Source: Bacteroidota bacterium (GTDB taxonomy: Bacteria; Bacteroidota; Rhodothermia; Rhodothermales; Rubricoccaceae). From it: 31,365 bases of DNA. Each line of letters starts with the position of its first letter. The first letter of the stretch is position 1. This document shows, piece after piece, positions 1-31,365 of the stretch. The stretch is from positions 1-31,365 of the forward strand of contig JBCCRG010000001.1 in the NCBI GenBank assembly GCA_039208155.1. The letters run 5' to 3'. Under the pieces are notes generated by a model that saw nothing but the letters and a program-made list of their open reading frames with translations, was not told where the DNA came from and did not search any database. The position numbers were made by a program, and so were the translations under genes.

Positions 1-492
1 CCGGATGCCGAGCGCGCTCACCTCGCAGACCTGGCGCAGACGGCCCGGGGTGTCGTGGATGACCTGCGCGATGCCATCTGGATCGTGGACGCCGGGCACG
101 ACAGCCTGCCTGCGCTCGTGGCCCGGCTCGAGCAATGCACCGAGTCGATGCTGCGTGGGCGGCGCTACGCGTTCCGCTGCCCCGATGCGCTGCCGCCCGT
201 AGCGCTCGGGATGGAGGCGCGAAGGCATCTCTATCTGCTGTTCAGGGAGGCACTCCATAATGCGGTCCGCCATGGGGACCCCAAGTATGTCGAGGTCGTC
301 GTGCGGTATGTGTCGGGTCGGTTCCACCTGAGTATTGTGGATGACGGGGGGGGCTTCGAACTCGCAACGGCGCAGCGCGGCCGAGGGCTCACGACCATGC
401 AGACACGCGCCGAAGCACTCCGAGGTACGCTCGACATCGATAGCACGGTGGGGGGCGGAACGACCATCTCGCTCCAGCTACCTATGGGCTAG
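1..492 (+). CDS. Sensor histidine kinase, C-terminal HATPase_c part (5' end outside window)
   Basis: The frame is open from base 1. EALHNAVRHG (N box), IVDDGGGF (G1), GRGLTTM (G2) and STVGGGTTI are typical of NarX/UhpB-type kinases. Lies next to a LuxR-type regulator. Confidence 0.85.
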   Translation, partial: PDAERAHLADLAQTARGVVDDLRDAIWIVDAGHDSLPALVARLEQCTESMLRGRRYAFRCPDALPPVALGMEARRHLYLLFREALHNAVRHGDPKYVEVVVRYVSGRFHLSIVDDGGGFELATAQRGRGLTTMQTRAEALRGTLDIDSTVGGGTTISLQLPMG

Positions 493-694
493 AAGAAGGT
501 CGTTACTTCAAGTTTGAGGGGGCATTCGTGTGGGAGAGGGGCACACACCAGCTGACCGCTGGGAAGAGAGCAGACGGGACGATCTCGCGCGAACGCGGGA
601 TGGGGGAGCGCGCGCTCAAATCGTATCGTTCGTGCACGAACAGCCACGGGGTCGCCTCCATTCGAGCGTCCCTTCCTCACGTCCTCTCACGAGC

Positions 695-1357
695 ATGGCC
701 CTGTCTAAACCGATCCGCGTCTGGCTCGTAGAAGACGAGGAAGACTACCGCGAGACCCTTCGTGTACTCTTGGATCACACCGATGGCCTCGAAGCAACGC
801 AGGCATTCGGAAGTGTGGAGGCGGCGCTCGCCTGGCTGGACGTGGGGGCGAGAACAGCGCCAGAGGTCATGCTGCTCGACGTGAACCTCCCGGGCATGGA
901 CGGCATCGAGGGGGTAGGAGCGCTGAAGACGCGTCTGCCAGCCACGCGCATCGTAATGCTGACCATCCGCGACGACGCGGACACCATCTACGACGCGCTC
1001 GGGGCAGGCGCTTCAGGCTACCTCGTCAAGAACGCCAACGTCGACCAGATCATCGCAGGGGTGAAACAGGCGTACGAGGGCGGGATGCTTATGCCAGCGC
1101 CCGTGGCCAGGAAGGTAGCGGCCTTCTTCCAAGATCGACGGACGCCAGCGGATTACGGGCTTACGGAGCGGGAGCGGGAGGTGCTCTCGGAAATGGTGCA
1201 GGGCTATTCGCAAAAAGAGATCGCCACGCGGTTGTTTGTAAGCCGCCACACGGTGAACACGCACGTGCAACACATCTACGAGAAGCTGCACGTGCACTCG
1301 GGCATCGCAGCGGTCGCGAAGGCTGTGCGCGAACGCCTCGTCGATCTCGACGTCTAG
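695..1357 (+). CDS. NarL/FixJ-family response regulator (REC + LuxR HTH)
   Basis: VWLVEDE, LLDVNLPGMDG, IVMLT and GYLVK receiver motifs, plus LTEREREVL...TVNTHVQHIYEKL HTH. ATG 695 chosen over the longer track start at 530. Confidence 0.9.
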   Translation: MALSKPIRVWLVEDEEDYRETLRVLLDHTDGLEATQAFGSVEAALAWLDVGARTAPEVMLLDVNLPGMDGIEGVGALKTRLPATRIVMLTIRDDADTIYDALGAGASGYLVKNANVDQIIAGVKQAYEGGMLMPAPVARKVAAFFQDRRTPADYGLTEREREVLSEMVQGYSQKEIATRLFVSRHTVNTHVQHIYEKLHVHSGIAAVAKAVRERLVDLDV

Positions 1358-1389
1358 CGGCGCTCTCCTCGCGGCAGAGGCTGGGCAGG

Positions 1390-1881
1390 CTAGGCGAGAT
1401 CGAGCGCCAAGCAGGGGCGCTGGAACGTCACCCCGCCCCGCTCGACGACCTCGGTGCCCACGAGGACAAACCCGGCGCGTTCGAAGACGGGGCGGCTGAA
1501 CGCGCTGGCCTCGGTGTGCAGTCGGTGCAGCCTCGCTCGCCGCGCACGAGCGATGACTTCAGCGAGGAGCCGCTGGCCGTGACCCTGACGCATCCGGTCG
1601 GGCCGCACGTACAGGGAGGCCACATGCCCGTCTGGGCGCCATCCCGCGAAGCCTACCGGACCGTTGTCGTCCTCCAAGACCAGCGTCTCCGGGCCTAGGA
1701 TGAAGGCGCGAAAGCGAGGTAGATCGGCCGTCGAGGCCCAGGCGGCGACCTGCGCGGGCGTGTACGCAGACGGCCCGCACGCCCGTGCGGCGTCGCGATA
1801 GAGCGCGGCGAGCGCGGGCACATCCGCGGCAGTGGCTGTGCGCAGGCGGGGCTTTGCTCGCAGAGTGCGTTTGTTGCTCAC
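1390..1881 (-). CDS. GNAT-family N-acetyltransferase
   Basis: LYVRPDRMRQGHGQRLL acetyl-CoA-binding motif and TEASAFSRPVFERAGF C-terminal motif. Confidence 0.85.
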   Translation of the reverse strand: MSNKRTLRAKPRLRTATAADVPALAALYRDAARACGPSAYTPAQVAAWASTADLPRFRAFILGPETLVLEDDNGPVGFAGWRPDGHVASLYVRPDRMRQGHGQRLLAEVIARARRARLHRLHTEASAFSRPVFERAGFVLVGTEVVERGGVTFQRPCLALDLA

Positions 1882-2396
1882 CGCACTGGGACGCCTGCGT
1901 CGCGCGCCGCGTCGAGCAACGTGTCCTTCACTTCCTGAACGCGCTCAAAACTGAGCTCGCTGAACGCGATCGGAAGCCGCAGTCCGTCGGCAGTGACGAG
2001 CACGAGCGAGGTCGCCTGCTGCTCGATGGCCACGAGATCGCTCCACGCGAGCTGGTGCTCCTTACGCTCGTGTTGCAAGGTCACGCCGTCAGGCCGGATT
2101 GCCAGGAACGGTCGCAGCGGCGAGCGCCCGAAGAGCCATCGTCCGGCGTGCACGTTGAACGCCGTGAGCAAGAAGGCGACGCCGAGGATGACGTTGACGT
2201 AGACGAACAGCTCGGTGTGCCAGCCGTCGGTCACGAATTCGTAGACGCTGAGCACGAGCAGCAACGAGCCTAGGCCCCCGTAGGCCAGGCGGACAGCGCG
2301 CCGCTGCTGCCAGTCGTCTGGGGCGGGGCGTCCTTCGAGGGCACGCCGGGTGTCGTCGAGGTAGAAGCGAGCTTCGTCGGGGCGGGTGGTTGTCAT
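1878..2396 (-). CDS. Hypothetical membrane protein (two TM helices then a PH-like segment)
   Basis: ATG at 2396; two hydrophobic stretches; overlaps the GNAT start by 4 bp, which suggests translational coupling. Confidence 0.6.
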   Translation of the reverse strand: MTTTRPDEARFYLDDTRRALEGRPAPDDWQQRRAVRLAYGGLGSLLLVLSVYEFVTDGWHTELFVYVNVILGVAFLLTAFNVHAGRWLFGRSPLRPFLAIRPDGVTLQHERKEHQLAWSDLVAIEQQATSLVLVTADGLRLPIAFSELSFERVQEVKDTLLDAARDAGVPVR

Positions 2397-2540
2397 GACA
2401 CAGAGACGAGAATCCAACGATGATGTTGTGTATACACGCGGATGCCACGTAAGGCCCCCTCGCTCTACTCGATTTGCTGTCTGTACCGTGGAACACGTCC
2501 TTGAGGGCAATACCGGTTAGGCACTCAGCAGCAAGACCGA

Positions 2541-4532
<1,992 letters not shown>

Positions 4533-4557
4533 TCAACCAGGGGCACGCGTGGACCGT

Positions 4558-4645
4558 GAAGCCTCCCTACGCCGGTACGAACCGGATCAGGTGCAGAGGG
4601 ACTCTCTCAGCCGCTGCGCGAACGCGGGCGGCACCCCTGGCTTCC
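4558..4645 (-). promoter_or_regulatory. TPP (THI-box) riboswitch aptamer
   Basis: Minus strand reads GGAAGCC-AGGGGTGCC...GCTGAGA-GAGTCCCT-CTGCACCTGATCCGGTTCGTACCGGCGTAGGGA-GGCTTC, matching the established THI consensus, directly upstream of thiC. Confidence 0.95.
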
Positions 4646-4753
4646 GCCCGAATCTACGTCGCACTACTCGGAATGACACGTGCGGACGGGCAGCCCCGAG
4701 ACGGCTGAACGGAGGGTGCTACAAATAAAGAGTCATATTTATTGACGCCGGTG

Positions 4754-4782
4754 TTGACACGGTCCCGGAGGTTCCCTATACT
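4754..4782 (+). promoter_or_regulatory. Sigma70-type promoter facing the tRNA/RNA-repair block
   Basis: TTGACA (4754-4759), 17-bp spacer, TATACT (4777-4782). Confidence 0.7.
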
Positions 4783-5006
4783 AGAAGCCCTGATGCCACG
4801 CGCCCTGCGCGCCTGACCAATCCCAACACTCCCGTGCTGTCGTCCAATTTCCATAGCCTCTGCCGACTCGGCTCTGCCACGCCCCAGGCGTGGTTGGAAG
4901 GCAACGCGCCTGTCCTTTTCCAGGGCGGCTCGTTCCCGATGCCGAGTGGGGTTGATGCACGCTACCCCCGAGGTGGGCTGTGTCCGTAGGTACGTTGTGC
5001 CTCCAC

Positions 5007-5044
5007 GCCCACCCGCCTCGGCTCCGCGCTCAGGTGGGTTTTTT
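5007..5044 (+). terminator. Candidate intrinsic terminator/attenuator in the leader
   Basis: CCCACC (5008-5013) pairs with GGTGGG (5033-5038), followed by T6 (5039-5044). The loop is long (about 19 nt). Confidence 0.45.
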
Positions 5045-5331
5045 ATGCGCAACTGCCTCATTTCGAGCGTTTGAATACGTCTTGCCTGCAGCGCGATCCC
5101 TCCCAGCTTCCCATTTGACCGTCCGCCCACCCCACGACCTATGCCCGACGATAGCGCCTGCTAGCTCCGCACACGGTGCTTCCAAGCCGCCGCGTTTATC
5201 CGGAGCAGCCTCACTCGCCTCGCCCTGCCCGGCACCTTCCGTGTCGTGTCCCGATTGCCATCGCGACGATCAGGAGATACTGCGGGTAGCCTGTACCCTC
5301 GCTCGTCTCGAACGGGCGATTTAGGTAAATT

Positions 5332-5349
5332 TGTGCAAATTAATGCACA
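5332..5349. promoter_or_regulatory. Palindromic operator-like site in an AT-rich patch upstream of the array
   Basis: TGTGCA-AATTAA-TGCACA, about 80 nt before the first scaffold RNA. Confidence 0.4.
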
Positions 5350-5431
5350 TATTTGTTCATTGAAAGATTGATCGCTTCGCTGCACGAACGACAGGCGTGC
5401 GCCCCGTAAGGCGCATGTCCGTCCCAACAAC

Positions 5432-5559
5432 GTGCGGCCCCGCGCCCCCATGCTCCGAGCGTACATACTTGGTCATGCCATGCCACAACCGGCGTGGAAG
5501 GGTTCGACTCCCTACGCCTGCCTTGGCAGGCCGCTCGGCGGACTTGCGCGGTGCCGTAC
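5432..5559 (+). ncRNA. Y-RNA-like scaffold element Y1 (T-arm insert)
   Basis: CCGCGC 5440-5445 pairs with GCGCGG 5546-5551. CCGAGCG 5455-5461 pairs with CGCTCGG 5532-5538. TACATAC 5462-5468, GACTT 5541-5545 and a T-arm AGGG-TTCGACT-CCCT at 5499-5513. Confidence 0.6.
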
Positions 5560-5595
5560 CGCTTCTCTGGAGACGCCCGTCTCGCCGGAAGCAAC

Positions 5596-5668
5596 GGTCT
5601 AGTAGCTCAACGGCTAGAGCACCCGGTTGTCTGCCGGACGGTTGCGGGTTCGAATCCCGCCTGGACCG
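5596..5668 (+). tRNA. tRNA-Asp(GTC)
   Basis: Acceptor GGTCTAG/CTGGACC, D-arm GCTC/GAGC, loop TT-GTC-TG, T-loop TTCGAAT, G73. CCA not encoded. Confidence 0.85.
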
Positions 5669-5670
5669 CT

Positions 5671-5792
<122 letters not shown>

Positions 5793-5805
5793 TTCCTTGC
5801 AGCCC

Positions 5806-5970
5806 CAGCGCGCCCCAACGGTTCGAGCGTACATACGTCCTTCCAAAGGGGGATTGCAGGTTCAAGTCCTGCCGGGCCCTCACATGGGCCCGTAGCATAA
5901 TTGGTAATGCACCAAGTGTGTGGCCTCACGGCTCGTCCGTGGAGCCGCCGCTCCAACGACTTGCGCGCTG
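5806..5970 (+). ncRNA. Scaffold element Y3: circularly permuted tRNA-like RNA (YrlA-like)
   Basis: CAGCGCGC/GCGCGCTG terminal stem and TACATAC 5830-5836. Order is anticodon-like hairpin, T-arm GCAGG-TTCAAGT-CCTGC (5856-5872), closed acceptor CGGGCCC-TCACAT-GGGCCCG (5873-5892), TA, D-arm GCAT-AATTGGTA-ATGC. Confidence 0.75.
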
Positions 5971-6026
5971 ATGACTGCTTCGTGCTATAAACTTTGCAAC
6001 TCAGATAACTCTAGAGTGCAAGGTAA

Positions 6027-6098
6027 ATCCCTGAAGGCAAATGGCTAGCTGCCACGCTCACATCGTGGAGATAGTAGGTTCGATTCCTACCGGGGATT
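6027..6098 (+). tRNA. tRNA-Val(CAC), non-canonical (A8, U73)
   Basis: Acceptor ATCCCTG/CGGGGAT, anticodon arm CCACG-CTCACAT-CGTGG, T-arm GTAGG-TTCGATT-CCTAC. Confidence 0.7.
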
Positions 6099-6109
6099 CG
6101 ACACAGAAT

Positions 6110-6181
6110 GTCCCTGTAGGCGAATGGCAAGCCGCCACGCTCTCAACGTGGAGATTGCGAGTTCGAACCTCGCCAGGGATA
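6110..6181 (+). tRNA. tRNA-Glu(CTC)
   Basis: Acceptor GTCCCTG/CAGGGAT, anticodon arm CCACG-CTCTCAA-CGTGG, T-arm GCGAG-TTCGAAC-CTCGC. Confidence 0.88.
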
Positions 6182-6211
6182 CTGCTTTCTTCGGGAAGCT
6201 CTGCGAGCAGC

Positions 6212-6357
6212 ACCGCGCCCACACGCGGACGGCGTACACACTCTCACCAGCGGGCTTGCCCGCACCAACGAAGGGAGCGCTCCCGAGTAGAGCGCTGCAA
6301 GTCGGGCCCCTCAATAGCCGACACGCCGCAAGGCACCGCCGTATGGACTTGCGCGGT
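6212..6357 (+). ncRNA. Scaffold element Y4 (non-tRNA multi-hairpin insert)
   Basis: ACCGCGC 6212-6218 pairs with GCGCGGT 6351-6357, and ACGGCG 6229-6234 with CGCCGT 6337-6342. TACACAC 6235-6241 and GACTT 6346-6350. Internal hairpins include GCGGG-CTTG-CCCGC and AGCGCTC/GAGCGCT. Confidence 0.6.
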
Positions 6358-6393
6358 TCACGCTCGCACTCGGCACCTCGTGCGTGCCACCCT

Positions 6394-6470
6394 GCACCGG
6401 TAGCCCAACTGGAAGAGGCCCGTGGCTCAGAACCACGTCAGTGGGGGTTCGACTCCCTCCCGGTGTACCA
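6394..6470 (+). tRNA. tRNA-Leu(CAG) with a short variable region
   Basis: Acceptor GCACCGG/CCGGTGT, A73, encoded CCA. Anticodon arm CGTGG-CTCAGAA-CCACG; variable region only TCAGT. Confidence 0.88.
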
Positions 6471-6493
6471 CGTCAGCTCCGTGCTGACGCCCT

Positions 6494-6570
6494 CTGGAGC
6501 TAGCTCAAGTGGATAGAGCACCGGCTTTGGGAGCCGGGGGTTGCAGGTTCAAGTCCTGCGCTTCAGACCA
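6494..6570 (+). tRNA. tRNA-Pro(TGG)
   Basis: C1-G72, A73, encoded CCA; CCGGC-TTTGGGA-GCCGG; T-loop TTCAAGT. Confidence 0.93.
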
Positions 6571-6710
6571 CGATGCCGACCTGCGAAGGTCGCCGTCAGC
6601 GCGCCGTGCCATGGGGGACACGGCGCACGCGCCCGGCCACCAGCGGCGGGTGGGGAGGTCTCCCCGCCGTGGCCGGGCGCCTGGTCAGCGGTGCCCACCG
6701 GCACCCACTC

Positions 6711-6781
6711 CGGACCGTAGCTCACCGGTAGAGCGGCTGGCTGAAGCCCAGCGCGAGGTGGTTCGATTCCACCCGGTCCGG
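6711..6781 (+). tRNA. tRNA-Phe(GAA), atypical G73
   Basis: CGGACCG/CGGTCCG; GCTGG-CTGAAGC-CCAGC; GGTGG-TTCGATT-CCACC. Confidence 0.82.
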
Positions 6782-6816
6782 CATAAGCCAACCCATGTGT
6801 AGCGAAGCGAGCTCCA

Positions 6817-6889
6817 CGGGTCGAAGCTCAAGTGGAGGAGCACCTGGCTACGAACCAGGAGGCTGCGAGTTCGAGTCTCGCCGACCCGT
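6817..6889 (+). tRNA. tRNA-Arg(ACG), atypical A8 and U73
   Basis: CGGGTCG/CGACCCG; CCTGG-CTACGAA-CCAGG; GCGAG-TTCGAGT-CTCGC. Confidence 0.85.
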
Positions 6890-6910
6890 CTGAGCCGTCG
6901 AGGCTCACCA

Positions 6911-6981
6911 GACGATGTGGTGCAATGGCAGCATGCCTGGCTTCCAACCAGGGGATGCGGGTTCGAGTCCCGCCGTCGTCT
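6911..6981 (+). tRNA. tRNA-Gly(TCC)
   Basis: GACGATG/CGTCGTC, U73; CCTGG-CTTCCAA-CCAGG; GCGGG-TTCGAGT-CCCGC. Confidence 0.9.
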
Positions 6982-6983
6982 CT

Positions 6984-7054
6984 GTGACCGTGTTGTAACG
7001 GTAGCATGATAGGCTGTGTCCCTGTCGGTGTGGGTTCGAGTCCCATCGGTCACC
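6984..7054 (+). tRNA. tRNA-His(GTG), G-1 not encoded
   Basis: GTGACCG/CGGTCAC, C73; ATAGG-CTGTGTC-CCTGT; GTGGG-TTCGAGT-CCCAT. The preceding base (6983) is T. Confidence 0.85.
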
Positions 7055-7138
7055 AAAGGCTGAGCGTCCTTACTGAGGCAAGTGCACCGAAAAGAGCTGT
7101 TTCACTGTCGGGCTTCGACCATTTACCTCAGCAAAAGA

Positions 7139-7211
7139 ACGCTTGCGATGCGGGGCATCCTGCTGGTCTCCAAAACCGGCAGCGCGGGTTCAACTCCTGC
7201 CAGGCGTGCCA
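7139..7211 (+). tRNA. tRNA-Trp(CCA) with a truncated D-loop
   Basis: A1-U72 acceptor ACGCTTG/CAGGCGT, G73, encoded CCA. GCTGGT-CTCCAAA-ACCGGC; D-arm only ATGC-GGG-GCAT. Confidence 0.75.
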
Positions 7212-7216
7212 GGCGC

Positions 7217-7309
7217 TGGCCCGTAGTTCAATCGGCAGCAACGTCGGACTTTGACTCCGGAGATACAGGTTCGCCCTCACACAAATAGACAGGGCTGTCG
7301 GGCCATCCA
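7217..7309 (+). tRNA. tRNA-Gln(TTG) with about 17 extra nt in the T-loop
   Basis: U1-A72 acceptor TGGCCCG/CGGGCCA, encoded CCA, TCGGA-CTTTGAC-TCCGG. T region is ACAGG-TTCG-CCCTCACACAAATAGACAGGG-CTGT (34 nt versus the normal 17). Confidence 0.7.
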
Positions 7310-7324
7310 ACAACTTCAGTCCCT

Positions 7325-7400
7325 TGATCCATAGCTCAATTGGTAGAGCAGCGGTCTCTTAAACCGCGGGGTGCAGGTTCAAGTCCTGCTGGGTCAACCA
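7325..7400 (+). tRNA. tRNA-Lys(CTT)
   Basis: TGATCCA/TGGGTCA, A73, encoded CCA; GCGGT-CTCTTAA-ACCGC; T-loop TTCAAGT. Confidence 0.93.
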
Positions 7401-7406
7401 ACCCGA

Positions 7407-7501
7407 TGGTCCATAGCTGAATGGTAGAGCGGCGGCCTGTTAAGTCGCAGGGTGCAGGTTTACTGCGTGAACCTGCGGTTTGAATCCTGCTGGGCCAGCC
7501 A
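7407..7501 (+). tRNA. tRNA-Asn(GTT) with a 20-nt T-loop insertion
   Basis: TGGTCCA/TGGGCCA, G73, encoded CCA; GCGGC-CTGTTAA-GTCGC. T-stem GCAGG/CCTGC encloses 27 nt (7459-7485). Confidence 0.75.
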
Positions 7502-7511
7502 TCAGCACTAT

Positions 7512-7582
7512 TGCGGCTTCGTCTAGCAGCAGGACGCCCGCCTCATCAGCGGGAGGCCCCGGTGCGATTCCGGGAGCCGCGA
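7512..7582 (+). tRNA. tRNA with CAT anticodon (Met, fMet or Ile2 not resolved)
   Basis: TGCGGCT/AGCCGCG, A73; CCCGC-CTCATCA-GCGGG; atypical T-loop TGCGATT. Confidence 0.75.
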
Positions 7583-7592
7583 CTAGAAAAGT

Positions 7593-7672
7593 AATGCCGT
7601 GACGCTGTGAAGCCGTGTGGCCGTTGGGTTTCGTGCACAAGACGGCAACACAGCCACACGGCAACACCGCAG
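7593..7672. repeat. Imperfect hairpin built from short repeats (copy E1)
   Basis: GCCGTG-rich left arm, central TTGGGTTTC (7624-7632), CGGCAAC/CACACGG-rich right arm. Confidence 0.5.
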
Positions 7673-7684
7673 CACTCACCAGCA

Positions 7685-7769
7685 GGAGCGTCAATCCGAT
7701 GGGCGACGGAGGTGGTCTCGAAAACCGCTGAGCCGCAAGGCCTTGGGGGTTCGACTCCCTCACGCTCCG
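7685..7769 (+). tRNA. tRNA-Ser(CGA)
   Basis: GGAGCGT/ACGCTCC, G73; GTGGT-CTCGAAA-ACCGC; long variable arm; T-loop TTCGACT. Confidence 0.9.
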
Positions 7770-7793
7770 CCGACAACGACAACACCCAAAACT

Positions 7794-7877
7794 GGACAGC
7801 TAGACCGGTAATGGTATCCGGACCTGTCTGTAAAACAGGTGCCTTGTGCCTTCGAGGTTCGACTCCTCGGCTGTCCA
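7794..7877 (+). tRNA. tRNA-Tyr(GTA)
   Basis: GGACAGC/GCTGTCC, A73; CCTGT-CTGTAAA-ACAGG; long variable arm; CGAGG-TTCGACT-CCTCG. Confidence 0.9.
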
Positions 7878-7925
7878 CACCACCCACTGAGATACTGCCA
7901 CACCGAACCACTGAAGCACCGATAA

Positions 7926-8014
7926 GGAGGGGAGCCGGATGACGGTTCGCCGGAGCGGTCTGCTACACCGTCTGCCGCCAGGCAGCGTGGGTTCGACTCC
8001 CACTCCCTCCGCCA
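7926..8014 (+). tRNA. tRNA-Ser(GCT)
   Basis: GGAGGGG/TCCCTCC, G73, encoded CCA; GCGGT-CTGCTAC-ACCGT; variable arm CTGCC-GCCA-GGCAG; A8. Confidence 0.88.
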
Positions 8015-18657: not shown

Positions 18658-19428
18658 AGTGTCACGGAGCCAACGGCGGGCGTGAAGGCTCGGGGAGGAG
18701 ACTGTTACGTTTCGGCGCAGACGCGAGGTCGTGCTAGGTCGGTCTGCAGTGAGGTGCTATTATCGGGCCTGCTCTCTCCTCGTGAGCTCATCGGCTGCGC
18801 GCTTCTTCGCGGTGCGACCGCCTGCTCTTCTGGTTCGCACAGCCTCTCGAACACAACGACGCCCGACGGGACGAGGCCGCCGGGCGTTGGTGTTTATGCC
18901 TGTAGCCGTTTCGTGGGTCCTGGGCCCGCTCAGGTATACCATGACGGCGTGTCGGGCACTCCCCTAGGGGCAAGGGGGGCACCCTCCCGATTGTGCCTCG
19001 CACGTCCGGTGCCTACTCTGAACCGTGGCCTCGAAGCCTCCTTCGCGGTGACACCTGTCTCTGGCAGCGCCTCCGTTCACCTCGGCGCTGTGCAGCCCAG
19101 GTCTCTTCTCCGACACCTCGGCACGGCCCATCTGCTTGCGCTCATCTCCGCAGGCCCTTCTCCAACGCCTGTCCTCGTCGGCTCCGTCCGCCTCTGCCGA
19201 GAGGGGCCCGCGCCAGCCTGCGATCCCGCGCCGACGCGGCGGTTTGCTGCGTCGGCGCTTTTCTTGGGGACACGCCATCCGGTCGGCGGTCGCCACGACC
19301 GTCCAGCAGGCGTCACGACCGCTGAGGGGATGAGCCGAGGATCGAGGGGACGCAGCGCGTGACGTGCGAGCCCGCCAAAGCGGCTGTCATACTATCTTGC
19401 CGCTGCGCTCCGTTTTCACGCTGCTCGC

Positions 19429-20130
19429 ATGAATCCACCCCTCGCCTCCTTGACCGACGAGCAACTCGTTGCCGCGTACCTCAACCAGGGGGACGAGCGC
19501 GCCTTCACCCTGTTGATGAAGCGCCATCAGGAGCGCGTCTTTGGTTTCCTCGTGGGGATGGTGCGCGACCGCGCGACCGCCAACGACCTCTTCCAGGACA
19601 CGTTCTTCCGCGTGATCCAGGCCATGAACAAGCAGCGCGGGTCGTATGAGCCGCAGGGCCGCTGGCTCGGCTGGGTGCTCCGCATCGCGCGCAACGCGGC
19701 GCTGGATCACCTCCGCAGCCGCAAGAAGTTTACCGACGTAGCCCCCGCAGACGAGGACGACGGCGCGTCGTTCTGGGACCGTCTTGCCGACGACGAGCAG
19801 CCCGACGCGTTCGAGCAACTCCACCAGCAGCAGATCACGGACGAGCTGGCCGGGCTCATTGACCAACTGCCGCCGGAGCAGCGTGAGGTGGTCATGCTGC
19901 GCCACGAAGGCGACCTCACCTTTCGCGAGATCGCCGAGATCACCGACGTCTCGATCAACACGGCGCTCGGCCGCATGCGCTACGCTCTCATCAACCTCCG
20001 CAAGATGATCGACGCGGAGTTCGAGCCGGAGCGGGAGTCGATAAAAAAAAAGTCGCCGCGAAACGGCCTCCCGCGGCGGCCCCGCCTGAGAGCCGTTCCG
20101 CCAGCCGCGGCTCGGGCCGAGGCCGCCTGA
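19429..20130 (+). CDS. ECF sigma-70 factor
   Basis: Region 2 (AFTLLMKRHQERV, DLFQDTF, WVLRIARNAALDHLR) and region 4 (LPPEQREVVMLR, TFREIAE, INTALGRMRYALINLRK). Confidence 0.93.
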   Translation: MNPPLASLTDEQLVAAYLNQGDERAFTLLMKRHQERVFGFLVGMVRDRATANDLFQDTFFRVIQAMNKQRGSYEPQGRWLGWVLRIARNAALDHLRSRKKFTDVAPADEDDGASFWDRLADDEQPDAFEQLHQQQITDELAGLIDQLPPEQREVVMLRHEGDLTFREIAEITDVSINTALGRMRYALINLRKMIDAEFEPERESIKKKSPRNGLPRRPRLRAVPPAAARAEAA

Positions 20131-20259
20131 CGTGATTTCATACCCACACCCCAAAGAATCGAGCCGCCGACGCACGAGTTGCCTCCCATGCTGCGTTGCA
20201 GACTCCATCGGTGTTCCACCCCCACCCAGCCCCTGTGCCGCTGACTCCTGATTGATACT

Positions 20260-21312
20260 ATGCCCGATCTGTTCGACCCGGTGCGTGCACTCTACGGTGA
20301 AGCACGCCCGGACGGTACGGTCCCGTCTCGCAACGACCTGAGCGACGCGGCCCGTGCTGAACTGGAAGCCTTGGCCCCGGTAAAGGCTGCGCTCGACGCC
20401 CAGCCGTCCCAGGCACCAGACGCTGCCGTGCTCGCAGCCATCCTGGATGCAGCTCGTGTCGCTGCGGTGTCAGGTGCCCCGCCAGCTACGCCTCGTGCCG
20501 CTGACCGCGCGCCCGTCCGCTCGTCTCGCTCGCGCCGTGCCCGAGTGGCGCTGCCCGTGCTTGCCCTGTTCGTATGCGGCGCAGTCGGCCTGAGTGTGTT
20601 CCTCCAGCAGCCGTCCGCTGAGCTGGCGACGGAATCGGTCGCAGAGGCACCGATTAGCGCAGCTCCAGCCCTGGACGTAGCGCCTGCGCTGGAGACAGCG
20701 ACCGAGGCAATCCCAGAAGCCGCGAGCCGCGAGCTCCTGGCTCAGGGTGAAGAGCTCCGTCTGGAGGAAGCCGCTGCCCCGTCAATCTCGCCATCCGACA
20801 CTGGGTCGCCAGAGGCTCCTGTTGCGAGCGCACCGGCTACGGGCACCTTGGCGACCGATGACGTGCCCGCCTCCCAGACCCTCGCCGTAAACGCCGACCA
20901 ACTCACCGGTGACGTCGCAGCGTCCGATGCAGGCGAGGCTGCACCTGCCGCTGCCTTCGTTGAGGCTGCGCGCACCGCCGCGCCATCCGCCCGGGCTGTC
21001 CAGGCTCCTGCTCCCCGCGTCCGCATGCGTGCGACTGCAGGCACCCAGCCCGGCGTAGCGCTCGTGGCCGCCGAGCCGGTGGCGTGGGACACCGACGACG
21101 AAGACCTCCGCCTTCTCTCGCTCCGCCTTCAGACGCTCCGTGAGTCGAACGAGGGGCTTGCCTGGGACGAGCCGCCGGTCCCGCTCAGCGGCGGCGCGGC
21201 ACTCCAGGGCCTTGACCTGACCTCCGACACGGTGCACGATGAGACGCGCGTCGGCTTCCATGCGGTGCCGCAGCGCACCGGCTGGATCCGTGTGCAGCAG
21301 GGGGGACAGTAG
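20260..21312 (+). CDS. Hypothetical Ala/Pro-rich single-TM protein, probable anti-sigma factor
   Basis: Directly follows the ECF sigma; one TM segment (VALPVLALFVCGAVGLSVFL). The function is inferred from position only. Confidence 0.6.
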   Translation: MPDLFDPVRALYGEARPDGTVPSRNDLSDAARAELEALAPVKAALDAQPSQAPDAAVLAAILDAARVAAVSGAPPATPRAADRAPVRSSRSRRARVALPVLALFVCGAVGLSVFLQQPSAELATESVAEAPISAAPALDVAPALETATEAIPEAASRELLAQGEELRLEEAAAPSISPSDTGSPEAPVASAPATGTLATDDVPASQTLAVNADQLTGDVAASDAGEAAPAAAFVEAARTAAPSARAVQAPAPRVRMRATAGTQPGVALVAAEPVAWDTDDEDLRLLSLRLQTLRESNEGLAWDEPPVPLSGGAALQGLDLTSDTVHDETRVGFHAVPQRTGWIRVQQGGQ

Positions 21313-21342
21313 CAAGCTGGGCGCGTCAAATGAGACGCTGGT

Positions 21343-21882
21343 ATGACACGCTCCGCACCACCGCATTCAGCAGGGGAGGAGCCCCGTGCGGTCGTAGTGA
21401 TGGGGGTGAGCGGGGTCGGCAAGACCACCGTGGCTCGGGCGCTCGCTGAGCGGCTGGGCTGGCGCTGCGTCGATGCCGATGCCCACCACACCGAGGCTGC
21501 CATCGCAAAGATGGCGCAGGGGGTAGGGCTCACCGATGCCGACCGCGCGCCGTGGCTCGACGGCCTTGCGGGCGTCATCGTCGCGACGCTCGGGGAGGGC
21601 GCGTCCCTCGTGCTGGCGTGCTCAGCGCTGAAGCGGCCCTATCGAGACCGGCTCCGGCAGGCCGACGACACCGTGCGGTTTCTCTGGCTGGACGCCGATG
21701 CTGAGATCGTGCGCCAACGGCTCCAGGGACGCGCCGGACACTACGCAGGCGCAGATCTACTCGCGAGCCAACTAGCCGATTTCGAAGCGCCTGGCGTGGA
21801 CGAACCGGACATCCTACGCCTCGATGCTGCGCAGCCTCTCGACGTTCTCCTGGACGAGGCGGTGCGGGAGCTGGCAGCCTAG
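21343..21882 (+). CDS. Gluconokinase (GntK/IdnK family)
   Basis: VVMGVSGVGKTT P-loop, DADAHH, LTDADRAPWL, ACSALKRPYRD, LLASQLADFEAP. Confidence 0.92.
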   Translation: MTRSAPPHSAGEEPRAVVVMGVSGVGKTTVARALAERLGWRCVDADAHHTEAAIAKMAQGVGLTDADRAPWLDGLAGVIVATLGEGASLVLACSALKRPYRDRLRQADDTVRFLWLDADAEIVRQRLQGRAGHYAGADLLASQLADFEAPGVDEPDILRLDAAQPLDVLLDEAVRELAA

Positions 21883-22286
21883 GCGGCCTCCTGCTCGGCG
21901 GCCTCGAGCGCGAGGAGGTAGTCCTCGATACTGCCGACGGTCACGCGTGTCTCGCCTTTGACGCGCTTCGACTTGATGTCGCCGTGGCGGAGCAGCTTCT
22001 GCACCTGGTTGCGGTCGATGAGCTTGAGCAGCCGCCGGGCTTCGGTCCGCGTGACTGTGCCTTCGCGGTACTCCTCCGCAAAGTCGTGCAGCATCTCGTG
22101 CGAGCTCGGTGCGATGCGGATGAGGCGCTGCTCCTCGTTGTCGTCCGTGATGCCCCAGTCGAGGTCGGCGTCGATGAAGCCGCGGTCGGTCCAGCGAACG
22201 AGCGTCTGTTTCGAGATCTGGACCTCCTGCGAGAGCGTGTCGAGGTCGAGTTCGATGGGTTCGGGGGCCGACGCGAATACGGACAT
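21879..22286 (-). CDS. Hypothetical protein with helix-turn-helix-like segments
   Basis: N-terminal TLVRWTDRGFI and C-terminal VTRTEARRLL...VQKLLRHGDIKSKRVKGETRV resemble MerR/excisionase-type HTHs. Confidence 0.65.
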   Translation of the reverse strand: MSVFASAPEPIELDLDTLSQEVQISKQTLVRWTDRGFIDADLDWGITDDNEEQRLIRIAPSSHEMLHDFAEEYREGTVTRTEARRLLKLIDRNQVQKLLRHGDIKSKRVKGETRVTVGSIEDYLLALEAAEQEAA

Positions 22287-22384
22287 AGCGAGGTGGAGAT
22301 GGGCAGAAGTGAAGGGCAGAGACGATAGCCTTGCAACGAAAGCCTGCGCCGATTGATCCGACCCCGACCCGGCTTCTGCGCGTC

Positions 22385-22918
22385 TCAGCCAGACACCGCG
22401 TCCCCGTCCACGGCGATCTCCACACGGGCGCAGGCGATGCTCTGTCCGAGCCCGCGCTTGAGGATGGGGTAGACCTGCACCATCGCCACGGCGAGCGCGA
22501 GCTCAACAGCCGCTTCCGTACCAATCGTCTCGGTGAGACGGACGCGCAACGCCTCCACCTCGTCCGTGCGTGCAGCGACGGCTTCGCCAAATTGGAGAGC
22601 GAGGTGTTCAGCCTCGCCTAGCGCCGTGGTATTGTCTGCCAGCGCCGCGCGCAGCACCTCGGGCGCGACGCCGTCGAGCCGGGCCGCGTTGACGACGTAC
22701 TGCACGCAGGTCCCGCAGTCCTGCACCCGCGTCGCGCCGACCCGGGCGAGGTGCCAGGCGTCGCGCGGGGCATGCTTGCGGTGCGCAGCAGCAGGGACCG
22801 CGAGGGTGAACTTCGCGAAGAGGCCCGAGGACACGTCCGCGAGGCTGCGGAGGTAGTCGAGCGGCACGCCGAGCATCTGCTCGTGGTGCACGATGGAGCG
22901 CTTGATGAGCGGATTCAT
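22385..22918 (-). CDS. AhpD/carboxymuconolactone-decarboxylase-like protein
   Basis: ATRVQDCGTCVQY CxxC motif, helical pattern, ALQFGEAVA...VELALAVA. Confidence 0.7.
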   Translation of the reverse strand: MNPLIKRSIVHHEQMLGVPLDYLRSLADVSSGLFAKFTLAVPAAAHRKHAPRDAWHLARVGATRVQDCGTCVQYVVNAARLDGVAPEVLRAALADNTTALGEAEHLALQFGEAVAARTDEVEALRVRLTETIGTEAAVELALAVAMVQVYPILKRGLGQSIACARVEIAVDGDAVSG

Positions 22919-22990
22919 CGGGACGGGGTAGGCCGCGGTGATGGGAGCCCGCGCAGCGCTTCGTTCGACGTCGACCCGCGACGTTGGTCC

Positions 22991-23890
22991 TTACCCGGCT
23001 TCCCCATTCACGCTCACGTGGGCCAGCTCAGCGGTGCGGTCCGCGTTCTCCTCGAAGAGCAGATCGAGCAGGCCGACGAGCGCCTGGCGGAGCTTCGGAC
23101 GTGGGACGACGAGGTCCACGAAGCCATGCTCCTGGAGAAACTCCGACGTCTGGAAGCCCTTGGGGAGGTCGCGGCGGATCGTCTCGCGGATCACGCGCGG
23201 CCCCGCAAAGCCGATGAGCGCGCCCGGCTCAGCGAGGTGGAAGTCGCCGAGCATCGCGTAGGAGGCTGTGACGCCGCCCGTGGTCGGGTTCGTCATCAGT
23301 GAGAAGAAGGGGAGGCCCTTATCGTCGAGGCGGGCGAGGTGGAGCGAGGTCTTCGCCATCTGCATCAGGCTGTAAGCGGCCTCCATCATGCGCGCGCCGC
23401 CGCTCTGCGAGATCACCATCACGGCGCGGTCTTCATCGTGCCCGCGCTGGATGGCCCGGCTGATAATCTCCCCCACGACCGAGTTCATCGAGCCGCCGAT
23501 GAACGAGAAGTCCATCGCGGCGAGCGAGAACGGGTGGCCGCCCACTGTGCCGGTCGCGGAGACGGCGGCGTCGTTGAGGCCGGTCTTCTTGCGCGCGGCA
23601 CGGAGGCGGTCGGCATAGGCTTTCCGGTCCTCGAACTTCAGCGGGTCCGTCGCGAAGAGGTTGTCGTCGTGGCGGGCGAACTGCCCGTCGTCGAAGAGCA
23701 TCTTGCAGTAGCCGAGCCCGCTCATGGCGAAGTGGTGCCCGGCGGGCGTCACCATGTGGTTCTCCTTGAGCTCCCGGAGCGAGATCAACTCGTCCGTGAT
23801 GGGGCACTTGCGCCAGTAGCCTTCCGGCGTCTCGTTTTTGTCGGCGGGAGCCGTCTGAATGCCCGCGGTCTTGCGCTTGAACCAGGCCAT
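22991..23890 (-). CDS. accD: Acetyl-CoA carboxylase carboxyltransferase beta subunit
   Basis: DFSFIGGSM, SGGARMME, SLMQMAKT, PTTGGVTASYAMLGD, AEPGALIGFAGPRVI, FQTSEFLQEHGFVD. Confidence 0.97.
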   Translation of the reverse strand: MAWFKRKTAGIQTAPADKNETPEGYWRKCPITDELISLRELKENHMVTPAGHHFAMSGLGYCKMLFDDGQFARHDDNLFATDPLKFEDRKAYADRLRAARKKTGLNDAAVSATGTVGGHPFSLAAMDFSFIGGSMNSVVGEIISRAIQRGHDEDRAVMVISQSGGARMMEAAYSLMQMAKTSLHLARLDDKGLPFFSLMTNPTTGGVTASYAMLGDFHLAEPGALIGFAGPRVIRETIRRDLPKGFQTSEFLQEHGFVDLVVPRPKLRQALVGLLDLLFEENADRTAELAHVSVNGEAG

Positions 23891-23956
23891 GAGGCTGCGA
23901 GGAGCGTGGATGAGGAGACAGGCGGGCCAGAGGGCGGGGTGGCCTCGGGGGCGTCG

Positions 23957-24688
23957 CTAGAAGAGCGGACGGGGCTTTCCGGCGACGAACTCTTTAAGGT
24001 ACGACGGCTCGAACGAAGCCACGTCAACGCCACGCAGGTCGCCCGTGGTCACATCGAAGGCCGTGCTCTTACCGATGCGGGCCACGGTGGCTGCGGAAAC
24101 GCCAAACATCTCGCCGTTCAGGACGTGCGTGTGGCCGGGTAGGAACTCCTCGTCGCCAGTGAGCAGGGCGGCGGCGGGGCCGAGAAGCCAGATCCGCTTG
24201 GCGTCGGGTGCAGGCCACCAGGATCGAAATTCCGCGAGGGGTACGGCCGCGGGCTCTGCGCCGGGCAGCATGAGCCGGATGTACTCGTGGGGATGATGTT
24301 GGAAGCCAGCCGCATAGACCTCGCCCCGCCGCGAGGGAAAGGCGACAACGACGTAGTCCCCGGACTGGGCAACGCCGTCGGTCTTGGTAGCGAGCGCCTC
24401 CAGCGAGCCGACGCCGACGAGCGCAGCGCCGGAGGCGAGGCAGAGGCCCTTCGCGGTGCTCACGCCGATGCGCAGCCCGGTGTACGAACCGGGGCCTTCC
24501 GAGACGGCGACGAGGTCGAGGTCGGTCGCCGAGCGGCCCGCGTGGGCGAGGACGTCGCGGATGAGCGGCATCAGGCGCGCGGCGTGCTGACGCGGCAGCC
24601 GCAGCGCCGCCTCGGCGAGCACCACGTTGTCTTCCAGCAGGGCGACGCTGCAGACGTCCGTGGCGGTTTCGATGCCGAGCGTGAGCAT
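23957..24688 (-). CDS. tsaB: tRNA threonylcarbamoyladenosine biosynthesis protein TsaB
   Basis: MLTLGIETATDVCSVAL, HAARLMPLI, AVSEGPGSYTGLRIG, ARRG-like SRRGEVY, FEPSYLK. Confidence 0.93.
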   Translation of the reverse strand: MLTLGIETATDVCSVALLEDNVVLAEAALRLPRQHAARLMPLIRDVLAHAGRSATDLDLVAVSEGPGSYTGLRIGVSTAKGLCLASGAALVGVGSLEALATKTDGVAQSGDYVVVAFPSRRGEVYAAGFQHHPHEYIRLMLPGAEPAAVPLAEFRSWWPAPDAKRIWLLGPAAALLTGDEEFLPGHTHVLNGEMFGVSAATVARIGKSTAFDVTTGDLRGVDVASFEPSYLKEFVAGKPRPLF

Positions 24689-25002
24689 GAGTCGGTGGGC
24701 GGTGGGCGGTGGGCGGTGGACAGAATCAAGGAGAGTACGCCGAGCGCAACCACCGTCACTCATGCCGCAGCGTTTTCCAGCAGAATCTATCCACCGACGC
24801 ACGGACGCACCGACTCGCCGACGAACGTACCCACCGAACCACCGGAACTCGTCTTGACATTTCCTTAACCAGCATCGACCTTCACCCTCCCTTCTCCGAA
24901 AGCGGTTCCAAGCCCGAGAAAGCGCCCGGGCCGCCCCTGTTTTTTATCGAACGGCTGCCTGCGGAGGGGCGGCCCCAGCCCCCACTGATCGAGGTATCCG
25001 TT

Positions 25003-27120
25003 ATGAATGTCTACGACGCCGACCACGTTCGCAACATCGCTCTCGTCGGGCACCAGGGGAGCGGCAAGACGACGCTCTCCGAAGCGATGCTCTTCAGCGC
25101 CGGTGCCATCAAGCGCATGGGCACTGTCGAGGACGGCTCCACCGTGAGCGACTTCCACGACTCGGAGCACGAGCGCGGCATGTCGATTTTCTCAGCGCTG
25201 CTCCACGCGGAGTGGAAGGGCTACAAGATCAATATCCTCGACACACCCGGCTACCTCGACTTCGCGGGTGAGGTCGTCGCATCGCTGCAGGTTGCCGACA
25301 CGGCGCTCTTCATCCTGGACGCGACCGAGGGCGTGCAGGTGGGCACCGAACTCGCGTGGACCTACTGCGAGATGACGGCAACGCCCGCCATGTTCGTCCT
25401 CAACAAGCTCGACGAGGAAGGCTCCGACTTCGAGACGGCGCTCGCGCAGGTGCAGGAGCGCTACGGCCGCGCGGCCACGCCCGTCCAACTCCCCGGCGGC
25501 AAGGGCACCCGCACCATCATCGACGTGCTCCTGATGAAGCAGATTCGCTTCGACGACGACGGCAAGGCGCACTTCGAGGAGATCGATGCGGCTTTCCGCG
25601 ACCGCGCCGACGAACTCCACAACGAACTCATCGAGAACATCGCCGAGAACGACGAGGGGCTGATGGACCTCTACTTCGAGCAGGGCACGCTCACCGAGGA
25701 CCAGATGCGCCAGGGCCTCCGCGCCGCGATGATCGAGCGCAGCCTGTACCCGGTCTTTCTCACGGTCGCGACCGAAAACGTGGGCGTTACGCGGCTGATG
25801 AGCTTCATCGACAACGTGGTGCCGAGCCCGAAGCTGATGCCCCCGCCGCCGCTGGAGAGTGGCTCCGTGGTGGCCGACCCCAGCGGCGACCCCGTCGCCT
25901 TCGTCTACAAGACCGAGGCGCAGGCGCACGTCGGCGAGTACAGCTACTTCCGCGTCTACCAGGGCACGCTGGAGCAGGGCCAGGACCTCGAAAACGCGCA
26001 CAACAGCGGCACCGAGCGCCTCGGCGCGCTCTACGCGATCAACGGCAAGGACCGCGATGGCGTCAAGCACCTCGTCGCGGGTGACATCGGCGCGACGGTC
26101 AAGCTGAAGGACACCGGCACCAACGACACGCTGCGCCTCAAAGGCTCTGACGTGGTCGTGACGCCCATCGAGTTTCCCGAGCCGCGCTACCGCGTCTCCG
26201 TGCGCGCGTCGAAGTCCGGCGAGGAAGACAAGCTCGCGCAGGGGCTCCACCAACTCGTCAAGGAGGACCCGTCGCTGCACGTGGAACACGACCCGCACCT
26301 GAGCCAGATCACACTCGCGGGGCAGGGCGAGATGCACCTCAAGGTGGCGCAGTACCGCCTCGATCACCGCGCGGGCGTCCATGTGGAGTACGACCAGCCG
26401 AAGGTGTCCTACCGCGAGACCGTCCAGGGGCGCTCGCGCTCGTCGTACCGCCACAAGAAGCAGTCGGGCGGAGCCGGACAGTTCGCCGACCTCTCGATCA
26501 TGGTCGAGCCGCTCACGGACACGTTCGACGTGCCCGACGACATGAAGCAGCGCGGCGAGCACATGATGGAGACCGACTGGGGCGCGAAGATCCACTTCGT
26601 GGACGCCATCGTCGGCGGCGTGATCGACATGCAGCGCTTCTTCGGCGCGATCCAGAAGGGCGTCGCCGACGCGCTCAAGGAGGGCCCGATCGCGGGCTAC
26701 CCCGTGGGCAATGTCCGCGTGGTTGTCTTCGACGGCGGCATGCACTCGGTCGACTCGAACGAGAACGCCTTCAAGACCGCCGCGAAGCAGGCCTTCCGCA
26801 TCGGCTTCCGCGAGGCGCAGCCCGCCATCCTGGAGCCGATCCAGGACCTCGAAGTCAAGATCCCGGAGGAGTACCTCGGCGACGTGATGAGCGACCTCAA
26901 CACGCGCCGCGGCCGCATTCAGGGCATGGAGGCGAACGGTCCGTTCCAGGTCATCAAGGCGCAGGTGCCCGAGGCGGAGCTGTATCGCTACTCGACCTCG
27001 CTCCGCTCGATGACACAGGGTCGCGGCCTCCACGTCGCCCGCCCGAGCCACTACGAGGCGATGCCGCGCCACGTCCAGGACGCCCTCATGGCTGAGCGCG
27101 GCGAGCTGGAAGAAGCGTAG
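25003..27120 (+). CDS. fusA: Elongation factor G paralog (EF-G2-like)
   Basis: RNIALVGHQGSGKTTL, DTPGYLDF, NKLD, HKKQSGGAGQF, GQGEMHL, LEPI...DLNTRRG, LRSMTQGRG. Switch I reads RGMSI instead of RGITI. Confidence 0.92.
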   Translation: MNVYDADHVRNIALVGHQGSGKTTLSEAMLFSAGAIKRMGTVEDGSTVSDFHDSEHERGMSIFSALLHAEWKGYKINILDTPGYLDFAGEVVASLQVADTALFILDATEGVQVGTELAWTYCEMTATPAMFVLNKLDEEGSDFETALAQVQERYGRAATPVQLPGGKGTRTIIDVLLMKQIRFDDDGKAHFEEIDAAFRDRADELHNELIENIAENDEGLMDLYFEQGTLTEDQMRQGLRAAMIERSLYPVFLTVATENVGVTRLMSFIDNVVPSPKLMPPPPLESGSVVADPSGDPVAFVYKTEAQAHVGEYSYFRVYQGTLEQGQDLENAHNSGTERLGALYAINGKDRDGVKHLVAGDIGATVKLKDTGTNDTLRLKGSDVVVTPIEFPEPRYRVSVRASKSGEEDKLAQGLHQLVKEDPSLHVEHDPHLSQITLAGQGEMHLKVAQYRLDHRAGVHVEYDQPKVSYRETVQGRSRSSYRHKKQSGGAGQFADLSIMVEPLTDTFDVPDDMKQRGEHMMETDWGAKIHFVDAIVGGVIDMQRFFGAIQKGVADALKEGPIAGYPVGNVRVVVFDGGMHSVDSNENAFKTAAKQAFRIGFREAQPAILEPIQDLEVKIPEEYLGDVMSDLNTRRGRIQGMEANGPFQVIKAQVPEAELYRYSTSLRSMTQGRGLHVARPSHYEAMPRHVQDALMAERGELEEA

Positions 27121-27155
27121 TGGGGTGTGGGCGTATGAGAGTGTGAGCGTGTGCC

Positions 27156-27434
27156 ATGTCAATCCACCACGATGAAGACGTCCAAGGTTGCCCGGATCTC
27201 GTGGGTCTCTACATGCGGCACGAGCCGGAGCATATCCCTCTGCTGTTGCGCAACGTTGAGAATCAAGAGCCGTCTGGGCGACTTGAAGCCTTCAGCGATC
27301 TGTTCAACTTCACGGTTGACTTCGAACACCAGCAGGTCACTGTTCAGGACGATGGCGGCTACTTCTACAGCCTCGACGAGGATCGCAAAATGGTGATCGG
27401 ACTCGCCGAGTTCGTCTGTCGGCTGAAGTCTTAG
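27156..27434 (+). CDS. Small hypothetical protein
   Basis: 92-aa ATG ORF filling the gap after EF-G; no motif recognised. Confidence 0.5.
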   Translation: MSIHHDEDVQGCPDLVGLYMRHEPEHIPLLLRNVENQEPSGRLEAFSDLFNFTVDFEHQQVTVQDDGGYFYSLDEDRKMVIGLAEFVCRLKS

Positions 27435-27486
27435 CCGGTTCGGCGAAGTGGGCCAGGGGCGGAGGCACGCCCACACCCTCATACTC

Positions 27487-27990
27487 TCACACCCCGACGC
27501 CCGTCTCGCACCACATCACCACGTGTGGGCCGATGCCGTCGATCTCGAAGATCGGGCTGACGACGTGGCAGCCGAGGCGCTCGTAGAACGCCTGGGCACC
27601 GGTGCGGGCGTTGAACCAGAGCACGGCGGCTCCCGCCTCTGCCGCGTGCTGGCGGATGGCCTCGAAGGCGAGGCGGCCGAGACCCTGGCCCCGGTAGTCC
27701 GGGTGCGTCGCCATCCCGCGCAGGCGATACGCGGTAGCGCGGTCGGTCGCGGGGATCGCGCCGATGACGGTGCCGTCGGGGAGAAGCCGTACCGGTTCTG
27801 GGAAGCCCGATGCGATGCTGACGATACCGTCGTCGGTCGGCCCGCCGTCTACGAAGACAGCGACGTGGGCGACGCCGGGGGCGTCGTCGTCGGCGTAGCG
27901 CGTAGTAGAAAACGGTTGGCCTGCGCGCAGCACGAGGTGGCGCAGCGGGCGGATCGCCTCGGCAGAGACGGCTTCGACGCGGGGCAACAT
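27487..27990 (-). CDS. GNAT-family N-acetyltransferase
   Basis: IRPLRHLVLRAGQ, YRLRGMATHPDYRGQGLG, WFNARTGAQAFYERLG. Confidence 0.9.
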   Translation of the reverse strand: MLPRVEAVSAEAIRPLRHLVLRAGQPFSTTRYADDDAPGVAHVAVFVDGGPTDDGIVSIASGFPEPVRLLPDGTVIGAIPATDRATAYRLRGMATHPDYRGQGLGRLAFEAIRQHAAEAGAAVLWFNARTGAQAFYERLGCHVVSPIFEIDGIGPHVVMWCETGVGV

Positions 27991-28135
27991 GGTAGTCAGG
28001 ACAGCAGACGGTGTGGCTCAGAAGAATAGCGCCTCGGGAGCCTCCGTGCGCTCTGGCTTTGCAGCCATGCACTCTTCCATCCGAGCACTGCGCGTCTTAT
28101 CGTGTCAGCACGTTTACCAACCAACCTAGGCAGCC

Positions 28136-28582
28136 ATGTCAGAAATGAAGTTCTGGTACCGCGAGGTGCTCTCGAAATACGCCGACTTCACGGGCCGCGC
28201 TCGCCGCAGCGAGTACTGGTACTTCACCCTGTTCAACATGCTCGTGGTCATTGCGGCGATTGCCATTGGCGGTGCGGCCGTTGGCTTCTACGGCGAGGGC
28301 CTCGGCACAGGCATCTTCCTGTCGGTCTACGGCTTTGTGATCCTCTACGCCATTGCGATGGCGATCCCGTCGCTGGCCGTATCCGTGCGGCGGCTCCACG
28401 ACACGGGGCGCACGGGCTGGTGGTACCTGATTACGTTCGTGCCCTTCGGCTCGCTCGTGCTGCTGTACTTCTTCGTGGTCGAGGGCGACTACGGCCCGAA
28501 CGCGTACGGCCCCGATCCGAAGGGGGTAGACGACCTCAATGCCCGCATCGACGAATTGTACGACGACGGCGGAGCGTACTGA
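28136..28582 (+). CDS. DUF805 membrane protein
   Basis: YADFTGRARRSEYWYF, IPSLAVSVRRLHDTGRTGWW, GPNAYGPDP. Confidence 0.92.
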   Translation: MSEMKFWYREVLSKYADFTGRARRSEYWYFTLFNMLVVIAAIAIGGAAVGFYGEGLGTGIFLSVYGFVILYAIAMAIPSLAVSVRRLHDTGRTGWWYLITFVPFGSLVLLYFFVVEGDYGPNAYGPDPKGVDDLNARIDELYDDGGAY

Positions 28583-28648
28583 GCTTGGTGGCCTCCAGGA
28601 GAGGATGTGCGATTTATAGCGGGTGGGATCCTCACGCCCGTTTGACTC

Positions 28649-28849
28649 GTGCGCCAAACCCGCTGCTTCCGCGTTTATGTCGCCCGCGCATTCCGAGGGC
28701 TCGCCCCGGCCAAGATGCTGCTGCTCGGCTACCTGACCTGCGTGGTCCTCGGCTGGATCGCACTGTCGCTGCCGTGGGCACAGGCGCTTCCGGGCACCTC
28801 GTCACTCGACCACCTCTTCATCGCGACGAGCGCGGTCTCTACGACGGGT
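28649..28849 (+). pseudogene. N-terminal fragment of a TrkH/KtrB potassium-uptake membrane protein
   Basis: PAKMLLLGY...LSLPWA...LDHLFIATSAVSTTG, then the frame turns into unrelated sequence. Confidence 0.7.
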
Positions 28850-28929
28850 GAGGAACGGAGCGATAGGCGGTGGTGTCGAAACCTGCACACGGCTGTACCC
28901 GGCAGCTCGTCTCGACTACTCGGCAACGC

Positions 28930-29850
28930 ATGGCCCTACGACTCATCGAAATTATCGGGGCGGACCCGCTGCCCGACGGCCTCCCGGAGACGCTGCGCGA
29001 CGACAAGGCCGAGCGTACCGACGGCACCGTCGTACATCGGCTCCTCGTGCGTAGCGACCAGGTCGAGCCGATGCTCAACGCGCTGGAAGACGCCGAGGTC
29101 TATGTGCTGAGCGTCGAGGCGGTGCTGCCGCCCGTGGAGGACGACCTCGATCCGGAGCCGGAAGAGAAGGCCCCAGGATTGCGCTGGTTCGGCGAGGTCA
29201 GCCTGAGCGAGATCTCGGAGCGTGCTCGCGACGCGGCGGTACGTAGCGGACTCGACCTCGCGCTCGTGGCCTCGTCGTCCGTGCTCGCTTCAGCAGGGAT
29301 GCTCCAGGGGAATTAGGCCGTCGTTGTGGGCGGCATGGTGATCGCGCCCATCATCGGTCCGCTCTTGGCCGTGACGTTCGGGCTCACTATCGTGCGGATG
29401 CGGCTCGTCGGGACCGCACTCTGGACCTCGGCGCAGGGGTTTGCCACCGCTCTCGTCCCGGCAGTCCTACTCGGCTTGCTCATCGACGTGGACCTGGAGG
29501 CGGAACTGCTGGCGCTGCGCACGCAGGTGACGTGGTGGGACCTGGGCGTCGGGCTGGCCGCGGGGATCGCGGGAGCGGTCTCGTTCGCGCAGGACGCCCG
29601 CACGGCGATGGTCGGCGTGATGGTGGCCGTCGCACTCGTGCCACCCGTGGCCGCGATGGGGCTCTGCCTCGGCGAGGGGGCTTGGTCGGAGGCACTCAGG
29701 GCCTTGGGGCTGGCCGGGATCAACGTCGGGACGATCCTCGCGGCAGGGGTCGTGACCTTCCTCGTGCTCGGCGTGCGGCCCGCCTCTGAGGATGAAGGCT
29801 GCGAAGCAGAGTCGGACGAGGCGACCGTAGCCCAGGCCGAGGCCGCTTGA
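28930..29850 (+). pseudogene. TIGR00341/DUF389 membrane protein interrupted by an in-frame TAG
   Basis: GMLQGN-[TAG 29314-29316]-AVVVGGMVIAPIIGP continues in the same frame; later GVMVAVALVPP and INVGTI. Confidence 0.75.
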
Positions 29851-29862
29851 GCGAGACGGCTG

Positions 29863-31365
29863 CTACGCCGCACCTTTGAGCGACTTCTCCAGCGCGGCGA
29901 TCTCGTCGCGGAGCTCGGCGGCGCGCTCGAACTCCAGCCGCTCCGAGGCTTCCTCCATCTCGCGGGAGAGCTGCGCCACGAGGTCACGCTTCTGGTCGTC
30001 GGTGAGGTACTGCATCACCGGGTCGGCCACCTTCGGCAATTGCTCCGGGCCGCTGTAGAAGCTGGACGGGCCTTCCTCTTCGGCCTTGTGATCGGCGATG
30101 GCCGTCCCGCGCTTGATCTGGTCAGCGGACTTCGTGACGGTCATCGGCGTGATGCCGTGCTCCTCGTTGTAGGCCTCCTGGAGTTCGCGACGGCGCTCCG
30201 TCTCGTCCATCATGCGCTGCATCGAGTCGGTGACGCGGTTGGCGTACATGATGACTTTCCCGCCCGCGTTGCGCGCCGCGCGACCCGCCGTCTGGATGAG
30301 CGACCGCTCAGAGCGGAGGAAGCCTTCCTTGTCCGCGTCGATGATGGCGACGAGGGAGACTTCGGGGAGGTCGAGGCCCTCGCGGAGTAGGTTCACGCCG
30401 ACGAGTACGTCGAACTCGCCCAGCCTGAGGTCGCGGAGGATGTCGACGCGTTGGAGCGCGTCGATCTCGGAGTGGAGCCAGCGCACGCGGATGCCGAAGG
30501 CGTCGAGGTACTCCGTGAGGTCCTCGCTCATGCGCTTCGTGAGCGTCGTCACGAGCACGCGCTCCTTCCGGCGGACGCGCTGGCGGATCTCCTCCAGCAG
30601 GTCGTCGATCTGGCCGTCCACCGGGCGCACCTCCACGTTCGGGTCGAGGATACCCGTCGGGCGGATGATCTGCTCCACGATCACGCCGTCCGACTGCTCG
30701 ATCTCGTAGTCAGCGGGCGTGGCGCTCACGAAGATCACGTTCTTGTGGAAGCGCTCGAACTCCTCATAGGTGAGCGGTCGGTTGTCGAGGGCCGACGGCA
30801 GCCGGAAGCCGTGCTCGACGAGGTTGAGCTTGCGGGCTCGGTCGCCGTTGTACATCCCGCGCACCTGCGGCACGGTGACGTGGCTCTCGTCCATGACGAG
30901 CAGGAAGTCCTCGGGGAAGTAGTCAAGGAGGCAGCTCGGCCGGGTGCCGGGCGCACGGCCGTCCATATGGCGGCTGTAGTTCTCGATGCCCGAGCAGTAG
31001 CCGACTTCCTTGATCATCTCTAGGTCGAAGAGCGTCCGCTGCTCCAGCCGCTGCGCCTCCACGAGCTTGTCCTCAACGCGCAGCACTTCGAGCCGCCAGC
31101 GCAGCTCTTCCTCGATAGACTTGATCGCGCGGTCGATCTGGTCCTCGGGCGTGACGAAGTGCTTAGCGGGGTATATCGTGACGATCTCTTCAGGCTCGGC
31201 GAGCTCGGCTCCGGTGAGCGGGTCGATCCGCACGATGCGCTCGATCTCGTCGCCCCAGAAGCTGAAGCGGTAGGCCTGGTCCTCGTAGTAGGCGGGGAAG
31301 AGATCGACCGTGTCGCCGCGCACACGGAAGGCTCCCGGCGCGAATTCGATGTCGTTGCGCTCGTA
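29863..31365 (-). CDS. uvrB: Excinuclease ABC subunit B (5' part outside window)
   Basis: [68 protein letters not shown] and the C-terminal UVR motif [11 protein letters not shown]. Confidence 0.98.

Follow-up and report, generated by a model that had tools for sequence, protein, structure and literature searches.

The element at positions 5806-5970 of the window, as we call the whole stretch of 31,365 nucleotides from a Bacteroidota bacterium that was analysed (GCA_039208155.1, JBCCRG010000001.1:1-31365), very probably encodes a YrlA-class (tRNA-like Y RNA) handle RNA of about 165 nt, which would dock on a Ro60-fold protein and would not be reordered by RtcB into a decoding tRNA. The predicted RNA gene, 165 bases long and on the + strand, comes third among five paralogous handle RNAs of a block that also contains a tRNA array and the genes for the Ro60-like protein, RtcB and Tpt1. 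Alignments across phyla show a predicted conserved structured RNA with a tRNA-like core (U8, A14, A15:U48, G18 G19 and the T loop) and a covarying handle, and gene order links the putative handle RNA gene to that of a predicted Ro60-fold protein on the same strand. The members of this family appear to combine one conserved protein-docking handle, a function that we infer, with tRNA-shaped bodies attached to it at different positions of the cloverleaf.

Layout and folding of the element

The arms of the element follow the order hairpin, T arm, loop-closed 7-bp acceptor stem and D arm, and all of them are clamped by a long stem that joins the two ends of the RNA. A preliminary description of this DNA had named these same four parts, and each was found where it had been placed. 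The features are as follows:

5806-5813, + strand: 5' strand of the outer stem P1, CAGCGCGC, pairing with 5963-5970 (8/8 pairs)
5814-5820, + strand: 5' side of an asymmetric internal loop, CCCAACG, facing GACUU at 5958-5962
5821-5829, + strand: 5' strand of helix P2, GUUCGAGCG, pairing with 5949-5957, with the mismatch C5824-C5954
5827-5836, + strand: family motif GCGUACAUAC, common to all five scaffold RNAs of the window and to relatives in other phyla
5837-5854, + strand: hairpin upstream of the T arm; favoured fold GUCCUUC-CAAA-GGGGGAU, alternative fold UCC-UUCCAAA-GGG followed by the variable loop GGAUU
5855, + strand: U at the equivalent of tRNA position 48, the Levitt-type partner of A15 (A5900)
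5856-5872, + strand: T arm GCAGG-UUCAAGU-CCUGC, pair probability 0.99, helix 100% paired in the family
5873-5892, + strand: acceptor-like stem CGGGCCC (5873-5879) / GGGCCCG (5886-5892), 7/7 Watson-Crick pairs
5880-5885, + strand: acceptor-closing loop UCACAU, with U5880 at the discriminator position
5893-5894, + strand: linker U5893 A5894, corresponding to tRNA positions 8-9; UA is present in 44/55 family modules
5895-5910, + strand: D arm GCAU-AAUUGGUA-AUGC, with A14, A15, G18 and G19 present; the Rfam YrlA alignment also puts the D arm here
5911-5915, + strand: linker ACCAA between the D arm and the S2 return strand
5916-5921, + strand: S2 return strand GUGUGU, pairing with 5831-5836
5922-5946, + strand: extra 3' hairpin H2, present in the minimum free energy fold
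5949-5957, + strand: 3' strand of helix P2, CGCUCCAAC, assigned from orthologs, a pairing check and pair probability
5958-5970, + strand: 3' side of the internal loop, GACUU (5958-5962), and 3' strand of P1, GCGCGCUG (5963-5970), together forming the recurrent motif GACTTGCGCG

The whole element has a minimum free energy of -79.6 kcal/mol (z-score -4.06), and none of 200 shuffled sequences folded as well (0/200). Helix by helix, comparison with orthologs (handles such as G005 denote genomes of the same genus) and with RNAs of other phyla points to a conserved structure. The P1 helix is kept in the orthologs and exchanges G-C, A-U and G-U pairs in other phyla, with 98.4% paired cells. P2, with a pair probability of about 0.93, carries four compensatory pair changes between G000 and G005, and in other phyla it is 90% paired and shows double changes in 6 of its 8 pairs. 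The acceptor stem keeps its length of 7 bp in G005 by way of two compensatory changes, despite a closing loop of about 18 nt. H2 is also kept in G005, by three compensatory pairs, and is restricted to this paralog in this genus, being absent from relatives in other phyla.

The internal loop between P1 and P2 has the consensus CCCUAAC on its 5' side, near-invariant in 31 sequences from other phyla and flanked by covarying helices, and the 3' end of the RNA, ACUUGYGCGG, is likewise near-invariant in other phyla. CCCAACG (5814-5820) and GACUU (5958-5962) thus appear as a candidate docking site for the Ro60-like protein. Helix S2 would form between ACAUAC (5831-5836, the end of GCGUACAUAC) and GUGUGU (5916-5921), which can pair at 6/6 positions; its thermodynamic probability is low and only 75% of its cells are paired in the family alignment. 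As both S2 and the D arm come out of nearest-neighbour folding with low probability, the geometry of the junction is uncertain.

No tRNA was called at 5806-5970 by ARAGORN or by the Rfam tRNA model, although both programs gave 15-16 tRNAs in 5596-8014, and a scan for sigma-70 promoters and terminators around the element gave nothing above the level of shuffled sequence. Seven public sequencing runs matched the locus, all of them DNA metagenomes.

The handle family and its predicted Ro60-fold neighbour

Within the window, GACTTGCGCG occurs as exact copies at 5541, 5779, 5958 and 6346 and, with one mismatch, at 10911, and all five stretches have CGCGCCC...GC(G/U)UACA(U/C)AC in common on their 5' side. 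The point at which the handle joins the tRNA-shaped body differs among them, being the acceptor stem in 5672-5791, the D/anticodon junction in 5806-5970 and the anticodon stem in 10778-10923.

As an independent test of family membership, 80 loci around homologs of the neighbouring 503-aa protein were collected and searched with a simple descriptor, which required a T arm followed first by a closed stem (6 bp or more) and next by a D arm. All but one of the T-arm/closed-acceptor/D-arm modules (96/97) lie on the strand of the Ro60-like gene, and most carry a handle that reads 5' uCCGCGCCCUAAC-NNNN-RAAGCKUACAYAC on one side and GCUUU-NNNN-RACUUGYGCGGR at the 3' end. From these RNAs we prepared an alignment, A5, of 31 handle RNAs from other phyla, with this genus left out and the structure written by hand. 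The structure accounts for 92.4% paired cells, against 33-49% in slid controls, and double changes are found in 23 of its 34 pairs; covariation is seen in the helices of the T arm, the acceptor and the D arm, and extends in the closed acceptor stem to all 7 pairs, 99.5% of its cells being paired. R1, a covariance model derived from A5, matches 5806-5970 over its full length (82.6 bits, E 5.7e-19, model positions 1-146), which makes the element a bona fide member of the handle family. This match has the same ends, 5806 and 5970, that had been proposed for the element beforehand. R1 also matches 10778-10923 (84.1 bits) and the orthologs (69-84 bits).

A further test concerned the Levitt pair 15:48, whose positions were read as the second base of the D loop and the base just 5' of the T stem. 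Of 55 distinct modules, 26 have A:U and 24 have G:C at this pair, which gives 50 compatible combinations compared with 24.7 expected under independence; it is A5900:U5855 in the element and G:C in G005. Orthologs of this paralog were found only within the same genus, and there every helix is kept by compensatory changes, whereas the loop of the hairpin is not. A scan of metagenome contigs for close orthologs returned three loci, none of them orthologous to this paralog; one encodes another member of the family, in which the anticodon arm is canonical. In the literature searched we found no description of a handle family with the TACAYAC / ACUUGYGCGG scaffold.

These data bear on the possibility that the element is a non-functional by-product of the array, a decayed tandem-tRNA duplicate or pseudogene that merely folds well. 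Its T arm has the same sequence as those of tRNA-Pro and tRNA-Lys in the array, which would be expected of such an origin. Besides, cross-complementarity of acceptor strands is found for 3 of 15 adjacent tRNA pairs of the array compared with 5 of 225 non-adjacent pairs, so that YrlA-like folds can arise from tRNA dimers. A decayed copy is nevertheless very unlikely in view of the conservation with compensatory changes over five species of the genus, the full-length, high-scoring match to a family present in several phyla, and the presence of the handle in four further RNAs of the window.

The presumed partner of the handle RNA, as suggested by structural modelling, is the protein encoded downstream, in the following setting:

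9123-10634, + strand: gene for a 503-aa Ro60-fold protein (HEAT-repeat ring and vWA domain), 3.2 kb downstream of the element
10931-12409: gene for RtcB, downstream of the Ro60-like gene and followed by genes for a DUF6847 protein and a methyltransferase-Tpt1 fusion

An AlphaFold2 model of the 503-aa protein, computed with 24 homologs, reached pLDDT 85.3 and pTM 0.80, and its top Foldseek matches were the Ro60/Rsr structures 9nfa, 1yvp and 2nvo and the phage Ro60 9l5y (E down to 1.6e-12, TM 0.56-0.68). From this comparison with Ro60/Rsr structures, the protein would thus be a divergent member of the Ro60 fold. Its relationship is visible at the level of fold comparison alone, as a phmmer search against PDB sequences returned no Ro60 relative. 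Since Pfam finds no TROVE domain in the protein, where it gives weak vWA matches, binding of the handle RNA is deduced from fold, synteny and strand only. The protein has homologs with 58-67% identity in cyanobacteria, Gammaproteobacteria, Acidobacteriota and Chthonomonadaceae, and the family was matched at no fewer than 597 loci of a collection of species-representative genomes, in cyanobacteria, Bacteroidota and other phyla. Cultured carriers of related loci include Acaryochloris marina MBIC11017 and Oscillatoria sp. PCC 10802.

A possible mode of action follows the one proposed for YrlA. The invariant internal loop of the handle would dock the RNA on the Ro60-fold protein, and the tRNA-like elbow of the T and D arms would recruit a tRNA-binding factor. 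By analogy with the YrlA of Mycobacterium smegmatis, RNase P may nick the RNA at 5885/5886, which would leave two pieces of RNA joined through the handle; such a cut is plausible because of the 7-bp stem, the U at -1, the G at +1 and the U at the discriminator position. As for the physiological setting, cyanobacterial L-arrays have been placed in a context of translational stress and tRNA repair, in a report that mentions neither these RNAs nor the protein (PMC8421152). By analogy, the present block, with an array of spare tRNAs beside RtcB and Tpt1, would fit this stress/repair context.

The hairpin upstream of the T arm and the permuted-tRNA reading

The hairpin at 5837-5854 had been described as an anticodon-like arm in the register UCC/UUCCAAA/GGG (5838-5850). 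This register is possible, although a fold with a CAAA tetraloop is favoured: the former is worth -0.1 kcal/mol, or -2.3 kcal/mol in a 5-bp version with a G-G mismatch, compared with -6.7 kcal/mol for the 7-bp stem with the tetraloop, and in the full RNA the closing pair has a probability of about 0.80 in the tetraloop form and 0.03 in the form with the 7-nt loop. As nearest-neighbour folding also underrates the D arm, these energies are suggestive rather than decisive.

Among the orthologs, the hairpin is identical in G002, while G001 has a C-to-A change in the 3-bp stem, an extra G and a shifted register. In G003 it has an 8-nt loop, UAGCAACA, and in G004 and G005 it reads GUCUC-GCAA-GAGAC, with a GNRA tetraloop and a single nucleotide between the D arm and the return strand. 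Because the return strand begins only 1 nt past the D arm, the hairpin of G004 and G005 occupies the position of a class II long variable arm; the handle stem takes the place of the anticodon stem, which corresponds to the 'V' reading of Chen 2014. A canonical anticodon arm (5-bp stem, 7-nt loop, U33, R37) is not kept among the orthologs.

A different picture is obtained in cyanobacteria and other phyla, where 44 distinct stretches between TACAYAC and the T stem were compared. Of the 23 that are long enough for an anticodon arm, 11 form one in the exact tRNA register, defined as at least 4/5 stem pairs and a 7-nt loop with U33 and R37, followed by a variable loop of 4-5 nt such as AGGUU; shuffled sequences do so in 3.4% of cases, and the other registers in the same test gave 0, 4, 1 and 0 cases. 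These arms comprise at least 7 unrelated stems with loops of the form C-U-NNN-A-A (C32 U33 / A37 A38), and their triplets vary (GAU, UUU, UUA, ACG, GCU, ACU, UCU, UUC, GAC, CGA, AGG). The linker from the D arm to the return strand is 4-7 nt in the relatives with a canonical anticodon arm and 1 nt in the hairpin-less, canonical-YrlA-like members (such as 10778-10923 and the Microcoleus RNAs). None of eight canonical GNCGAA YrlAs from related genera (0/8) has an anticodon-type arm.

The element of the window has several traits of the anticodon type, namely the 5-nt linker ACCAA, the loop UUCCAAA fitting Y-U-NNN-A-A, and GGAUU as a 'variable loop'. Its pre-T stretch is 19 nt long, compared with 23-25 nt in the canonical-arm relatives, and looks like the canonical-arm architecture with the stem shortened to 3 bp. 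In our reading of these alignments, the hairpin at 5837-5854 is probably homologous by position to the anticodon arm of the wider family, and in this genus it has decayed into, or always was, a plain structural hairpin, with no conserved anticodon loop. The earlier idea of an anticodon-like arm therefore stands as regards the position, which holds a canonical arm in 11/23 long relatives, and does not stand as regards the loop, which is not kept in the genus and has a 7-nt register of low probability (P 0.03).

Two other interpretations of the hairpin were considered. A strict 'V arm' reading (Chen 2014) fits G004 and G005 and does not fit the distant relatives, with their 5-nt variable loop and 4-7-nt linker, and both readings were retained. 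A donor tRNA was also sought; the best alignment was with the array's tRNA-Gly(UCC), which shares CUUCCAA. Unrelated tRNA regions align equally well to the hairpin alone, so no donor can be named.

The relatives with a canonical loop show that the family has, or once had, a function related to the anticodon; for this copy, whose loop UUCCAAA agrees with the Y-U-NNN-A-A pattern, such a function is unlikely yet conceivable.

It is tempting to speculate that the RNA acts as an anticodon-arm decoy or sensor, a complete permuted tRNA mimic presented on the Ro60-like protein, whose loop would serve as a target, or as a titrating bait, for anticodon nucleases or enzymes that modify tRNA, the damage being repaired by RtcB and Tpt1. 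The canonical anticodon arms of the relatives in other phyla, with conserved C32 U33 / A37 A38 around varying triplets, the repair genes in the block and the sponge role of array tRNAs proposed by Santamaria-Gomez 2021 argue in favor of this possibility, which we consider quite unlikely for the element itself. In this copy the 7-nt loop register is disfavoured, and RNAs of the same genus have an 8-nt loop or a GNRA tetraloop instead; as the loop is replaced within the genus, a role as anticodon mimic seems to have been lost here or never to have been present. [quoted passage not shown] That this is so and that the copy in the window (UUCCAAA, discriminator U) takes part in it is unlikely.

Another proposal is that the element is a circularly permuted tRNA gene, in which the handle would be excised, RtcB would join about 5911 to about 5836, and RNase P/Z would open UCACAU to give a decoding Trp-CCA or Gly-UCC tRNA. 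The arms are indeed ordered as in permuted tRNA genes, the block includes a gene for RtcB, UUCCAAA fits Y-U-NNN-A-A and GGAUU resembles a variable loop, and the processing of YrlAs towards canonical tRNAs has already been raised by Wang et al. 2018 (10.1101/312249), who state that no bacterial splicing endonuclease is known. In addition, ARAGORN calls a tRNA-Trp(CCA) on the order re-joined in silico, and 60 of 88 such joins between the end of the D arm and the start of the hairpin were called as tRNA, mostly Trp-CCA. We rejected this call as evidence, since at the natural join 356 of 500 molecules with a shuffled hairpin are called as tRNA too, which makes it uninformative.

Several observations speak against such a maturation. 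The anticodon stem would have just 3 bp (-0.1 kcal/mol, P 0.03), with the loop changed in G003, G004 and G005. Inspection of 5830-5837 and 5911-5948 revealed no bulge-helix-bulge, there being no 3-nt bulges spaced by 4 bp; the junction consists of a 6-bp helix that is bordered at one end by linkers of 0-1 nt and 5 nt and opens at its other end into a three-way junction with H2. The splicing endonuclease domain PF01974 (EndA family) was found in none of four genomes of the genus (0/4), three of which are 93-97% complete, while four archaeal controls were positive. Furthermore, no other sequence of the RNA is as well conserved between Bacteroidota and cyanobacteria as the stretch that such a maturation would remove, the opposite of the leaders and trailers of permuted tRNAs. 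Among 83 related loci, just 7 have RtcB no more than 6 kb away from the Ro60-like gene, and the array already has a tRNA-Trp(CCA) and a tRNA-Gly(UCC). Taken together, these results make a decoding tRNA extremely improbable, and circularisation by RtcB with reopening at the UCACAU loop, which had been thought conceivable, finds no support in them. For 5806-5970, the practical value of the analysis is that the idea of a permuted tRNA matured by RtcB can be retired.

Relation to YrlA and other tRNA-like RNAs

The tRNA-like module of bacterial Y RNAs is believed to connect Ro60 with effectors. The three wirings found side by side in the window, together with the intact anticodon loops that some have in other phyla, provide a natural series on the tRNA features that a Ro60-like particle needs, and this series of wirings bears on the published idea that YrlA originated from tRNA dimers.

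Permuted tRNA genes of Cyanidioschyzon merolae and Thermofilum pendens (Soma et al. 2007, Chan et al. 2011, reviewed in PMC3978253) resemble the element in that the 3' half lies upstream of the 5' half, a short loop joins the acceptor ends and the ends of the transcript are paired. Whereas their precursors have a bulge-helix-bulge cut by a splicing endonuclease, and leaders and trailers that are not conserved, the element has no bulge-helix-bulge, no endonuclease gene found in the genus genomes searched, paired ends that are its most conserved part and a non-canonical anticodon arm. A bacterial precedent for a permuted tRNA-like domain is the two-piece tmRNA made from circularly permuted ssrA in alpha-proteobacteria and some cyanobacteria, in which the loop linking the acceptor strands is removed and the pieces are held by pairing; tmRNA, for its part, accepts alanine and contains a reading frame for a tag. 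A comparable two-piece RNA would be expected here if RNase P nicks the loop at 5880-5885, whereas the features for alanine charging and the tag reading frame are absent from 5806-5970.

The closest known relative is YrlA, which had been named beforehand as the simpler reading, that of a YrlA paralog, and is now favoured by the family model, the Rfam comparison, the fold and the genomic link. The best Rfam match is YrlA (RF02553), at 5822-5940 with 36.2 bits and E 1e-6, a score that does not reach the gathering threshold of 69. Canonical YrlAs exist in related genera of the same family and order, in tandem, with 70-76 bits and with the published motif GGCGAAUGC. The Ro-binding motif GNCGAA(N0-1)G is absent near the 5' end of the element, where the stretch reads GAGCGUACAUAC and the family consensus is GCKUACAYAC.

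According to Chen et al. 2014 (PMC4201824), who also used Levitt 15:48 covariation, YrlA is built from three elements, namely the T arm, a closed stem resembling an acceptor and the D arm, and many YrlAs have a fourth stem-loop, 'V', 5' of the T arm. They also report that in M. smegmatis, whose YrlA has an acceptor stem of 7 bp, RNase P cleaves the RNA and CCA is added to it in vivo. Wang et al. 2018 (10.1101/312249; structure PDB 6cu1) described YrlA as lacking the anticodon loop and resembling circularly permuted tRNAs. With the YrlAs of S. Typhimurium, M. smegmatis and mycobacteriophages, the element shares the T arm placed 5' of the D arm with a loop-closed acceptor between them, the nucleotides of the tRNA tertiary pairs, the long stem formed by the 5' and 3' ends, the optional pre-T stem-loop ('V') and the 7-bp acceptor of the RNase P-cleaved M. 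smegmatis RNA, as well as a location near a Ro60-type gene on the same strand, here beside RtcB. The differences lie in the handle, CCCUAAC ... GCKUACAYAC ... ACUUGYGCGG in place of GNCGAA(N)G; in the predicted partner, a divergent Ro60-fold family outside the Pfam TROVE model, along with the sub-gathering Rfam score; in the 5-nt linker from the D arm to the return strand and the extra 3' hairpin at 5922-5946; and in the pre-T hairpin, a canonical anticodon arm in distant members, whereas the published YrlA 'lacks the anticodon loop'.

Another Y RNA, Yrn1 of D. radiodurans, was given a T arm and a potential 'anticodon arm', with a stem of 5 bp and a loop of 6 nt, in a published model (Chen et al. 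2014), and differs from the element in arm order and in having neither a full D arm nor a closed 7-bp acceptor stem. Permuted-tRNA processing of YrlAs is an idea already published; what is new in the present family is that the wiring of YrlA is combined with another handle and with a divergent, predicted Ro60-fold protein as presumed partner.

Handle RNAs with tRNA bodies or permuted modules in related loci

Among the loci surrounding homologs of the Ro60-like protein, those from cyanobacteria (L064-L140) contain runs of RNAs in which the handle, that is, the conserved paired 5' and 3' ends, takes the place of the acceptor stem on a complete tRNA body. All of them share an invariant stem, UACAUAC/GUAUGAA, and carry many different anticodons; their wiring is that of window 5672-5791, and several are called as tRNAs by ARAGORN. 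Such RNAs may be counted as tRNA genes in genome annotations and in tRNA-array surveys.

Examples in cyanobacteria, handle replacing the acceptor stem:
L064:4258
L073:5295
L105:5160-5818

In permuted modules (T arm, closed acceptor, D arm) with an identical anticodon stem, the triplet varies within the group but its neighbours in the loop, C32 U33 and A37 A38, do not. Judged from these sequences, variation seems to be concentrated in the "anticodon".

Permuted modules with identical anticodon stems:
Stems of the two groups: UCCGC/GCGGG and UUGGU/ACCAA
Triplets: GAU, UUU, UUA and ACG in one group; GCU, ACU and UCU in the other
Loci: L073:5461; L080:5349 and 5716; L101:3521; L074, L088, L118, L126 and L130

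Surroundings of the element in the window

The A+T-richer spacer that follows the element (window 5971-6026) contains ACTTTGCAAC-CAGATAAC, which is kept between the window's own genome and the divergent ortholog locus of G004, a genome of the same genus (L144), and could act as a promoter, or as a processing signal, in front of tRNA-Val. A sigma-70 scan around the element found nothing.

Between the tRNA array and the Ro60-like gene lies an uncharacterised ORF of 279 aa (window 8117-8956), which has no Pfam match. Homologs at the same position occur in 6 of the 83 loci (44-92% identity) and are limited to Bacteroidota/Rhodothermia loci and one metagenome contig. Elsewhere in the window, thiC (2541-4469, - strand) has a TPP riboswitch upstream of it (4547-4648, - strand), which scores above gathering at 67.3 bits; this arrangement is ordinary.

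Possible origin of the tRNA-like core

The element's acceptor stem (5886-5892/5873-5880), T arm and D arm all find their closest likeness in the housekeeping tRNA-Met(CAU) (genome contig C44:1154-1227; GGACCCG.../...CGGGUCC) and, on this resemblance, a single tRNA, not two different tRNAs, may have given rise to both halves of the core.

Within the array, 3 of the 15 adjacent pairs (Val-Glu, Phe-Arg and Lys-Asn) have acceptor strands that are complementary between neighbours: the 3' strand of the leading tRNA matches the 5' strand of its successor at 7/7 positions, counting G-U as a pair; complementarity of at least 6 was found in just 5 of the 225 non-adjacent combinations.

Adjacent array tRNA pairs with cross-complementary acceptor strands:
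window 6027-6182
window 6711-6890
window 7325-7501

The array precursor could therefore adopt YrlA-like T/closed-acceptor/D folds. This complementarity between neighbours also suggests tandem duplication, in agreement with the published idea that YrlA originated from a tRNA dimer.

Follow-up and report, generated by a model that had tools for sequence, protein, structure and literature searches.

The window, by which is meant the whole 31,365-nt stretch of DNA analysed here, is contig 1 of a 3.5-Mb metagenome-assembled genome (MAG; G000) that is 64.6% complete, consists of 489 contigs, and is rich in repeats. Its plus strand carries an array of 16 tRNA genes (5596-8014; ARAGORN), which is kept in five other genomes of the genus and is followed on its 3' side by the genes of a vWA-domain protein, RtcB, a DUF6847 protein, and a methyltransferase-Tpt1 fusion. 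The sequencing runs that contain this tRNA stretch are marine metagenomes, and the records that share the element described below name Rhodothermales. The array tRNAs of G000 and of its closest relative, G002, differ mainly by compensated stem changes (e.g., in the tRNAs for Asp, Gly, His, and Phe), indicating that the array tRNAs as a class are under structural constraint. A comparison of the array with a phage collection yielded only short, generic tRNA matches and no sign that the array is phage-borne. A normal, 75-nt housekeeping tRNA-Asn(GTT) is encoded at G000:C55:6045-6119, and a normal tRNA-Gln and a long-arm tRNA-Leu(CAG) are also present elsewhere in the genome. The features that matter for the following are listed in window coordinates:

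7407..7501, plus strand: array gene for tRNA-Asn(GTT), 95 nt including the insert (ARAGORN), with the encoded CCA at 7499-7501
7419, plus strand: G at tRNA position 13, which makes the D-stem pair 13-22 a G.G pair (flagged as non-canonical in the Rfam alignment)
7454..7476, plus strand: predicted 10-bp hairpin of the 5' T-stem strand plus TTTAC (7454-7463) with GTGAACCTGC (7467-7476), closed by a TGC triloop (RNA folding)
7459..7481, plus strand: 23-nt cassette TTT-ACTGCGTGAACCTGCGG-TTT, a member of a dispersed repeat family (alignment to G002; exact copies of the 23-mer elsewhere in G000 and its relatives)
7481, plus strand: T at tRNA position 56, which is C in G002, in 69 of the 72 array tRNAs of the genus, and in insert-free contigs
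10931..12409, plus strand: gene of the RtcB ligase, given for context only (Pfam PF01139, E = 2e-84)

The array tRNAs are structurally atypical. The array tRNA-Leu(CAG) (window 6394-6470) has 77 nt and a short variable arm of class I shape; the housekeeping tRNA-Leu(CAG) on G000:C55 has 88 nt. The tRNA-Met(CAT) (window 7512-7583) has the T-loop TGCGATT, with G at position 55 in G000, G002, and G004, a conserved departure from the universal T54-T55-C56. A tRNA-Gln(TTG) gene missed by ARAGORN (window 7217-7309) has a T-loop lesion of a different kind, in which an insert at 7274-7294 (21 nt, CCCTC...CAGGG) stands in place of the loop bases AATC of the G001 and G004 orthologs. G002 has this lesion as well, and 17 nt are missing at this place from a minor strain that co-occurs in the source sample; the insert occurs only once in the genome, and its interpretation as another copy of the repeat was rejected. 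At 5616-5940 and 5701-5763, Rfam gave weak YrlA (Y RNA-like) matches of 36.2 and 27.1 bits, neither of which reaches the gathering score, together with a tRNA match without acceptor ends (model positions 6-65, 54 bits); these matches are situated inside the array, upstream of the vWA, RtcB, and Tpt1 genes.

The T-loop of the array tRNA-Asn(GTT) contains 20 nucleotides more than that of its 75-nt orthologs. The Rfam tRNA model RF00005 matches positions 7407-7498 with 50.3 bits, above the gathering cut-off of 29 bits, and places 24 nt at the four central positions of the T-loop. Alignment with the ortholog in G002, which has 75 nt, opens a single 20-nt gap inside the T-loop; the only other differences are T instead of C at position 56 and G instead of C at position 13. 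The cassette occupies the place of the ortholog's TTC (tRNA positions 54-56), a net gain of 20 nt, and its junctions are ambiguous inside the TTT runs. These results bear out an earlier note on this DNA, whose letters for 7454-7490 agree with the sequence and which had proposed a 20-nt insertion in the T-loop: ARAGORN, Rfam, and the G002 alignment all support it, position 56 is indeed T, no damage is seen in the acceptor stem, the anticodon arm, G73, or CCA, and once the 20 nt are taken out, the T stem again has 5 bp and its loop 7 nt.

The insert is specific to one lineage. The tRNA-Asn ortholog of G004 also has 75 nt. Two other samples of the same study contain related populations whose contigs are shorter by exactly 20 nt at 7457. 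These insert-free contigs both have C at 7419, and the one in run X2 has C at 7481 as well. The G at tRNA position 13 is likewise private to the G000 lineage, with C in G002, G004, the housekeeping tRNA-Asn, and the insert-free contigs. Among the Logan contigs of the source sample, the filled form alone was seen. Independent Logan contigs of run X1, the probable source sample, cover 7385-7553 without a single difference at a depth of ~22; since they span the insert unchanged, the insert is real DNA and not an artefact of the MAG assembly.

The insert belongs to a family of dispersed repeats of ~20 nt and is not a local duplication. The repeat unit of 20 nt reads TTTACTnCGTGAAsCTnCGs and is followed by TTT. 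A search with the pattern TTTACTnCGTGAACCTnCGGTTT (at most 2 mismatches) recovered 3, 3, 11, 4, 13, and 12 copies in the six genomes of the genus and one weak match in the family's remaining 44 genomes; the reversed pattern, used as a control, had no match in these 50 genomes. When s was allowed at two positions (at most 1 mismatch), matches were found in 18 of the 285 Rhodothermales genomes, representing 12 of 105 genera and 10 of 27 families, with 1-13 copies each; again, the reversed pattern had no match in the 285 genomes. The eleven other Rhodothermales genera contain 1-3 copies per genome. Exact copies of the repeat are also present in a closed Rhodothermales chromosome, a Salinibacteraceae MAG, and eight metagenome contigs. 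Most copies are located outside of tRNAs, nested in intergenic repeats. In other Rhodothermales MAGs, ARAGORN called no tRNA in the neighbourhood of the copies, a T-loop-specific pattern had no match across the metagenome contigs, and none of the copies in the eight contigs recovered with the general pattern is in a tRNA.

The unit consists of two 10-nt half-units, each of which contains CTnCG, and could form two overlapping 5-bp mini-hairpins with TnC triloops (TTTAC-TnC-GTGAA and GAAsC-TnC-Gs'TTT). Among 43 distinct copies, the s-s' pair is C-G in 34, G-C in 6, and T-A in 2, and is unpaired in 1. The occurrence of three Watson-Crick types at this pair points to a pairing constraint in single-stranded DNA or RNA. 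Tandem units are present at equivalent GTCAT...CCGCGAAGGCGG sites in metagenome contigs (JAAUYD01...), with three units in L073 (100-230), two in L078, and one in L079, and the units inside one array do not all have the same s-s' pair (T-A, C-G). As to a dependence on context, the bases at the two n positions both fit the T stem in the two tRNAs that carry the element but are free to vary over the 43 copies. The ACTGC/GCGGT hairpin that the earlier note had drawn within the insert is absent from the second of these tRNAs and from the GAAGC...GCTTT variant of the element.

The copies nested in other repeats reveal the target site. At least four other repeat families include members that the element interrupts, and where it is missing, the corresponding position reads TTCGA, TTC, or TC:

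unfilled ...GATCC-TTC-GACTCGCT..., filled ...GATCC-TTT-core-TTT-GACTCGCT...
unfilled ...GGGGGACAG-TTC-GAGG..., filled with the same change (TTT-core-TTT)
unfilled GTCATCCCGGACTTGA-TC-CGGGATC, filled with the same change
unfilled ...GGA-TTC-CCGC..., filled with the same change

Filled and empty states were also found at corresponding sites in different genomes:

tRNA-Asn: filled in G000, empty in G002 and G004
tRNA-Leu: filled in G004, empty in the five orthologous genes
G002:C7 filled, G000:C37 empty: a TTT site with a clean gain of 20 nt
G004:C47 filled, G001:C242 empty: TTC changed to TTT...TTT

A common rule emerges from these alignments: TTY gives way to a 23-nt cassette (TTT, a 17-nt core, and TTT), with a net gain of 20 nt and a change of C to T. 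At TTC sites, the C is retained on neither side of the cassette. A target duplication arising from a staggered cut would not yield such a loss on both sides, which favours replacement, or copying from a filled donor, over a simple insertion. If the change of C to T had always come first, at least six independent prior mutations would have been needed at exactly those sites that were later filled.

The second filled tRNA is an array tRNA-Leu(CAG) of G004 (L004:1213-1309, minus strand; 97 nt), which carries TTTACTTCGTGAACCTTCGGTTT at the same position of the T-loop. The two inserts are identical at 18 of 20 bases, and the five orthologous tRNA-Leu genes do not contain the element. T56 was found in three of the 72 array tRNAs of the six genomes, namely in the two filled genes and in the tRNA-Asn of G004. 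The latter (L021:1832-1906, minus strand; 75 nt) has the T-loop TTTGAGT and thus T56 without an insert, which is possibly an excision scar, a pre-insertion state, or a coincidence; the change of C to T might thus sometimes precede the insertion. In both filled tRNAs, the 5' strand of the T stem pairs with CCTnC of the element at five of five positions (GCAGG/CCTGC in tRNA-Asn; GGGGG/CCTTC, with two G.U pairs, in tRNA-Leu), the variable n fitting each stem. Such pairing of CCTnC with the 5' flank does not hold in contexts outside tRNAs. The pairing at all five positions in both tRNAs might mean that a hairpin is under selection or directs the targeting, and that the hit is not a neutral one.

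The insert is predicted to disrupt the fold of the tRNA. At the RNA level, GCAGGUUUAC would pair with GUGAACCUGC around a UGC triloop, and the resulting hairpin (7454..7476) leaves the true 3' strand of the T stem (7486-7490) unpaired. In the minimum-free-energy fold, the 95-nt RNA loses the cloverleaf, whereas the 75-nt ortholog keeps it; the 37-nt segment of the T arm has a folding energy of -15.1 kcal/mol (z = -3.4). An equivalent hairpin with two G.U pairs is predicted for the copy in tRNA-Leu. The Rfam scores of the empty and filled genes reflect the same difference:

tRNA-Asn: empty (G002) 72.2 bits, filled 50.3 bits
tRNA-Leu: empty 49.3 bits, filled 32.3 bits

C56 and the elbow of the T-loop are a near-universal need for the folding, processing, and function of tRNAs. 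The filled tRNA-Asn gene is most likely an inactivated or decaying copy. Its decay is supported by the presence, besides T56, of one private stem-breaking substitution in each filled gene (G13 in tRNA-Asn, and a change of G to T in the 3' strand of the acceptor stem in tRNA-Leu), although the total number of substitutions in tRNA-Asn (2) is not unusual for the array. Redundancy with the normal tRNA-Asn(GTT) elsewhere in G000 would explain why the loss is tolerated.

The observations are probably best explained if a very small mobile repeat was inserted at the DNA level; it would sequester the 5' strand of the T stem and inactivate a redundant array tRNA. The 23-nt cassette would have replaced T54-T55-C56 of the array tRNA-Asn after the split from the nearest sequenced relative, adding a net 20 nt and turning C56 into T. 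In the universal T-loop motif GGTTCGA, the element would have found the TTY site (often TTCGA) that it uses elsewhere, which would also explain the presence of a nearly identical element at the same position of tRNA-Leu(CAG). In the transcript, GTGAACCTGC of the element would pair over 10 bp with the 5' strand of the T stem and TTTAC, so that neither the T arm nor the elbow could form. Misfolding, T56, and the G13.G22 mismatch together would most likely render the gene copy non-functional or leave it to decay, and the normal tRNA-Asn(GTT) elsewhere would let the cell tolerate the loss. Both the loss of function and the mobility of the element itself are what we infer from this pattern.

It is unlikely, if conceivable, that the insertion is tolerated in the sense that the 95-nt RNA is made and used, be it in translation, as a tRNA with an enlarged T-loop, or outside translation, where it would serve the neighbouring Ro / Y-RNA / RtcB repair system as a decoy or substrate. 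Such a role would be in line with the intact acceptor stem, anticodon arm, G73, and CCA, with an Rfam score that still exceeds the gathering cut-off, and with the atypical nature of the array tRNAs in general (short-arm tRNA-Leu(CAG), weak YrlA-like matches), but the predicted fold destroys the T arm, the near-universal requirement for C56 and the elbow is violated, the insert is private to one lineage, and the D stem has an additional mismatch.

There is even less room for a protein-spliced mini-intron, which the earlier note had put forward and in which an unspecified endonuclease would excise the 20 nt and RtcB, encoded 3.4 kb downstream, would join the halves to a 75-nt tRNA-Asn. Bacterial tRNA introns known so far are self-splicing group I introns of more than ~200 nt in the anticodon loop, and archaeal protein-spliced introns need a bulge-helix-bulge (BHB) motif, i.e., a 4-bp helix and two 3-nt bulges, that is recognised by EndA (PMC4090602). 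A scan of every 20-nt excision register in the 95-nt tRNA-Asn and the 97-nt tRNA-Leu detected no 4-bp central helix with flanking helices and hence neither a BHB nor a relaxed BHB motif, in agreement with the earlier note, which had seen no clear one; the sole central helix with four of four pairs (GGTT/GGTT) consists entirely of G.U wobbles and has no outer and no inner pairs, and the minimum-free-energy fold is a continuous 10-bp hairpin without bulges. EndA (PF01974) was found in none of five genomes of the genus (completeness 65, 93, 88, 97, and 97%), whereas the four archaeal control genomes were positive, and an Rfam scan of 5000-9000 yielded no match to a group I intron, the insert being only 20 nt long and located in the T-loop. 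The intron would need a ligase of the RtcB type, which is present (PF01139) but unspecific. RtcB is widespread in bacteria as a general repair ligase, and no link between the gene at 10931..12409 and the insert was found.

The vicinity of RtcB and a Tpt1-family gene to the array, the restoration of a regular T stem and loop after removal of the 20 nt, and the occurrence of the same element in a second tRNA, again at this position and reminiscent of the 'intron transposition' that takes place at the DNA level in Thermoproteales (PMC4090602), would all suit an intron. However, the insert is missing from the orthologs in G002 and G004 and from the related populations, a strain-specific distribution that the earlier note itself had counted against splicing; a spliced product would still contain U56 and the G13.G22 mismatch; most copies of the element lie outside tRNAs; and the tRNA-Asn gene is redundant. 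An RtcB-spliced mini-intron is thus not supported, in view of the lineage specificity of the insert, the lack of a BHB motif, and the lack of an EndA-family gene in the five genomes. A variant of this scenario, in which the 20-nt unit is a mobile mini-intron that a structure-specific nuclease cuts out of any transcript at the conserved TnC mini-hairpins before RtcB reseals the ends, is slightly more improbable still; if true, it would mean that bacteria have a protein-spliced, transposable tRNA intron that is independent of BHB and EndA.

A local slippage duplication of T-arm sequence is hardly credible. It could draw on GGTTT at both flanks and on the occurrence of CCTGC both in the insert and as the 3' strand of the T stem, but the 23-mer is present at dozens of unrelated loci and in a tRNA with a different T stem (GGGGG/CCCTC), and the tRNA contains nothing from which the core ACTGCGTGAA could derive. 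The dispersed copies and the copy in tRNA-Leu already refute it. What the earlier note had taken for a short duplication at the ends of the insert is the 3' end of the element itself, CnCGGTTT, which is part of the consensus at every locus; of its proposal of a tolerated or inactivating duplication, the inactivating effect probably stands, whereas the local duplication gives way to a copy of a dispersed repeat. An assembly artefact, for which the incompleteness (64.6%), fragmentation (489 contigs), and repeat content of the MAG might speak, is practically negligible given the Logan contig that covers 7385-7553 without differences at a depth of ~22 and the presence of the same kind of insert in a MAG of another project.

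Judged by behaviour, the closest known system is that of the 21-27-nt small dispersed repeats (SDRs) of Nostocaceae cyanobacteria; the likeness is one of behaviour. Elhai and colleagues reportedly described SDR4-6 of this family as 'very small mobile repeated elements'. The Nostocaceae SDRs (Elhai et al. 2008, Genome Res 18:1484) are cited in passages of PMC3116915, PMC2884548, and PMC5861425; the passage in PMC5861425 names HIP1 as the insertion site of SDR5 and states that HIP1-rich cyanobacteria of other families showed no SDR-like repeat. Like these SDRs, the element of Rhodothermales is tiny (~20-27 nt) and non-coding, has dispersed, near-identical copies that are present or absent at orthologous sites, is nested in other repeats and sometimes in tandem, and has a short, specific site and no known enzyme. 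The evidence for SDR-like behaviour comprises the many near-identical dispersed copies, four pairs of filled and empty sites, nesting, and tandem variation. In contrast to the SDRs, the element occurs in another phylum (Rhodothermales, Bacteroidota/Rhodothermota), has a different sequence, overwrites its TTY target (C to T), has a low copy number (1-13 per genome), and hits the T-loops of tRNAs.

REP elements have ~20-40 nt, and REP/REPIN sequences are mobilised by RAYT (Y1) transposases (PMC3116915). The element resembles them in being short, hairpin-forming, and mostly intergenic, and G000 is also full of GTCAT-headed REP-like palindromes, but the element does not have a GTAG-type head, its stems have only 5 bp, its copy number does not track Y1 genes, and it inserts inside REP-like repeats instead of being one. 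The palindromes that crowd G000 include GTCATCCCGGACTTGATCCGGGATC, GTCATGCTGAACTTGATTCAGCATC, CTGTCCCCCTC-n6-GAGGGGGACAG, and GACTCGCTnCGCTCGCTCAGGATGAC, and a Y1-transposase (RAYT-like) gene at C201:6144-6503 adjoins a REP-like palindrome (region C201:5926-6503). The Y1/RAYT family (PF01797) is present in G000 and G001 and weakly in G002, but neither G004 nor G005, the genomes richest in copies, encodes it, and a RAYT/Y1 transposase as the mobilising enzyme was rejected on these phyletic grounds.

Two other systems share individual traits with the element. Non-canonical BHB introns in the tRNAs of Thermoproteales are said to 'transpose' (Fujishima et al. 2010, as summarised in a passage of PMC4090602). 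They are comparable in that a similar short sequence (the archaeal median is 12-25 nt) occurs at non-anticodon positions of different tRNAs and is gained at the DNA level, but they carry a BHB motif, depend on EndA, and sit in functional, often single-copy tRNA genes. Integrases use attB sites in the T-loops of tRNAs, e.g., that of mycobacteriophage Ms6 (PMC1762012), which likewise makes the T-loop a conserved landing place for mobile DNA. However, such integrating elements are kilobases long and rebuild the 3' end of the tRNA, whereas here only 20 nt are gained and the tRNA remains unrepaired.

For the tRNA, the insertion would most likely be an ordinary pseudogenising event with an unusual agent, and not a bacterial T-loop intron. 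The agent is a 20-nt unit that seems to be spreading both inside Rhodothermales genomes and from one to another; as a very small mobile repeat, it appears to be undescribed for the phylum. To our knowledge, mobile DNA this small has been described only in Nostocaceae cyanobacteria. The two hits in tRNAs with clean empty orthologs provide exact junctions before and after the event, which would constrain any mechanism that may be proposed. The universal T-loop motif GGTTCGA would present an exposed target to such an element, and only redundant copies of a tRNA could afford the loss.
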